64,000 bases of DNA from positions 19-64,018 of the forward strand of contig JAJYEA010000001.1 of the NCBI GenBank assembly GCA_021790425.1. Reading direction: 5' to 3'. Source of the DNA: Thermoplasmata archaeon. Lineage in GTDB: Archaea > Thermoplasmatota > Thermoplasmata > Lutacidiplasmatales > UBA184. Positions 1 to 64,000 of the stretch are shown here, piece after piece (the stretch's first letter is position 1; each line of letters begins with the position of its first letter). The notes below the pieces were generated by a model. That model was not told the DNA's origin, did no database searches, and saw only the letters and a list, made by a program, of their open reading frames with translations. Made by a program: the position numbers and the translations under genes.

Positions 1-233
1 GCGACATGATGCTCTACGCCCGCCTGGTCAAGAACGCCCTGCGGTCCCTGCCTCCGGGTCAGATGAAGCCGGCAGACGCCGAAGCGCTCTCGAAGGACAT
101 CGACGCGTTCGTGGAAGAGATGACCCCCTCCGACAGTCCCGGAGCATCCGCGGCGCCGAAGGGGAAGGAGAGCGCGAAGCAGGTCAAGGAGAAGGTCGAC
201 GGGCTCATCCAGAGCCTGCTGAGCGGGACCTAG
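1..233 (+). CDS. hypothetical protein, probably a C-terminal fragment (frame open to window edge)
   Basis: ORF 6..233 is in frame with the window start, has typical GC-rich codon usage and converges on the KaiC-like gene. Confidence 0.6.
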   Translation, partial: DMMLYARLVKNALRSLPPGQMKPADAEALSKDIDAFVEEMTPSDSPGASAAPKGKESAKQVKEKVDGLIQSLLSGT

Positions 234-252
234 GCCCCGGGCGAGACGCCGC

Positions 253-1014
253 CTACTTCGACTTTCCGGAGCTGACGATACCGTGGTCGCCCACGTCGAC
301 ACCGAGCTTTCCGGTGACCTCGGGGTGGTTGCGGACCTTCTCGATCGAGAGCCCGTAGAGGAAGCTCTTCGAGCGGTCCTCGACCTCGAGCTTCAGCAGG
401 AGGTCGGCGATCGACTCGAGCGTCCCCATGACCCGGGCATCGTGGATACCGGAGGTGAGCGTCAGGATCGCGACCCCGCCCACCCGCTGGGCCCGATAGC
501 GGATCTGGCGGACCATCGAGATGATGTCGCTCGCATCGGCCTGCTCGAGGAAGAAGTCGAGCGAATCCACGATCAGCCGGAACGGCCGGTCGTACGTGGC
601 GAGGTCGTAGATCATCCGGGTGACGAAGTTGATGCGGGGGCCCTCGACCCCCTTCATCGTGAAGGAGGTGACCTCCTCGGGGGAGATCCCGCGCTCGCGG
701 AACCGGCTGATCTCCAGGTTCCGGGAGAGGACCCGGTCGTAGTAGTCCTCGAGGATGTTCATGATCTTGACGTCCCGGTCCCACCCGAACTTCCGCATCG
801 CGGAGGTGATGTCCTCCGTCCGCTCGACCGTGGTGTAGTAGTAGACGGGTACGCGATCCTTGGCCGTGCCCGCGAACTGCTTCGCGAGGAGCTCGATCCC
901 GCTCCCCGGCTCTCCGTAGAGGATCCCCACCCACCCCTTGGGGAGGGCGGACCAGAGGCGCTTGTCCACGTCCGGGATCCCGAAGATCGGCTCTTTCCCC
1001 TCGTCGTCCGGCAT
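253..1014 (-). CDS. KaiC/RAD55-like RecA-superfamily ATPase with degenerate Walker A
   Basis: FGIPDVD start; GEPGSGIE (lacks the GKT lysine); LIVDSLD Walker B; IEKVR C-terminal motif; start taken at MPDD (ATG 1014). Confidence 0.85.
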   Translation of the reverse strand: MPDDEGKEPIFGIPDVDKRLWSALPKGWVGILYGEPGSGIELLAKQFAGTAKDRVPVYYYTTVERTEDITSAMRKFGWDRDVKIMNILEDYYDRVLSRNLEISRFRERGISPEEVTSFTMKGVEGPRINFVTRMIYDLATYDRPFRLIVDSLDFFLEQADASDIISMVRQIRYRAQRVGGVAILTLTSGIHDARVMGTLESIADLLLKLEVEDRSKSFLYGLSIEKVRNHPEVTGKLGVDVGDHGIVSSGKSK

Positions 1015-1016
1015 CG

Positions 1017-1616
1017 TCAGCCTCCTCCGGGTGTCGCGAGGGAGACGATCTGGTCGCACACGAGCGAGAGCGTGTTCTCCATCTCAGGGGCGGTCTCCTC
1101 GGCCACGGCCAGGATGATCGTGATCGCTCCGCTGGACTTCAGGGTGTTCACCAGCACGTGCAGGAACTCCGAGAGGATGCCCCCGTTGTTGTGGATCGCG
1201 AGGGAGCTGATGGAGTCGATGACGACCACCGGCTTCTCGGTCGGGTTCTTCCGGAGGAGGTACTCGATGCGGAGCATGATCGTCTCGAGCATCGTCGGGC
1301 TCTCGACATAGCTGATGTTGGGCGAGCGCTTGCCCTTCGCTACCATCAGGTAGCTCGTGACGTCGACGAAGGAGATCCCGTTCACCGGGACGTCCATCGA
1401 TCCCAAGAGGTCTATGAGCAGGGAGGCCGGGTTGGTAACGGAGACGTAGATGGCCCTTCCCCTGACCTCCATGACATAGTCGCGAAGGATGGTCGCGAGC
1501 GCGGCCGGGTAGGTGTCCACGTAGTTCGTGTTCCCCATCTTGATGACGAGCGCGGACCCGCGGGGCAGGGTGCGGAGGCCGTCGGCCAGCTGGTCCTGGG
1601 TGACCGTGTTACTCAT
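1017..1616 (-). CDS. inactive RecA/KaiC-fold protein (DUF7504-like)
   Basis: IYVSVTNP, SFVD, VVVIDSISSL, CDQIV pattern with no P-loop; lies between two KaiC-like genes. Confidence 0.7.
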   Translation of the reverse strand: MSNTVTQDQLADGLRTLPRGSALVIKMGNTNYVDTYPAALATILRDYVMEVRGRAIYVSVTNPASLLIDLLGSMDVPVNGISFVDVTSYLMVAKGKRSPNISYVESPTMLETIMLRIEYLLRKNPTEKPVVVIDSISSLAIHNNGGILSEFLHVLVNTLKSSGAITIILAVAEETAPEMENTLSLVCDQIVSLATPGGG

Positions 1617-2376
1617 GGTTCCCTCCGTCTCGCCGTCCCCCCTTCAGGAACGGAGCGAGAAGGATGCCGAGCGGGGTGATCTCGATGACGTACTGGGCGC
1701 GGGAGTGGGTGGTGCCCCGGACCTTGATCACTTGCAGCGTCCGGAGGAGGTCCCCCTGGCGCTGGACGTTGCCGAGCAGGATCACCCCGTCCGCGATGGC
1801 CTCCTCCACTCCGTACTGGGAGTACCGGCTCGACTGGGGACCGATCTCGCTCACCAGCATCGTCGTGCAGGAGAGGTCCGAGAGGGACTTGCCGAGCTTG
1901 AGGATGAAGTCCCGGATCTTCTCCTCGTGCCGGATGCGGAAGCATACGGAAGTGACCGAATCCAGGACCAGGCGTTGGATCTTCAGGGAGGCGGCGAGGT
2001 TCGAGACCGATGTGATGAAGAGGTCGATGTCCTCGGGTGTGAGCTCCTCCTTCGAGAGACCGAGCTTCTCGAAGAGGATGGGCACGTCGATAAAGATGAT
2101 CTTGTTCTCCTCGAGGAGCTTGTGGTCGAAGAACTCGAAGGTGGAGAGGTTCTCGACGATCTTCTGGGAGGCCTCCGTCACCGATAGGAAGAGCGTCCGC
2201 TCCCCCGCCATCGCCCCACGGACGAGGAACTCGAGGCCGAGGGTGGTCTTGCCGGTCCCGCAACTGCCGGAGAGAAGGATGGTGTTGCCGCGGGGCAGCC
2301 CTCCGTCGAGAATGTTGTCGAGCCCCTCGATCCCGGTGGGGCAACGCTCGAGTGCCGTCGCTGCCATATCCTTCAC
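1609..2376 (-). CDS. KaiC/RAD55 family single-domain ATPase
   Basis: PTGIEGLDNILDGGLP; Walker A GSCGTGKT; RLVLDS; ADGVILL; RTLQVIKVRGT. Confidence 0.92.
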   Translation of the reverse strand: MKDMAATALERCPTGIEGLDNILDGGLPRGNTILLSGSCGTGKTTLGLEFLVRGAMAGERTLFLSVTEASQKIVENLSTFEFFDHKLLEENKIIFIDVPILFEKLGLSKEELTPEDIDLFITSVSNLAASLKIQRLVLDSVTSVCFRIRHEEKIRDFILKLGKSLSDLSCTTMLVSEIGPQSSRYSQYGVEEAIADGVILLGNVQRQGDLLRTLQVIKVRGTTHSRAQYVIEITPLGILLAPFLKGGRRDGGNHE

Positions 2377-2633
2377 CCCTCATACCCACTTACGGAGCGA
2401 TAAAAGTTTATGCTTGGGACAGGACCTTGATTTTGGGGCGACAGGGCTGCCGTGGGAATCTGCCCTCAGTACCGAAACCTCCCCTCGTGCTGAAGGGACG
2501 AAGGACATAGATGACTGCCCTGTCAATGGGCATTTAGGCAACTTCCTGCAGCGGGATGTGAGGAACCGTGAGGTTAATAAACAGGTTCCACGTATTATGT
2601 GAGCACAGGTCCTAACGGAGGTCGAAAGGAGCT

Positions 2634-3290
2634 ATGGATGAATCAGAAGGAAGCCCAGCGCCTATGGCAAGAAGGACAGGATCGCGAGGGCGGATTCGCC
2701 GCCGCACCCTGTACGTATCTACGATGGTCCTTCTGCTCGGAGTGATCGGCGGATTTGCGTTCGCGGCGACAATGGCCAACTTGGTGCTTCCCGTCCCTGG
2801 GGGTCCGGGGGGCTCAGGTGCGGGTGAGTCGGCTACCACTGCGTTTACGGAGGCCTCCGTGACATCGGTGTCCGTCCTCGCAACGAATCCGGAATCAGCC
2901 GCTGCCCACCTTGGATCTGAGACAGGCCCAGCACTGGGAGTGCTGGAGGGAACGATGGCTGCTCAGACGGGTACCTCTCCAGTCAGTGTGTACGGACAGC
3001 CCGCCGCGCAGTCGACTGCAACTCCGGTGTCCAATGATTACTCGGTCCAAGTAGTAGTCACTGTTACTACTACTGGGACTGCTTTCGGGTTCGACATGCA
3101 GTTCACCATCCCCTTGAGTTCCGGAACTGTTGTGGCTGACATCTATGTTGACACCGGAACGGTCACCGCGGGGACACTGACCCTCTACGTGTTTGTCGAC
3201 TCGGGAGTGCTGAACTCCGCCACTCCGCCAACTTTCGCGACATACGCTGTGAGCGCTAACGGTTGCTTGAGTCCAACCGCGTGTCCGTAG
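2634..3290 (+). CDS. secreted/surface protein with signal peptide, Thr/Val/Ser-rich beta-type domain
   Basis: Basic N-region RRR, hydrophobic stretch and AFA|A cleavage-like site; RBS-like AAAGGAG upstream; C-terminal CxxxxxC; lower GC than flanks. Confidence 0.75.
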   Translation: MDESEGSPAPMARRTGSRGRIRRRTLYVSTMVLLLGVIGGFAFAATMANLVLPVPGGPGGSGAGESATTAFTEASVTSVSVLATNPESAAAHLGSETGPALGVLEGTMAAQTGTSPVSVYGQPAAQSTATPVSNDYSVQVVVTVTTTGTAFGFDMQFTIPLSSGTVVADIYVDTGTVTAGTLTLYVFVDSGVLNSATPPTFATYAVSANGCLSPTACP

Positions 3291-3320
3291 AAGTAGGGCA
3301 AGATTCCCCTCAACTTCGAC

Positions 3321-3344
3321 CCCCTCGCCCTTCGGGGCGAGGGG
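3321..3344 (+). terminator. perfect 10-bp hairpin with cUUCGg tetraloop after the secreted-protein gene
   Basis: CCCCTCGCCC-TTCG-GGGCGAGGGG about 30 nt after the stop codon. Confidence 0.55.
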
Positions 3345-3659
3345 CAACCACTTCAAGTTTCTCGTTTAGACATCGCGGGTTCAGGACCTGACCAAGTGTG
3401 TCATCCGGTACTGAGGGGGAGGGGAGCCTTGCGGGCCCGTTCAAGGCATGCGGCGCGCTCCCGGTCTGGAGCTACCCAAGGACGGCCTCTCGAATAGTCG
3501 AGCATCATGCCTTGAACGGACTGGGGGAGCCAACCGTGTATGACGCAACTGAACGACTGGGGAGATCGAGGAGGCGCCCTCAGACCTTGAAGGCAAGGCC
3601 TGTCTGTTCGTGAAGTGAAACCGATGGATCTCAGGCTATCGTATGATCAAGCGGCGATT

Positions 3660-5159
3660 CTAACGGAACGCAAGGCATCCCCAGGGGGGTACCGCGGGCT
3701 TGGTAGCGAGCGGCAGGAGTTCTGTCTCGCCCACGCGCCGTTGTTCCTTGGTCTCGCGCTCCCGGATCGTGAAGGTCCGGTCTTGCTTGCTCTGACCATC
3801 GATGGTGACCGCCAGCGGGGTCCCCATTTCGTCCAGGCGCGCATACCTCCTCCCCACCGACCCTGACTCGTCCAGCGTGACCGACACCCCCGCGCTCCGC
3901 AGGGCGTCGGCGAGCTCCTGCGCCAGGACGCCGTGTTCCTTCGGGATGAGGGGAAGGACGCCCACTGTGACTGGGGCGAGATAGGAAGGGAGCGACCAGA
4001 CGAGCCGCTCACCGTCCTTGCGCAGGTGGATATCCGATAGCGCCCAGACGTTGCGGTCCACCCCGAAGGTGAGTTCCAGCACGTGCGGGGTCAGGTGCTT
4101 CCCCCCCTCGGTCGTCACCGAAAGGTCGGTTTTCGACCCTTCCGAATGCTTGGTGAGGTCGTAGTCGCCACGGTAGTGGATGGCCCCGACCTCCTTGAAC
4201 CCACCCAAGGAGACCAGTTCCGCTTCGACATCGAACTGGATGCGGTTGTAGAACGCCCGCTCCCGCTCGTTCTTCTCGAGGAACCGGATCCTCTCCGCGG
4301 GATAGCCCAGGACGTCCCGGAAGAAGCGGTAGGTGTGCGCCATGTGGAACGCGTAGAAGGGGGGAAGGTATCCCTTCTCCACCAACTCCCGCAGGGAGAC
4401 CTCCTCCGGGCGGACCGCCCCGGCCAACCGCTTCTCAGCGAAGAGAATAGGGACCGAGATCTCACCGAACGCCTTCCACTCCGACGGGTAGTCTTCAGGG
4501 TCGAAGAAGATCTGGAGCTCCGCCTGGGTGAAGACCCTCATCCGGAAGAGCGTCTGCCGGGGTGCGATCTCGTTGCGGAACGCCTTCCCGATGACCGCGA
4601 TGCCCATGGGGAGCTTCTTCCGCCCGATGTTCCACATGCGGGAGAAGGCAAGGTAGCTCGACTGGGCGGTCTCCGGGCGGAGGTAGGCCTTCTCCTTCCC
4701 CAGGGCCCCGAACTCCATGCCGAACATCAGGTTGAAGGCGCGCGGGGGTCCCAGCGGGCCCTTGCCGCATCGCGGGCAGGGAGGGTGGAGCTGCTCGAGC
4801 CGCGCGGCGAGCTCGTCCCCTTTCAGCGCCTCGGCATCCTTCTGCCCCTTTGCCTCGAGGAGCTCATCGGCACGGATCACGGTCCCGCAGTTCCCGCAGG
4901 TGACCAGGGGGTCGGCAAAGTGGTCCAGGTGCCCGGAGGCACGGACCACGGCCTCGGGAAGCATCTCCACCGCATCGATGCGGTGGTAGTTCTGGGAGAG
5001 CCCGACGAACCAGGCCTCCCACGCATCCTCCAGCCGGCGCTTCAGGGCGGACCCCATGGGACCGTAGTCGTAGAGCCCCTGGGCCCCCCCGTAGATCTCC
5101 GCGGTGGGCCAGAGCACGCCTCGCCGTTTGAAGATCGAGAGGATCTCGTCGCTGTTCAT
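3660..5159 (-). CDS. glyS: glycine--tRNA ligase (alpha2 type)
   Basis: IYGG..GLYDYGPMG, SGHLDHFADP, YLRPETAQ, FRNEIAPR, FTQAELQIF; anticodon-binding domain SVGRRYAR. Confidence 0.97.
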   Translation of the reverse strand: MNSDEILSIFKRRGVLWPTAEIYGGAQGLYDYGPMGSALKRRLEDAWEAWFVGLSQNYHRIDAVEMLPEAVVRASGHLDHFADPLVTCGNCGTVIRADELLEAKGQKDAEALKGDELAARLEQLHPPCPRCGKGPLGPPRAFNLMFGMEFGALGKEKAYLRPETAQSSYLAFSRMWNIGRKKLPMGIAVIGKAFRNEIAPRQTLFRMRVFTQAELQIFFDPEDYPSEWKAFGEISVPILFAEKRLAGAVRPEEVSLRELVEKGYLPPFYAFHMAHTYRFFRDVLGYPAERIRFLEKNERERAFYNRIQFDVEAELVSLGGFKEVGAIHYRGDYDLTKHSEGSKTDLSVTTEGGKHLTPHVLELTFGVDRNVWALSDIHLRKDGERLVWSLPSYLAPVTVGVLPLIPKEHGVLAQELADALRSAGVSVTLDESGSVGRRYARLDEMGTPLAVTIDGQSKQDRTFTIRERETKEQRRVGETELLPLATKPAVPPWGCLAFR

Positions 5160-5198
5160 CCCACCTGCTGGGGTGAGGCGGGCCTTAAGGATTACTCC

Positions 5199-6104
5199 CT
5201 ACCCGGGGAGGGTCCGGGGGCTCCGAGGCTTTCCGCGGGGCCGCGAGCGCGGCTTGCTGGGGGCGAGGTCCCGTTCCAGTTCACGACGACGTCGCTCCAT
5301 GCTCTCCTTGACCCAGTGGCGAACGTGTCGGTGTTCCCGGGAGTGACGGAGGGACCGGACCCACTCGTCGAACATGCCGAGATCGTGATAGTTCCCAAGT
5401 CGGGTCTGGAGCTTCACCAGCGAGGGTCCCAGGTCCATCCCCTCCGGGTCGACGGCGAGCTCGCGCCGGGTCTGCCGCCACTGCCGCAACACGACACGGA
5501 GGCGGTGCAGTCGGCGCACGGTCGATCGACGTTGTGCCTGACGGAGTGCCTGCTGGAACTCCGTTTGGGCACCTCGGATCTCTCTCGTGGACGCCACCCT
5601 GAGCCGCGAAGCAGAGAGGGGATGCGCCTCCATCCATTCGGAAAGTACTCTCGGTTCGAGGCCACCCTGGGCCAGAAAGTGCTTGGCCCGGACACGAAGG
5701 CGCTTGCCGAAGTTGCTTCGCTCATGCTCCAGAACCGCGCGGAGAGCGTCAGTATCCCCCCGGTCGAGCTCCCCTCGGGCCCCGCCCAAGAGCCGTAGGG
5801 CCACGTCCCGGTCCCTCGTGACACCGGCCGCGTGCGCGAGCTCCACGAGCTCCTTCTCCTCGCGTTCGAACCCGGAGGAAGCGGAAACGGGCGACGCCCG
5901 CCGGAGCAGGCGGAGCGCAATGCGCAGACGGCGCAGGTCCCGATGCAGGTCGTGGATGGCGCGCGGGCTCATCTCCCGACCCTCCGCAGCCTCCCGCAAC
6001 CGCACCTCCACGGAACCCGCCAGCGAAAGGAAACGTTGGTGGAAGGCGGGGGGTCCGACCAAACGAAGAGCCGGCGGGCGACCCGGGGGGGTCCCCTCGC
6101 CCAT
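5199..6104 (-). CDS. CHAD domain polyphosphate-binding protein
   Basis: IHDLHRDLRRLR, GVTRDRDV, LHRLRVVLR, LQTRLGNYHDL motifs; start set at ATG 6104, just after the upstream stop. Confidence 0.88.
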   Translation of the reverse strand: MGEGTPPGRPPALRLVGPPAFHQRFLSLAGSVEVRLREAAEGREMSPRAIHDLHRDLRRLRIALRLLRRASPVSASSGFEREEKELVELAHAAGVTRDRDVALRLLGGARGELDRGDTDALRAVLEHERSNFGKRLRVRAKHFLAQGGLEPRVLSEWMEAHPLSASRLRVASTREIRGAQTEFQQALRQAQRRSTVRRLHRLRVVLRQWRQTRRELAVDPEGMDLGPSLVKLQTRLGNYHDLGMFDEWVRSLRHSREHRHVRHWVKESMERRRRELERDLAPSKPRSRPRGKPRSPRTLPG

Positions 6105-6108
6105 GGCA

Positions 6109-6879
6109 CTACCGGAACGACTCGAGGTGGGTCCGCCCGGTGATCCGGTCGACGCACTCCCGAACGTCCCGGTGGACTTCTTCCGGGCGGCGGTTCCCGT
6201 TGATCTGGACGAAGCCATACTCCTTCGCCATCCAGTCGAACTCGGCCTTGATCAGGGCCTGGTAGCGGAAGAAGCTCTCGAACCGGTCCCGGGAGAGGCC
6301 GATATCCATTCCCGACTCCCAGAAGTCGAGCGACTTGTAGGTCCGGAACGTCCGATGCATCAGGATCTCCGGCCGGGTGTCCAGGAAGATCGTCAGCCGG
6401 GGCCGGAGCGCGAAACCGTAGAGCTCGCTCGCCCACTCGCGGGTGGCTCCCCGGACGATTGCCCGGGCCATGAGCGTGAAGATGTAGCGGTCCGCCAGGA
6501 CCACGAATCCCGCGGAGAGCGCGGGGATGATCTTGTTCTCGAGCTGGTCCGCGAAATCGGCGGCATAGATGAGGGCCAGGGTGGTGGCGCCCAGCACGTT
6601 CCCCTGCTTTGCCCGGTCGATCTGCTTCGACACCAGGTTCGACCGTCGGAGCCCGGTCTCGAGCACCGCGTGACCTTGGACCTCCAGGTAGTCCTTGAGG
6701 AGCTCGCACTCCGTGGTCCTTCCCGATCCGTCGGACCCCTCGATGACGATCAGCGACCCCTTGAGCCCCGAGACGTCGCTTCCCGGGATCCGGTACCCGT
6801 AGGTGGGAGGACCCCCCTTCGGACTCTCCCGGAACACTCCCATGGCCGAGGTCGGGGGCTTGGCGGGCCTACGACTCAT
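6109..6879 (-). CDS. thymidylate-kinase-like protein B (putative subunit of a heteromeric polyP kinase)
   Basis: LIVIEGSDGSGRTT (Lys->Arg P-loop), VLADRY; overlaps the upstream paralog by 11 nt. Confidence 0.88.
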   Translation of the reverse strand: MSRRPAKPPTSAMGVFRESPKGGPPTYGYRIPGSDVSGLKGSLIVIEGSDGSGRTTECELLKDYLEVQGHAVLETGLRRSNLVSKQIDRAKQGNVLGATTLALIYAADFADQLENKIIPALSAGFVVLADRYIFTLMARAIVRGATREWASELYGFALRPRLTIFLDTRPEILMHRTFRTYKSLDFWESGMDIGLSRDRFESFFRYQALIKAEFDWMAKEYGFVQINGNRRPEEVHRDVRECVDRITGRTHLESFR

Positions 6880-7597
6880 GGATCAGCACCTTCTCCTTGG
6901 GGAAGCCCTCGAGCATCGGGCGGATGGCGCCCCGGACCGTCTTCTGCAGGCTCTCGATGCTCTGCTCGGCATCGATCGTGTGGAACCCCTCGCTCTTGGC
7001 GAGGAGATCATACTGGCGCTTCAGCATCCCCTGGAACCGCACATAGCTCTCCCCGACATCCTTCGCGAGGCCGAGGTCCATGCCCGCCTCGTAGTGCTTG
7101 ATCTTGAGGCGGGAGACGTCCTTGCGCCTGCGGGCGGTCTCGACCGGGACGCGGAAGTAGAACGTCCGGTCGGGTTGCACGGCGAAGGAGTACAGGTTCC
7201 GCACCCAATCGGGGTCGCATCCCCGGGCCACGTCCCGTGCGTAGGCGGTGTAGATGTACCGGTCGCAGATGACGAGGTACCCCGCCCGGAGCGGGGGCAG
7301 GATGTTCCGCTCGAAGCGGTCGGCGAAGTCCGTTGCGTGGAGGAGCGAGAAGGTGGTGGGGGTCAGCAGATTCTTTCGCTTCCCCCGGCGGATGATCTCC
7401 GAGGTCAGGTCGGAGGAGTTCCACTCGGTGAAGAAGACGTGATAGCCGCGGGAGGAGAGGTACTTGAGGAGGAGCTGCGCCTGGGTCGACTTGCCGCTCC
7501 CGTCAAGCCCCTCGAAGACGACCAGCTTTCCCGGGTAGATGTGGCGGCCCGGACCTCCGGCTTCCCGGGGCCGCTGGGAGGAGTCCAGCGTGATCAT
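6869..7597 (-). CDS. thymidylate-kinase-like protein A (putative catalytic subunit of a heteromeric polyP kinase)
   Basis: LVVFEGLDGSGKST, VICDRY, YEAGMD; RBS AGGAGGTG upstream. Confidence 0.9.
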   Translation of the reverse strand: MITLDSSQRPREAGGPGRHIYPGKLVVFEGLDGSGKSTQAQLLLKYLSSRGYHVFFTEWNSSDLTSEIIRRGKRKNLLTPTTFSLLHATDFADRFERNILPPLRAGYLVICDRYIYTAYARDVARGCDPDWVRNLYSFAVQPDRTFYFRVPVETARRRKDVSRLKIKHYEAGMDLGLAKDVGESYVRFQGMLKRQYDLLAKSEGFHTIDAEQSIESLQKTVRGAIRPMLEGFPKEKVLIHES

Positions 7598-7777
7598 TCA
7601 GCACCTCCTACCGGCGGGCCGACGACCCGAGTTCACGGTCATCCGCCGCGAGAGCAAGACGACGGAGCCATCGGACCCCGCTGGACCTCCTCCCGTGTTT
7701 CCACCAGGCGAGGAAGAGACACGGGAATCTTAAGGGTACTGGGGAACGAATGGGCCCCGGGGGGCGCCCGGAACGCC

Positions 7778-9331
7778 CTACTCTTCGAGGTCGAGCGAGC
7801 GGCGGAGCCATCGACTGCCCCGGGCCAGAAGCCGGGGATCGGCCGGGGCACCCGGTGCGAGGGTGACGCGGAGCTGCCGCCGCTCGATGCGGAAGCGGGG
7901 CATGGGCCGCACGTCCCCGACCGCCTCCGACAGCGCGAGGATGGCCCCGAGCAACCGCACCACCTCGTCGTCCCCTTCCTCGAGGACGTCCTCGTACCGC
8001 TTGAGGGCGCTGTCCGGGAGGCCATCCCCCTCGTGCATGCTCCCGGCGAGGGCCGCGAGCACCGTCCCCCGGTGCGTGAGCCCGTAGAGCATCCGGTTCC
8101 GCAGGATGTGCGAGGAGTGCGTGGGGTGGCCCGGGTAAGAGATCACGGTCCCGGAGTCGTGGAGGAGCGCCGCCACTTCCAGCGCGAGCCGCTCCTCCTC
8201 CCCCAGCCAATGGCGGCGGACCGTCCGGTCGAAGAGATCGAGGGCGACCGAGCGCACCCGGTGGGCATGGGAGGGGTCCCCTCGCAGGGCCCACAGCGCG
8301 GCGAGGGCTCCCGAGAATCCCATCTCCCGGGCCGAGGCCGGGAGCGGGCGCCCCATCGCCTCGTGCGCGATCCCCTCCCGGATGCCGCATCCGGAGATCG
8401 TGAGCGTCTCGGCCTTCCGCCGGTGCAGGACCCCCAGGACCACCGCAAGACCGGCCACGATGATGTCCGCGCGGTCCGCCGAGAGGCCGGGCACCTCCTT
8501 CCGGGTCTCGAGGGGCTGTTCGGAAAGGAAGGAGTAGAGCCGCTCGACCTCCCGGGTCCGGACCGTGAATCCGTGGACGCGGTGGATCGGGTAGTCGCGC
8601 ATCCCCTGCAGGGTGTGGGCCAGGGCGCGGGTGGTCCCTCCGGACCCAACGACATGGGCTCTCCGGCTGACCTTGAGCTCGTCGAGGGGCTCCAGCGCGT
8701 CATCGATGTGGTTCTGGAGGGCGTCAAGCTCCCGGATCCGCGGCGGGTCGTGGCGGAGGAAGCGCTGGTGGAGCCGGAGCGCACCCAGGGGAAGCGAGAG
8801 CGACCGGTAGAGTTTGCCCTCCTGTACCGAGATCGACTCGAGAGACCCACCGCCCAGGTCGATGATCAGGTTCTCGGTGAGCGGGAGAGAGCTCGCGACC
8901 CCGAGATAGGCGAAGCGCGCTTCCTCCTCCCCCGATAGGGAGCGCAGCCGGATGCCGCACCGGCGGGAGACCTCGCGAAGGAACTCCCGGCCATTGGAGG
9001 CCTCCCGGACCGCGCTGGTGGCGACCGCCTGCACCTGGACCACGCCGTACTCGTCCAGCACCCGCCGGAAGCGTACGAGCGCCGCGAGGGCCCGGGCCCG
9101 GGCCGGCCGCGAGAGCCGGCCGTCAGCCTCGACCCCCTCGACCAATCGAGGGTAGTCCTTGCTCTCGTGGATCGACCAGGGGGGACCCACCGGCGCGCTG
9201 CGGTAGATGACGAGACGGGCGGAGTTCGAGCCGACGTCGATGACCCCCAGCGGCCGGTCGACCCATCGCCCCGAGAAGGTCTCGGCGGATGGTCGTTTTG
9301 CCCCGCCCCTCGGGATGGCCCTTCCTCCCAT
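7778..9331 (-). CDS. ppx: Ppx/GppA exopolyphosphatase with C-terminal HD-like domain
   Basis: VIDVGSNSARL, ATSAVREASN, SGEEEA, IDLGGGSLE, GIREG, AALLHDSG; start taken at ATG 9331. Confidence 0.93.
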   Translation of the reverse strand: MGGRAIPRGGAKRPSAETFSGRWVDRPLGVIDVGSNSARLVIYRSAPVGPPWSIHESKDYPRLVEGVEADGRLSRPARARALAALVRFRRVLDEYGVVQVQAVATSAVREASNGREFLREVSRRCGIRLRSLSGEEEARFAYLGVASSLPLTENLIIDLGGGSLESISVQEGKLYRSLSLPLGALRLHQRFLRHDPPRIRELDALQNHIDDALEPLDELKVSRRAHVVGSGGTTRALAHTLQGMRDYPIHRVHGFTVRTREVERLYSFLSEQPLETRKEVPGLSADRADIIVAGLAVVLGVLHRRKAETLTISGCGIREGIAHEAMGRPLPASAREMGFSGALAALWALRGDPSHAHRVRSVALDLFDRTVRRHWLGEEERLALEVAALLHDSGTVISYPGHPTHSSHILRNRMLYGLTHRGTVLAALAGSMHEGDGLPDSALKRYEDVLEEGDDEVVRLLGAILALSEAVGDVRPMPRFRIERRQLRVTLAPGAPADPRLLARGSRWLRRSLDLEE

Positions 9332-9339
9332 GCCCCGCC

Positions 9340-9879
9340 CTACTCCTCCTTGCTCCGGGAACCCACGGTGCGGCGAAGGCTGCGGGCATGGTTCCGGGTG
9401 AAGGCCCACAGGATCCGCGCCCCTCCGGGCTCGGTCCGCCCCGGGAAGTCGACCGCGACGGCCCCCCCCTTGGAGAAGCGCACGGCGGAGAGCTCCTCGC
9501 CGAAGATGCAGTATCCGATGAACCGGGAAAGTTGGGGTTCGTGACCTACCAGCACCAGGTCCCCTCCCCCCGGGACCGAGCGGGCCTTCCGGAAGAGCTC
9601 CGCCGTGCCGCGCTCGGGTTCCAGTGATTCCCACTCCATCAGCCGGTGCGTCCCCTTCCAGGCCTCCTGGAGCATCTCCGCGGTCTCCCGGGCACGCGCC
9701 AGCGGGCTGGTGACGATGGTGCCCCGTCCCGTCAGGAGTCGCGAGAGGCCCTTTGCTGCCCCGCGGAACTCCTTCCGGCCGGAGGGACGGAGCGGCCGCA
9801 TCCGGTCATCGGGCCATCGGGCGAAGTCGCGTGACGCGGCGGGGGCATGCCGCACCATGATCCATCGGCGCCCGCTCAA
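9340..9879 (-). CDS. sixA: SixA-like histidine phosphatase (phosphoglycerate mutase superfamily)
   Basis: MVRHA, RPL, TSPLARARETA, LVGHEP motifs; start uncertain (TTG 9879 after a GGAG). Confidence 0.85.
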   Translation of the reverse strand: MSGRRWIMVRHAPAASRDFARWPDDRMRPLRPSGRKEFRGAAKGLSRLLTGRGTIVTSPLARARETAEMLQEAWKGTHRLMEWESLEPERGTAELFRKARSVPGGGDLVLVGHEPQLSRFIGYCIFGEELSAVRFSKGGAVAVDFPGRTEPGGARILWAFTRNHARSLRRTVGSRSKEE

Positions 9880-10094
9880 CGTCGGTCTCCCCGTGGAGGG
9901 GGAGCGTCCGGGCGCGCAAGCGATGCGCGGCCGGCGGACCCCGGACGGACTTCCATCGTACCCCCCCGGGACCGTCGAGGAGTAATAGTCTCTCCTTGCT
10001 CCCGCGGAGCTTGGGGGACGCTGCCCGACCCCTCCGGTCGGCGGGCTCGATGCCAGCATCAACTTTTTAGGCGGGGGGGTATTGGTGGTTCGTC

Positions 10095-10688
10095 ATGAGT
10101 GGCACGCCGCCGCAGGGAGGGGTCCAGGGTTCCCAGAGCCTTCCCGAAACCAAGGTCCGATTCTTCAGCCAGGAATACGCCGACATCCAGAAACTGCGCG
10201 AGCTCGCGGGGAAGAACGAGCATCAGGCCATGAAGCTCCGCCACAAGGCGGCCAAATACATGACCTCCATGGAAAATTACCGGTACAAGGCGACCGTCGC
10301 GAAGGAGCGCGCGGCCCTGATGTCGGAGAAGATCGCGGAGGTCGAGGCCCGGATGAAGGAGCTCGAGGACGAGCTCCGGGCGGGCGCCCAGTCGGTCCAG
10401 AGCGGAGGGGTCCGTCCCCGGGACCAGTCCCGGCTCCACCTCAAGATCCGGAGGTCCCAGGAGAAGATCGTCAAGCTCCAGCGACGCTCCGCCTACTATG
10501 CGTCCAAGAACGCGCACTATCTCGCCGTCTCCTCCCAGAAGAAGGTGAAGGCCGACATCCTCCAGGAGCAGGCCAAGGCCTTCGACATCGAGGCCAACAA
10601 CCAGAACACCCGCGCCGACCGGCTGCAGCAGGCGACGTCCACGGACGCCGCCGCCACGAACATGACGCAGCGCCAGATGGGCCGCTGA
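10095..10688 (+). CDS. hypothetical coiled-coil protein
   Basis: All-helical K/E/Q/A-rich 197 aa; TGATG overlap with the next gene. Confidence 0.75.
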   Translation: MSGTPPQGGVQGSQSLPETKVRFFSQEYADIQKLRELAGKNEHQAMKLRHKAAKYMTSMENYRYKATVAKERAALMSEKIAEVEARMKELEDELRAGAQSVQSGGVRPRDQSRLHLKIRRSQEKIVKLQRRSAYYASKNAHYLAVSSQKKVKADILQEQAKAFDIEANNQNTRADRLQQATSTDAAATNMTQRQMGR

Positions 10689-11224
10689 TGAAGGTCATCG
10701 TCACCGTCGGCATGCCCGGCTCGGGGAAGGACGAGATCGTGAACGTCGCGAAGAAGCTGGGGCTCCACGTGATCAAGATGGGCGACATGGTCCGTGACGA
10801 GACCCGCCGCCGGGGCCTGCAGCTCAACGACCAGAACATCGGCCGGATCGCGAACGAGGAGCGCGAGAAGCAGGGCGCCGCCATCTGGGCGAAGAAGACC
10901 ATTCCGCGAGTCACCGAGACCGAGACGCTGATCGACGGGGCGCGCAGCGAGGCCGAGATCGCCCTGTTCCGCCACAACTTCGGCGACATGAGCGTCATCG
11001 GCGTGTTCTCCTCCCCCGAGAGCCGCTTCGAGCGGCTCAGCCACCGGGGCCGCGGGGACGACTCCATGAGCATGGAGGCCTTCTACGAACGCGACCGGCG
11101 CGAGCTCAAGTTCGGGATCGGGAACGCCTTCGCCCTGGCCGACCACATGCTGGTCAACGACAGCACGCTCGAATCCTTCCGCGCCCAGGCCGAGAAGGTC
11201 CTGACCGAGATCCTCGAGGAGTGA
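10688..11224 (+). CDS. UPF0200/COG0237 dephospho-CoA-kinase-like P-loop kinase
   Basis: VGMPGSGK, MGDMVR, IDGARS..E, RGRGDD, RDRRELKFGIG. Confidence 0.9.
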   Translation: MKVIVTVGMPGSGKDEIVNVAKKLGLHVIKMGDMVRDETRRRGLQLNDQNIGRIANEEREKQGAAIWAKKTIPRVTETETLIDGARSEAEIALFRHNFGDMSVIGVFSSPESRFERLSHRGRGDDSMSMEAFYERDRRELKFGIGNAFALADHMLVNDSTLESFRAQAEKVLTEILEE

Positions 11225-11288
11225 GGCGCGCGAGCCCACCACCGCGTCTCTCGATGGCCTGAAGAGCCCACCCCTTCTCCCCCCTGCC

Positions 11289-12245
11289 ATGGCCACTAAC
11301 TCTCCTGGACCGGACGGCGCCCGCCATGGCCCGCTCCTCCTGGTCCATCTGGGGACGCGGCTCGCCCTCTGCACCCCGGACGGCGGGGAGGTGGCGGGGA
11401 TCCGGCTCCCGTCGAACGGGGAGGACATCGGCCGGATCATGGAGGGCACGGTGCCCGAGCACGTGGAGCGATGGGCCCGGCAGACGCTGGGAAAGCCGCA
11501 GGCACCCACGGTGTTCGCTCGCGATCCGCTCTCCGCCTCGGTCCTGAAGTCGCTCGGACTGCCGGTCCGGTCCCCCCGCACAGCGGATCTCCGCCGGGCG
11601 AGAACACGCTCCTTCGCGGCCCTCCCGCCACGGGAGATGATCGCCCTCGGGTCCGCCGAGCTGGGGGCCCGGCTCTCCTCCCGGGAGGAGCAGGTGATGT
11701 CGCTGAGCCGGGAGTGCGACCGGCTCGAGCGCGTGCTCCGCAAGGACGAGGAGCTGACCACGAACCTGTCGCTCGTCTCCTTCCCGGGAACCGCGGTCGA
11801 GCGCTACCTTCGGGATGCCGGGGCGGCCGTGTCGGCCCTCCAGGCGCGGAGGCTCACCGCGGAACGGTCGCTCACGGAAGAGACCCAGGCGCTCCTGCCC
11901 AACACCTCCACTCTGCTTGGGGTGCGAACCGCGGCGCGGCTCCTCGAGGCCGCCGGTTCGCTCCGCGCCCTCTCGATGATGGGCCCGGGCCGCATCCAGC
12001 TGATCGGTGCCCGTCGCCGCACTCCGGGGAGGGGGCCGCGCTACGGGCTCCTCTTCCTCTCCGAGGGGATGGAATCCGTGCCGTTCGACCGGAGGGGAGC
12101 CCTGGCCCGCACGCTGGCGTCCCTTGCGTCGGTGGCCGTCCGCGCCGACACGCAGACCCACTCGGACATCACGCCGCTACTGCGCACCCACAAGGAGACC
12201 CGGATCCGCGAGCTCTCCCAGCGGCGCGCGGGAGGGGACCGGTGA
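11289..12245 (+). CDS. nop5: Nop5 (Nop56/58) C/D box RNP protein, divergent
   Basis: PNTSTLLGVRTAARLLEAAGSL, IQLIGA, PRYGLLF, RGALARTLA..AVRAD Nop domain; upstream of fibrillarin. Confidence 0.8.
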   Translation: MATNSPGPDGARHGPLLLVHLGTRLALCTPDGGEVAGIRLPSNGEDIGRIMEGTVPEHVERWARQTLGKPQAPTVFARDPLSASVLKSLGLPVRSPRTADLRRARTRSFAALPPREMIALGSAELGARLSSREEQVMSLSRECDRLERVLRKDEELTTNLSLVSFPGTAVERYLRDAGAAVSALQARRLTAERSLTEETQALLPNTSTLLGVRTAARLLEAAGSLRALSMMGPGRIQLIGARRRTPGRGPRYGLLFLSEGMESVPFDRRGALARTLASLASVAVRADTQTHSDITPLLRTHKETRIRELSQRRAGGDR

Positions 12246-13009
12246 CGCGGTCCGAGCGAAACGAACTTCCCCCCCGGCACGGGAGGGAAGTCGGAGGTTC
12301 CGGGCTTCGCACTTCCGAAGGACAGGGCACTCGACCCTTCCGGTCGTTCTACACCCGGGCGCTCGGGAACCCGCCCGCCGTCTACGGGGAGCGGATCCGC
12401 TGGCGGGAGGACGAGGCGTGGCGGCCGATGGAGCCTTCGCGCACCAAGTTGGGCGCGGCGCTGGCCAAGGGCCTCCGCGATCCGCGCCTGGGGCCCGGGA
12501 CGAACGTGCTCTACCTCGGGGCTGCGACGGGCACCACCGCGAGCCACGTGGCCGACCTGGTCGGACCCTCCGGGGTCGTCTATGCGGTGGAGAAGAGTCC
12601 CCGGGCGTTCCTCAAGCTCCTTGCCATGGCCCGGCGGTGGCCGAACGTGGCCCCCGTGCTCCGGGATGCGCGCCGCCCGCAGGATTACCTGGGGCTCGTA
12701 CCGATGGTCGGGGCGATCTATGCCGACATCTCCCAGGCGGACCAGGTCGAGATCGTGACCGCGAACGCCGAGCTCTTCCTGGAGGACGGGGGGTGGCTCC
12801 TCTTCGCGGTGAAGCTCTCGAGCATGGGCCGGGAACTCACCGGCCCCGCCCGGGTCGAGCAGGTGCTCGCGTCCCTCCAGCCCGGATTCCGGGTGGTGGA
12901 ACAGGTCTCCCTGGAGCCCTTCCACCGTAAGCACTTGTTCCTTACCGCGCGCTACGGTGTCCGTGATGGAGCTCCACGAAGCGCGCCGTCACCCCGGACT
13001 TCCAGGTGA
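12242..13009 (+). CDS. flpA: fibrillarin-like rRNA/tRNA 2'-O-methyltransferase
   Basis: VYGE, RTKLGAA, VLYLGAATGTTASHVAD, VYAVE, DARRP, LEPFHRKH; GTG start overlaps the nop5 stop. Confidence 0.93.
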   Translation: MTRSERNELPPRHGREVGGSGLRTSEGQGTRPFRSFYTRALGNPPAVYGERIRWREDEAWRPMEPSRTKLGAALAKGLRDPRLGPGTNVLYLGAATGTTASHVADLVGPSGVVYAVEKSPRAFLKLLAMARRWPNVAPVLRDARRPQDYLGLVPMVGAIYADISQADQVEIVTANAELFLEDGGWLLFAVKLSSMGRELTGPARVEQVLASLQPGFRVVEQVSLEPFHRKHLFLTARYGVRDGAPRSAPSPRTSR

Positions 13010-13547
13010 TCGACAGGGCCGCCACGAAGAAGAACAACGCTCCGCTCACCAGGTCGAAGAGCAGGAACGGAGGCGACCCGATGAGGGTGCTGACGAAGGG
13101 CGTCGAGGCGACCCCCACGAGGTTCACGGCCGACACTATCGCGGTGGGCAGGAGGCAGGCCCACAGGAGCGCGACCAGCGCGGTTCCCCCCTGAAACCAC
13201 CGCTTGCCATCGGGATGGACCCCGATCTTGACGCGCTTGCCGATCACCCTCCCCGCCCCCACACCGAGGAGGCCGGCGACGAGGAGCGCGGCGAAGGATT
13301 CGACCACGAAGAGCGTGTTCCAGACCGAGCTCCCGTACTCCAGCAGGATGATGCCGGCGACCACGGTGATCAGGATGTAGCCGTAGAGGAGCGGGGAGAT
13401 CCAGAAGAGGGGGGTGAGCCGTCGCGGCTTGAGGAGACGGTACTCGAGCCCCAGCAGAAGGAAGACCAAGACGTTGCCGAGGATGAGCAAGAAGGGCAGG
13501 AGCGTCGTGCAGTTCACGCTCGCCGGGCAGTACAGTCCCACGGACAC
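12942..13547 (-). CDS. hypothetical multi-pass membrane protein
   Basis: About 5 hydrophobic segments; converges on and overlaps the fibrillarin 3' end. Confidence 0.65.
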   Translation of the reverse strand: MSVGLYCPASVNCTTLLPFLLILGNVLVFLLLGLEYRLLKPRRLTPLFWISPLLYGYILITVVAGIILLEYGSSVWNTLFVVESFAALLVAGLLGVGAGRVIGKRVKIGVHPDGKRWFQGGTALVALLWACLLPTAIVSAVNLVGVASTPFVSTLIGSPPFLLFDLVSGALFFFVAALSITWKSGVTARFVELHHGHRSAR

Positions 13548-13635
13548 GGGCGGTGATACCCGGGTCCCACCTTAATGGTTCCGCCGATGGGGTGAACCGC
13601 TCGGCGCAGTCGTTCTCTCCCGCCCTGAGCAGGGC

Positions 13636-14301
13636 TCACACCCACGGGCCGACGGACTGACCCGAGATGGCCACCCCGTTGCTGCCCGCGACGTAGAGCA
13701 AGAAGCAACCCTCGACCTCGAACTGGTAGCTCCCGCCGCTCGACGTGAACGAGTACGAGCCCTGCGGTGACGAGCTGGTGAGGACGGACGTGCCTCCCGG
13801 GCTCACGATGGCCAAGGACGCGTAACCGCCCGTCATCCCCGTCCACGAGAAGCTCACGCGGCTCCCCGGGGAGAAGGAGTGGCTCTCCGTGCAGGTAATG
13901 GCCGTACTGCCCCCCTCCCCGATGATCATCTGGAACGACTGGGTGACCGGGACGGTGTAGGCGGCCACCAAGAAGACGACCAGCCCGACGAGGAAGGCCA
14001 CCAGGGCGAACACGATCCGCCGGGAGAGCCGGTTCGGAGCGACCTTGCGGGTACCGCGGCGCCTCGCTACGGAGTCGCTCAGCGTGTCCACCGAATGGTC
14101 GTACTCCTCACGCCGGAGGGGGTCGCTGAGGACGTCGTACGCCTCGTCCAAGACCCGCACCTCGGACCGGGCCCCCTGCGGAACCTCCGTCCAGATCCCG
14201 GGAGGGTAGAGCGCGCGCTGGGCGAGATATGCCCTCCGAATCTCCTCCGGGCTGGCCGAGGTGGCCACCCCGAGCACGTCGTAGTAGTTCTTGCGGGGCA
14301 C
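13636..14301 (-). CDS. membrane-anchored J-domain-like protein lacking HPD
   Basis: NYYDVLGV..AS.EEIRRAY, EAYDVLSDPLRREEYD; one TM; beta-rich C-terminal domain. Confidence 0.85.
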   Translation of the reverse strand: MPRKNYYDVLGVATSASPEEIRRAYLAQRALYPPGIWTEVPQGARSEVRVLDEAYDVLSDPLRREEYDHSVDTLSDSVARRRGTRKVAPNRLSRRIVFALVAFLVGLVVFLVAAYTVPVTQSFQMIIGEGGSTAITCTESHSFSPGSRVSFSWTGMTGGYASLAIVSPGGTSVLTSSSPQGSYSFTSSGGSYQFEVEGCFLLYVAGSNGVAISGQSVGPWV

Positions 14302-14371
14302 GATCCCCTCAGCCCTCCGTGCCCGCGTTCACGGGCCCGACGAGGGCATAGGCGCCCATGAGCTTGCCGGC

Positions 14372-15493
14372 TCAGGTCGCCCCGGGTACCTGTCCCCGCC
14401 GGATGAGCACCGTGACCACGTCCTGGTCGTGGAGGACGTGGTCCTTCCCGATGCGCTGTCCGGGGAAGCGGGCGCTGCGGCCCCAGACCTGGGCCGCGAG
14501 GAAGTTCGCGCTGAGGTCGCGGGGCAGCCTCTCGAGGAGGTCCCGCACGGTCGAGCCCCGCCGCAGGATCATCGGCTCGGCCATGTCGGCCGCCTTCCCC
14601 TGGGGCTTCATGTAAATGCGGACGAAGGCGAGGGTCTCGCCGATCCCGTCGATGAGCGCCTCGAGTCCCTCCCCCGTGGAGGCCGAGGCGAAGAGCGGCT
14701 TCACCGAGATGAGCTTCTCCCGGACCGAGGAGCGTCCCGCCCGGTCGAGCAGGTCGCACTTGTTGACCACCCAGAGCCCGGGCATGTAGACCCGGTTCCC
14801 GGCGATGACGTCGATGAGCTCGTCGACCCCGACGTCCTCCCGGAAGATCACGAGGGCATTGTGGATCCCGAACTGGCGCACGATGTCCGTGGCGAGCTCC
14901 GGGGTGATCCGCGTGAGCCGCACCGTCGACTCGATCTGGACCCCTCCTCGCTCGAGCCGCGTGACGGAGATGTTCGGCGGGCGCCGGTTCACCCGGATCC
15001 CGGCCCCGTCGAGCTCCCGGGCAAGGCTGCGGAACTCGAGGTGGTCCCCGTCGATCACGAAGAGCACCATGTCCGAGGACCGGGCGACCGCGAGCACCTC
15101 CCGTCCCCGGCCGCGCCCCTTGGCGGCCCCCGGGATGAGCCCGGGCATATCGAGGATCTGGATGTTCGCCCCCCGCCAGCTCAGCATGCCGGGGATGATG
15201 GTGGTCGTGGTGAACTCGTAGGCCGCGGCCTCGCTCTCGGCCCCGGTCAGCTTCGTGAGCAGGGTCGACTTCCCCACGGAAGGGTACCCGACGAGCGCGA
15301 CCGTGGCGTTCCCGCTCTTCCGGACGGCGTAGCCGAGCCCGCCGCCGCCCCCCTTCCCGCGCTTCTCCTTCTCGATCTTGAGCGCGGCGATCTTCGCGCG
15401 GAGCTTCCCGATGTGCCCCTCGGTGGCCTTGTTGTGAGGAGTGCGACGGATCTCGTCCTCGATCTCCGCGATCTCCTCGTCGATGGACCCCAT
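14372..15493 (-). CDS. DRG/Rbg-family OBG GTPase with TGS domain
   Basis: NKATEGHIGKL, GYPSVGKST, YEFTT, DMPGLI, NKCD, TGS tail. Confidence 0.96.
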   Translation of the reverse strand: MGSIDEEIAEIEDEIRRTPHNKATEGHIGKLRAKIAALKIEKEKRGKGGGGGLGYAVRKSGNATVALVGYPSVGKSTLLTKLTGAESEAAAYEFTTTTIIPGMLSWRGANIQILDMPGLIPGAAKGRGRGREVLAVARSSDMVLFVIDGDHLEFRSLARELDGAGIRVNRRPPNISVTRLERGGVQIESTVRLTRITPELATDIVRQFGIHNALVIFREDVGVDELIDVIAGNRVYMPGLWVVNKCDLLDRAGRSSVREKLISVKPLFASASTGEGLEALIDGIGETLAFVRIYMKPQGKAADMAEPMILRRGSTVRDLLERLPRDLSANFLAAQVWGRSARFPGQRIGKDHVLHDQDVVTVLIRRGQVPGAT

Positions 15494-15553
15494 GGTGCGC
15501 TTCGGGAAGCAATCTCCCTCGCTCTTTAATCCATCCTACCGGAAGGTCCAGCC

Positions 15554-18115
15554 ATGTGGAGGCGGAACCGACCCTCGATGGCGACCGTCAGCCTCCGGAT
15601 GCGCCCCCCCGCGCACGGACCCGCCCCCTCCTCCGGATCTTCGGCGCGGGGGGACTGGGAGGGGCCCGTGGCGATGCGCGAGGTGCTCAAGGGACTGCAT
15701 GCCCTACGCGTCCCCCTCGCCCTCGACGCGGAGGTGCGGTCGTCGGGGCGCCGCTCGCTCACCCTCACCATCCCGCGGGCGGACCTACCCACCGTGCGTC
15801 GCTTCCTCTGGCCGGTCTACCGCGGCTGGGCTTGGGAGGAACGCCCCTCGGGACCCCCGCACCGGGCCTGGCGCACGGGCCGCGTGGCCCGGATCGTTCG
15901 TTCCGGCGGGCGGGGCGAGGGGCCCTACCCAGAGCTATCCCCGGGCGAACTCCCGGGGTGGACCCCGTGGGAAGGGTTCCTCCGCCTCGTGCTGGAACCC
16001 GGATGGGAGGCATGGATGCGCCTCGTCCTCACTCCCGCGGGGAGCTCCCTTCCCCGTCCGCTCCCTGCTCCGGATCCCGAGGAGCCCCGATCCCCGCCCC
16101 ATGAGATCGGTCGGGAGATGCTGAACCGCACCACTCAGCGCACGCTCGAGCCCCGCTGGAGGGCGGGGGGCATTGTCCTGCTGTGGAACGATGAAAGACC
16201 ACGATCCCTCCCCGCGTCCCGGAGAGGAGCGACTAGGGGCGTCACCCACGCTTCCCTTGGATCGGCCGTCCTACGGGCAGGGGCCCGCACCGCCCAGCCA
16301 GACCGGGATTCCGAACGCCTCTCCCGGTTGCTGTCCGCGCTCTCCACGAATGTCGGGGGAGGGGGATTCCGGCTCTCCTGGGCACGGACCCGATGGGGCA
16401 GTGAAAGGGTGGCCCGCGCCCTGTTGCGGGCTGACGGGCTCGTGGAAGGCGCGTGGGGTTCCCTGCGGGACGGGTTCCTGACCTGTTCCGAGGTCGCCCG
16501 CTGGCTTCCTCCGCGAGAGCTGCGAGACACGTGGTTGCTGACGGCTCCCGAGACCCCTGGAGGGATCGTGCTGGGCCACGATCCGCTGGGCACCCCCGTC
16601 CGCCTCCCCTGGTCCCCCAAGGAGGGACATCACCTGCTCGTGGCGGGGGAGACCGGTCTCGGCAAGAGCACGCTCCTGACCCACCTAGCCACCAAGGTCT
16701 ACGGACCCGATACCTCGATCATCGTCTTCGATCCCTTAGGCGAGTCCGTCCGAGACCTCGCGGCGGCGCTTCCCGAGCGTGCTCGGGGCGAGTGCCTCCT
16801 GATCTCTCCTCGGCGCGCACCGCTCGCTCTGAACGCGCTGGCCCCGCCGCGGGACCCGTCGGCCGCACGGGAGGAGGGCCGAAGTCGGCGCGTGAAGGAG
16901 CTGGTCAGCGCTTTCCGGACCGTGCGGGCCGAGAGGTACGGTGAGACGTTCTACTGGGGGCCCCGGATCGAAGACATCCTGACGCGGGTCTTCCTGCTCC
17001 TCAGCTATTGCCCGGGAGCCACCCTGGAGGATGCGTTGCGGCTCGTCCGTGGTGAGGGAGGTCCGGACCTTCCCCCCGACCTCCCCATCGACCCCGCGCG
17101 CTGGAGGACCATGCAAGAAGAGTTGCGCCAGGAGAAGCCCGAGGACATGAGTGGGGCCCGCCGGGTCCTCAGCGAGGTGACCCTCTCCGCTCCGCTCTCC
17201 CGGATGCTCAATGCCCGGAATCCGCGGTGGGACCTCTCCGAGACCCTGGTCCCGGGCCGGGTGACACTACTCTCGCTGGACCGGCCGGACCTCGGGGGAC
17301 GGGACTCCTCGTACCTGGGCTCCGTTCTCCTGTCGCTCCTCTGGTCGCAGATCTCCTCGGGGAGCCGCGAGAGGTCCAAGGTGGTGCTCGTGCTGGATGA
17401 GGTACAGGAGTACGCCAACGCCTCCTTGGGTGAGATGCTACGGCTGGGACGCCGGTACAACCTGCACGTCTGGCTGGCGACACAGTCGCTCGCCAGCCTG
17501 TCCGCCGACCTGAGGGACACGCTCGTGACGAACGCGCGGGACATCGTCCTCTTCCGAGGGTCCCCGGCGGATGCGCGGCTGGCGGTCGACACCCTGGGTC
17601 TCGCCGAGGCCCGGGACCTCCTCACGCTTCCCCGGGGGCGGGCCATCGCGTTCCTGGAGAAGGCCACCCAGGTGACTCCCGTGAACATCCCCGCCCCCTC
17701 CACGCCGACCGCGGCAGGGAAGGGAAACGACGTGCTCGAGGGGATTGCGCGAGCGACGCTCGACCGGTGGGAGGGTCCGAGCTCTTCTCCTGGCGTTCCC
17801 CCTGGGGGAGAGGAAGTTGCCCCGGCCGAGCCTGGGGAGGGTCTCTTTTCCATCGTCCGGGCGCTTGCCTCGGACGCAGGGTCGGGAGGGGCCGGGGCCC
17901 CCTTCGAGGTCCCCATGCACCGGCTGGTCTCGCTGGCGGGAGGCGATGTTCGCAGGGTTCGAGCCCTGGGGGCCCTGCTCAAGGGTACCGGAGCGCTGGT
18001 GCGCAGCGAGCGGCGAGACGGGGAGAGGGTGTGGGTCCTGACCCGCGACGGCCTAGAGCACTCGCTCCCCGGACCACCCGAGGAGCCCGAACGGAAGCGG
18101 GCGTCGGCCGACTGA
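15554..18115 (+). CDS. HerA/VirB4/VirD4-like (DUF87) P-loop ATPase
   Basis: HLLVAGETGLGKS, IVFDPLG, LVLDEVQ, GRRYNLHVWLATQS; C-terminal winged-helix-like segment. Confidence 0.85.
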   Translation: MWRRNRPSMATVSLRMRPPAHGPAPSSGSSARGDWEGPVAMREVLKGLHALRVPLALDAEVRSSGRRSLTLTIPRADLPTVRRFLWPVYRGWAWEERPSGPPHRAWRTGRVARIVRSGGRGEGPYPELSPGELPGWTPWEGFLRLVLEPGWEAWMRLVLTPAGSSLPRPLPAPDPEEPRSPPHEIGREMLNRTTQRTLEPRWRAGGIVLLWNDERPRSLPASRRGATRGVTHASLGSAVLRAGARTAQPDRDSERLSRLLSALSTNVGGGGFRLSWARTRWGSERVARALLRADGLVEGAWGSLRDGFLTCSEVARWLPPRELRDTWLLTAPETPGGIVLGHDPLGTPVRLPWSPKEGHHLLVAGETGLGKSTLLTHLATKVYGPDTSIIVFDPLGESVRDLAAALPERARGECLLISPRRAPLALNALAPPRDPSAAREEGRSRRVKELVSAFRTVRAERYGETFYWGPRIEDILTRVFLLLSYCPGATLEDALRLVRGEGGPDLPPDLPIDPARWRTMQEELRQEKPEDMSGARRVLSEVTLSAPLSRMLNARNPRWDLSETLVPGRVTLLSLDRPDLGGRDSSYLGSVLLSLLWSQISSGSRERSKVVLVLDEVQEYANASLGEMLRLGRRYNLHVWLATQSLASLSADLRDTLVTNARDIVLFRGSPADARLAVDTLGLAEARDLLTLPRGRAIAFLEKATQVTPVNIPAPSTPTAAGKGNDVLEGIARATLDRWEGPSSSPGVPPGGEEVAPAEPGEGLFSIVRALASDAGSGGAGAPFEVPMHRLVSLAGGDVRRVRALGALLKGTGALVRSERRDGERVWVLTRDGLEHSLPGPPEEPERKRASAD

Positions 18116-18143
18116 AGGAAAGCAGCGGATGCTGTGCCCGAGC

Positions 18144-19157
18144 CTAGGGAGGCGCGGTCACCGGGGCGCGGGTTGCTCCGTTCTGGAGCCGGGCAACGTC
18201 CGCGTCCACCATGATCGACACCAGCTTGTCGAACTTGGTCTGCGGAACCCACCCGAGCAGTTTCATGGCCTTCGCGGGATTCCCGCAGAGATGGTCGACC
18301 TCGGCGGGGCGGGAGAAGCGCTTGTCGAGCTCGACATACTTTTCCCAGTCCTGGATGCCCACGTGGTGGAACGCGGCCTCGACGAACTCCCGGACGCTGT
18401 GGGACTCTCCGGTCGCGCCCACGAAGTCCTCGGCCATGGAGTAGTTGAGGATGCGCCACATGAAATCGGTGTACTCCGGGGCGTATCCCCAATCCCGACG
18501 GGTGTCGAGCGTCCCTAGGCTGATCTTCCGGCTCATTCCCAGCTTGATCCGGGCCACGCCGTCGGAGACCTTCCGCGTCAGGAACTCGATCCCCCGGCGC
18601 GGGCTCTCGTGGTTGTAGAGGATCCCGTTGGAGATGAAGAGGCCGTAGCTCTCCCGGTAGTTGATGCACGCCCAGTACGCGTAGACCTTCGCCACCCCGT
18701 ACGGGCTCCGCGGGTAGAACTTCGTGTTCTCGTCCTGGGGGGTCTCGACGACCTTCCCGAACATCTCGCTGGACGCCGCCTGGTAGAGTCGCGCCTTGTC
18801 GGCGTGGCTCCGCATGGCCTCCAGGAGCCGCACTACGCCGAGTCCCGTGACCTCGCCGGTCACCACCGGCTGGCTGAAGGAGACCCCGACGAAGCTCTGG
18901 GCCGCCAGGTTGTAGATCTCGTCCGGTTCCACGACCTTCACCACGTGCTCCAGCGACGCCTGGTCGTGGAGGTCGCCGTCCACCAGGTGGATGCGGTCCA
19001 GGATGTGGTGGATGTTCTGCGTGTTCGGGGTGGAGAGCCGGCGAACCAGCCCGTGTACCTCGTATCCCTTGGCCAAGAGCTGCTCGGCGAGGTAGCTCCC
19101 GTCCTGTCCTGTGACCCCCGTGATCAAGGCACGCTTACCGGCACTGTTCTCGGGCAT
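18144..19157 (-). CDS. gmd: GDP-mannose 4,6-dehydratase
   Basis: ALITGVTGQDGSYLA, YNLAAQSFV, QAASSEMFG, SPYGVAK, NHESPRRG, RDWG. Confidence 0.97.
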   Translation of the reverse strand: MPENSAGKRALITGVTGQDGSYLAEQLLAKGYEVHGLVRRLSTPNTQNIHHILDRIHLVDGDLHDQASLEHVVKVVEPDEIYNLAAQSFVGVSFSQPVVTGEVTGLGVVRLLEAMRSHADKARLYQAASSEMFGKVVETPQDENTKFYPRSPYGVAKVYAYWACINYRESYGLFISNGILYNHESPRRGIEFLTRKVSDGVARIKLGMSRKISLGTLDTRRDWGYAPEYTDFMWRILNYSMAEDFVGATGESHSVREFVEAAFHHVGIQDWEKYVELDKRFSRPAEVDHLCGNPAKAMKLLGWVPQTKFDKLVSIMVDADVARLQNGATRAPVTAPP

Positions 19158-19324
19158 TAGCTGCGCTCGCGGGCGACTACTCCGTGGACCTAATAACTTT
19201 CACCCGACAGAGGCCCACGCCGATGCATCTCCCCCCGAAGCCGAACATCCCGACGCGGTCCGCCGATAGGCGGGACCGCGCACGCCAGTGGTCATACCAA
19301 CCCTCAAGTACCTCGCGAAGGTGA

Positions 19325-20437
19325 ATGCGCCTACAACTCATGCGGGTGGCGCTAGTCAACGGCTCGAAGCGCTTTGATGGCCACACGGTCCAGTTCCACT
19401 CCTACGTGAACGGTCTGAGGGCCGTGGGCGTCGAGCCTTCGATCTACACATGTATCGACCCTTCCGACGCGGATTCCTATGCCCCGGAGGGAACAGTGAT
19501 CCCCGGCTGGCGCGTTCCCCTGGGTACGGAGGGGGAGATGGGGTTCAACCGTCTCCTCCCCATCCTCGTCCGCCGGCTGAGGGCCATTGAGGGGGACATC
19601 ATCCATGTGAACGACGTCTATCTCTCCCGACTCGCCGCGTACCGGGACAATGTCCTGGTTTCCGTGACCGATCTGGGCAAGCTCAAGACCCGATACTACA
19701 ACCGGTCCTCTTCCTGGCTTCACAATCTCCACCTCCGCTATGTGAACCGCTGCCGCGGCATCATCTGCGCCGCCGAGAGCGTCCGCGCCGAGGTCATCCA
19801 GGAACTCGACGTCCCGGCGGATAGGGTGCACGTGGTCCCCCTCTCCACATCCTCACGCTCCCCGTCGCCCGTCTCCCCCCCATTGCCCCCGAGCGAGGCT
19901 CGACCGTGGACCTTGCTTTGCGTGGCCACCGACCGACCCCACAAGAACATCGGCGGGTTCTTGGAAGTCGTGAAGAGGCTGGGGCCGTCCTATCGCGGCC
20001 TGCTGGTTTCCCGGCTCACGGACGCCACCCGCCGCCGCATCGATGCCGAGGGGCTGGGGAAGCGGATCGAGGTACGAGCGGACGTCTCGAACTTGGCGGA
20101 CCTCTACCGCTCGGCCCAAGTCCTCGTGTTCCCCTCGCTGTACGAAGGATTCGGGATCCCGTTGATCGAGGCGATGCGTCACGGATTGCCTGTCGTGGCC
20201 GCGCGACGGACGACCATCCCGGAGGTGCTCGGGGAGGGCGGAACCGCGGTCGAACCCGGCGACTATGACGCCTGGGTCACCGCCATCACGGCCCTCACGG
20301 ATGCGGACCGTTACCGGGAGGCGGCGCGGCGCTCGTGGGAGCGGGGGGCCCTCTTCGGCCCGGAGCAGACCGGGCGCGCCCTCGTCAAGGCCTACGAGGC
20401 CGCCCGCCAGGCGCCCGGCCCGCTGTCCTCCAAGTAA
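19325..20437 (+). CDS. glycosyltransferase family 4
   Basis: PHKN, FPSLYEGFGIPLIEAM; alternative start 19340. Confidence 0.92.
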   Translation: MRLQLMRVALVNGSKRFDGHTVQFHSYVNGLRAVGVEPSIYTCIDPSDADSYAPEGTVIPGWRVPLGTEGEMGFNRLLPILVRRLRAIEGDIIHVNDVYLSRLAAYRDNVLVSVTDLGKLKTRYYNRSSSWLHNLHLRYVNRCRGIICAAESVRAEVIQELDVPADRVHVVPLSTSSRSPSPVSPPLPPSEARPWTLLCVATDRPHKNIGGFLEVVKRLGPSYRGLLVSRLTDATRRRIDAEGLGKRIEVRADVSNLADLYRSAQVLVFPSLYEGFGIPLIEAMRHGLPVVAARRTTIPEVLGEGGTAVEPGDYDAWVTAITALTDADRYREAARRSWERGALFGPEQTGRALVKAYEAARQAPGPLSSK

Positions 20438-20479
20438 CTCCTTCGCCCCAGGTCCCGCACGGGCTCGGAACGGGGGGAG

Positions 20480-21646
20480 TCAGGCCCCCGACGAACCGGC
20501 CCTTCCGGCGGGAGAACCGGAGAGCTCCTCCACGATGGAGAGCCAGCGCTCTCCGATGCGCTCCACGGAGAAGTTGGCGGAGAGCCGAGTGCAGTTGGTC
20601 CTCATCTGCGGGGTGATCGCCGAGTCGTTCCAGATCTTGGTGGCGCGCCGGACCATCTCGTCCGGGTCGCGGCAGGTCCATCCCGTCTGCCCGTCCACGA
20701 TGTTCTCCGAGGGACCCTCCCGATTGTAGGTGAGCACGGGCGTGCCGCAGGCCGTGCTCTCCACCGGGATGTACCCGAACGGCTCGATCGTGAAGGGGAA
20801 GATCGTCAGTTTCGCGTTGCTGTAGAGCAGGGCAAGGTCACGGTCGGTGAGGCGCCCCTCGATGCTGATGTTGCGGTGGTGGGCCAGCTTGGGGGGCACC
20901 CGTTCGATCTTGCTTCCGAAGACGCGGAGCCGCACCCCCGCCTCGGCCAGCGCGAACACGATCTCCGGGTCCGTCTCCTTCCCGAGGTAGGCGACGCAGT
21001 AGTCGGCGGAGGGGTTCTCTGTCAGGGGACGAAAGACCGAGGTGTCGAGAGGGGGATAGACCACCTCGTCCACCCGGACACCGAACTGGCGGTAGGAGGA
21101 CTTGCAGTAGTTCGAGTTGGCGATCCGCCGCCGGGCCCGGGAGGACACCGCGCGGATCTGGATGCGGTCCATCGTGTCGAGCAAGGGGGAGAGGAGCCCC
21201 GGTCCGGAGGAACGCTGGCCGAGGGCAACGCTCGCCACCTTCGAGATGGCGTAGCCCACCGCACCCTGAAGGTACCAGACGTCCGAAGGGGCGGTGACGG
21301 TGTTGGAGAGGTTGATCACCACCCCCGTGTCCGCGGGCCGCCGGCGGTCCCAGGCGCCCCCATTCATCCGGAACAGCGCCTCGCGAGCCCAGGCCTCGGC
21401 GTACGCGAACGATGGACTGCGGCTGATCAGCCGCTCCCCGAGATCCGACAGCGTGATCCGCCGGGAGCTGAAGTGGCTCCGCACCCCGTCGACGACGGTC
21501 GGGGAGACCACCTCCACGTCGTGGCTCCCGGCGAAGTAGTTCGCCAGGTGGATAGTGACCCGGTTGACCCCGTACGGGTCCGTGATGGGGTCGCAGAGGA
21601 TAGTGACCCTGCCCATGCGATGAGGCATGGGTCCCTCCGCCTTCAT
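20480..21646 (-). CDS. glycosyltransferase family 4
   Basis: ANS, VVYPP, EPFGYIPVESTACGTPV. Confidence 0.9.
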   Translation of the reverse strand: MKAEGPMPHRMGRVTILCDPITDPYGVNRVTIHLANYFAGSHDVEVVSPTVVDGVRSHFSSRRITLSDLGERLISRSPSFAYAEAWAREALFRMNGGAWDRRRPADTGVVINLSNTVTAPSDVWYLQGAVGYAISKVASVALGQRSSGPGLLSPLLDTMDRIQIRAVSSRARRRIANSNYCKSSYRQFGVRVDEVVYPPLDTSVFRPLTENPSADYCVAYLGKETDPEIVFALAEAGVRLRVFGSKIERVPPKLAHHRNISIEGRLTDRDLALLYSNAKLTIFPFTIEPFGYIPVESTACGTPVLTYNREGPSENIVDGQTGWTCRDPDEMVRRATKIWNDSAITPQMRTNCTRLSANFSVERIGERWLSIVEELSGSPAGRAGSSGA

Positions 21647-21741
21647 ATCCGTTGCAGGGGGGTGGGCAAGCCGTCGGGATTCGCCTTTCCTCTCGGGCCC
21701 GTTTCGGCGCGAGCGGCCGTTTCGTCGCCCGTTGCTCCGGC

Positions 21742-23892
21742 TCAGGCCGGAGCGATCTCCACGTAGTTGAGCATCAGGGCTACGCTAGGGTCAAGGATGT
21801 ATCCCCGCACCTCGACGTTGTACGTGAAGGAGGGGAGGGTGAAGCGGAAGGTCACCTTGTGCCAGCCGGGCGCGTCCAGCATCCCCAGGGAGACGTTCAT
21901 GTTCGAGTACCAGATGCGGGTGAAGAGACCGCTCGAATCGATCCACACGACCAGGCTGGAGGCATTGACCCCCTTCGTGACGTTGGCGTGGAGGGAGACG
22001 GTGACCGAGTAGGTTCCCGCGGGAAGGTTCACGTACGGCCCGTACCAGAAGACGCTCGGGGGAGACCCGGCCTGAAGCGGGGAAGGAACGCTGTTGATGC
22101 TCTCGTTGTAGGTGGCGTTCGGGTTCTTCTGCACCATCCCGGCGCCGACGGCGAGCTTGAACCCGTAGTAGTCGGTCCGATGGAAGATGACGGGACTCAG
22201 GCTCTTCACGGGGCCCGCGTACCCCTTCTCGAAGAGGATGACCGGTCCCACCGGGGTCGACCCTACCGTCGCCCGCTCCCCATAGACCGATTGGTTGTAC
22301 AGGTAGGGGAAGAGAAAAGGAGGCATGACGGGGGCGTCCGCCAGCGAGATCAGCACGTACTCGGGAAGATTCGTGTCGTTGAAGGGCAGACGCACGCCGG
22401 CGGTGTACCACAGGGAGGAGTACGCGTTGACATCATTGCTCACGAAGGGGAAGAGGTCATCGGCGGACAGAACGTAGGCGTTCGACGGAACCAACCCGGC
22501 GACCTCTTGGACGTCGGCGTACCCCGAGGGCACATGATAGCTCAGGAAGTACGCCTGACCGAGGGATGCTCCACCGTTCGTCTGCATCAGCGGATCGAGC
22601 GGGCTGAAGGCGATGTTGGCTACGACGACCAGCACGAGGACCGTGGTTGCCCGGAGTGCGTGGGCGGATGGCCCGTGAACGATCCCCGGTCGACGGTCAT
22701 CCGGGGAGACGAATCCCACATCCCCGTGCCAGAGGGCATGGAGCGTGTCGCGCAGTGAGGAGAACTTCACGTCCCGGATGCCGAACACGAAGGCGACCAT
22801 GAGGGGGGCCACCGCGACGAATCCGTACTGGAACCCGATCTGGGTGAACGCCGGGTTGTTGGTGAAGAAGGTCTGCACGGTCCACGGGAGCACCAGCACG
22901 AACGTGCGGGGTGCCCGGAGCGGAAGAAAGCCCAACAGGGCGTAGAGCAAGAGCCAGTACTCGAACTTCCCGAGAAGGTCGATAGAAAAGTAGGAGGGAG
23001 AGAGGCCGAGCCATAGGAGAGGGGCACCAGGGCTCACGACCGGAGCGATACCGGCGGGAGGCTCCACCGCGATCGAAATGGCGTACTCCTGGAAGCCACG
23101 CAGCGCGACGTAGGCGACCACCGAGGCGATCATCAGGCCCAACGAGAGACGGACGGCGCGGGACTCCATGTGGTGGGACCAGAAGGCCCTGATCCGCGTC
23201 CCGAAGGACGGACGGGCCCGCCCCGGCAGGGAGGAAGGGGGCGCCAGCAGACGGGCGATCGTTTCACGAAGGGGGGGCAGGAAGAAGTACGCCGCAACGA
23301 AGAAGACGAGGATGGGCGCGGCCTCGATGGTGATCATGGCCACGGCGGCGGCGATCGCCCCGTAGAGGTATCGCCCCCGGTACCAGAAGTAGAAGAGGCT
23401 GAGCATCTCCAGCGGGAGGAGCGACTCGAGATGGAAGTCGTAGAGGCCGGAGGAGAGCACGGGGACCCACACCATGTAGATCCCGGCGACGAGCAATGCG
23501 CGTCGTGTCGACCCCGTGACCTGGGCGGCGAGGAGATAGAGCGGGTAGGCAGCCGCCGCCACGACGGCGGACTGGACCACGAAGAGGAGGTAGGGGGTCG
23601 GCCACAGGGCGTACAGTCCCGCCAGGGCGAACATGATCAGCGCGGGATGTATCCCCAGGAAGCTCGCGATCCCGTAGGCCTCGTAATCGCCCGCTTCGAA
23701 GAAGAAGTGCCCGTGGTTCGCCGACCACAGGCTCTGCTGAAAGATGCCGAGGTCCCAGTTCGAGGCGCGGAACTCCAGCAACCAAAGCAACGAGGCGAGC
23801 AGTGATACCACGAAATACGTGGCGATCATGAGCGCGAGGAGGCGTTCGGGCTTCCACGCCGCAACGCGGCGCATCCGCTGCATCACGTCCAA
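21742..23892 (-). CDS. DUF2079-like multi-pass membrane protein (putative GT-C) with extracellular beta domain
   Basis: WDLGIFQQSLWS, H.PAL, YDFHLES, FQY; C-terminal WYGPYVNLPAGTY. Confidence 0.8.
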   Translation of the reverse strand: MDVMQRMRRVAAWKPERLLALMIATYFVVSLLASLLWLLEFRASNWDLGIFQQSLWSANHGHFFFEAGDYEAYGIASFLGIHPALIMFALAGLYALWPTPYLLFVVQSAVVAAAAYPLYLLAAQVTGSTRRALLVAGIYMVWVPVLSSGLYDFHLESLLPLEMLSLFYFWYRGRYLYGAIAAAVAMITIEAAPILVFFVAAYFFLPPLRETIARLLAPPSSLPGRARPSFGTRIRAFWSHHMESRAVRLSLGLMIASVVAYVALRGFQEYAISIAVEPPAGIAPVVSPGAPLLWLGLSPSYFSIDLLGKFEYWLLLYALLGFLPLRAPRTFVLVLPWTVQTFFTNNPAFTQIGFQYGFVAVAPLMVAFVFGIRDVKFSSLRDTLHALWHGDVGFVSPDDRRPGIVHGPSAHALRATTVLVLVVVANIAFSPLDPLMQTNGGASLGQAYFLSYHVPSGYADVQEVAGLVPSNAYVLSADDLFPFVSNDVNAYSSLWYTAGVRLPFNDTNLPEYVLISLADAPVMPPFLFPYLYNQSVYGERATVGSTPVGPVILFEKGYAGPVKSLSPVIFHRTDYYGFKLAVGAGMVQKNPNATYNESINSVPSPLQAGSPPSVFWYGPYVNLPAGTYSVTVSLHANVTKGVNASSLVVWIDSSGLFTRIWYSNMNVSLGMLDAPGWHKVTFRFTLPSFTYNVEVRGYILDPSVALMLNYVEIAPA

Positions 23893-23969
23893 GTTTCCTT
23901 CCGTCGCATGGGATGGGCGCTCGACTTGGCCGGCCTATTTATCCCTTCACCCGGCGGGGCCCGAGGGGC

Positions 23970-25007
23970 TCAGGTACCCGGGCTCGCCCCAACGGCGGCC
24001 TGTTGTTCCTTCCACTTGCTTCGTGCGTAGGCTCGCTGGGCCATGCGCGGGCTCACCAGAAATGCCCACGCCGCGGCGCGGAGCGGGGGTTCGGCGTGAT
24101 ACGTGTACGTGGAAGTCCATCGGTGGAGTTCTTTCCATCGTCGCCACATCTCGCCCCGCGAGGGCCGGGGGGACCGGAAGGCACCATAGAACTCCTGGAA
24201 GGCCAGCAGGGCCCCCGCTTCGTCCGGAGACCCTTCTTGCTCTGCCATCCGGGAGATCTCGCGGTATCCGGGAAGGGTCGACCGTGACCAGGCGTAGAGC
24301 GAGGGGATCAGGTCGCGAGCCTGGGACAAGGAGGAGTTGGACCCGTGGACCCGGTATCCGGCGAGCGACTCGGGCTGGAGGGCCATATGTCGTCCCGAGA
24401 GGAGGGCGGCATGGAAGAGGAACGAATCCAGGATCGGCGGGAGCTGCCGCAGGACCTCGAGCCTCGGCTCCACGACCCGGCGACGAACGCACATCGTACT
24501 GCTGTTGAAGTCGATCCCCGTCGGGGGCAGACTTCGGAGACGGGCCAGCAATTCGGTCGATCGCAGGCGTAGAGGACCGACCTCCCGGAGCGACTGGCGT
24601 TGGCTGGCCCGGAACGTCGAGGTGTCCATCTCTTCCCCCCGTTCGTCGACCACGGTGTATCCGTGGTGGACGAAGTCCAGCTCCGGGTCGGAGTCGAACC
24701 AGCCCCCGACCCGCTCGAGCTTGTTCGGAAGGAAGAGATCGTCATCGTCGAGGAAGCACAGCACGTCCCCATGGGAGAGGGTCACGCCCCGGGCGATGAG
24801 CTCCCCCATGAGGGGGACCTGGGCGGTGACGGTGCGCACGTCCTCGGCGTCCAGGTACGCTTCCAGCCCGGGATCGGAGAATCCCTTCGCCACGACCACC
24901 TCGTACTCCGACCGAGCCAGCGTCTGGCGAAGGATGGAGGCGACTGCCTGGCGGAGGTAGGTCTTGCGGTACTGGGTCGTGACGATGACCGAGATTCGCG
25001 GAACCAT
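23970..25007 (-). CDS. glycosyltransferase family 2
   Basis: ISVIVTT..R..YLRQAVASILRQT, CFLDDDD, YRVH. Confidence 0.92.
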   Translation of the reverse strand: MVPRISVIVTTQYRKTYLRQAVASILRQTLARSEYEVVVAKGFSDPGLEAYLDAEDVRTVTAQVPLMGELIARGVTLSHGDVLCFLDDDDLFLPNKLERVGGWFDSDPELDFVHHGYTVVDERGEEMDTSTFRASQRQSLREVGPLRLRSTELLARLRSLPPTGIDFNSSTMCVRRRVVEPRLEVLRQLPPILDSFLFHAALLSGRHMALQPESLAGYRVHGSNSSLSQARDLIPSLYAWSRSTLPGYREISRMAEQEGSPDEAGALLAFQEFYGAFRSPRPSRGEMWRRWKELHRWTSTYTYHAEPPLRAAAWAFLVSPRMAQRAYARSKWKEQQAAVGASPGT

Positions 25008-25214
25008 GGCGAGGGCAGCACCCGATGTGCCGCCTTCTCAACGTCCGAGGGATAAAGGCTCTCCCCCGCGGGGAGGATGCCCTCGCAGAGACCCAACGAG
25101 CGATGCCCCCGGGCGAGCCGTGCGGCGAAGGGGGGGTGGTCCCCAGGCTCCCCCGGTAGCCCTCCGGGTGTCCGTACGCACACTCTTAGGAATCGGGGAG
25201 TTGCTCTCCCCGGG

Positions 25215-27287
25215 ATGATCGCGGACTGGCGTGGTGCCGTACGCCTCCTCCGTCAGAGGACGCACCAGTTCCTGTCGGATCGGTGGCTTATCGTCTTGGC
25301 GGCCCTGGTCGCCCTCTACGACCTGTACTGGTCCTATCTTTCCGTCGAGCGCTACTCCTCCCTGAACGCCTACGTCTACGATCTCGGCGTGAACATGGAA
25401 CGCCTCTATGCACTCGCCCATCCCGAACAGTTCCCGATCCCGGTCTATCTCGCCATGGCGGCCGCCCAGCCGGTGGGGCTGATCCTCGCGCCCCTCTCGC
25501 TTGCCGACAGCTACCCCTTGCTGCTCGTGGTCCAGACCATCGCGCTGGGTGCCGGTGGGATACTGGTCTATCTCATCGCGGCCCACCAGCTCGGTTCTCC
25601 TCGCGTGGCCTTCCTTCTCGGGGTCTCCTACCTAGCCTATTTCCCCCTCGCCGGTGTGAACTGGTTCGACTTCCACTTCCAGGCGTTCTTCATCCCCCTG
25701 TTCCTCCTGGGAGTTGCGCTTTTCCAACGGGACCGGCGGACCTGGGGAGGCATCGTCCTCCTGCTGGGAGGGGCGGCCACGTTCCCCTACGAAGGGATGG
25801 TCCTGCTCTTCGGCCTGACGCTCGTGGCACCGGTGGTTTGGCGGGGATGGGGACGTGGCACTCCGACCGAGCGAAGAACGGCCCGCTTCGGCCTGGTCCT
25901 GGGGATCGCGGCGGTGGCCATCCTCCTGGAGCAGTACCTCCTTCTCGCGTTCTTTGAAGGGGCCCAGTTCCTGCCGCACCTGATCCGCACGGGGGCTGCA
26001 TCGACCACGATCGGGGGGGCGGGCCTCGTCCTCCTGCTGATCCTCGCTCCGCTGCTCTTCCTCCCGCTCCTGTCCCCCCGGTGGGCCTTCATGCTGGTCC
26101 CGTTTCTCGCGTTGGAGGTCCAGTCGGGATGCTCCTGCTTCTTCTACCCGGAGCTCTTCCATCTCCAGTACTCCGCCCTCTTCCTCCCGTTCGTCTTCCT
26201 GGGAACGATTGAAGGAGTGGGGCGGATCCAGCGGTGGGGTAAGGAACATCGCGCCCCGGAGGAGAGGGCATCCCATCGCGCTGCCTCCTTGCCCCGTATC
26301 CGTCGCCACGGCGCGCTGGCAGCGAGCCTGGCCGTAGTCACGGCGACGCTCGTCTTCGCCACCGTCTTCCAACCGTACGGACCCTTCAACGCCTCGACCC
26401 CCGAGGCGTTCCCGGTCGCCGCGGTGACGCACGGGAATCTCTCGGAGTTCGAGCAACTGCAGACCCTGCTCGGGCTGCTCCCGGCCTCGGCGTCCGGCGT
26501 GCTCGTGCAGAACGACATGCCCGAGGCGTACCCCCGTCCCTTGGCAGGGGGTGAGCCCATCCTGGACGCCTCCGTGGTCCCGTGGAAGAATGCCACCGTG
26601 TACGATGCGACGCACGACCGATTCCCGATCGCATCCAGCCCCGGGTACCCCTCGTCGGTCTCGATCGACAGCGCGGTGGACAACCCGTGGACCGGGTCCT
26701 TCGGGGAGGTGAGCCCCTCCACGAATGTCTCGATGTTCGACTTCGCCCGGTCGCTCTACGAATCCGGCCGATACGGGATCCTCGGCGAGGCGAGCGGCAT
26801 GATGGCGCTGCAGCGGGGATACGTCGGGCCGGTCCAGTACTACCGGCCCTACCAACAGTCCTTCCCTGCCTCCGAACTGTTCGCCGAGGGCGGCGTCCAT
26901 CCGCCCTCCGGGTCACCTATCTCGGCAACGAACGTCACCGACCATGCCGTCTGGTTCGGCCCCTACACCTTCCTCTCCCCGGGGCGATACTCGATCCAGT
27001 ACACCCTGCGGAGCACGGACCTCTCCCCCTCGAACGAACTGGCCCTCTCCGTGAACGCCGAGGACGCCGCGGTCCATCTGGGGGTACCCATCGGGATCAC
27101 GGGAGCGAGCTTCCCTCGGGCCGGGGCGTGGACCGTGTTCACGACCACCCTCTACGTGAACGACACGTACACGTTGGTGGAGTTCACGGGCTTTGCGAGC
27201 CAATGGGAGGGAACGATCGCGGTCCAGTCGGTCCGGGTCTCCCAGCTCGCCCCCGGGAGCACCCTCTTCTCCGCGGGCCCCCCCTGA
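25215..27287 (+). CDS. DUF2079-like multi-pass membrane protein (putative GT-C), paralog
   Basis: YDLGV, WFDFHFQ, LQY; C-terminal WFGPYTFLSPGRY; start set at ATG 25215. Confidence 0.8.
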   Translation: MIADWRGAVRLLRQRTHQFLSDRWLIVLAALVALYDLYWSYLSVERYSSLNAYVYDLGVNMERLYALAHPEQFPIPVYLAMAAAQPVGLILAPLSLADSYPLLLVVQTIALGAGGILVYLIAAHQLGSPRVAFLLGVSYLAYFPLAGVNWFDFHFQAFFIPLFLLGVALFQRDRRTWGGIVLLLGGAATFPYEGMVLLFGLTLVAPVVWRGWGRGTPTERRTARFGLVLGIAAVAILLEQYLLLAFFEGAQFLPHLIRTGAASTTIGGAGLVLLLILAPLLFLPLLSPRWAFMLVPFLALEVQSGCSCFFYPELFHLQYSALFLPFVFLGTIEGVGRIQRWGKEHRAPEERASHRAASLPRIRRHGALAASLAVVTATLVFATVFQPYGPFNASTPEAFPVAAVTHGNLSEFEQLQTLLGLLPASASGVLVQNDMPEAYPRPLAGGEPILDASVVPWKNATVYDATHDRFPIASSPGYPSSVSIDSAVDNPWTGSFGEVSPSTNVSMFDFARSLYESGRYGILGEASGMMALQRGYVGPVQYYRPYQQSFPASELFAEGGVHPPSGSPISATNVTDHAVWFGPYTFLSPGRYSIQYTLRSTDLSPSNELALSVNAEDAAVHLGVPIGITGASFPRAGAWTVFTTTLYVNDTYTLVEFTGFASQWEGTIAVQSVRVSQLAPGSTLFSAGPP

Positions 27288-27362
27288 GCTCGCCCCGGGG
27301 TGGGACACCCGCACCGCCGCGCCAGCAACGGTCTTATATGCGACTAGCTACGTCCCGGACCT

Positions 27363-27515
27363 ATGCCCTTTCCCGAGGCCACAGCGAGGCTGCTGGTCAA
27401 GAAGATCTGCATGAACTGCTCCGCGCGCAACTCCCCGCGGGCCGTGCAGTGCCGCAAGTGCGGCTACCACGGGCTCCGCGTCAAGTCCAAAGAGCGGTCG
27501 GGCAAGACCAAGTAG
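27363..27515 (+). CDS. rpl40e: 50S ribosomal protein L40e (not in the ORF track)
   Basis: Manual translation [50 protein letters not shown]. Confidence 0.95.
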
Positions 27516-27517
27516 GC

Positions 27518-28624
27518 TCACGCCGTGGAGACGGTGTCCGTCTCCTTCGTGTTCTGCGTGTGCAGGTACTGACGGAGCACTCCGGCGAAGGTCCCCATGG
27601 CGACCCCCAGGGCCACCCCCATGAAGTAGGGGAGGGAGGACGCCGTCGTGGCGTTCGATAGGTAGTTCCAGGCGAGGTAGAGGAGCGAGTAGCTCTCCAC
27701 CCCGAACGCCACGATGGAGACCCCGACCACCCAGAAGGAGGAGGGGAACCCCTTCCCGGCCAGCGTCTGGCGGAGGGCGCTCCCGACCTCCACCGCCACG
27801 GCCGCGAAGACCCACCAGTAGATCGCGTTGTTGAGGAACTCGAAGATGTGGTAGCCGGCCGAGGGGTTGCCCGAGGTGGTGGCCGCGTTCTCTCCGAGGA
27901 GGATGCCCATGATGAAGAGAGCGCCCCCGAGGGCCCCCAGGAAGACGGCCACGGAACCGCTCCGCAGGTCCGACGTGAAGTACTGGACCTGTTCCATCAT
28001 CCACTCGTCGATGTCGAAGGTCCAGATCAGGAGGTAGACGCCAAGGAAGATCAGCAGGATGATGGCGCCGTAGCTCCAGATGTTGAGCCCGTAGAAGACG
28101 CTGAGCGACTCGACGAGCCCGAGGAAGAGCAGGAAGGAGGCCAGGGGAAGGACCGTCTTGAACCGGAGCTTCCGGTCCTTGAGGGCCCGCACGACCGTGT
28201 AGTAGGTGCCCTGCAGGGTCGCGCTCTGGCGGATGTAGATGCGGCGTACCGAATCGACCGGCTTCCGCGAGGCCAGGATGGGGATGATGTGCTCGTCCTC
28301 CGCCCCGTCCGAGACCAGGTAGAGCGAGCTCACGTCCACCTTGCTCAGGACCTCGTTGAACTCCACCGCGATCTGGCGGTCGGAGACCACGCCGACCCGC
28401 TCGTTCCCGGTGAGCACGGCGACCTCGACCTGCTCCTTCTCCCGCAGGAGCTCGTCGTAGAGGTTCACCGCCGCGAACATCGCGTTGGTATCGGAGTCCT
28501 CGGGATCGGCGGCTCCCAGCTTCATCGCGGCCTCTAGGACGGCCGCACGACCGATGACCGGCCCCTGCACACCTGCCTTTCGGCCGAGATCGTCATCCCG
28601 GTCGATGCAGACCACAAGCCGCAT
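27518..28624 (-). CDS. DUF373 family membrane protein
   Basis: LVVCIDRDDDLGRK, DPEDSDTN, VSDGAEDE, C-terminal TM bundle. Confidence 0.9.
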   Translation of the reverse strand: MRLVVCIDRDDDLGRKAGVQGPVIGRAAVLEAAMKLGAADPEDSDTNAMFAAVNLYDELLREKEQVEVAVLTGNERVGVVSDRQIAVEFNEVLSKVDVSSLYLVSDGAEDEHIIPILASRKPVDSVRRIYIRQSATLQGTYYTVVRALKDRKLRFKTVLPLASFLLFLGLVESLSVFYGLNIWSYGAIILLIFLGVYLLIWTFDIDEWMMEQVQYFTSDLRSGSVAVFLGALGGALFIMGILLGENAATTSGNPSAGYHIFEFLNNAIYWWVFAAVAVEVGSALRQTLAGKGFPSSFWVVGVSIVAFGVESYSLLYLAWNYLSNATTASSLPYFMGVALGVAMGTFAGVLRQYLHTQNTKETDTVSTA

Positions 28625-28679
28625 GGGAATGTACACATGCAGGCGGAGGAGTAAATAGCTTGCGATGCTGCGGGCGCTA

Positions 28680-30107
28680 ATGGCCCAGCTGCCCGACAAG
28701 GAATCGTCGTTCTTCGAGTGGTACAACGAGGTGCTCGAGGTCGCGAACGTCACTGACAAGCGCTACCCGGTGAAGGGGGTCAATGTCTGGACCCCGTTCG
28801 GATTCAAGGCCGTGAGCCTCATGGACCGCTTGATCCGCGAGAAGGTCATCCCCCTGGGCTACCAGGAGGTGTGCTTTCCGACGCTCATCCCCGAGAGCGA
28901 GCTCAACAAGGAGGCCGAGCATATCAAGGGGTTCGGCGAGGAGGTCTACTGGGTCACCCACGGGGGCCGCACCGAGCTCGACATCAAGCTCGCGCTCCGT
29001 CCGACCAGCGAGACCGCCATGTACCCCATCTTCGCGCTGTGGGTCCGGTCCCATCGCGACCTCCCCCTGCAGGTCTTCCAGATCGTGAACACCTTCCGCT
29101 ACGAGACGAAGAGCACCCGGCCGCTCATCCGCGTGCGGGAGATCCACTTCTTTGAGGGGCACACGGTCCAGCTCGGGGACGCCGAGGCGGAGTCCCAGGC
29201 CCGGGCCGACCTCGCCTCGTTCCGGGAGATCGCGAAGGTGCTCTGCCTCCCGTACGTCATGGACCGGAGGCCCGACTGGGACAAGTTCCCCGGTGCCTTC
29301 TACTCGATCGCCTGCGACCTCCCGGTGGGAGGGAACCGGACGCTGCAGATCGGCACCGTCCACCACTACAGCCAGAACTTCGCGAAGCCGTACGGGATCT
29401 CCTACGAGGACAAGGACGGCGCGCGGCTCGTCCCGTCCCAGACGACCTACGGCATCTCCGAGCGGCTGCTGGGGGGAACGATCGCCATCCACGGGGACCA
29501 GAAGGGGCTGGTGTGGCCCAGCTTCGTCGCCCCGACGCAAGTGGTCATCATCCCCATCCCGGGAGAGAACGACCCGGCCCCGCTCATCGCACGGGCCGAG
29601 GAGGTCCGGGCGGAACTGCTCCGCACCCCGCTCCGGGTGGAGATCGACGCGACCGAGGGACGTCCCGGCGCCAAGTACTATGCCTGGGAGATGAAGGGCG
29701 TGCCGCTTCGGATCGAGATCGGCCGCCGCGAGCTGGAGGAGGGCACCCTTTCCGCCGTCAATCGGCTGGGGGGACGCACCAAGCTCGCGAAGGGAGACAC
29801 CGCCGCCCAGGTCCAGGCCGCGCTAGCGGCCTACGATGTCGCGCTCACCGAAAGGGCCCGGAAGAGCTTCGCCACCAACGTGAACATCGCCCGGGACGGG
29901 CCCGGGGTCGTGGCCGAGAAGGCCAACCTCGTGGGGTGGTGCGGCGAGCAGACCTGCGCCCAGGAAGTGGAGAAGCGGTGGGGACTCTCGGTGCTCGGCC
30001 GCCTCGAGGAGGCTCCCGAGGCCCTCTCCCTCGGCCCCGCTCCGCCGGCCTGCATCGTCTGTTCCAAGTCCGGGGGCGCCTGGTCGCTCGCGGCCAAGGC
30101 CCTCTGA
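28680..30107 (+). CDS. proS: proline--tRNA ligase (archaeal type)
   Basis: RYPVKG, LRPTSETAMY, FRYETK.TRPLIRVREI, QIGTVH, GISERL. Confidence 0.97.
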   Translation: MAQLPDKESSFFEWYNEVLEVANVTDKRYPVKGVNVWTPFGFKAVSLMDRLIREKVIPLGYQEVCFPTLIPESELNKEAEHIKGFGEEVYWVTHGGRTELDIKLALRPTSETAMYPIFALWVRSHRDLPLQVFQIVNTFRYETKSTRPLIRVREIHFFEGHTVQLGDAEAESQARADLASFREIAKVLCLPYVMDRRPDWDKFPGAFYSIACDLPVGGNRTLQIGTVHHYSQNFAKPYGISYEDKDGARLVPSQTTYGISERLLGGTIAIHGDQKGLVWPSFVAPTQVVIIPIPGENDPAPLIARAEEVRAELLRTPLRVEIDATEGRPGAKYYAWEMKGVPLRIEIGRRELEEGTLSAVNRLGGRTKLAKGDTAAQVQAALAAYDVALTERARKSFATNVNIARDGPGVVAEKANLVGWCGEQTCAQEVEKRWGLSVLGRLEEAPEALSLGPAPPACIVCSKSGGAWSLAAKAL

Positions 30108-30166
30108 ACCGCCTATCGACCGGGCAACGCCCGCATTCCGGGGAAGGGTAGGCTCTCGGCAGCGCG

Positions 30167-31396
30167 TCAGGGCACGCAGCCGCTCACGGCGTAGTCGTCC
30201 CCGTTGAACTCCGCGTACCCGTAGTCCTCGTAGAGGTCGGTCTCGGTGACCGTGACCTGGTTCACCGGGTCGTAGAAGACCGTGACCCCATTGCTCGCGT
30301 CGTAGCTCAGGATGACCGAGGGGCCCAGCATCTTGTGCAGCTGGGCGAGGGTGGAGGCGGGGATCGAGGCATTGTCGTGCTGGCAGTTCCCGGTGGCCGT
30401 GCTCGACCCTCCGGACGGCGGGGCGGAGACGGTTCCGCCGGGGGCGACGAGCACGGGGGCCGGCGTGTTGTTGTGCGTGGTCCCCGCGGCCACGGCGGTG
30501 AGCGCGATGAGCACCACGAACCCGATACCGGCACGGCGGGGGAGGGTCCACCGGTCGGCGGATGCGAGTGCGGGGAGCTTCCGGCGCTTCTTCTTCGGCT
30601 GGGGGGTCGTGGTTTCGACGGACTTCCACTGAAGGGCGATGGCGATGACGTTCCCCATCAGGAGCGCCGTGAGCAGCCCCAGGGTGGGGAGGATGAAGCT
30701 CAACCCCAGGCCGAGAACCCCCACGATGACCCCGAAGATCGGCTGGGCGGCCGGGTCCGCCATGGAGGTCCGGGGGTCGCTCGCCATGAAGAGGCCGAAG
30801 AAGACGAGCGCGGGGTCGAGCACCGTGAGCACGAAGACCTCGGGGGAGGTGATCAGCGAGAAGAAGTAGTGGTCCATCGAGGCGAGGACCCCGTAGGTGA
30901 CGAAGAAGGCCGCGGTCGACCGCCAGCGGGTCCGGTCCCGGGCGAGGAGCAGGAGGCCGAGGGCGGGAAGGAGGATGAGGCCCGGGGTTCCGAGGTCCAC
31001 CCACCAGGCGGGAGCGAGACCGAGGAAGACCGCCCCCAGGAATATGCCCAGTGCGGCCGGGTTCCAGAGCGGATGACCCTTCCGACGGAGAGCGTGCTTC
31101 AGCGCGATGGCCGCCACGACCACGGTCCCCGAGAGCAGGAGCGGGGCGGTAGGAGGGAGGACCAGCGCCACGAGGAACCCGGTGGCGACGGCCGAGTCCG
31201 GCATCCGGACGTGGGGGAAGCGGACCCGCTGGAACCCCAGGTCGATCAGCGCGGCGATGGCGGGGAGCAGGAACGCTCCCGGACCGATCCAGTTGAGGTA
31301 GATCTGTCCCCAGATCGCGATGACCGCGAGGGCCACCCACAGGAGCCGCGCAGGTGGGAGATAGCGCGACACCTTGGAACGGAACTCACGGAGCAT
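30167..31396 (-). CDS. stand-alone RnfD/NqrB-like membrane protein with extra C-terminal domain
   Basis: SAVATGFLVALVL, KH..R....H.WNPAA, FFGLFMASDPRTS; C-terminal TM, linker and two-Cys domain. Confidence 0.75.
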   Translation of the reverse strand: MLREFRSKVSRYLPPARLLWVALAVIAIWGQIYLNWIGPGAFLLPAIAALIDLGFQRVRFPHVRMPDSAVATGFLVALVLPPTAPLLLSGTVVVAAIALKHALRRKGHPLWNPAALGIFLGAVFLGLAPAWWVDLGTPGLILLPALGLLLLARDRTRWRSTAAFFVTYGVLASMDHYFFSLITSPEVFVLTVLDPALVFFGLFMASDPRTSMADPAAQPIFGVIVGVLGLGLSFILPTLGLLTALLMGNVIAIALQWKSVETTTPQPKKKRRKLPALASADRWTLPRRAGIGFVVLIALTAVAAGTTHNNTPAPVLVAPGGTVSAPPSGGSSTATGNCQHDNASIPASTLAQLHKMLGPSVILSYDASNGVTVFYDPVNQVTVTETDLYEDYGYAEFNGDDYAVSGCVP

Positions 31397-31564
31397 GGAT
31401 GACTGAGAATCGCTACATCCGTATGGCGGAACCGCGCTATATACCTTGAGTCGAACCTCGGGGGCCTCGGACACCGTGGGGCAGGGGGGTCCGGTCCCGG
31501 CGCGCGTGCATCCGTCCATATCGCCCCTTATAACCCGTCCACAGATGGCCCCTCGAAAGGAATC

Positions 31565-32965
31565 ATGGCCGCTTCGAAGGTCCTCCTGGTGGGCGCGGGT
31601 GGCCGGGAGCACGCGATCGGGGCCGCACTCGCCCGCAGCGAGGCGGCGGTGTACGTCGCGGCGCCCTCCGTCAATCCGGGGTTGAAACGCCTGTCCCGGG
31701 GATACCGGAACCTGTCCGTGGAGGACGGGGATGCGATCGCCCAGTGGGCCCGGCAGCTCGGGGTCTCCCTCGCGGTCCTCGGGCCCGATGCGGCCGTTGC
31801 CGCCGGAGTGGCCGATCGGCTCCGTGCCGGGGAGATCCCCACGGTCGGGCCGGGAGCCGCCGCCGCGCGGATCGAGAGCTCCAAGTCCTTCGCGCGCGCG
31901 CTCATGCGCCAACACTCCATCCCGGGACTTCCACGGACTGCCGAGGCCAAGTCTCCCGCCGAGCTCGAGAGTGCCATCGGAGTGGTGGGAGAGCCCTTCG
32001 TGGTGAAGCCCTCCTGGCTCACCGCGGGCAAGGGGGTGTGGGTCCAGGGAGCGGACTTCAAGACCCGCGACGAGGGGCTCGCCTACGCCCGTTCCCTCCT
32101 GGAGGAGGGAAAGGGACAGCCTGTCGTGCTCGAGGAGAAGCTCGAGGGCGAGGAGTTCAGCCTGATGGCCTTCGTGGACGGCAGCTCCGTCCATCCGATG
32201 CCCGTGGTCCAGGACTACAAGCGTGCGCTCGAAGGGGACCAGGGGGGCAACACCGGGGGGATGGGATCGTACTCCGCCCGCGACGCGCTCCTTCCCTTCC
32301 TGAGCTCCAGCGATTTCGAGACCGCCACGGACATCCTCTCGAAGACGGTCGCGGCGATGAAGTCGGGGGGCCTGGACTACCGGGGCGTGCTCTACGGGGG
32401 GTTCATGGCGACCGCCCACGGGGTCAGCGTGCTCGAGTTCAATGCGCGTTTCGGGGACCCCGAGTCGCTGAACGTGCTGACGCTCTTCGATGGCACCGAT
32501 TTCGACGAGCTGATGGCCGGAGTGGCCGCGGGCCGCGTGCAATCGGTCCATCTCCGCTTCCGGAAGCGCGCCACGGTGGTCAAGTATCTCGTCCCTCCGG
32601 GGTACGGGTCGAAGCCTGTCACAGGAGGTGCCCTCCGGGTCTCCCCCCGACTGGGTGACGAGGAGGGGGTCACGCTCTACTACGGCTCCGTGACACCCGG
32701 CCAGCGGCAGGACGAGGTCGTCATGGGGACCTCGCGATCGCTCGCCCTGGTGGGCGAGGCGAGCGCCCTCAAGGACGCCTACGCCCGGGTCGAGGAGGCG
32801 GTGCGCCACGTACATGGCGAGTTCTATCTCCGCCATGACGTCGGCAGCCCCGTCGACCTCCTCCGTCACCAAGAGCACCTTCGGACCCTGCGGGGGCTCG
32901 GCCCGAAGCTCCAGGAACCCAACCTCACGCGGAGCGGCTCCCAGCCGCCCCACGCGTTCAGCTGA
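31565..32965 (+). CDS. purD: phosphoribosylamine--glycine ligase
   Basis: GAGGREHA, IESSKSF, GKGV, QDYKR, NTGGMG, EFNARFGDPE. Confidence 0.96.
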   Translation: MAASKVLLVGAGGREHAIGAALARSEAAVYVAAPSVNPGLKRLSRGYRNLSVEDGDAIAQWARQLGVSLAVLGPDAAVAAGVADRLRAGEIPTVGPGAAAARIESSKSFARALMRQHSIPGLPRTAEAKSPAELESAIGVVGEPFVVKPSWLTAGKGVWVQGADFKTRDEGLAYARSLLEEGKGQPVVLEEKLEGEEFSLMAFVDGSSVHPMPVVQDYKRALEGDQGGNTGGMGSYSARDALLPFLSSSDFETATDILSKTVAAMKSGGLDYRGVLYGGFMATAHGVSVLEFNARFGDPESLNVLTLFDGTDFDELMAGVAAGRVQSVHLRFRKRATVVKYLVPPGYGSKPVTGGALRVSPRLGDEEGVTLYYGSVTPGQRQDEVVMGTSRSLALVGEASALKDAYARVEEAVRHVHGEFYLRHDVGSPVDLLRHQEHLRTLRGLGPKLQEPNLTRSGSQPPHAFS

Positions 32966-32972
32966 GCCACCG

Positions 32973-33863
32973 ATGGCGGGCCTGGTCCCTTGGGTACGGC
33001 TCGCGCGGCCGGGGAACTCGGCCATCTCGCTCGTGGGAACGGTGGTGGGCGGGCTCTCGGTGGTCGGCCTCCACGCGCCGGACCTGGTCACGCTGCTCGC
33101 GCTGCTGCTCGTGGCGGGACTGGTCCCCTTCCTGGTGACCTCCGCCGGGAACGCGCTCAACGACTTCCTGGATGTCGAGGGGGACCGCATCAACCACCCG
33201 GAGCGACCCATTCCGAGCGGGGACATCTCCCCGGACGGGGCGCGCCGGTTCTCGATCGTCCTGTTCGCGCTCTCGGGGGTACCGCTGGCCGTGCTGCCCG
33301 CCGTGGGCCTGCTCAGCGGCGGCGCGGTCTGGGAGGACCTCCTCGAGATGATGGCGATCTGGATCGCCTCGATCATCCTCCTCGTGAACTACGAGACCCG
33401 GACGAAGGCCCGGGGGATCACCGGGAACGTCACGGTGGCCTTCCTCACGGGCGCGGTCTTCCTCTTCGGAGGCGCCGCGGTGGGACACCCGCTCCCGACG
33501 CTTCCCTGGCTCCTCATGGCCTTCTTCGCGACCCTGTCCCGGGAGGTCATCAAGGACATGGAGGACCTCGAGGGGGACAAGGACCGCCAGACCCTGCCGA
33601 AGACGGCCGGTATCCCGGTGGCGACCGCGACGGCCCGGGCCTCGGTGGCGATCGCCATCCTGCTCAGTGCCCTGCCGCTCCTCACCTGGCTCGCCCCGAC
33701 GAGCCTGGCCGGCATGGCCTACCTGGCCCTCGTGGCGGTGAGCGACCTCACGTTCCTGCTTTCCATCCTGTGGTTGCCCCGCCGGCTGCACGGGGAGCAA
33801 GGGCTATCTAAGGCCGCGATGGTCCTCGCACTAGGTGCGTTCCTGGGGGCATCGCTGCATTGA
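32973..33863 (+). CDS. digeranylgeranylglyceryl phosphate synthase (UbiA family)
   Basis: GNALNDFLDVEGDRINHPERPIPSG, REVIKDMEDLEGD; adjacent to GGGP synthase. Confidence 0.92.
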   Translation: MAGLVPWVRLARPGNSAISLVGTVVGGLSVVGLHAPDLVTLLALLLVAGLVPFLVTSAGNALNDFLDVEGDRINHPERPIPSGDISPDGARRFSIVLFALSGVPLAVLPAVGLLSGGAVWEDLLEMMAIWIASIILLVNYETRTKARGITGNVTVAFLTGAVFLFGGAAVGHPLPTLPWLLMAFFATLSREVIKDMEDLEGDKDRQTLPKTAGIPVATATARASVAIAILLSALPLLTWLAPTSLAGMAYLALVAVSDLTFLLSILWLPRRLHGEQGLSKAAMVLALGAFLGASLH

Positions 33864-34609
33864 AGGGCCAAGTTTTTGACCACATGCTCGCGGCCATCCG
33901 AGGAGGGCCGATCCACCTGACGCTCATCGACCCGGACAAGACCCGGGGCGATCGGGCCGCGGCGGTGGCCCGCGAAGCCGAGTCGCTCGGGAGCTTCGGG
34001 CTCCTGCTCGGGGGCTCGACCGGGATCACGCCCGGGGCCATGGGCGAGGTTGCCGCCACGGTCCACCGGACGACCCGGCTCCCCGTCATCATCTTCCCGC
34101 AGGGGGCGGAGTCGCTGACCGGCGAGGCGGACGCCATCCTCTTCATGAGCCTCCTCAACTCGCGCAACGTGGGCCACGTGGTGCGGCTGCAGGCCCGCGC
34201 CTCCCTCGCGGTGAAATCCCTGGGGATCGAGCCGATATCCACGGCGTACATCGTGGTCGCCCCCGGGATGAAGGTGGGCGAGGTCGGGGAGGCCGACTGC
34301 GTGCCGCGCGAGGACCCGAAGATGGCCTGCGGGTACGCGCTCGCGGCGCAGTATTTCGGAATGCGGATGATCTACCTCGAGGCAGGGTCGGGGGCCCCAG
34401 CCCCGGTCCCGGCCGACATGGTCCGTGCGGTGAAGGAGGCGACGCATCTCCCAGTGATCGTCGGCGGAGGAATCCGCACCGAGGCGGATGCCCGGGCGGT
34501 GCTCGACGGGGGTGCGGACGTGCTCGTGACGGGGACGGTGGTCGAGGAGGACGGAGGTTCGGCCCTGGCTCCCATCCTCGGCGAGGTGAGACGCCGCCGT
34601 GCCCGGTAG
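33860..34609 (+). CDS. geranylgeranylglyceryl phosphate synthase
   Basis: HLTLIDPDK, GGSTG, SLLNSRN, YLEAGSGA, VGGGIR; TTG start overlaps upstream stop. Confidence 0.95.
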   Translation: MKGQVFDHMLAAIRGGPIHLTLIDPDKTRGDRAAAVAREAESLGSFGLLLGGSTGITPGAMGEVAATVHRTTRLPVIIFPQGAESLTGEADAILFMSLLNSRNVGHVVRLQARASLAVKSLGIEPISTAYIVVAPGMKVGEVGEADCVPREDPKMACGYALAAQYFGMRMIYLEAGSGAPAPVPADMVRAVKEATHLPVIVGGGIRTEADARAVLDGGADVLVTGTVVEEDGGSALAPILGEVRRRRAR

Positions 34610-36401
34610 CAAGGAAGAGTCTTCGTTCGCGGACCTGCGGACCCCGTCCATCGCCTGGAGCACGATCCTCCTGATCGCACTGTCCCTCGCCTTCGCCTGG
34701 CTCTCCTGGACCCCGTTCACCCCCTGGCCGACCTTCTCCTGGATGCCGGGGGGGGCGTTCGGGACCGCGTTCCTCTTCTTCCTCTTGCCGGCCTTCCCCG
34801 GCGCGCTCGCCGCCGCCCCCATCTCCCACGTGCTCGGGGGGAAGCTCAACGCCCGCCGTGCCCTCTTCTCCGGGGTCCTGATGTACGTCTTCGTGGGCGT
34901 CGGGCTCGCCCTCTGGAGGCTCTTCGTCACCCTCCACGGGGCCTATCCGCTCGAGGGCGTGCTCCTCGCCCTCTTCGGGGCCAGCGTCTGGTTCCGCCAA
35001 ATGGTGCTCTCGGGCATCTCGGGGCCCACGCCCCTCCGGGCGGTACCCCAGTCGCTCGTCGCCCCAGCGTTCGGCGTGGTGCTCACCTGGGGATTCCTCG
35101 GGGTCACCCTCGTCCACGTGGGGGAGGGGATCTTCTTCCTCCTCCTCCCGCTCGGGGCCATCGCCCTCCTGATCGAGGGCGCCAACCGGCCGATGGTGCG
35201 GGAGTTCGGGGAGAGCGGGGTGGCGATACTGCGCCCCCTCATCGATCACATCAACGAACGCGACCCGGAGGCTTCGCGGCGGATGGAGGAGTTCCTGGCC
35301 AACTCCCCGAGCGAGGCCGACCTGACCGTCAGCGCCCTGCACTTCCGCGGGGAAGGCACGGACCTCCTCTGGATCGCCCCCGCCATCCATCCGGGGCCCT
35401 TCGCGGAGCTCGGCGCGAGCGACCTCCCGAACAAGGTGGTCAGCATGCTCTCGGGTGCGGCGCAGGAGATCGTCGTCCTCCACGCCCCGTGCACCCACGA
35501 CCAGAACATTCCCACCACCGAGGAGGTCCGGCGCGTGATGGGACAGGTGAAGTCGTATCTCCCGAACCTCAGCGCCGGCCCTTCCCGGGCCTCCCCGCTC
35601 GTGCTCCCGCACGCCGGGTCGATGGTGCGGGCCCAGGTACTCGGGGACACCGTGCTCCTGGTCGTGAGCCGGGCACCGGAGGCCAGCGACGACATCGACT
35701 ACGCCGTCGGCGAGATGGTGCGGGAGGAGGCGCGCCGCCAGGGATTCCGCCTCGGGATCATCGTGGATGCCCACAACGTCTACGTGCGGGAGAACATGGG
35801 CACGGTCCCCTTCGGCTCCCCCCAGAGCTTCAAGCTCATCGAGGACGCCAAGGCCGCCATGCGGGCTGCCCAGGCCGCCGTGAAGGAAGGGCCGGTCCGC
35901 GTCGGGGTCGGTCACCGTCGGGGCTACACGACCCAGGACGACGGACTCGGCAAGGAGGGCATCTCCGTGACCGTGGTGGAAGCGGCGGGCTCGCGCACGG
36001 CCTACGCGGTGCTCGACGGGAACAACCTGCTCCACGGGTTCCGGGAGAAGCTCCTCGCGACGCTGAAGGAATCGGTCGACGAGGCCGAGGTGATGACCAC
36101 CGACAACCACGTGGTGCACGAGGTGGCGAACGGGATCAACCCGATCGGGAAGCTGCGCTCGGCCGGGGCGCTCTCCAAGGACCTCCACGCAGTGGTGACG
36201 GAAGCCCTCTCCCGGATGCACCCCGTCACGGTGAGCTCGGGCGAGGTCCGGGTACCCCGGGTGAAGGTCATGGGCCATGCCACCACGATCCGCCTGATGA
36301 CGGTCCTGAACGACTCCTTCGCGGCCTTCTGGGTGCTGATGCCGACGACGCTCCTGCTCACGGTGGCCGGTGAACTGCTGGTCCTCGCCCTCTTCCCGTG
36401 A
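34599..36401 (+). CDS. DUF2070 family membrane protein
   Basis: N-terminal TMs; IHPGPF, HAPCTHD, VDAHN, DGNN, TTDNH. Confidence 0.88.
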   Translation: MPGSKEESSFADLRTPSIAWSTILLIALSLAFAWLSWTPFTPWPTFSWMPGGAFGTAFLFFLLPAFPGALAAAPISHVLGGKLNARRALFSGVLMYVFVGVGLALWRLFVTLHGAYPLEGVLLALFGASVWFRQMVLSGISGPTPLRAVPQSLVAPAFGVVLTWGFLGVTLVHVGEGIFFLLLPLGAIALLIEGANRPMVREFGESGVAILRPLIDHINERDPEASRRMEEFLANSPSEADLTVSALHFRGEGTDLLWIAPAIHPGPFAELGASDLPNKVVSMLSGAAQEIVVLHAPCTHDQNIPTTEEVRRVMGQVKSYLPNLSAGPSRASPLVLPHAGSMVRAQVLGDTVLLVVSRAPEASDDIDYAVGEMVREEARRQGFRLGIIVDAHNVYVRENMGTVPFGSPQSFKLIEDAKAAMRAAQAAVKEGPVRVGVGHRRGYTTQDDGLGKEGISVTVVEAAGSRTAYAVLDGNNLLHGFREKLLATLKESVDEAEVMTTDNHVVHEVANGINPIGKLRSAGALSKDLHAVVTEALSRMHPVTVSSGEVRVPRVKVMGHATTIRLMTVLNDSFAAFWVLMPTTLLLTVAGELLVLALFP

Positions 36402-36554
36402 GAGGCCGGTTCATCGCGGTGTGCTCCGAGGTGCGGGGAGCGGCCGATTCTGGGCAAGAGCTTTTAAGCGGCCCGGAGATGGCAAGTCCAATGAGTGGGC
36501 CCATGACGACTGAGATGGCCGACTGACCCCGGGACTTCCCGACTTTTTTCCTGC

Positions 36555-37088
36555 ATGGACCTTCTCGAAGCTTTTCAGCGCCAAAGAGCCTGCCGAAACT
36601 TCCAAGAGCGACCCGTTCCCGAAGAGACCATCGCCAAGGTCCTCAACGGGGCGCGGATGGCCACCTCGGTCGAGAACCAGCAGCCCTGGCGGTTCATCGT
36701 CGTGCGGAGCGAGGAGATGAAGACCAAGCTCTCCAACCTCGTCACCAAGGGCGCGTTCCTCCGGACCTCCCCCGTCGTGGTGGTGGCCCTGGGCGTCGAA
36801 GGGGAGCGCTCGGTCCTGGTGGGAGGGTACACCCTGAGCTTCCTCCTGGACGTCGCCGCCTCCATCCAGAACTTCATCCTCGCCGCCACCGCCGAGGGTC
36901 TCGGCACCGCGTGGCTCTCCGAGTTCCACGAGGAGAAGGTGTCGAAGCTCTTCGGACTCCCGGAGGGGGTCAAAGTGGTGGGGATCCTTCCCCTCGGCTT
37001 CCCGGTGCCCGATCCTCCGGGCACGCCTGTTCCGAACGGCCGCAAGAGCCTGTCGGAAGTCATGGCCTTCGAGCGCTTCACCTGGTGA
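36555..37088 (+). CDS. nitroreductase family protein
   Basis: R..CRNFQ, NQQPWRFIVV, QNFILAATAEGLGTAW, RK. Confidence 0.92.
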   Translation: MDLLEAFQRQRACRNFQERPVPEETIAKVLNGARMATSVENQQPWRFIVVRSEEMKTKLSNLVTKGAFLRTSPVVVVALGVEGERSVLVGGYTLSFLLDVAASIQNFILAATAEGLGTAWLSEFHEEKVSKLFGLPEGVKVVGILPLGFPVPDPPGTPVPNGRKSLSEVMAFERFTW

Positions 37089-37142
37089 GCCGGCAAGGCA
37101 CACCCGCCGCTCCTCGGCCATCCGGCCGTTAGGCCCCAGAGT

Positions 37143-37841
37143 CTACCGGGGCGGGGGTGGCAGGGTTGGAACGACCGTCCCCGGCGCGGGCAGGGACCCC
37201 GGGGGAGGGAGCGAACCCTTCCGGCGCCGGGTTCGCGTCATCGCGACGAGAACGGCCGCGACGACCACCGCCACCACGACGGCCAGGAACACCCACGTGG
37301 TCGCTCCCCCCGTCAGTATCGGGTTGATGGGGCCCACGCACTGCGGTCGAACGGATATCCCCGTGGCCGCTGCGCAACAACCGCACTGAGGTTCGGCAAC
37401 GTAGACCGCGGCCACGACCCCGTTCCCGTGCACCGTCAGCTTCGTGGAGTTCGATGTCGAGTTGGCTAGGGTGAGATTGCTCGTCGTGGTCCAATCCACG
37501 AAAAGATACGATTGGGAGCACCCGGAACCCGCCGAGGTGCCCACGTGGAGGGGAGCGGAGAGGGAGTAGGTCCCCGGGCCGAGGGTCACGTTAGCGGACG
37601 CGGTCACGGCGGTCCCGTTGAGCGTGATGATCACGCATCGTTGCAGGAGCGCCGTGCCGGAGAGGGCCTCGATCCCCACCCCATAGTGTGGCGCACCGGA
37701 AAGAGGGTGCCCGGACAGGACCAGGGACCCGGCATCCGCGGGAAGCGGGCCGGGGAGGTAGACGGCTCCGACGAGCGATGGGAGCAGGAGGAGCGAGGCT
37801 ATGAAAAGGCCAAGGCCCCGCCCGGTCCCGGTCGCGCCCAT
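37143..37841 (-). CDS. hypothetical cell-surface protein (signal peptide, beta domain, C-terminal TM anchor)
   Basis: N-terminal hydrophobic segment; YLFVDWTT..VAAVY resembling InlB B-repeat-like units; TM followed by RRRK. Confidence 0.6.
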   Translation of the reverse strand: MGATGTGRGLGLFIASLLLLPSLVGAVYLPGPLPADAGSLVLSGHPLSGAPHYGVGIEALSGTALLQRCVIITLNGTAVTASANVTLGPGTYSLSAPLHVGTSAGSGCSQSYLFVDWTTTSNLTLANSTSNSTKLTVHGNGVVAAVYVAEPQCGCCAAATGISVRPQCVGPINPILTGGATTWVFLAVVVAVVVAAVLVAMTRTRRRKGSLPPPGSLPAPGTVVPTLPPPPR

Positions 37842-37950
37842 GACGAGGAAAAAATATGCGCCTCGCGGATAATAAACGTTCTGGTCGGCGGCGACGCCGC
37901 GCGGGGGCCACCGAGGAAGAACCAGGTGTGGTAGAGTCCGGCCCGGTCCT

Positions 37951-38559
37951 TCAACAGACCCGCGGACTGCGGTCCCGACCCTCGGCCAGCGGGCAGTCTG
38001 CCCAACAGACGCCGCACGTGGCGCTCGGCACCGGTCTCGGTCGCGCGCCACCCAGGATCTCGCTCAGGAAGGGTTCCGCCCGTGCCAGCAGGCCATGGTC
38101 CGGTTCGCCCTCGCGGAACGCCCGGTCCCCGTGCGAGGAGAGCAGGTGTCCGGTAATGGGGGGGTGTTGTGCGGCCCTCCGGGAGAGCAGGAGGAGCTCG
38201 AGCTGCACCCGGAGGACCTGGTCCTCGCCGGGGGAACCCTCCACGACCTCGTAGAACTCGGTGCCCCCCGCGCTCGTCCGGAGAGCATCCACGCTCGCCC
38301 AGAGCGGCGGATCCCGGAGCGCGATCCGGACGTTCCGGTCGAAAGGCGCCCGGGACACGGACTGGAGCGCCTGCGCGACGTGGGCCGCCCGGTGGAGCTC
38401 CAACTTCCGCGCCATCTCCCCAGGAGGCGGCGTCTCCTCCGGATGGTGCACCTCATACCACGGCTTCCGGAGGCAGGATTCCTCCCCCACCATGAGCTTG
38501 CAGAGCACCCGCACCTCGACGCTTGGACCGGAGCCCCCCTTCACTCCCTCCGGATCCAT
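37951..38559 (-). CDS. Cas4/RecB-like PD-(D/E)XK fold protein with 4 Cys, degenerate active site
   Basis: CLRKPWY, VDAL, FYEVV, VQLELL, CGVCWADCP. Confidence 0.55.
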   Translation of the reverse strand: MDPEGVKGGSGPSVEVRVLCKLMVGEESCLRKPWYEVHHPEETPPPGEMARKLELHRAAHVAQALQSVSRAPFDRNVRIALRDPPLWASVDALRTSAGGTEFYEVVEGSPGEDQVLRVQLELLLLSRRAAQHPPITGHLLSSHGDRAFREGEPDHGLLARAEPFLSEILGGARPRPVPSATCGVCWADCPLAEGRDRSPRVC

Positions 38560-38708
38560 ACGGAACCACCCGCCGCAAGAAGAAGGAGGGGTCACTTAAG
38601 GGGGGGGCCGAAACCATGGCTCGGGAATCTCCTCCCGAATTCCGCGCGAGCGAGGCCCGTTTGAGGGTTCTTATAGGACCGCAGTGTGCGCCGGGACATC
38701 GGGACCCC

Positions 38709-39293
38709 ATGACGCAACGCACTCCCCCCACCATCCGCTTCTACACCTCGAACGAGGGCAAGGTCCGGGAGGTCCGGGAACTCCTCGAGGGGCGGGGGTA
38801 TCGGGTGGCCTGGTCTCGCCGCGAGCTGACGGAACCCCAGGCGGACGATCTCGAGGAGGTCGCCCGGGCGAAGCTCGCGGCCGTTCCGCGCGGGAAGGAC
38901 CTCGCGCTGGTGGAGGACTCCGGGATCTTCGTGGCTGCCCTCGGTGGTTTCCCCGGGGTCTACTCGGCCTACGTCCTGCGGACCCTGGGGCTCCCGGGCA
39001 TCCTGAGGCTCGTGGACGGGAAGCCGCGCGCGGCGGAGTTCCGTGCGGTGGTCGGCCTCCGCGATGGGACCCGGACCCGCTTCTTCCACGGCGCGGTCAA
39101 GGGAACCCTGGCGCCCCGGCCGCGGGGCAGCGGGGGGTTCGGCTACGACCCCATCTTCATCCCGGACGGCAAGACCCAGACGACCGCCGAGATGACGTCC
39201 GCGGAGAAGAACGCGCTCTCGCACCGTGGCAAGGCGCTGCGGGGGCTGGCCCGCTACCTGGCCCCTCCGGGCCGCGTCTCCCGTTCAGCGTGA
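38709..39293 (+). CDS. rdgB: non-canonical purine NTP pyrophosphatase (RdgB/Ham1)
   Basis: TSNEGKVRE, EDSG, FPGVYS, GFGYDPIF, KNALSHRGKA. Confidence 0.95.
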   Translation: MTQRTPPTIRFYTSNEGKVREVRELLEGRGYRVAWSRRELTEPQADDLEEVARAKLAAVPRGKDLALVEDSGIFVAALGGFPGVYSAYVLRTLGLPGILRLVDGKPRAAEFRAVVGLRDGTRTRFFHGAVKGTLAPRPRGSGGFGYDPIFIPDGKTQTTAEMTSAEKNALSHRGKALRGLARYLAPPGRVSRSA

Positions 39294-40130
39294 TCTCGAC
39301 CCCTTGCGGCCCACGATCAGGAAGTGGTGGCTGGTGGCCACGATGGCGGGGTCCGTGCAGGTTGCGGCGTGGACCGACAGCCAGCGTTCGATCGCCTCCG
39401 GTTCCCGGCGGCTGCGCTGGTTGAAGACGGTCTGGTGGTGCGTGGCGAGGCCCTCAAGCCCCACCCGCTCCTCGATGCGGATCCCCTGGCGCTTCATCGC
39501 CCGCTCGAGCTCCTCCGGGAGGTAGAAGTGGGCCGGTGCGAACCCGTACCCCCCGAGGTAGTCCCCGGTCCGAAGCATGCGGTCGACCACGTCCGGGTCC
39601 TCGACGAGCTCCCGGGCCGGGCGGACGAGCTCTCCCTCGATGATGGCCCAGCGTCCGATCACCGAGATGAAGAGGGGAGCACCGGGCTTGGCGACCCGGA
39701 CGAGCTCCGCGATCGCCCGGGCACGGTCGCGAGCCCGGAGGAGGTGCCCGAGCGGACCCCCCAAGCAGAGCACCGCGTCGAACGTGCCGTCCTGGAAACG
39801 AGACAGGTCGCGGATGTCGCCTTCCACGACGTCCCGCACCTGGCGTGCGGCCCCCCCGCGACGGATCGCCCAGCGTGCCCGGAGCAACAGCTCGGGAGAG
39901 CGGTCCAGGAGAGTCGTTCGGTACCCCTGCTGCGCCAGGGCTACCGTGTATCGTCCCGGTCCTCCCCCCGCATCGAGTACTTCCCCCCGGGGAGGAAGAT
40001 ACTTGCGCAGGTAGTGGAGCGTGGTCCCGAATTCCAGCCGCTCCTGGAAGGGATCCCGGACGAGACGGCGCCACTCGTGGAGGGTGGTCTCTCGGTAGTA
40101 CCGGGCGACCTGCTCGTCCACGGTCTCCAT
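39285..40130 (-). CDS. class I SAM-dependent methyltransferase
   Basis: VLDAGGGPGRY, FDAVLCLGGPL, VAKPG. Confidence 0.9.
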   Translation of the reverse strand: METVDEQVARYYRETTLHEWRRLVRDPFQERLEFGTTLHYLRKYLPPRGEVLDAGGGPGRYTVALAQQGYRTTLLDRSPELLLRARWAIRRGGAARQVRDVVEGDIRDLSRFQDGTFDAVLCLGGPLGHLLRARDRARAIAELVRVAKPGAPLFISVIGRWAIIEGELVRPARELVEDPDVVDRMLRTGDYLGGYGFAPAHFYLPEELERAMKRQGIRIEERVGLEGLATHHQTVFNQRSRREPEAIERWLSVHAATCTDPAIVATSHHFLIVGRKGSRSR

Positions 40131-40218
40131 GCCAGTGTGCACGGCCGGGCCGAGATAAGCTCCGGGGAGGGGCACGTGCCTCCCACCCCGCTCCTCGTTC
40201 CGTAGGGGTTCGCCCGGG

Positions 40219-40992
40219 TCAGGCCGGAAGGAGATCGTGGATCAACGGGCGGACCTCGTCGAGATGCTCGACGACCCGGTCGGCCACGGCCGACCCTGCG
40301 GTCGGGGACGCGTGGAGCCCTCGGTAGCTCGAGCCATACTCGGAATGGAGCCCGGTAAAGAGGATGGTGCCGCGCAGACCCGCACGCCGTCCGCCGTCCA
40401 CGTCGGACGAGCTGTCCCCCACGTGCACGGTCGTCTCGGGCCGCTCCCCCAACTTCTCCACCGTCCACCAGTAGGGATCCGGGGCGGGCTTGGACCACGG
40501 GTGCTCGTCGCTGAAGACCATGGCGTCGAAATACTCCCCGATACCCAGGGAACGAAGGTGAGGTCGGAGCATCGCACCGGTCTCCCCCACGGTATTGGAG
40601 ACGATGCCGATCCGGTACCCGTCCTCCCTCAGGCCCCGCAACATCTCCCGGCAACCCGGGGCGAGCCGGAAGGGCTGCGAGGCGACCAGATCGCCCAAGC
40701 GCTGCAGATATCGTTCCGGACGGGGACGCCGTCCCACCGCGACTCCTGCGCTCTGGATCTGCTGCGCCGGGGTCACGGAAAGGCCCTTGTGGGCAGACGC
40801 CACGGCGGACTCGAGCACCTGGGCAAAAACACTCGCCATCGGATCGTGGGCGAGTGTGGGCCCGTCCGGGATCCTCTCGGACTCCTCGAGGGTCGCAACC
40901 GCAGCTTCGAGCTGGGACCGGTAGTAGGATTCCCCCTCGCCTGGGGTAAGGTAGAGCAGCGTGTACCAGAGATCGAACGTTACCGCGGGCAA
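40219..40992 (-). CDS. HAD-superfamily hydrolase
   Basis: FDLWYTL, VSNT, KP.P, HVGDSSSDVDGG. Confidence 0.9.
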   Translation of the reverse strand: MPAVTFDLWYTLLYLTPGEGESYYRSQLEAAVATLEESERIPDGPTLAHDPMASVFAQVLESAVASAHKGLSVTPAQQIQSAGVAVGRRPRPERYLQRLGDLVASQPFRLAPGCREMLRGLREDGYRIGIVSNTVGETGAMLRPHLRSLGIGEYFDAMVFSDEHPWSKPAPDPYWWTVEKLGERPETTVHVGDSSSDVDGGRRAGLRGTILFTGLHSEYGSSYRGLHASPTAGSAVADRVVEHLDEVRPLIHDLLPA

Positions 40993-41207
40993 GGTTCGGA
41001 GCCGGAAGCCCCGTGCGGCTTATCTGTCTTGCGAAAAGGGCGCGGAGGAACCGCGAGGGTCACCGAACACTCCCGTCCCGTCCGGCGTCAACGGAACGGA
41101 CCGATGGTCCGAGATAGCTCGCTCCGGGACCCGAACCGCCAAGATCGAGACCGGGGCCGGGCCCGACTCCCCGAAGCGAACGAACGGGGTGATCGAACGA
41201 GCGGAGG

Positions 41208-41654
41208 TCAGCCGCCGCATCCGCCGGAGCCGCATCCGCAGCTGCCGCCGGATTCCTCGCCCGTGCCACAGGAGTTGCATCCACCCGCCTCGTTGACGGG
41301 CATGTTGGGGTTGGTGACCTTGAACCCGGACTCCTCGCCCAGGGTGACGAAGTCCACGTTCGCCCCGTTGAGGAAGTCGGCGCTGTACGGGTCCACGATG
41401 AAATGGATACCGCCCACGGTGATCACGTTGTCACCGTTCTTGGCCTTGTCGAAGGCCATGCCGTAGAGTGGGGCACTGCCTCCGCAACAACCCCCGCCAC
41501 CGCCGACCTGAACAAAGACGCGGACGGCCATGTCGGGCTTCTGGTCCTTCATGAGCCCCTTGATCTGCTCGACCGCCGTGGAAGAGACGTCCAGCTTGAA
41601 CGACTTGACGGCATCGGGGGAGGCACCGGAACTGGGATCCTGCGCTGTTGCCAT
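41208..41654 (-). CDS. A-type Fe-S carrier (HesB/IscA) with Gly/Cys-rich tail
   Basis: GGCCGG, YGMAFD, VDPYSADFLNGANVDF, GFKVTNPN, SCGCGSG. Confidence 0.88.
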   Translation of the reverse strand: MATAQDPSSGASPDAVKSFKLDVSSTAVEQIKGLMKDQKPDMAVRVFVQVGGGGGCCGGSAPLYGMAFDKAKNGDNVITVGGIHFIVDPYSADFLNGANVDFVTLGEESGFKVTNPNMPVNEAGGCNSCGTGEESGGSCGCGSGGCGG

Positions 41655-41864
41655 GCCAAATTAGAATACCCCACCCTATTTAAATTGAAGGGTGAATCCA
41701 GACCGACAGACTGATCGGGACGACGCCCGTCGGCGCTCCTTGGCCACCGGGGGCATCATCGCGAACGGAGCCGCGGGAGGGTGGAGGGCGGGCCACCCGG
41801 TGCATTTTACGGTCTATCTCTTATCTACCCATCTCCGTTGGTGGCCCCCGAGGACAAACGAAAC

Positions 41865-42416
41865 ATGTCTCTGCACGGTCACGGGGTCGTGAACGTATGG
41901 CTCTCCAGCGGCGACCTCGAACGTTCGAAGCGGTTCTACCGGGACACGTTGGGCCTTCCCCTTCTCAACGAGGAACCGGGGGAAGCGTTGCACTTCGATG
42001 CCGGCGGATCCGTCCTCTCGCTCCACATCCAGGTGCCGGGCGAATCCCTTTCGAAGTCCTCTTGGCTGGTCTTCTGCATCCCCCACGACCTTGACACGGT
42101 CTACGAGGACCTGGGGAAGTCCGGCGTGGAGTGGGACGCACCGCTCCAGGACCTGCCCTTCGGCAGGGGAGCCATGTTCCTCGACCCGGATGGAAACGAG
42201 CTCTGGCTCTGGGAGACCCCGAAGCAAGGAGACGCCCGGAGGTCGAGCTACTCGCAGGTGGCCCCCTTGGTCGAGACGCTGACGGCACGACTCCGGACGG
42301 GAGCACCTCCCGCGACCAAACCCGCTCCGGCCCGACCGGCCTCTCCGAAGCCCCGCCCGACGACCGCCAAGAAGGCGCCGACGAAGGGCCCGGCCAAGAA
42401 AGGGCGGAAGCGCTAA
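41865..42416 (+). CDS. VOC/glyoxalase family protein with basic C-terminal tail
   Basis: DLERSKRFYRDTLG, PFGRGAMFLDPDGN. Confidence 0.88.
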   Translation: MSLHGHGVVNVWLSSGDLERSKRFYRDTLGLPLLNEEPGEALHFDAGGSVLSLHIQVPGESLSKSSWLVFCIPHDLDTVYEDLGKSGVEWDAPLQDLPFGRGAMFLDPDGNELWLWETPKQGDARRSSYSQVAPLVETLTARLRTGAPPATKPAPARPASPKPRPTTAKKAPTKGPAKKGRKR

Positions 42417-42787
42417 CTGAAGCTCTTCCCGCAGGAACAGACACTCTTCGCGTTCGGGTTCCGGATCTTGAACCCGGAGGCCTCGAGCGAGAGGACGAAA
42501 TCGATCTCGAGCCCGTTCAGCACCTGTGAGCTCGCGGGGTCCACGATGACCCGGAGGCCCTCCCCCGCGTCGATGATCTGGTCCCGGTCGCCGGGCCGGT
42601 CGAACGCCATGTCATAGACGAGCCCCGAGCAGCCGCCCCCCTGGACGGAGATGCGAAGCCCCTTGCCCTCCTGGTGCTCCCGCTCCACCAGCCGCAGGAA
42701 CTGTTCGCGGGCACTCGGAGTGACCGTGACGTCGATCTTCGGGGTCTCCGGCATCTTCGCGCCGAGGTGGACCAGTGTAGCGGACAT
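42413..42787 (-). CDS. A-type Fe-S carrier (IscA/SufA/ErpA family)
   Basis: GGGCSGLVY, GFKIRNPN, CSCGKSF. Confidence 0.93.
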   Translation of the reverse strand: MSATLVHLGAKMPETPKIDVTVTPSAREQFLRLVEREHQEGKGLRISVQGGGCSGLVYDMAFDRPGDRDQIIDAGEGLRVIVDPASSQVLNGLEIDFVLSLEASGFKIRNPNAKSVCSCGKSFS

Positions 42788-42919
42788 GAGCTGACCTCAA
42801 CAACCGCGGGGCAATATATAAGTGCTTTTGCGGCTAAATTGAGACACACCCGGGCAGGAGCGCGAAGCGACGGCGATATCGCTGCGGTCACCGAGTTGGT
42901 CGGGGCGCCGACCGCGGGC

Positions 42920-43840
42920 TCACTTCGTCCCGTTCGGTGTGAGGGTGGCGGCCCGCAGGGCGTCCAGCGTCGTGCGGTGCTCGGCCTTGACGTTGTACTT
43001 GTGGATCGATTCCTCGCTGTCGGTCTCGGCCACGACCTCGGTGGACCCCGGAAGGCGGGCGAACTGTTGCCTCGCGAGGAGGAGCACGGAACGGATGACG
43101 TCCTCGACGAACTTGGGCTTCCGGTGGGCGTTCAGCACGAGCCGCCCCTCGTCCCCCCGCTTCAGGATCGCGTACGTGGGGGAGCTCTGGGCCTCCCCGA
43201 TCACGTCGAGGATCTCCTCCGCCTCGATCTCGACGTCCTCCGACACGATGAGCGAGAGACGGGTCCGGTTGCGTTGATTGTGGGTGATGATCGGCATGGA
43301 CGACATGCTCGGGTCCTTGAGCAAGGGGTATTCCTTCTCGAGCTCCGAGCGGCAGGTCTCCATCGCGCACGGGCAGGCGGTCATCCCGACCGCTTCGGCC
43401 CCGATGGCCTTGCGCACCTCCACACCGCCGTTCGTGCGCCGGGCCCAGGCCCGCGCCAACAGCACGAAGTTCTCGAGGGAGCGCTTCTCATCGCTCAGAC
43501 CCATCCCGCGGAAGTACTCCGCCTCCGCGATGACCTCGGCCTCCGTGGCATACCCGTGCCGGTTCAGGAGCTCGCGCGCGATGACCGCGCAGGCGGCCTC
43601 GAGCGATGCCATGGGACGGATGACCGTCTGGTCGACGATCTCGGCCAGCACCTCAGCGTTGCGCGACAGGTCGGAGCCCTTCTTGGTCTCCGGAATGTTC
43701 ACGAAGACCGAGAAGGACGCGGCCAGCACATGCACCCCGTCGGCGCGGTGGATGTTCAGGGGCTTTCGCACCCCGGTAATCCCCACCCGTCCGAGCGGAA
43801 GCCATGCCACAGGAGGGGCCATGGCGTGCACATCCTTCAT
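42920..43840 (-). CDS. mptA: GTP cyclohydrolase MptA/FolE2 family
   Basis: RVGITGV, KGSDLSRN, MTACPCA, THNQR, LKRGDE, KFVEDVIR, EESIH. Confidence 0.92.
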   Translation of the reverse strand: MKDVHAMAPPVAWLPLGRVGITGVRKPLNIHRADGVHVLAASFSVFVNIPETKKGSDLSRNAEVLAEIVDQTVIRPMASLEAACAVIARELLNRHGYATEAEVIAEAEYFRGMGLSDEKRSLENFVLLARAWARRTNGGVEVRKAIGAEAVGMTACPCAMETCRSELEKEYPLLKDPSMSSMPIITHNQRNRTRLSLIVSEDVEIEAEEILDVIGEAQSSPTYAILKRGDEGRLVLNAHRKPKFVEDVIRSVLLLARQQFARLPGSTEVVAETDSEESIHKYNVKAEHRTTLDALRAATLTPNGTK

Positions 43841-43895
43841 GGTGGTATTCTGTAGAAGCGAGCGCTTTTAAGCTGGACTTCTTTCCAAAAACGAC

Positions 43896-44342
43896 ATGCC
43901 CCCGCAGAGCGGCAAGAAGCCCGCGAGTTCGCGCAAGCATCCCATCCGGGTCTTGATCGCTAAGCCGGGGCTCGATGGCCATGACCGCGGTGCGAAGGTC
44001 GTGGCCCGGGCGCTGCGGGACTCCGGGATGGAGGTCATCTACCTGGGTCTGCGACAGACACCGGAGGACATCGTGGAGGCCGCGATCGAGGAGGACGTCG
44101 ACGTGATCGGTCTTTCCCTCCTGTCGGGCGCGCACATGACGCTCATACCGCGGGTCCTCAAGCTCCTGAAGGAGCGCAAGGCGACGGACATCAAGGTTCA
44201 CGCCGGAGGGATCATACCGGACAACGACGCCGCACGGCTGCGGAAGATGGGCGTCCGGACGGTCTTCGGCCCCGGGAGCTCGCTCGAAGAGATCATTGCG
44301 GCGGTCGAGGCGTCCGCCCGACCGGCCGGTTCCTCCCACTGA
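43896..44342 (+). CDS. methylmalonyl-CoA mutase cobalamin-binding subunit
   Basis: [29 protein letters not shown]. Confidence 0.95.
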
Positions 44343-45309
44343 CCGACGGCCCGGGGAAGAGCCCCTGACGGTTGCCGACGGTCCGATGCGGGCGTTCCGC
44401 CGCTGGCCATCCGGTACGGAAGCGATCGGGTGCCGGGCGTTCCGTTGACCTGAAGGGCACGGCACGGAGCATCCAGGACCCGGCGGTCAGGATTCCAACG
44501 AGCGTCGCGAGCCAGAGGCCGGTCGCGACCGTCGGGGTGATCCAGTTCAGGGGCGGTGAGCTCGTCACCTTCGTCAGGCCGTAGGTCACGAGGACGACGT
44601 CGACACCCATCGCGACGCGGCTGAAGAAGTCCTTCGAGACCCCGCGCAGGAGGAGGATCCCGAGCGGGATGCCCAACGCGATCGCGATGACCGGTGTGGG
44701 GAGGAAGACGAGCACCTGGGCCGAGGTGGCGCCGGAGGTGTAGAACCCCGCCATCGCGTACGCGGCCAGGGTGAACCCGCCTTCCGCGAACCGTATCTGG
44801 GCCACGGACGCCCGGAACTCGTCCTGGCCGAGACCTTGGTTCCTCCAGAAGAGCGCGAGGGGAGGGCCCGAGATGGTGGTGAAGGAGTAGAGGAATCCGA
44901 TCCCGCTTCCCCAGACCGTGGCCGCCCGTCCCTCGCTCCGCAGCGGACGCGTGACGCCCAGGAACTGGAGGGCCACCAGCGGGAGGAGCAGCGCGTAGAA
45001 CCCGACCCTCATCTCCGTCAAGGACAGGTAGGCGAGGAGGAGCGTCCCCAGGATGACCCCGGGAAGGAGACCGAGGACCATCGGAGCTGCCCGACGCCAG
45101 GTGGTGCCGAGGTGTTCTCGCTGGTGGTAGAGGAGATACCCGTTCATCCCGAACTCGACCAGGACGAGGGAAGGGTTCAGGATGCGGCTGGACGTCCACA
45201 ACAGTGCGACGGGGGTGAAGATGGTCGAGAAGCCATAGCCGACCGCCCCGTTCACCACCGCGGCGCCCAGGGCCACGAGGAAGAGCCCGAGGTTGAGGTC
45301 GAAGCTCAC
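44293..45309 (-). CDS. TauE/SafE (TSUP) family exporter
   Basis: [15 protein letters not shown], multi-TM. Confidence 0.82.
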
Positions 45310-45569
45310 CGTCGCTCCCTCGCGTCGGACTCCTCGAACGTGGGCGATCCCGGCCCGGAGAGGGAGGAAGGGGTTATGAGCGCAGTAGATGGCACATCAG
45401 AACGACGAGTATACGCTGTTCCTGCACTCATATGACCTAATTGTTGGCAACAGGCTCGGCGAGCGGACGCGGCGGAGCGGAGAGATGCCCCGTTCGAACG
45501 GGCCATCCACGGGGCGGAGGATTCGCCCCGAGCACGCCTTAATAGCGGGCGGCTCTGGCAGGCTCCGAA

Positions 45570-46553
45570 ATGGGGGGAAAGAGGCCGTCGCGGACGGCTG
45601 CCGTGGACCGGCTCCTGCGCGGGGACCGGCGAACGCTGGCCAAGCTGATCACAGGGGCCGAGGCTGGTTCCCCGGAGGCGCGCCAGGTGCTCCGCGCCAT
45701 CTACGGGAGGACCGGAAGGGCCACCGTGGTGGGATTCACCGGTCCCCTCGGCGTGGGCAAGAGCTCGCTCATCAACCGGACCGTCAATTTCCTGCGGGAG
45801 AAGGGGCTTCGCGTGGGGGTGATCGCCATCGATCCCTCGAGCCCCTTCACGGGCGGTGCCCTCCTGGGGGACCGGGTCCGGCTCGAGCGCCGGGAGGGGG
45901 ACACTGGGGTCTTCGTGCGCTCCATGGCGACCCGGGGACATAGCGGTGGGGTCGCCCAGGGGACCCGGGACGTGATCCGGCTGATGGAGGCGTTCGGGAT
46001 GGACGTCATCATCGTGGAGACCGTCGGCAGCGGACAGTCGGACGTCGACATCCACGATGTCGCCGCCACCCGCGTGGTCGTGCTGGTCCCGCACCTGGGG
46101 GACGATGTGCAGTCCCTCAAGGCCGGTCTCTTCGAGATCGCCGACGTCTTTGCGGTCAACAAGTCCGATCTCCCCGGCGCGATGGAGGCCGCGCGCCACC
46201 TCAAGGAGATGGTGACGATCATCGCCCCCCGGAACGGATGGAGACCCTCGGTGGTCGAGTCCTCGGCGGCCGCCGGAGAGGGGATCGTGGAGCTCTGGAA
46301 GGCCGTGGAGGACCACCAGCGGTTCCTCCGCGAGCACCATCTGGATGCCAAGGAATCCGGTGAACGCCGGGCCACCGAGGTGAGCGACCTCGTCCGCGGA
46401 CACCTCCAGACGGTCCTGCGCGACCTCCTGGAACACGACCCGGAAGCGCGGAAGCTCATGGAGGAGGTGGCCGACGGCCGGGTGGACCCCTACTCCGGGG
46501 CAGAGCGCCTCGTCGCCCGCATCTCCAAGACGTCGGTCGGCGCGCCGAGGTAG
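45570..46553 (+). CDS. meaB: MeaB/ArgK methylmalonyl-CoA mutase-associated GTPase
   Basis: TGPLGVGKSS, DPSSPFTGGALLGDRVR, ETVGSGQ, VNKSD. Confidence 0.95.
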   Translation: MGGKRPSRTAAVDRLLRGDRRTLAKLITGAEAGSPEARQVLRAIYGRTGRATVVGFTGPLGVGKSSLINRTVNFLREKGLRVGVIAIDPSSPFTGGALLGDRVRLERREGDTGVFVRSMATRGHSGGVAQGTRDVIRLMEAFGMDVIIVETVGSGQSDVDIHDVAATRVVVLVPHLGDDVQSLKAGLFEIADVFAVNKSDLPGAMEAARHLKEMVTIIAPRNGWRPSVVESSAAAGEGIVELWKAVEDHQRFLREHHLDAKESGERRATEVSDLVRGHLQTVLRDLLEHDPEARKLMEEVADGRVDPYSGAERLVARISKTSVGAPR

Positions 46554-46570
46554 CGTCCCCACGGATACCG

Positions 46571-46924
46571 ATGCCAGCTCCGAAGCGCAGGGTCTCCCGC
46601 GGGCTGCTCCGGACCGACGAGCGCCATTCCCCCTTCCGGACCACGATCACGGCACGGGAGAGGGCCGGTCGACGCCTGGAGACCCTCCAGAAGGCCCCGC
46701 TCAGCAGTTACCCGTGGATGGAGGCCTGGACCGAGTTCAAGCACCTCTCCAAGCGACAGCCCGACCTCCACGGCCGGCGGCTCCTCAACGACACCGCCAT
46801 CACCAAGGCCCAGTATCTGGCCCGCGTTGCCTATCGGGCCTGGAAGGGCCGCTCCCTGCCGGAGGGAAGGAGCTGGGGCCACGTGCGGAGCGCCCTGCTC
46901 GTCGTCTACGCGGAACTGGGCTGA
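46571..46924 (+). CDS. hypothetical protein
   Basis: 117-aa ORF filling the gap between meaB and the STAND ATPase. Confidence 0.55.
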   Translation: MPAPKRRVSRGLLRTDERHSPFRTTITARERAGRRLETLQKAPLSSYPWMEAWTEFKHLSKRQPDLHGRRLLNDTAITKAQYLARVAYRAWKGRSLPEGRSWGHVRSALLVVYAELG

Positions 46925-46951
46925 CCTCGCCCCCTCGGCCTCGTCTCGGGA

Positions 46952-49918
46952 GTGCACCTTTTGTGCCATGAGCGTGTGGGTGGGTTCGTGACCGAACCGG
47001 GCGGTGGTGCCGCCCATCTCCCGGGGTCCTTCCCCGTCGTGGACAGGGAGCCCGAGCGGGAGGCGCTGACGCAGGCGCTCCGCGCCGCTCAGGCACGGGA
47101 GGGCACCACGTGGGTGCTCGAGGGTCCGGGAGGGATCGGAAAGACCCGGCTGGCCTCGTGGCTCGCGGACGAGGCCGCCGGACAGGGGTTCGCGGTGGCG
47201 TGGGGCTACTCCCAGAAGGAGATCCTCTCTCCCTTCTTTCCCTTCCGTCAGATCTTCCGGACGTTGGACTCCGGCCCTCGTCGGGAGGGAGTGGGAGCCG
47301 GCCCCGGAGTCACCCTTTTCGAGTCCGCAAAGCCTGAGTTGTTCTGGCGCGAGGTCAGCTCCCTGGCCGCGTCGCACCCCACCTTGGTGATCACCCGGGA
47401 CCGGCCCGAGCTGGTCCATCAACGCTACCCGTCGCTCCCGGCGTCGACGACAATGCTCTGGCTCCGGAGAGGGGGGGAGGGAGAGGGGGTGATCTCGCCC
47501 ACCGACCTCGATGTCCTGGGGGAGAAGCTGTCCACGCACCTCACCCAGCCCGGGCACCCGGTCGTGGCCATCTCCGGGCTCGAGTACCTGGCGAGCCAGA
47601 ACTCCTTCCTGCCCGTTCTGAGGCTCGTGCAGTTCCTGCGCGATTCCGCCGACGAAGGGGAGGGGCTCGTGCTCGTCTCGCTCAACCCCCAGACGCTCGA
47701 GAAGAAGGAAGTGGCCCTGCTCGAAGGAGAGGGAAGCGTCGTGACGGAGCAGGAACGGGCCTCCGTCTCGGTGATCCCCGAGGGAGAGCCCCCGGCCACC
47801 GTCCTGGTGCGCTGCCTCGAGCGGCTCGAGCAGCTCTCGATGGCCTCGCCGACGCTGCTCATCCTCGACAACGTCCAGTGGGCGGACGGCAACAGCCTTC
47901 AGGCGCTCCAGTTCCTCAGCCGGAACATCCGGGATGCGCGGGTGGTGATCCTCGCCCTGCGGAAGTCCGACGACTCCGATAGCGAAGATGCCGCGAGGGC
48001 GCTGGAGATCATCGACCGGATGGAGGAGGAGGGCACGGCGCGACGGGTCCCGCTGGGAGGGCTCTCGATCGAGGCGTCCCGGACGCTCGCCGAGCACGTG
48101 GCCGGCGTCCGCCTGGTCTCGGCCGGGGCGAACGACCCCCTGGCCCGGCTGATGGAGCGCATGGGAGGGAACCCGTACTTCGTCCAGTCGACGGTGCAGA
48201 TGCTGGAGGATGAGGGGTGGATCATCCGCGACGGCAAGGAGGGACGCCTCGCCCTCCGCCCGGGGGAAGAGGAGTCGCTCCTCCCCGAGACGCTCCGCAA
48301 GGCGCTCCTGCGCCGCCTCAACGCCCTCTCCGATCGGGAGCGCCGGCTCCTGGAAGCGGCCGCGGTCTGCGGCACGGACTTCGACACGGCGCCGATCGCC
48401 TCCACGCTCAGCCTCGACCCGGAAGTGGTCGCCACGATCCTCTCCTCGATCGAGCAGCGGGGGAGGTTCATCGCGAGGGGGGGCGACTCGGGCTCGCAGT
48501 GGCGCTTCCGGGAGACCCTGGCCCGCGAGGTGATCCTCGCGGAGCTTCCCCCGCCCAGCCTGCGAACGCTCTCGACCTCGCTCGCGGCGTGGTGGGAACG
48601 CAACCGCCTCGAGGATGTGGACACGTTGGCCCGCCTCTACCATTCCGCCGGCGACGCCCAACGGGGCCTGCCGCTCCTGCGAAGGGCCATCCGCCTGGCG
48701 ATCCAGTCCCAGCTTGCCGAGAAGGTGGAGCGGTACCTGCGCTGGCTGGACACGATGCTGCCCGCCGGGACCACGCCTGACGAGCGCGCGCGCGAGGAGC
48801 TCGCGTTCATCGAGGAGTGCTACGTGGCGCTCGGGGCGAGCCCTCCCCTGCTCTCCGCGCTCGAGCGGCTGGCGAACAGCGCGGCCGGCACCTCGCTCGA
48901 CCTCGAGATCGTCGGCTGGCTCTGCCTGGTCCGTTCGGCGGTGCAACCGACGACCGTGGTGCGGGACCTCGATGAGATGGACCGGGTCTTCGAGGCCCAC
49001 CCCGGTGCGGCGAGCCCCCGGGCGGAGGCGCTCCGCCTGGACGTGAAGAGCCACGTGGCCCTGCACTCCGGCCAGTACGAGACGGCCTACGAGCTCGCTA
49101 AGGACCTGCTGGTGCTCTCCCGGGCCATCACCTCGCGCCGGCTCGAGGCCAACGCGCTCTACCGTCTCGGCTGGGTCGAGCACGCACGGGGCCACCACGA
49201 GGATGCCCTCACGCTGTTGCGGCAGCTCCGGGAGGTCATCGCGGCCGGCGAGCCTCCGGTCGAGATGCTCAAGGTCGCCAACCTGACCGGGGTCTTTGCC
49301 TGGGCTCGCGGCGACCTACCGGCCACCGTGGCCGCGTTCCGGGAGGCGGTGGACCTCGCGCGCAAGCACGGCCAGACGAACCGGCTGATCTCGAACATGC
49401 TCAACCTCGGCCAGGCGCTCGGGGAGATGGGACGCTGGTCCGAGGAGGAGGCGATGGCGCGGGAAGCCCTCGGGCTCGCACGCCGGTTCAACATGAGGGT
49501 CCCCGAGGCCCTTGCGGATCTCGGCCGGTCCCTCGTTCGGCAGGAGCGGTACGCCGAGGCCCTGCCCGTGCTCGGACAGGCCGACGAGCGGATCCGTTCC
49601 GAGGGGGCGCTCGACCTCGCCGCGGCGTGCCGCATCGAGACGGCCGAGGCCCACCTGGCCCTGGGCAACCTCGAGCAGGCCCGGAGCGATCTCTCCGAGG
49701 CGGAGCCGCACCTCGATACGCTGGTGGGGGAACGGGGGCGATTCTACATCCTGAAGGCGCGGCTTCTCGCCACCGGGGGGGATGTGGCCGGGGCCCGGAG
49801 CGTGCTCGAGGCAGGGTTGACGGACTTCCACTCGCGGGGGAACCAGCTCGAGGAGAGCAGGCTCCGCACCGAGCTCACCCGTTACTCCGACCGGAAGCCG
49901 GCGGGCCCAGGCAAGTGA
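46952..49918 (+). CDS. STAND (AAA_16-type) ATPase with nested DUF835-like domain and C-terminal TPR repeats
   Basis: VDRE.E, GPGGIGKTRL, LLILDNVQWAD, GGNPYF, AAAVCG..F, helical repeats; alternative start GTG 46988. Confidence 0.85.
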   Translation: MHLLCHERVGGFVTEPGGGAAHLPGSFPVVDREPEREALTQALRAAQAREGTTWVLEGPGGIGKTRLASWLADEAAGQGFAVAWGYSQKEILSPFFPFRQIFRTLDSGPRREGVGAGPGVTLFESAKPELFWREVSSLAASHPTLVITRDRPELVHQRYPSLPASTTMLWLRRGGEGEGVISPTDLDVLGEKLSTHLTQPGHPVVAISGLEYLASQNSFLPVLRLVQFLRDSADEGEGLVLVSLNPQTLEKKEVALLEGEGSVVTEQERASVSVIPEGEPPATVLVRCLERLEQLSMASPTLLILDNVQWADGNSLQALQFLSRNIRDARVVILALRKSDDSDSEDAARALEIIDRMEEEGTARRVPLGGLSIEASRTLAEHVAGVRLVSAGANDPLARLMERMGGNPYFVQSTVQMLEDEGWIIRDGKEGRLALRPGEEESLLPETLRKALLRRLNALSDRERRLLEAAAVCGTDFDTAPIASTLSLDPEVVATILSSIEQRGRFIARGGDSGSQWRFRETLAREVILAELPPPSLRTLSTSLAAWWERNRLEDVDTLARLYHSAGDAQRGLPLLRRAIRLAIQSQLAEKVERYLRWLDTMLPAGTTPDERAREELAFIEECYVALGASPPLLSALERLANSAAGTSLDLEIVGWLCLVRSAVQPTTVVRDLDEMDRVFEAHPGAASPRAEALRLDVKSHVALHSGQYETAYELAKDLLVLSRAITSRRLEANALYRLGWVEHARGHHEDALTLLRQLREVIAAGEPPVEMLKVANLTGVFAWARGDLPATVAAFREAVDLARKHGQTNRLISNMLNLGQALGEMGRWSEEEAMAREALGLARRFNMRVPEALADLGRSLVRQERYAEALPVLGQADERIRSEGALDLAAACRIETAEAHLALGNLEQARSDLSEAEPHLDTLVGERGRFYILKARLLATGGDVAGARSVLEAGLTDFHSRGNQLEESRLRTELTRYSDRKPAGPGK

Positions 49919-49970
49919 GCCCCACGCCGGGCGGTCCCGTGTGGGGTTGGGGAGCGGGAAAGCCGCAATG

Positions 49971-49978
49971 TTGAAATA
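49971..49978 (+). promoter_or_regulatory. TATA-like box for the 5S rRNA gene
   Basis: TTGAAATA about 25 nt upstream of the 5S 5' end, in a GC-rich context. Confidence 0.5.
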
Positions 49979-50001
49979 GTGGGACGTATGTTGCGGACCC
50001 C

Positions 50002-50122
50002 GCTGACGGCCAAAGCGGCGGGGAAACACCCGGTCTCATCTCGAACCCGGAAGTTAAGCCCGCTGGCGTTCCGCGTGGTACTGAAGTGCGCGAGCCTACG
50101 GGAAGCACGGAAAGCTGTCAGC
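50002..50122 (+). rRNA. rrf: 5S ribosomal RNA (unlinked)
   Basis: Terminal helix GCTGACGGC/GCTGTCAGC; conserved ACACCCGGTCTCATCTCGAACCCGGAAGTTAAGC and GTACTG..GCGAG...GGGAA; 121 nt. Confidence 0.96.
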
Positions 50123-50303
50123 ACCCTCTTCTTCCGGGGATCCCTATGGTCTTTTTCCCCTAGGTTCTCGGCGTGGGTGCCGACACCGAGTGGGCCGAGT
50201 TTCCTGACAGGACCCTCCGTGGTCTAACCCTTCATCTTCGATCGGCGAGCTTGCAACGGTCAGAGAACATCGCAATCTCCTAGGGATTGTCAGCGCCGGC
50301 CTG

Positions 50304-51275
50304 TTAGCAGGGATGGTACTGGAACGCCAAGGCCCCAGTCGCGGAGGAACCCGAGTACGAATAGACGTCCCAGACTCCCAAAGGCGGGAAGACATAGGTG
50401 AGGCTGGCGTTTCCGTAGGACACCAGGGTGGGATCAAAGTTCGGCACCTCGATCCAAGAGAGAGTCCCGTACGCGGTGACGTTGTGGTCTCCGACGGACA
50501 GGGACAGCGCGACAGGGACATGCACCTCCCCGGTCACGGACAGCGTCGTGTTGGTCGTGGCCGTGCAGGTATTGATGGCGGGACGGTTCGGGGCGTGGAG
50601 ACCGTTGTCGAACCACATCCTCGGGATCCCTGGGCTGTTGGGTATTCCCTCGGACCCGTAGTGACTTTCGTTGGCGTCGGTCGTGAGGTTCGGCAGGGAG
50701 ATCGTGATAGGGAGGAAGTATCCGGCCCCAATTGCTTGTGGGGCGGTCGAAGCGACGTAGGGCGAGGTACAGCCTCCATTGGGTTCCCCTGTGAACTGCG
50801 TTTCGTTCTGGGTGGCGTAGATCGTCCAATTCGACGCATCAAAGCCCCCCATGGGCAGACGGGAGTACGGGGGGTAGTTCGGCCCCAGGCTCGCAGACCC
50901 GCCGGTGTCCCACGGGCTCGAAGTCAACCGAAGGCTCCCCGAGTCGAACTCGAAGGTGCTGGTGCTCGTCCAGAACATGGCGCTGCCACCGTAGGGCTGG
51001 TTCATCAGGGCCAGGGGGATGAGGGTCCAACTATGGGCCACGGGCTTCCCGACAACACATTCCTCCCGCTCGTAGTACCACAGCCCAGCAGGGACGGTCA
51101 AGACGACCAGGGCCAGCACCGCTCCGGCCACCTTCCACCGGGAGATACGAGAACGCCGCGGTCTCCGGCCGGGAGAGGACTCCACCGGAGCAGGCTCGGG
51201 GTTGGACGTCGGAGACCGGTCGCCTCCCAACGACGTCCCGTCGCTTACCTCGACCCTCTTCTCCTCAGTGGCCAT
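50304..51275 (-). CDS. hypothetical membrane-anchored extracellular protein
   Basis: RRSR followed by a TM, then a Thr/Ser/Asn-rich beta domain with several Cys; TATA-like GATATAAGATATATC upstream. Confidence 0.7.
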   Translation of the reverse strand: MATEEKRVEVSDGTSLGGDRSPTSNPEPAPVESSPGRRPRRSRISRWKVAGAVLALVVLTVPAGLWYYEREECVVGKPVAHSWTLIPLALMNQPYGGSAMFWTSTSTFEFDSGSLRLTSSPWDTGGSASLGPNYPPYSRLPMGGFDASNWTIYATQNETQFTGEPNGGCTSPYVASTAPQAIGAGYFLPITISLPNLTTDANESHYGSEGIPNSPGIPRMWFDNGLHAPNRPAINTCTATTNTTLSVTGEVHVPVALSLSVGDHNVTAYGTLSWIEVPNFDPTLVSYGNASLTYVFPPLGVWDVYSYSGSSATGALAFQYHPC

Positions 51276-51421
51276 GGTTCGGATCAGGTGGAGGGTTGCA
51301 CGCTCCCCGAGATATAAGATATATCCTCTATTGGCGTTCGAAGAGAACGACGACCGTGCCTCGATCGACCTTGAGACGGCAGCGCCAAGGCGTCCGCCTG
51401 GTGGCGCGCCAGCAACCAGAG

Positions 51422-51757
51422 CTAACCCGAGGGAGCCAGACGGCCGTACCGCTGCTCGATCGCGCCGATAATGCGGGGGCCTATTCCTTTCGGGTTCGCC
51501 TGTGGGTCGAGCGGGCGACCATCGATGCCGCGGAACGTGAGCGTGCTCCCGCTCCCCGTTGAAACGACCGTGACCTCGATGATCTCCTTCTCCGAGAAGA
51601 AAGAGGGCTTGGACTCGAAGATGACCGCTCCCGGGATCGAGGGGGAGGGTGCCGCGGGGAACGGAAGGCCCGCGCCGGTGCGCAGGAACCCGTAGACGTC
51701 CCGGGCATCGCCCCGGCACGCCCAATAATGTGCCCATCGGGTCCCGCTGACCGTCAC
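51422..51757 (-). CDS. hypothetical protein
   Basis: 111-aa ORF, GTG start after GGAG. Confidence 0.5.
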   Translation of the reverse strand: MTVSGTRWAHYWACRGDARDVYGFLRTGAGLPFPAAPSPSIPGAVIFESKPSFFSEKEIIEVTVVSTGSGSTLTFRGIDGRPLDPQANPKGIGPRIIGAIEQRYGRLAPSG

Positions 51758-51935
51758 CGCCTGCTCCGCCCTTGCGGCATGGCACTTTTACCAAGATTCG
51801 GGTTAAGATGTACGCTCCCGCTACCGGATCTTGGAATCAATGGTGGGGGCGCCGGGGTCGGTGCCGGCCTCGAGGTTGCGCCACCCTCAACGTTTATCTA
51901 CCAAGGACCTATGGCCACGCCCAGGTGCGGACTCC

Positions 51936-52178
51936 ATGCGCAAGTTCCTGACCGAGTTGCGAGGCAAGACGGTGATGACCAACGACGGCCAGATCCTCGG
52001 GATGATCGACAACTTCGTCGTGGACACGACGAGCGGGAACATCGTCCACGTGCTGGTCACGCCGGCGGAGGACATCGAGGTCCGCCTCTTCCAGGCCGAC
52101 ACGTCCGGTCGCCTCGTCCTTCCGTTCAAGAGCATGCGGTCCGTCAAGGACGTCGTGGTCATGGAACTTGCCAAGTGA
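51936..52178 (+). CDS. PRC-barrel domain protein
   Basis: LRGKTVMTNDGQILG.IDNFVVD..SG.I, VKDVVV. Confidence 0.9.
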   Translation: MRKFLTELRGKTVMTNDGQILGMIDNFVVDTTSGNIVHVLVTPAEDIEVRLFQADTSGRLVLPFKSMRSVKDVVVMELAK

Positions 52179-53004
52179 ATTGGTAAGTCCCCCCCACCTC
52201 CTCTCGATCGTCATCACTGTCCGGAACGAAGAAGCCCACCTCGCCGCTCTCCTCGAGAGCCTCCTCAAGCAGGAGCCGCCCTTCGAGATCGTCCTCGTCG
52301 ACGCCCTCTCCACCGACCGTACCTTCGCGATCGCCGAGGAGTACGCCGCGAAGCACCCGGAGGTGTTGCGGCTCTTCCAGGCGGCCGGGAAGCGCGGCGC
52401 GGGACGCAACTACGGGGCGCGCCAGGCCCGCGGGGAGTGGCTCGTCTTCACCGATGGTGACTGTGTCGCGGACAGCCGATGGCTCCCGTCGCTGCGCGCC
52501 GGGATGGGCAGCGCCAGCGTGGTGGCCGGGAAGACCGTGACCATCGGGAATCCCTCGTACGTGAATCTCGAACGCGTGGAGCTCTATCAGCAGGACATGG
52601 ACGTGACGTACCCGTCCTGCAACCTCGCGTACCGGAAGGACCTGTTCGTCCGCCTCGGGGGGTTCGACGACCGGTTCGTGACCGCCGAGGACATCGACCT
52701 CAACCTCCGGGCCGTGCGCGCCGGGGCGACCCTGCGCTCGTGCCCCGAGGCGGTCGTCTACCATGCCACGCGCGCGAACCCGCTCCAGTTCTTCACCCAG
52801 GCCTTCTGGAACGGGTGGGGCCGCAAGCAGCTCACCGAGAAGCACGGGAGCCTGTGGTCCCGCTACCGCTACAAGCGCATGTTCATCGCCCAGCACACTC
52901 CAACCGCCTACGTGCGCATGGTGGCCGCGCTGACCGGCTACTTCATGCGCCTCGTCACCGCCTCGGGATCCCGGGAACGGATCCGACCCGATCGGTCGGA
53001 GTGA
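52168..53004 (+). CDS. glycosyltransferase family 2
   Basis: SIVITVRNE, VDALSTDRT, RNYGA, FTDGDC, GGFD, EDIDL. Confidence 0.92.
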   Translation: MPSELVSPPHLLSIVITVRNEEAHLAALLESLLKQEPPFEIVLVDALSTDRTFAIAEEYAAKHPEVLRLFQAAGKRGAGRNYGARQARGEWLVFTDGDCVADSRWLPSLRAGMGSASVVAGKTVTIGNPSYVNLERVELYQQDMDVTYPSCNLAYRKDLFVRLGGFDDRFVTAEDIDLNLRAVRAGATLRSCPEAVVYHATRANPLQFFTQAFWNGWGRKQLTEKHGSLWSRYRYKRMFIAQHTPTAYVRMVAALTGYFMRLVTASGSRERIRPDRSE

Positions 53005-53066
53005 ACTGTCGGCCCCGAAGCTACGAAAGGTTAATGTCAAATCCACCGAGTCACTCGCGGAACCCA

Positions 53067-53309
53067 ATGTCTCGACGGAACCTGCATATCTCCTCCTCAG
53101 GAGAGGTGTGTCTCTCGTGCGGCGCGTGCGTCGGAATCTGCCCGTTGGATGCGATCTACCTCGACGAGTGGCGCATCACCTTCGATGAGAAGACCTGCAC
53201 CCGCTGCCAGATCTGCCTCAAGGCCTGCCCGGTGGGCGCGATCACGATCGGGCCGGTGAGCTGTCACCACGGAGAGGGCCCCCAGCCCTTCTTCCCGGGG
53301 AGGGCCTGA
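53067..53309 (+). CDS. 2[4Fe-4S] ferredoxin
   Basis: CLSCGACVGICP and CTRCQICLKACP; immediately upstream of the geranylgeranyl reductase. Confidence 0.92.
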   Translation: MSRRNLHISSSGEVCLSCGACVGICPLDAIYLDEWRITFDEKTCTRCQICLKACPVGAITIGPVSCHHGEGPQPFFPGRA

Positions 53310-53311
53310 CG

Positions 53312-54505
53312 ATGCCGTCCAACATCTCGTGCGACGTGCTGATCGTCGGGGCCGGGCCCGCGGGCAGCATGACCGCGAAGTGGGCCGCGAAGAACGGCGC
53401 CCACGTCATCATGATCGAGAAGCGCCAGGAGATCGGCTCCCCGGTGCGGTGCGGGGAGGGGATCTCCAAGATGTGGCTTCCCAACGTCGGGATCACCCCG
53501 TCGGACCGCTGGATCAACGTGGAGGTGGAGGGGGCCCGCATTTATTCCCCTTCCGAGAAGGTCTTCGAGATCAACGAGCGGGACGCCGGGAACGAGGTGG
53601 GCTACGTCATCGAGCGGGACGCCTTCGACAAGGCGCTCGCGATCGATGCGGCGAACGCCGGCACCGAGATCCGCCTGAAGACCCACGCGGTGAACGTCCT
53701 GAAGGAGAACGGCAAGGTCGTCGGGGTCCGGGCGAAGAGCTTCGGAGAACAGTACGACATCCATGCCAAGGTCGTCATCGGCGCCGACGGGTTCGAGAGC
53801 CAGGTCGGACGGTGGGCGGGCATCTCGACGAACCTCCAGCTGAAGGACATGGACTCGTGCCTCCAGTACCGCATGACCAACGTCGATTCGGACGTCCGCT
53901 ACTGCGACTTCTATCTCGGCACCGTGGCCCCCGGGGGCTACGTCTGGGTCTTCCCCAAGGGAGATGGTGTCGCGAACGTCGGTATCGGGGTCCAGGTCTC
54001 CAAGTTGAAGAACCCCGCCGAGGTCAAGGGATATCTCGACCGCTGGATCGATCACCACCCCGGCTACGCCAAGGGCAAGAAGATCGACATGGTGGCGGGG
54101 GCCGTATCCATCTCGCCGCCCCTGAAGCAGACGGTGGCCGACGGCGTCATGCTCGTCGGGGACGCCGCCCGGATGATCGACCCGATCACGGGCGGAGGGA
54201 TCTCCACGGCCTGCCAGGCCGGCAAGATCGCCGGAGAGGTCGCCGCCAGGGCCGTCAAGGAGGGAAACTCGTCGGCCGCCCGGCTCATGGAGTACGACCG
54301 CGGGTGGCGCGTGCTCTTCGAGGAGAAGCAGTACCGCAACTGGCTGGCCAAGGAGAAGCTGGTCGACCTGCCCGACGATGTCTTCGACAAGGTCATCGAG
54401 GTGATCTCGGGCGTCAAGCTCGAGAAGCTGAATGTCCTGAACATCCTGAAGGCGGTCAAGCTGAAGTACCCGGAACTCACGCGGGAGTTCGAGAAGTTCC
54501 TGTAG
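53312..54505 (+). CDS. digeranylgeranylglycerophospholipid (geranylgeranyl) reductase
   Basis: VGAGPAGS, PVRCGEG, ADGFES, PGGYVWVFPKG, GDAARMIDPITGGGI. Confidence 0.94.
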   Translation: MPSNISCDVLIVGAGPAGSMTAKWAAKNGAHVIMIEKRQEIGSPVRCGEGISKMWLPNVGITPSDRWINVEVEGARIYSPSEKVFEINERDAGNEVGYVIERDAFDKALAIDAANAGTEIRLKTHAVNVLKENGKVVGVRAKSFGEQYDIHAKVVIGADGFESQVGRWAGISTNLQLKDMDSCLQYRMTNVDSDVRYCDFYLGTVAPGGYVWVFPKGDGVANVGIGVQVSKLKNPAEVKGYLDRWIDHHPGYAKGKKIDMVAGAVSISPPLKQTVADGVMLVGDAARMIDPITGGGISTACQAGKIAGEVAARAVKEGNSSAARLMEYDRGWRVLFEEKQYRNWLAKEKLVDLPDDVFDKVIEVISGVKLEKLNVLNILKAVKLKYPELTREFEKFL

Positions 54506-54509
54506 TCCC

Positions 54510-54788
54510 ATGACGGCCCGAAGGCTCCGGGCAACCCTGACGCGGGCGTGCGCCTCGGAGGATATGGCCGGTGCCTTGCTGCGTTCCCTCGCCCCGGACA
54601 ACGGGCGCTACGCGACCGCCACCGTCGAGGGGAAGGTCCTGACCCTCCACGTGGAGGCGGCCACCCCCGGCGAGCTCCGGCGGACCATGGACGACCTCCT
54701 TGCTTGCCTCAGCACGGCGGAGAAGGTCTGGGCTAAAGCATCCCCGATTCGAGACGATACCCGCAGCGCCCGCAGGCCCACGCCCTAG
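54510..54788 (+). CDS. pcc1: KEOPS complex subunit Pcc1
   Basis: SLAPDN, LRRTMDDLLACL. Confidence 0.8.
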   Translation: MTARRLRATLTRACASEDMAGALLRSLAPDNGRYATATVEGKVLTLHVEAATPGELRRTMDDLLACLSTAEKVWAKASPIRDDTRSARRPTP

Positions 54789-55554
54789 GCCGGCCGCCGG
54801 CACCTTCGTAGGACCAGAGCAGCACTCCCCGGCAGGTCGGACAGACCAGGGAGGTCCGCACCTTGAGCACGTTGTAGAGCCCGGCGAGCCCTTGCGGGAT
54901 GCTCCCGTCCATCACCCGGAGCGGAGGGTTCCCCGTGCGGGAGCTGTCGACCGGCCGCCCCTGGGAGGCCGACGGGGGGTGAGGGAGGCAGAACATCGTG
55001 AGCGAGTAGTCTCCCGGGAGCAGGGCCGTGGTGATGGTCTGCGTCACGTCGAAGGCCTCGTTCGGCGCAAGGTCGGGGGACTCCCCGACCAGACGCATGC
55101 TCTGGAGGTTCGGGTTGGTGAGCGAGAGGTAGTACGTGGTGGCGAGGGGCCCGTTCCCGGAGTTGTGGACCATGATCTCCATCTTGATGGGCTCGCCGGG
55201 AGGAAGCACGCTCAGGGGCACGAGCCGCGAGAACCGCAGGCCCTTCCCGGCCTCCACCCACATCTGCCGGTCGTAGTGGGGCTGCCGCTCCGCGTACTGG
55301 AAGACCGTGCGGACCGCGGGCACGGCCGAGGGCCGTCGTGGAGGCGGGGCCGCATCGGCGGCGGGGCGAGGAGATGGGGGCACTGGCGGAGAGGCGGACG
55401 GGGCGGGGGGCGCTTCCGGGGCCGGCCCGCCTCCCTGCCCGGCGAAAGGGGCGTAACCGCACTTCTGGCACGTCCATCCTGTTTCCGAGTGCTTGACCAT
55501 GCTGCCCTCCTTACACCGGGGACAAGGAGGGGCGAAAGAGCTTCCCGCCGACAT
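54733..55554 (-). CDS. hypothetical protein with two Zn ribbons and a central beta-sandwich-like domain
   Basis: CPRC..CQKCGY at the N-terminus, Pro/Ala linker, CPTC..CGRCGY at the C-terminus. Confidence 0.7.
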   Translation of the reverse strand: MSAGSSFAPPCPRCKEGSMVKHSETGWTCQKCGYAPFAGQGGGPAPEAPPAPSASPPVPPSPRPAADAAPPPRRPSAVPAVRTVFQYAERQPHYDRQMWVEAGKGLRFSRLVPLSVLPPGEPIKMEIMVHNSGNGPLATTYYLSLTNPNLQSMRLVGESPDLAPNEAFDVTQTITTALLPGDYSLTMFCLPHPPSASQGRPVDSSRTGNPPLRVMDGSIPQGLAGLYNVLKVRTSLVCPTCRGVLLWSYEGAGGRPRAWACGRCGYRLESGML

Positions 55555-55632
55555 GGATACCGACGCCCCCCTCACGACGGACACTAAAATAAGATGTCGC
55601 TGTGGGGGGCGCATGGCTTCCCGGGGGCCGTG

Positions 55633-56541
55633 ATGTGGCTCGGAGCCCATATCGGCATCTCCGGGGGCATCGAGAACTCCCCGGGCACCGCGCGGTCGAT
55701 CGGGGCCGACGTGATGCAGATATTCTCCAAGAACCAGCGTCAATGGCGGGTCCCGGAGATCCCTCCGGAGACGGCGCAGGCCTTCCGGTCGGCCGTGCAA
55801 CAGCACTCGATCCAGGTGGTCGCCATCCACGCCGCGTACCTGATCAACCTCGGAAGCTCGGAGGACCCCCTCCAGGGCAAGTCCCGCGCCGGCCTCGTGG
55901 ACGAGCTCCGACGTGCGGAGGTCTTGGGGGCACCCTACGTGATCCTTCATCCCGGGGCCCACAAGGGGGCGGGGATCGACCAGGGGCTGTCGACGATCGC
56001 CGAGGGCGCACGGTTCGCCCTGGACGCGACGGAGGGCTCGCCGGTCCGCCTCCTCCTCGAGAACGCGGCGGGGGCCGGTTCCACGATGGGTCAGTCGTTC
56101 GAAGAGCTCGCCCGGCTCTACCAGTTGATTGACCGACCCGATCGGATCGGGTGCTGCGTGGACACCTGCCATGCGTTCGTCTCCGGGATGGACTTCCGGA
56201 CCGAGGCGGGGTACGAATCGTTCATCGGGCGGATCGAGTCCACGATCGGGCTCTCGACGGTCCGGTGCTTCCACCTGAACGACGCGCAGTTCGAACTGGG
56301 CAGCCACCGCGACCGCCATGCAAACATCGGCGCGGGCCACATCGGGAAGGAAGGGTTCCGGTGGCTCATGAACGACCCCCGCATGGCCCACGCCGCGGGG
56401 ATCCTCGAGACCCCCATTTCAGAGGACCCGGACCACCCCTACGCCGCCTACGAGACCGACCTCGAGACCCTCCGCTCGCTGGTCCGTCCGCCCGGCGGAG
56501 GCGCCCCCCGCGCCCGACCGGACAGCACCCATCGGCGCTGA
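55633..56541 (+). CDS. nfo: endonuclease IV (AP endonuclease 2)
   Basis: GAHIG, HAAYLINL, HPG, LENAAG, DTCHAF, HLND, DRHANIG, LETP. Confidence 0.95.
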   Translation: MWLGAHIGISGGIENSPGTARSIGADVMQIFSKNQRQWRVPEIPPETAQAFRSAVQQHSIQVVAIHAAYLINLGSSEDPLQGKSRAGLVDELRRAEVLGAPYVILHPGAHKGAGIDQGLSTIAEGARFALDATEGSPVRLLLENAAGAGSTMGQSFEELARLYQLIDRPDRIGCCVDTCHAFVSGMDFRTEAGYESFIGRIESTIGLSTVRCFHLNDAQFELGSHRDRHANIGAGHIGKEGFRWLMNDPRMAHAAGILETPISEDPDHPYAAYETDLETLRSLVRPPGGGAPRARPDSTHRR

Positions 56542-56634
56542 TCGGTCCCCCTCCATCGGCGTGAAGAGGGCCGCGGGTAGAAGACCTTAAAGTTCCCTCG
56601 CCCTTCCCCCGCGCACGGTAGGGGGAAAGGTAAG

Positions 56635-57411
56635 ATGGCATCTTCAGAAAAGGATCTGAGCCCCATTGCGGAACGCGTGCTCAAGTTCAGCGTGGACCGG
56701 GCGGGTTCGGATGGGTTGCGCTACGAGGACTACATGGAAGGGCTCAACTCGGTCCTTTCGGGGATCACGATCAGCCAGCTCTCCATCGCGCTCCACCAGC
56801 TCGAGACGAAGGGATTCCTCCACCCCGACCCGCACGGGACCCCGAACCGGAAGATCCGGGTCACCCCGAGCGGCAAGCAGGCCGTGGGAGCTTCTGCGGA
56901 CGCCGCCCCGGCGCCGCAGGCCGCAGCGCCCGAGACGCCCGCCGCACCCCCTGCAGAAGTCCGGGCTCCCCCGGCCGAGCCCCAGGCCGCGCCGGCCCCG
57001 GCCCCCGTGGCACCTCCTCCGGCCGCACCAGCACCTTCGCCCGCAGCGCCCTCTGCCCCCGCCGCCTCGGAAGGGGCGGCCGGTGGCGTGGACTCTGCCG
57101 CGGAGATCCGCCGGCGCCTGCGGGAGGTCATCGCCCGGGAGGAGAACCTCCGGGCCTCCGAGGAGCGGATCCGGAAGAAGGAGACCGAGCTTCTGAACGA
57201 GGAGGAACGCCTCTCCGTCATCGAGAAGTCCCTCGGCGAGCGCGCGAAGCGGCTCGATGAGGACGAGAAGCAGCTGGTGGTGGCCGAGGATACGCTGAAC
57301 GACCACCTGGGCAACCTCAAGACGCACCTCGCCAACGTCGGCGGGCTCACCAAGGGGGTCAGCGACCTCCACGAGAAGGTCACGGCTTCCCGGCAACGCC
57401 GGAAGAAGTAG
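56635..57411 (+). CDS. hypothetical protein: winged-helix-like N-terminus, Pro/Ala linker, coiled coil
   Basis: LSIALHQLETKGFL...RVTPSG; APA-rich linker; E/K/R heptads. Confidence 0.75.
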   Translation: MASSEKDLSPIAERVLKFSVDRAGSDGLRYEDYMEGLNSVLSGITISQLSIALHQLETKGFLHPDPHGTPNRKIRVTPSGKQAVGASADAAPAPQAAAPETPAAPPAEVRAPPAEPQAAPAPAPVAPPPAAPAPSPAAPSAPAASEGAAGGVDSAAEIRRRLREVIAREENLRASEERIRKKETELLNEEERLSVIEKSLGERAKRLDEDEKQLVVAEDTLNDHLGNLKTHLANVGGLTKGVSDLHEKVTASRQRRKK

Positions 57412-57500
57412 ACCTCCCCTCCGCGCGGGGACGCCTGCCCTCCGAAGACAGGGGGGGCGGGCGTAGCCTCTTATAGCCGCGGCCTCTGCGAAGTTGCGTC

Positions 57501-59648
57501 ATGCCGGGCCGTACCACGGTCCTTTGGTTGGCCGTCGGCCTTCTCGTCCTTTCGTCGCTGGGTCCTCTCTCCGGCGCCACGGCTTCCTCCATTGCCCTGA
57601 CGACCCGGGCGACCCCACGGGCGTCGGCTCCATGGCTTCCCAATCCGGTCAGCTACTCGGCGCTAGGGGACTCCATCACGCCGGCCTACGATGCCAACGG
57701 GAGCGCGGCCAATCTCGGGATCCAGCCCTACTATTCCTACGCGGTCGGGTGGAACACGTCCGTCTTCTCCCTGTGGAAGCGCCTTGAGGTCATCTACGGT
57801 CCGGCGAGCATCACCCCGCATCTGCTCGCGGTCCCCGGGGATCGCGCCTCCGACATGATCTGGCAGGCCCGCGAGGCCGTCCAGAACCACAGCGGTTTCG
57901 TCACCGTGCTCATCGGAGGCAACGACCTCTGCGACCACAACGGCTCCACGCTCACGCCCACCCCGCTCTCGAGCTTCTGGTCTTCCCTCAACCAGAGCTT
58001 CCAGATCCTCCGGAGCGGGCTGCCGTCCTCGACGGTCATCGGGCTCGCCAACGTGGTGAACGTCAGCATCCTCGCAACGCTCTTCTCCGGAAACAGCCAG
58101 GCCGCCGCCGTCTACTCGCAGACCTGCCCCGCCCTCCTGAGCCAGGCGGGTACCGCGATGCTCAGCTCCACGCAGCGGGCCTACAACCGGGCCGAGGTGC
58201 AGGTGGCCGCGACGTACAACCTCACCCTCTGGGACCTGGGGTCGGTCGCCTTCACGTCCGACCAGGTGAATCATCTCGACTACTTCCACCCCAGCGTCAC
58301 GGGACAGGCCATGTTGGCGAACGACTTCTGGCAGGTGCTCCCCTATGCCTCGATGGTCCCGGACCTCTCGGCACCGACCTTTCCCACCTCGTGGCCGGGC
58401 GGGTCCCCCGTATCGGTGGCGGTGCACGCGCTGGACGTCCTCACCCCCGTCGTCACGGCCGTCTACCGACCCCCGCAGCTCTCGACCTGGTCCAGCGTGG
58501 ACCTGACGCTCCAGTCGGGGTCGCCGCAGAACGGCACGTACAGCGGGAACCTCCCGGCGAACGCCACCGGCTCCGTGGGGAGTCTGGCCCTCTACTTCAA
58601 CGCCGGTGACACCTACGGACGGTCCCGCGCGCTGCCCAGCACGGCACCCGGCGCGTACTTCTCGATCAACGTGACGGCGTCGTCCAGCCTTCCGTCCATC
58701 TCGAGCTTCACGGCCACCCCTGCCTCGTTCCCGCTGGGCAACACCACCACGCTGTCGGTAGTCGTCACCGGGGGCACCGGGTCCATCACATACGCGTACG
58801 CCGGGCTCCCGTCAGGGTGCGCCTCGGTGAACTCCACCTCGTTCTCGTGCCGCCCGCGAGCGACGGGAACGTTTGCGGTCACGGTCACCGCCACGGACTC
58901 CGCCGGTCACTGGGACACCGCGACACAGACGATCACGGTGGGGCCCTCTCCCTACGGGACGCCGACCGTGGGCGCATTCCGAGTGATGCCCGACCCGGAT
59001 ACCCTGGGCACGTCCATCACGATATGGGCGAATGTGACCGGGGGGCTCTCGCCCTATGCCTTCGACTATCTGGGACTGCCGGCCGGTTGCGCGACCTCGG
59101 ACGTGGCCACTTTACTCTGCACTCCTACGGCTCCCGGGAACTACAGCCTGACGGTGTCCGTCACCGACAACCTCGGACAGGCCGCAACGAGCTCGGCGAA
59201 TCTCTCGGTCGTGCAACCCGCCCCATCCTCTCCGCTGACGCTCTCGCTGGCCGTGACCCCCGCCACCGTCCAGGTGGGCGCCACCGCGACCCTTCGCGCG
59301 GAGGCGGCCGGGGGGACCGGCACCTACGCCTACTCCTACCATGGCCTGCCGTCGGGCTGCGTGAGCTCCAACACCGCGGTTCTGAGCTGTACGCCCTCGT
59401 CGCAGGGCCAGTACTCCGTCACCGTCATCGTGACCGACTCCGCGGGGGCCACGGCGACAACGACGGCGGTGCTGACCGTGACCGGAGGGACCGGAAGCTC
59501 GGCCCTCCCGTTCGGCATCATCGAGCTCGGCGTGATCGTGGTAGCGGCGGTCCTTCTGGTAGGGGTGGCCGTGGTCGTCGCCCGGCGCCGTCGCCATAGC
59601 GCGACGCCCCCTCAGGCGTGGTATTCCCCCGCGGCACCTCCTCGCTGA
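57501..59648 (+). CDS. cell-surface SGNH/GDSL hydrolase with three PKD/Ig-like repeats and C-terminal TM anchor
   Basis: GDSIT, GGNDLC, DYFHP; three Y.GLP.GC repeats; TM followed by RRRR. Confidence 0.88.
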   Translation: MPGRTTVLWLAVGLLVLSSLGPLSGATASSIALTTRATPRASAPWLPNPVSYSALGDSITPAYDANGSAANLGIQPYYSYAVGWNTSVFSLWKRLEVIYGPASITPHLLAVPGDRASDMIWQAREAVQNHSGFVTVLIGGNDLCDHNGSTLTPTPLSSFWSSLNQSFQILRSGLPSSTVIGLANVVNVSILATLFSGNSQAAAVYSQTCPALLSQAGTAMLSSTQRAYNRAEVQVAATYNLTLWDLGSVAFTSDQVNHLDYFHPSVTGQAMLANDFWQVLPYASMVPDLSAPTFPTSWPGGSPVSVAVHALDVLTPVVTAVYRPPQLSTWSSVDLTLQSGSPQNGTYSGNLPANATGSVGSLALYFNAGDTYGRSRALPSTAPGAYFSINVTASSSLPSISSFTATPASFPLGNTTTLSVVVTGGTGSITYAYAGLPSGCASVNSTSFSCRPRATGTFAVTVTATDSAGHWDTATQTITVGPSPYGTPTVGAFRVMPDPDTLGTSITIWANVTGGLSPYAFDYLGLPAGCATSDVATLLCTPTAPGNYSLTVSVTDNLGQAATSSANLSVVQPAPSSPLTLSLAVTPATVQVGATATLRAEAAGGTGTYAYSYHGLPSGCVSSNTAVLSCTPSSQGQYSVTVIVTDSAGATATTTAVLTVTGGTGSSALPFGIIELGVIVVAAVLLVGVAVVVARRRRHSATPPQAWYSPAAPPR

Positions 59649-59727
59649 ATCGACCCTCTCCGCGGGGAACCCCCGTGGCGGCGAAGGCTAGAAATAGCCT
59701 CACCGGTTGGTGGCCGGCGTCACGGCC

Positions 59728-60375
59728 ATGAAGCTGTTCCTGGACACTGCGAACGTGGATGAGATCCGCAAGGCGGCCGACTGGGGAATCCTCGACGGGG
59801 TCACGACCAACCCCTCTCTCGTGGCCAAGGAAGGTCGGAACTTCAAGGAGGTGCTCCGGGAGATCATCGCCATCGTAGACGGACCGATCTCGGCCGAGGT
59901 GGTCTCGGTGAAGGCCGAGCAGATGATCCAGGAGGGGAAGGACCTCGCGAAGCTCCACTCCAACATCTACGTCAAGGTCCCGATGACGACGGAGGGGCTC
60001 AAGGCGACCCGCCGGCTTTCCTCGGAGGGGATCCGGGTGAACATGACCCTCGTCTTCTCCCCCCTGCAGGCGCTTCTGGCCGCGAAGGTGGGCGCGACCT
60101 ACGTGAGCCCGTTCATCGGTCGTCTCGACGACATGGGGCAGACCGGGATGGAGATCATCGAGGAGATCCTCGCCATCTACCGCAACTACGACTTCAAGAC
60201 GGAGGTGCTCGTCGCCTCGGTGCGCCATCCCATCCACGTGAAGGAGGCCGCCATGCTGGGGGCCCACATCTGCACCATGCCCTTCTCAGTGATGGAAAAG
60301 CTCCCCCAGCACGCGCTCACCGACACCGGGCTGGCGAAGTTCCTCAAGGACTGGGAGAAAGTGGCCCACAAGTAG
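59728..60375 (+). CDS. tal: transaldolase (short Fsa/TalC type)
   Basis: [42 protein letters not shown]. Confidence 0.95.
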
Positions 60376-60380
60376 CCCCC

Positions 60381-60677
60381 ATGGGACTCGAGGAGAGCCT
60401 CCGAGAGCGGCTCGAACGGTATCTCGAGATCACGCAGCGCGCCCTCACGGTCGTCCGACTTTCCCCTCCCTCCCGCTCCTTCCTGTACAAGGGCGGGGAG
60501 GACTTCCTGGGGATGGCGCGGTCCTACTACCAGGATGCCCTCCACTTCCGGGACGAGGGCGATCTCCCGCGGGCACTGGCCGCCGTGAGCTACGCCCACG
60601 GGTGGATCGATGCCGGCGTCCGGCTAGGACTCCTGGATGGAGGTGAAGATGACCAAACGTTCACGCAGTACTCCTAA
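60381..60677 (+). CDS. DUF357 family protein
   Basis: MARSYYQDALHF, ALAAVSYAHGWIDAG. Confidence 0.9.
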   Translation: MGLEESLRERLERYLEITQRALTVVRLSPPSRSFLYKGGEDFLGMARSYYQDALHFRDEGDLPRALAAVSYAHGWIDAGVRLGLLDGGEDDQTFTQYS

Positions 60678-60690
60678 GCAGGACCCGACG

Positions 60691-61332
60691 ATGCTCATCC
60701 CCGAGTCGGTCGCCCGCGGGCTGGAGGAGGAGCTCCGCCAACGACTGGCTTTCCGCGACACGCTCGCCGAACGGGCCCGGGCGCTCCGGCGCGCGAGCCA
60801 AGACCTGATGCGACGGACCCAGGTGGTCGCGGCGAGGGGCACCTCGCCCGCCCCCTTGGCCGTGGAGTACCAACGGCTCTCCCGCTCGGCACGCGACCTC
60901 GTGCTCCGCCTGAAGGGCGAAGGGTGGCGCGACGAGGGCGTGGTCGAGGACGCCCTCCAGGAGTGGGTGGAGGCCAGCCTCCTCGTGGCCCTCGTGCGCC
61001 AACGGCCGCTACCGTCCCCCCGGGCCCTCGGGGTGCATGCGGAGCCCTACCTCCTCGGGCTCTCCGATCTCGTCGGCGAGCTCCGTCGCGTCGCCGTGAG
61101 CGCCCTCGGCAACGGCCAGGTGGCGGAGGCGGTCGAGAACCTCACCCGGATGGAGACCCTGCTCCACTTCCTCATGCGCTTCGATTACCCCCGCAGCCTG
61201 CTCTCGATGAAACCGAAACAGGACTCGGCCCGCTCCCTGCTGGAGCGGACCCGGGCGGACGTCGAGATGGCCCGGTACCTCGAACGGTTCTCCCGGGAGG
61301 GCCAGCAACGTTCAAAGCGGACCGCCCCGTGA
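60691..61332 (+). CDS. archaeal translin/Trax family protein
   Basis: QEWVEA and YLLGLSDLVGELRR. Confidence 0.85.
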   Translation: MLIPESVARGLEEELRQRLAFRDTLAERARALRRASQDLMRRTQVVAARGTSPAPLAVEYQRLSRSARDLVLRLKGEGWRDEGVVEDALQEWVEASLLVALVRQRPLPSPRALGVHAEPYLLGLSDLVGELRRVAVSALGNGQVAEAVENLTRMETLLHFLMRFDYPRSLLSMKPKQDSARSLLERTRADVEMARYLERFSREGQQRSKRTAP

Positions 61333-62153
61333 CCCCGTCCATGCAGGACGGATCGGAAGCCCGGCGCAGTTCACGCCCCGTGGTGGGGGTCATCGGCGGT
61401 AGCGGCCTCTACGACTCGGGACTGTTCTCTCCGAAGACCTCGCACCGGATCTCCACCCCGTGGGGGGCGCCCTCGGGCCCCATCGAGGAGGGAGAGCTCG
61501 CGGGGGGCCGGGTGCTCTTCCTGGCCCGGCACGGCAAGGGCCACGTGGTCCCGGCCCACAAGGTGAACTACCGCGCCAACATCGACGCGCTCCAGTCCCT
61601 CGGCGCCGAGGTGATCATCGGGGTGAACTCCGTGGGGTCCCTGAAGGAGGAGCTTCCCCCCGGCACGTTCGTCCTTCCCGACCAGCTCGTCGACTGGACG
61701 AAGTCGCGGGCCTCCTCGTTCTTCGAGGGCGGGAGGACCTACCACATCTCCATGGCGGATCCCTTCTGCCCGACTCTCACGAAGACCGCGTCCGAAACGG
61801 CCCGCGACATCGGGCTCGAGATCGCCCAGGGGAAGACCTACGTCTGCGTGGAGGGCCCCCGCTTCTCTACGCGCGCCGAGAGCCGCCTCTTCCGCACCTT
61901 TGCCGACATCATCGGGATGACAGCCTCCCCGGAGGCCCCGCTGGCCCGGGAGCGACAGATCTGCTATCTTCCCGTGTGCATGGTCACCGACTACGATGTC
62001 TGGGCCGACCGCCCGGTCGAGGCCGCGGACGTGGTACGGACCCTCAACTCGAACATCAGCCGCGTACGGGAACTGTTGCAGGCGATGATCCCCCGGATAC
62101 CCAAGGAACGCGCGTGTGCGTGTCCGCGAGCGCTCGAGAACGCGGCGATATAG
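61329..62153 (+). CDS. mtnP: 5'-methylthioadenosine phosphorylase
   Basis: GVIGGSG, LARHG.GH, VNYRANI, EGPRFSTRAES, GMT, VTDYD. Confidence 0.94.
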   Translation: MTPSMQDGSEARRSSRPVVGVIGGSGLYDSGLFSPKTSHRISTPWGAPSGPIEEGELAGGRVLFLARHGKGHVVPAHKVNYRANIDALQSLGAEVIIGVNSVGSLKEELPPGTFVLPDQLVDWTKSRASSFFEGGRTYHISMADPFCPTLTKTASETARDIGLEIAQGKTYVCVEGPRFSTRAESRLFRTFADIIGMTASPEAPLARERQICYLPVCMVTDYDVWADRPVEAADVVRTLNSNISRVRELLQAMIPRIPKERACACPRALENAAI

Positions 62154-62162
62154 CCGCGCGGC

Positions 62163-62366
62163 TCAGTTGTGGATCACCGTGATCGGGATGACTCCCGACT
62201 GGAATTCGAGCTCCGCGATCGTCAAGGGGTCGATCGTGTTCGGAGGGACCTCGACGAGCACGGGGGCGCCCAAGGAAATCTGAAGTGCACGGGCCCCGAG
62301 GATACGGGCACGCTCGAACCGGGTGTACTCCCGGACGATCCGATGGTTAGTGCTTCCCTTGGGCAC
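62163..62366 (-). CDS. rpoK: RNA polymerase subunit K (Rpo6)
   Basis: [27 protein letters not shown]; GTG start at 62366. Confidence 0.93.
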
Positions 62367-62466
62367 GTGTATCCGCTCCTCTCGCCAGCCCTCGACCAGG
62401 CCGGGCGACGGCAGGATGGGTGCGAGACCCAACACCTTATTTAAGCGTTTGCCGATGCTCGAACGC

Positions 62467-62802
62467 TTAGTCGGACTTCCGGCCGCGGGAGGGCTTGGAC
62501 TCGCCCGGGAAGAAGCCTTGCCACGCCGCGACCAGGGCCTCCCGGCGCTCGGCCCCCAGATCCTTGCGGCCCTTCTTTCCCATGAGCGGGTCCCGCGTGT
62601 CGCGCACGTTGCGCAGGAACGCGGACGGGTCCTGGCTCGCCTGCTCGAATCCGTAGAGCATGAACTCGCGCAACATGCTGGAACGGCCCCTCCATCCGAT
62701 GCGTCGCCGTGCCTGGGGATTGAGGTTCTTCTTCGCCATCCTCCATATCGCGGTGGTGCTCTTGTAATCCTTGACGGACATCGCAATCATTACTTGGGGC
62801 AT
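62467..62802 (-). CDS. hypothetical basic protein, possible ribbon-helix-helix
   Basis: QVMIAMS strand, helix, RSSMLREFM; TATA-like TTTATATA on the minus strand about 30 nt upstream. Confidence 0.6.
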
Positions 62803-63080
62803 GGTCTTCCTCGAAAACGAACTTACGCGAGTCGCTATATAAACGTTCTCGCGAATTGAGTGAAATCCACGGTTCTTTCCCTACTCGGACCCAAGGTACT
62901 CCCTCAAGCGCGCATTCCGCTACCTGGAAACCGAGATTTATCACCATACTCGTCTATTTCCGCCCCGGATTATCCGAATCATGTTCCTCATTTGGCGGCC
63001 CGCCTTGCAGTCGACCACGGTGTTCTTGGGTCGAGAGAACGTCATGGGCACCGGGCCAAGGCGGCTGGCGGACGCCAGCG

Positions 63081-63518
63081 TCAGAAGAGCACGGCGAGCG
63101 GGGTCTTGCGTTTGGGCAGACGTCGGCGCACCGTATGGCGAGAGGTCTTGGGAGGGTACAGGCGACCCGCCTGGGCACGAGCGAGGATCGTGGCCTTGTC
63201 GGGGACCTCTTCGACGGACGATCGGGGCCACCGGTCCACGATGATCGCCTCATCCTCGTAGTCCACGACCCACGCCGGGACGAGCCGCGCTCCGAGGCGG
63301 CGGAGCGCCTCGACCCGGTGATGCCCGTTGAGGACCACCCACGAGCCTCGGGCCACCAGCACAGGCTCCAGGACGGCGGACTCTTCCTCGATGGTGAGCC
63401 GCAACTCATCGATCTTGGTCGGGTCGATCTCTTCGTGGGGGCGCAACGTGTCGATCGGGAGAAGGGAGAACGTTCCAAACGCAGCGGGAGCCCTGCGGGA
63501 ACCCTCCGAGCCGGCCAT
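63081..63518 (-). CDS. ParB/sulfiredoxin-fold protein, SerK/SbnI-like short form
   Basis: LRPHEE, VLNGHHR, VDY, PPKTSRH. Confidence 0.85.
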   Translation of the reverse strand: MAGSEGSRRAPAAFGTFSLLPIDTLRPHEEIDPTKIDELRLTIEEESAVLEPVLVARGSWVVLNGHHRVEALRRLGARLVPAWVVDYEDEAIIVDRWPRSSVEEVPDKATILARAQAGRLYPPKTSRHTVRRRLPKRKTPLAVLF

Positions 63519-63756
63519 GCGTTACGAATGCTAAACTGCTATTAAATGGTTCTTCGAAATCCGTTGCTACAAGAGCGGGGCAGCCTACACCGGCCCCGTT
63601 CCAACCGACCCGGACGGCCCGTCGCCTCTCGCCCTCGTCGGAGCCCCCTCCATATGGGGGGAGTAGGGTGCCGCGAGGGGACGGACCCCTCCCAAAATCC
63701 TCCGGGACCGGGGGGAGACACCCCGGGAGGGGCGACGGACCCATCGTCAAAGAGGA

Positions 63757-63767
63757 GTATTAAATAC
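63757..63767 (+). promoter_or_regulatory. TATA box for a probably leaderless rps19e transcript
   Basis: GTATTAAATAC about 25-35 nt upstream of ATG 63792. Confidence 0.55.
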
Positions 63768-63791
63768 TGAAGTCACTTCGTCCCGAGCCCA

Positions 63792-64000
63792 ATGACAGAC
63801 CCAATGGAAGCTCCCTCTCAGGAACTCATCCAGAAGCTGGCGGTAGCCCTGCACGAGCGGGTGAAGCCCCCAACCTGGGCGAACTTCGTCCGGACAGGGG
63901 TCCACACCGAGCGCGCCCCCGCCCAGGACGACTGGTGGTACGTGCGATGTGCATCCGTCATGCGCAAGCTCCACAAGATGGGGCCCGTAGGCGTCTCCCG
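63792..64000 (+). CDS. rps19e: 30S ribosomal protein S19e (5' part, truncated by the window)
   Basis: Manual translation MTDPMEAPSQELIQKLA..KPPTWANFVRTGVHTERAPAQDDWWYVRCASVMRKL..GPVGVS. Confidence 0.95.
   Translation, partial: MTDPMEAPSQELIQKLAVALHERVKPPTWANFVRTGVHTERAPAQDDWWYVRCASVMRKLHKMGPVGVS

Follow-up and report, generated by a model that had tools for sequence, protein, structure and literature searches.

A probable PPK3-type polyphosphate operon in an uncultured Thermoplasmata archaeon

The family-3 polyphosphate kinases (PPK3) were described in a bioRxiv preprint of 2024 (10.1101/2024.08.28.610084) and by Hofmann et al. in J Biol Chem in 2026 (PMC12995831). According to the latter, Saci_2019 (cPPK3) and Saci_2020 (rPPK3) of S. 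acidocaldarius, encoded in the operon saci_2017-2021, make up a heteromeric polyphosphate (polyP) kinase, SaPPK3, in which phosphate is transferred reversibly between ATP and polyP, the r subunit activates the c subunit, and the assembly is alpha2beta2. The reaction from polyP to ATP is strongly favoured, with this preference at low energy charge, and activity with GDP is reported as reduced. In the same paper, dTDP was made by Saci_0893 only and not by Saci_2019 or Saci_2020, the inactivity of Saci_2020 is attributed to loss of the DRX arginine, and an analogy is drawn to another combination of active and inactive paralogues, the two-domain class II PPK2 with its inactive N-terminal domain. 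All but one of the predicted PPK3 operons are stated there to encode both subunits, and most PPK3 holders to be without PPK1 and PPK2. The main texts give the range as mainly Sulfolobaceae and Nitrososphaeraceae with a few bacteria; the name 'Thermoplasmata' is absent from the main text of both paper and preprint. The solved cPPK3 homologue is ST1543 (STK_15430) of Sulfurisphaera tokodaii (PDB 2plr, 4nzy, 4rzx, 5h70), which was solved without its partner subunit, was deposited as 'dTMP kinase (st1543)' and, as the preprint mentions, had been reported earlier as an unusual thymidylate kinase.

A five-gene cluster was analyzed in a stretch of 64,000 nucleotides (the window) from a Thermoplasmata archaeon. 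The original prediction had named a heteromeric 'family 3' kinase, which is real and published (PMC12995831), and had proposed that two thymidylate-kinase-like proteins of the cluster, TmkA and TmkB, are the catalytic and regulatory parts of a polyP kinase. We consider the cluster to be a PPK3-type polyphosphate operon, sixA-ppx-cPPK3-rPPK3-CHAD, with a probability of about 0.85. The present analysis shows that the pair is orthologous to the published PPK3, bears the subunit-specific motifs, keeps the operon order and is conserved in the family, and that the genome has a canonical tmk of its own; kinase activity, preference for ATP formation from polyP, lack of dTMP kinase activity and alpha2beta2 assembly would be as in S. 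acidocaldarius (PMC12995831). The system is an already known one, now in an uncultured Thermoplasmata archaeon.

Gene content and layout of the cluster

Five co-oriented ORFs were found on the minus strand at positions 5199-9879 of the window (Table 1), in the same order as the five genes of saci_2017-2021. The five genes are real: ORF calls and Pfam profile searches agreed with the gene set first read from the sequence, and the P-loops of TmkA and TmkB are as first read.

Table 1. Positions of the cluster features in the window, from first gene to last.
Feature	Position	Strand	Evidence
sixA-like histidine phosphatase	9340..9879	-	His_Phos_1 28.9 bits (cut-off 21.7); first gene of the cluster
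ppx, Ppx/GppA-family exopolyphosphatase with domain III	7778..9331	-	Ppx-GppA 1.3e-59; Ppx-GppA_III 9.2e-13
ppx-tmkA spacer, 180 nt	7598..7777	-	GGAGGTG 6 nt ahead of the tmkA ATG
tmkA, probable cPPK3-type catalytic subunit	6869..7597	-	242 aa; P-loop GLDGSGKST; Thymidylate_kin 2e-28
tmkB, probable rPPK3-type partner subunit	6109..6879	-	256 aa; P-loop GSDGSGRTT; Thymidylate_kin 3.1e-20
CHAD-domain protein	5199..6104	-	PF05235 3.2e-10, 40.8 bits (cut-off 25.6); last gene

The sixA-like product scored 44.1 bits with TIGR00249 (sixA), under the cut-off of 74.5, and Ppx scored 283 bits with TIGR03706, below the cut-off of 307. The sixA-like gene was started at TTG 9879 with GGGGAG upstream (alternative ATG at 9858; ORF open up to 10062), and ppx at ATG 9331, from which the Pfam domain begins close to the N-terminus of the product (ORF open to 9634). 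The spacer ahead of tmkA, a feature in which the cluster differs from the SaPPK3 operon, had no Rfam match and gave neither a promoter-like nor a terminator-like site. The tmkA and tmkB genes share 11 nt (6869-6879), their products being 38.6% identical across 215 aa, and the CHAD gene begins at ATG 6104, 4 nt past the tmkB stop (ORF open to 6218).

Relationship of TmkA and TmkB to PPK3 subunits and thymidylate kinases

In a PDB sequence search, TmkA matched 2plr/5h70 at 3.3e-63 (216.7 bits), as against 1.3e-18 for the best true thymidylate kinase (Tmk), and TmkB matched 2plr at 1.5e-41 (145.8 bits), as against 1e-15; true Tmks scored about 60-71 bits with both proteins. The predicted structures gave the same neighbours, ST1543 accounting for all of the top eight PDB chains with either model. 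The TmkA model (pLDDT 92.5) was superposed on 5h70_B with a TM-score of 0.94 and an rmsd of 1.5 A at 50% identity, and the TmkB model (pLDDT 86.9) on 5h70_A with 0.93 and 1.9 A at 35-36% identity. TmkA differs from ST1543 by about 20 additional N-terminal residues, where model confidence is low. Both proteins also exceeded the NCBIfam cut-off for dTMP kinase (TIGR00041, 83.25 bits; TmkA 109.6, TmkB 86.1), and PF02223 is common to TmkA, TmkB and the canonical tmk product of the same genome. Close relatives of TmkA are publicly named 'dTMP kinase [Thermoplasmata archaeon]', a name which fits the predicted lineage and, together with the TIGR00041 scores, bears out the expectation that pipelines would call the pair dTMP kinases. 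Since both subunits receive this name, polyphosphate metabolism is under-called in such genomes.

A phylogeny, which had been proposed as a check of the original prediction, placed TmkA and TmkB apart from true Tmks. In the tree of 91 rows, built with a 'quick' search and with long canonical Tmk branches, the canonical Tmks were split from all c-type and r-type rows with a support of 99, and the canonical tmk product of the same genome fell among the other canonical rows. TmkA was placed with 2plr-like rows inside a c-type clade of 40 rows (support 100), and TmkB within a clade of nine Thermoplasmata r-type rows (support 100). Joining the nine Thermoplasmata c and nine r rows to the canonical Tmks was rejected by the AU test (lnL difference 112.9, p-AU 0.0006), for a group chosen post hoc, once the tree was known.

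TmkA carries the Walker-A lysine, EWNSS, DFADR, DRY and ARD. Across the 106 c-type rows surveyed, the Walker lysine was present in 105 (the remaining row is incomplete), and DFADR, the DRX arginine and ARD in all. All 34 columns invariant among 105 c-type sequences, 2plr-like ones included, are matched by TmkA (alignment A3), with K36, K73, R94, R113, R121, R125 and R158 among these residues; as expected of a PPK3 c subunit, TmkA has kept Walker A, the arginine of DRX and the conserved basic positions. Canonical Tmks (Thermus thermophilus 5x7j, Aquifex aeolicus 2pbr) share the P-loop kinase fold, Walker A, DRX and lid and, in place of the c-type EWNSS and ARD, carry 'EP'-type and 'AYQ' motifs. 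The 'AYQ' glutamine, which we take to be the thymine contact of canonical Tmk, was found in 9 of 11 canonical rows, and is replaced by Asp in TmkA and every c-type row and by Ala in TmkB. Thus, although the family models are passed, TmkA and TmkB neither cluster with characterised dTMP kinases nor carry their acceptor-site motifs.

As in SaPPK3, a c subunit with intact catalytic motifs is paired with an r subunit in which one is altered. Of 104 r-type rows, 103 have Arg in place of the Walker-A lysine (GSDGSGRTT in TmkB), and 63, TmkB included, have DFADQ. In P-loop proteins, Lys-to-Arg often preserves nucleotide binding but blocks transfer. The DRX arginine is kept as DRY in 99 of the 104 rows, among them TmkB (ADRYIF), and is lost (DGY) only in 5 2plr-like r rows. 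TmkB therefore does not show the loss by which the paper explains the inactivity of Saci_2020; it has just two changes in common with the 2plr-like r rows, Walker-A Lys to Arg and DFADQ, and its predicted inactivity would derive from these alone. On the alignments, loss of the DRX arginine characterises the Sulfolobaceae-type branch and is not PPK3-wide in a published family that includes Nitrososphaeraceae and bacteria, so the published cause of r inactivity does not extend to most members. The family-wide r-subunit change is, at the sequence level, Walker-A Lys to Arg, which is simple and usable as a sequence marker of the PPK3 partner subunit.

Distribution of the pair and other kinases of the genome

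Of 24 further genomes from this Thermoplasmata family, 21 gave a strong c-type match free of internal stops; one complete genome of the family (G007) had no c-type match at all. The neighbourhood, loss of which was named beforehand as grounds for refutation, was conserved, with ppx directly upstream of the pair (ppx-c-r) in 20/20 relatives' loci fetched. In a scan of one genome per species, at least 600 matching stretches were found, and the best 80 loci included 62 from bacteria of many phyla. A second Tmk-like ORF adjoined the first in 78 of these best 80, in 20/20 relatives' loci and in 5/5 2plr-like loci. The order SixA>Ppx>c>r>CHAD, with the sixA homologue upstream of ppx, was the same in the window and in 5/5 2plr-like loci. 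With neighbour ORFs taken from stop to stop and assigned by jackhmmer, so that a few calls may be spurious, Ppx, SixA and CHAD were present in 25/25, 24/25 and 22/25 of the fetched Thermoplasmata loci, and in 44/62, 27/62 and 24/62 of the bacterial loci among the best 80; both CHAD homologues checked with Pfam were upheld (2/2). The range of PPK3 is thereby extended beyond the main-text taxa, to most of one family of Thermoplasmata. Like the annotation and marker results, this leaves the kind of system unchanged.

A separate canonical tmk, for which a search of the genome had been suggested, was found on another contig (G000:C28:6634-7152; 209-aa ORF, PF02223 93 bits), an arrangement shared with S. 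acidocaldarius, whose canonical dTMP kinase is likewise encoded away from the operon. The best PDB matches of this tmk were Thermus and Aquifex Tmks (about 1e-19 to 1e-17), and 2plr was absent among the 41 PDB matches listed. Its neighbours, judged from translations, are a TBP-like ORF and a hydrolase-like ORF, and ppx is not adjacent. PPK1 was not found in a whole-genome profile search. PPK2, likewise a P-loop kinase exchanging phosphate between polyP and nucleotides but of a different family (PF03976), is encoded by a separate gene on a further contig (C61:25170-25832, 7.2e-75). In the whole-genome searches neither PPK1 nor PPK2 was matched on the window's contig, in line with the first reading of the window; the proposal that the pair stands in place of PPK1/PPK2 therefore holds for the cluster and fails for the genome, which differs in this from most PPK3 holders. 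PPK3 is consequently not the sole candidate polyP kinase here, and the main polyP enzyme could be another. Among the other genomes of the family, PPK2 was found in 9/24 and not found in 15/24.

Proposed function and alternative explanations

By analogy with SaPPK3, TmkA would be the catalytic subunit, transferring phosphate reversibly between ATP/ADP and polyphosphate, and TmkB a catalytically impaired paralogue that joins TmkA in a complex and stimulates it. The 2plr/5h70 match, fold, tree and AU test, motifs and operon order support the placing of the pair in PPK3. Ppx would hydrolyse polyP to phosphate, the CHAD protein would bind polyP granules, and the SixA-like phosphatase is a conserved partner. 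The gene set predicted for a 'complete polyP module' is present; complete synthesis claims too much for an enzyme of which the described representative strongly favours ATP from polyP.

That TmkA and TmkB are genuine divergent thymidylate kinases, linked to ppx through shared phosphate metabolism only, is very improbable. TIGR00041, PF02223 and the deposited name of the nearest structure would suit such enzymes, but dTDP formation is reported for Saci_0893 and for neither Saci_2019 nor Saci_2020 (PMC12995831), the genome owns a canonical tmk, the union with canonical Tmks is rejected by the AU test, and the glutamine of 'AYQ' (9/11 canonical rows) is Asp in 106/106 c-type rows. Even harder to credit is a decaying or silent remnant, with polyP turned over by PPK2 and Ppx alone. 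In its favour, one complete genome of the family is without any match; against this, both ORFs are intact with matches free of stops, all family-invariant residues are kept in both proteins, a strong ribosome-binding site (GGAGGTG) precedes tmkA, and pair and ppx are adjacent in all 20 loci.

Unlikely, though less so than either of these, is a pair descended from PPK3 that acts here mainly on another acceptor or donor, for example in polyP-dependent phosphorylation of GDP, other NDPs or NMPs, with ATP/polyP exchange left to PPK2. The co-occurrence of PPK2 in this genome and in 9/24 other genomes of the family makes some division of labour plausible; the reduced activity of SaPPK3 with GDP (PMC12995831) also speaks for this reading. 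It is opposed by the 34 invariant c-type columns, all kept in TmkA with no sign of an altered site, and by genomes of the family, PPK2 not being found in 15/24 whereas a c-type match occurs in 21/24. The PPK3-type operon, with ATP/polyP exchange by TmkA and TmkB, is preferred over all three.

For the r subunit itself, the retained DRX arginine in TmkB and 98 other r rows, with Walker-A Lys to Arg as the main difference from c subunits (in archaea also DFADQ), allows a sensor role. Outside the Sulfolobaceae-type branch, we suggest tentatively, and with considerable doubt, that this subunit may be no dead scaffold: TmkB might bind nucleotide and set the direction or rate of polyP/ATP exchange by energy charge, and with PPK2 in the same genome, synthesis and mobilisation could be split between TmkA/TmkB and PPK2. 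Such a mechanism would differ from that proposed for Saci_2020. In Alicyclobacillaceae, c and r occur naturally fused in a single protein of 460 aa, which fits a physical partnership of the two subunits.

Gene content of the cluster and the published PPK3 system

The five co-oriented genes of the original prediction were all recovered as minus-strand ORFs, and the TTG start codon assigned to sixA was present at 9879. The SixA-like ORF also matched TIGR00249 sixA, at 44.1 bits and under the model cut-off. The two Tmk-like genes overlap by 11 nt, and their products share 38.6% identity over 215 aa. As anticipated, TmkA and TmkB both exceeded the NCBIfam dTMP-kinase cut-off and are thus prone to mis-annotation as two dTMP kinases; close relatives of TmkA are named 'dTMP kinase [Thermoplasmata archaeon]' by their sources.

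Features in the window at and around the cluster, with supporting matches
Feature	Position	Strand	Evidence
Small P-loop protein	10700-11224	+	AAA_17, 59.7 bits
SixA-like histidine phosphatase	9340-9879	-	His_Phos_1 28.9 bits (cut-off 21.7)
Ppx	7778-9331	-	Ppx-GppA 1.3e-59; domain III 9.2e-13
ppx-tmkA spacer	7598-7777		180 nt
TmkA	6869-7597	-	Thymidylate_kin 2e-28; P-loop GLDGSGKST
TmkB	6109-6879	-	Thymidylate_kin 3.1e-20; P-loop GSDGSGRTT
CHAD protein	5199-6104	-	PF05235 3.2e-10
Glycyl-tRNA synthetase-like ORF	3660-5159	-	Named by reading of the translation

The 'family 3' polyphosphate kinase (PPK3) named in the original prediction is real (Hofmann et al., J Biol Chem 2026, PMC12995831; bioRxiv preprint 2024). 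According to the main text of PMC12995831, the Sulfolobus acidocaldarius operon comprises sixA (saci_2017), ppx (saci_2018), two annotated dTMP kinases (saci_2019 and saci_2020) and CHAD (saci_2021), the same gene set as in the window. Saci_2019 works in both directions, forming polyP from ATP and using polyP to convert ADP to ATP; Saci_2020, inactive itself, boosts Saci_2019 activity, the holoenzyme (an alpha2beta2 complex) being ~10x more active than the catalytic subunit alone. Activity on dTMP was found only for a third gene, saci_0893, and PPX, SixA and CHAD were named as typical PPK3 neighbours (PMC12995831). PPK3 as a family, its composition of two subunits and its association with these gene partners are already in the literature. 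The word 'Thermoplasmata' was absent from the main texts of PMC12995831 and the 2024 preprint, and a literature search found no paper pairing PPK3 with Thermoplasmata.

The ppx-tmkA spacer is long compared with the ~10-60 nt seen in relatives (e.g. loci L018 and L024). Within it are a GGAGGTG ribosome-binding site and a stretch richer in AT, CTTAAGATT; an internal promoter may also be present. A bacterial-type promoter scan gave no promoter-like site (archaeal promoters being outside its models), the corresponding terminator scan gave one terminator-like site, below the shuffled mean, and an Rfam scan of window 4900-10300 gave no match. The small P-loop protein lies downstream of a coiled-coil-like ORF. 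In several genera of relatives (L018, L022-L026, L033), the operon likewise has a glycyl-tRNA synthetase-like ORF close by.

Relationship of TmkA and TmkB to PPK3 subunits and thymidylate kinases

TmkA matched the S. tokodaii cPPK3 homologue ST1543 (PDB 2plr/5h70) at 3.3e-63 (216.7 bits) and the best true thymidylate kinase in the PDB at 1.3e-18; for TmkB the values were 1.5e-41 for the same chain and 1e-15 for true thymidylate kinases. AlphaFold models (pLDDT 92.5 for TmkA, 86.9 for TmkB) both had ST1543 as their top eight PDB chains (TmkA: TM 0.94, rmsd 1.5 A, 50% identity; TmkB: TM 0.93, rmsd 1.9 A, 35% identity). A complex prediction for two TmkB chains together with a single TmkA chain, each supplied with a separate alignment, scored 0.68 but one control reached 0.53, and the score counts neither for nor against a complex.

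For phylogeny, reference loci were taken from relatives' genomes (20) and from a one-genome-per-species scan (best 80, none of them from Sulfolobales). Five Sulfolobaceae-type loci with a c-type (catalytic) gene close to 2plr were reached via P0161, a close relative of 2plr, and a sample of 401 genomes from one phylum, and 11 canonical Tmk genes were added, including that of the window's own genome. The tree was built on 91 of the 221 Tmk-like rows, picked to cover every group. It came from a quick search, and its canonical branches are long. The phylogeny called for by the original prediction separated canonical Tmks from all c-type and r-type (partner) rows with support of 99. TmkA fell with the 2plr-like rows in a c-type clade of 40 rows (support 100), and TmkB within a clade of nine Thermoplasmata r-type rows (support 100). 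An AU test, on a group named only after the tree had been seen, rejected joining the Thermoplasmata rows to canonical Tmks (lnL difference 112.9, p-AU 0.0006). The pair could alternatively have been a lineage-specific duplication of canonical tmk; this was rejected, because all taxa occur within the c clade and such a grouping fails the AU test. A separate canonical tmk had also been sought, and a third Tmk was present on contig C28 of the same genome; its best PDB matches were true thymidylate kinases, and 2plr was not among the 41 listed.

Motifs were compared across 106 c-type, 104 r-type and 11 canonical rows. TmkA had the c-type state at every compared position, and TmkB had Walker Arg and DFADQ, with DRY retained. 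The DFADQ Gln occurred in all 43 archaeal and 20 of the 61 bacterial r-type rows.

Residues at diagnostic positions in the compared Tmk-like rows
Position	c-type	r-type	Canonical
Walker-A Lys	Lys 105/106 (remaining row truncated)	Arg 103/104, Lys 1/104	Lys 11/11
DFAD-R	Arg 106/106	Gln 63/104, Arg 41/104	Left out, alignment unsure
DRX Arg	Arg 106/106	Arg 99/104, Gly 5/104	Arg 11/11
AR-D	Asp 106/106	Varied	Gln 9/11

The inactivity of rPPK3 was ascribed in the main text of PMC12995831 to loss of the DRX arginine. The r-type rows without this residue were exactly those of the five 2plr-like loci; it is lost in these and in Saci_2020, whereas TmkB keeps it. The published explanation thus holds, in this sample, only for the Sulfolobaceae-type branch. 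The family-wide change in the r-type subunit is Walker-A Lys to Arg, for which term searches in the main texts of PMC12995831 and the preprint found no mention (the supplements may show it).

Neighbourhood conservation, fusions and distribution

In relatives, ppx, the c-type gene and the r-type gene were adjacent and co-oriented in 20/20 loci, so the neighbourhood is conserved. A survey with stop-to-stop ORFs and jackhmmer, in which a few assignments may be spurious, placed Ppx in 25/25, SixA in 24/25, CHAD in 22/25 and the r gene in 25/25 Thermoplasmata loci. CHAD was found in no relative by tblastn at 1e-4 and was recovered by jackhmmer, with Pfam agreeing in 2/2 checked. The genes ran SixA>Ppx>c>r>CHAD in the window, in four other Thermoplasmata loci and in 5/5 2plr-like loci; in other genera, CHAD was upstream of ppx and sixA convergent downstream.

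The homologue search also returned P0121, a 460-aa natural fusion with a c-type domain ahead of an r-type domain, whose arrangement supports a physical partnership of the two subunits. Its cluster has five members, some named Alicyclobacillaceae by their sources. The main text of PMC12995831 mentions one possible fusion, taken there to be either a probable artefact of assembly or genuine. Further single-chain proteins (P0122, P0126 and P0130; 650-696 aa) joined a c-type domain to an r-type, or degenerate second, domain. P0184 (2575 aa) carried a c-type PPK3 domain with GLDGSGKST in mid-protein, as did P0186, P0194, P0208, P0213, P0219 and P0256 (~1200-1600 aa), mostly with WNSS in this long-protein set.

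Of the 24 other genomes in the family, 21 had a strong c-type match (E <= 1e-85). The exceptions were G023 (87% complete), G001 (64% complete; r-type hit only) and G007, which is about 100% complete and had neither a c-type nor an r-type match; this family member appears either to have lost the operon or never to have acquired it. Among genomes from other families, c-type matches were found in 0/6 of the same order and 1/10 of the same class. The pair in the latter genome (G037:C10:1-13000, locus L037) grouped with Nitrososphaeria, not with the window's family, in both the c and r parts of the tree, suggesting that the whole pair was acquired separately, by horizontal transfer.

Proposed function and other polyphosphate kinases in the genome

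Orthology to PPK3 supports the reading of TmkA and TmkB as a catalytic plus regulatory polyP kinase. TmkA would carry out reversible transfer between ATP/ADP and polyP, and TmkB would assemble with TmkA and raise its activity; Ppx would hydrolyse polyP and the CHAD protein would bind it. The cluster most likely works as a PPK3-type polyP system. The observation of the cluster was confirmed and its PPK3 interpretation supported; the label 'synthesis module' goes further than present knowledge, since the characterised enzyme works preferentially towards ATP, with polyP made only when the ATP/ADP ratio is high (abstract of PMC12995831).

The cluster was also said to stand 'in place of PPK1/PPK2'. 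It contains neither, but the genome (98.6% complete, 153 contigs) has a PPK2 at C61:25170-25832 (locus L005:1438-2409, minus strand; 7.2e-75), so the description is valid for the cluster only. PPK1 had no match in a whole-genome search, nor in any of the 24 other genomes of the family (0/24), of which 9/24 had PPK2 against 21/24 with the PPK3 c-type match. The C61 PPK2 is single-domain (PF03976, 250.7 bits) and adjoins an ORF with a RadB/KaiC-like look, by reading of its translation.

DNA near-identical to 5199-9879 was present in sequencing runs (no RNA run among those listed) from a wastewater metagenome (X3) and, in another study, from mine-drainage metagenomes (X1, X2 and X4); X1 is a possible source of the window DNA.
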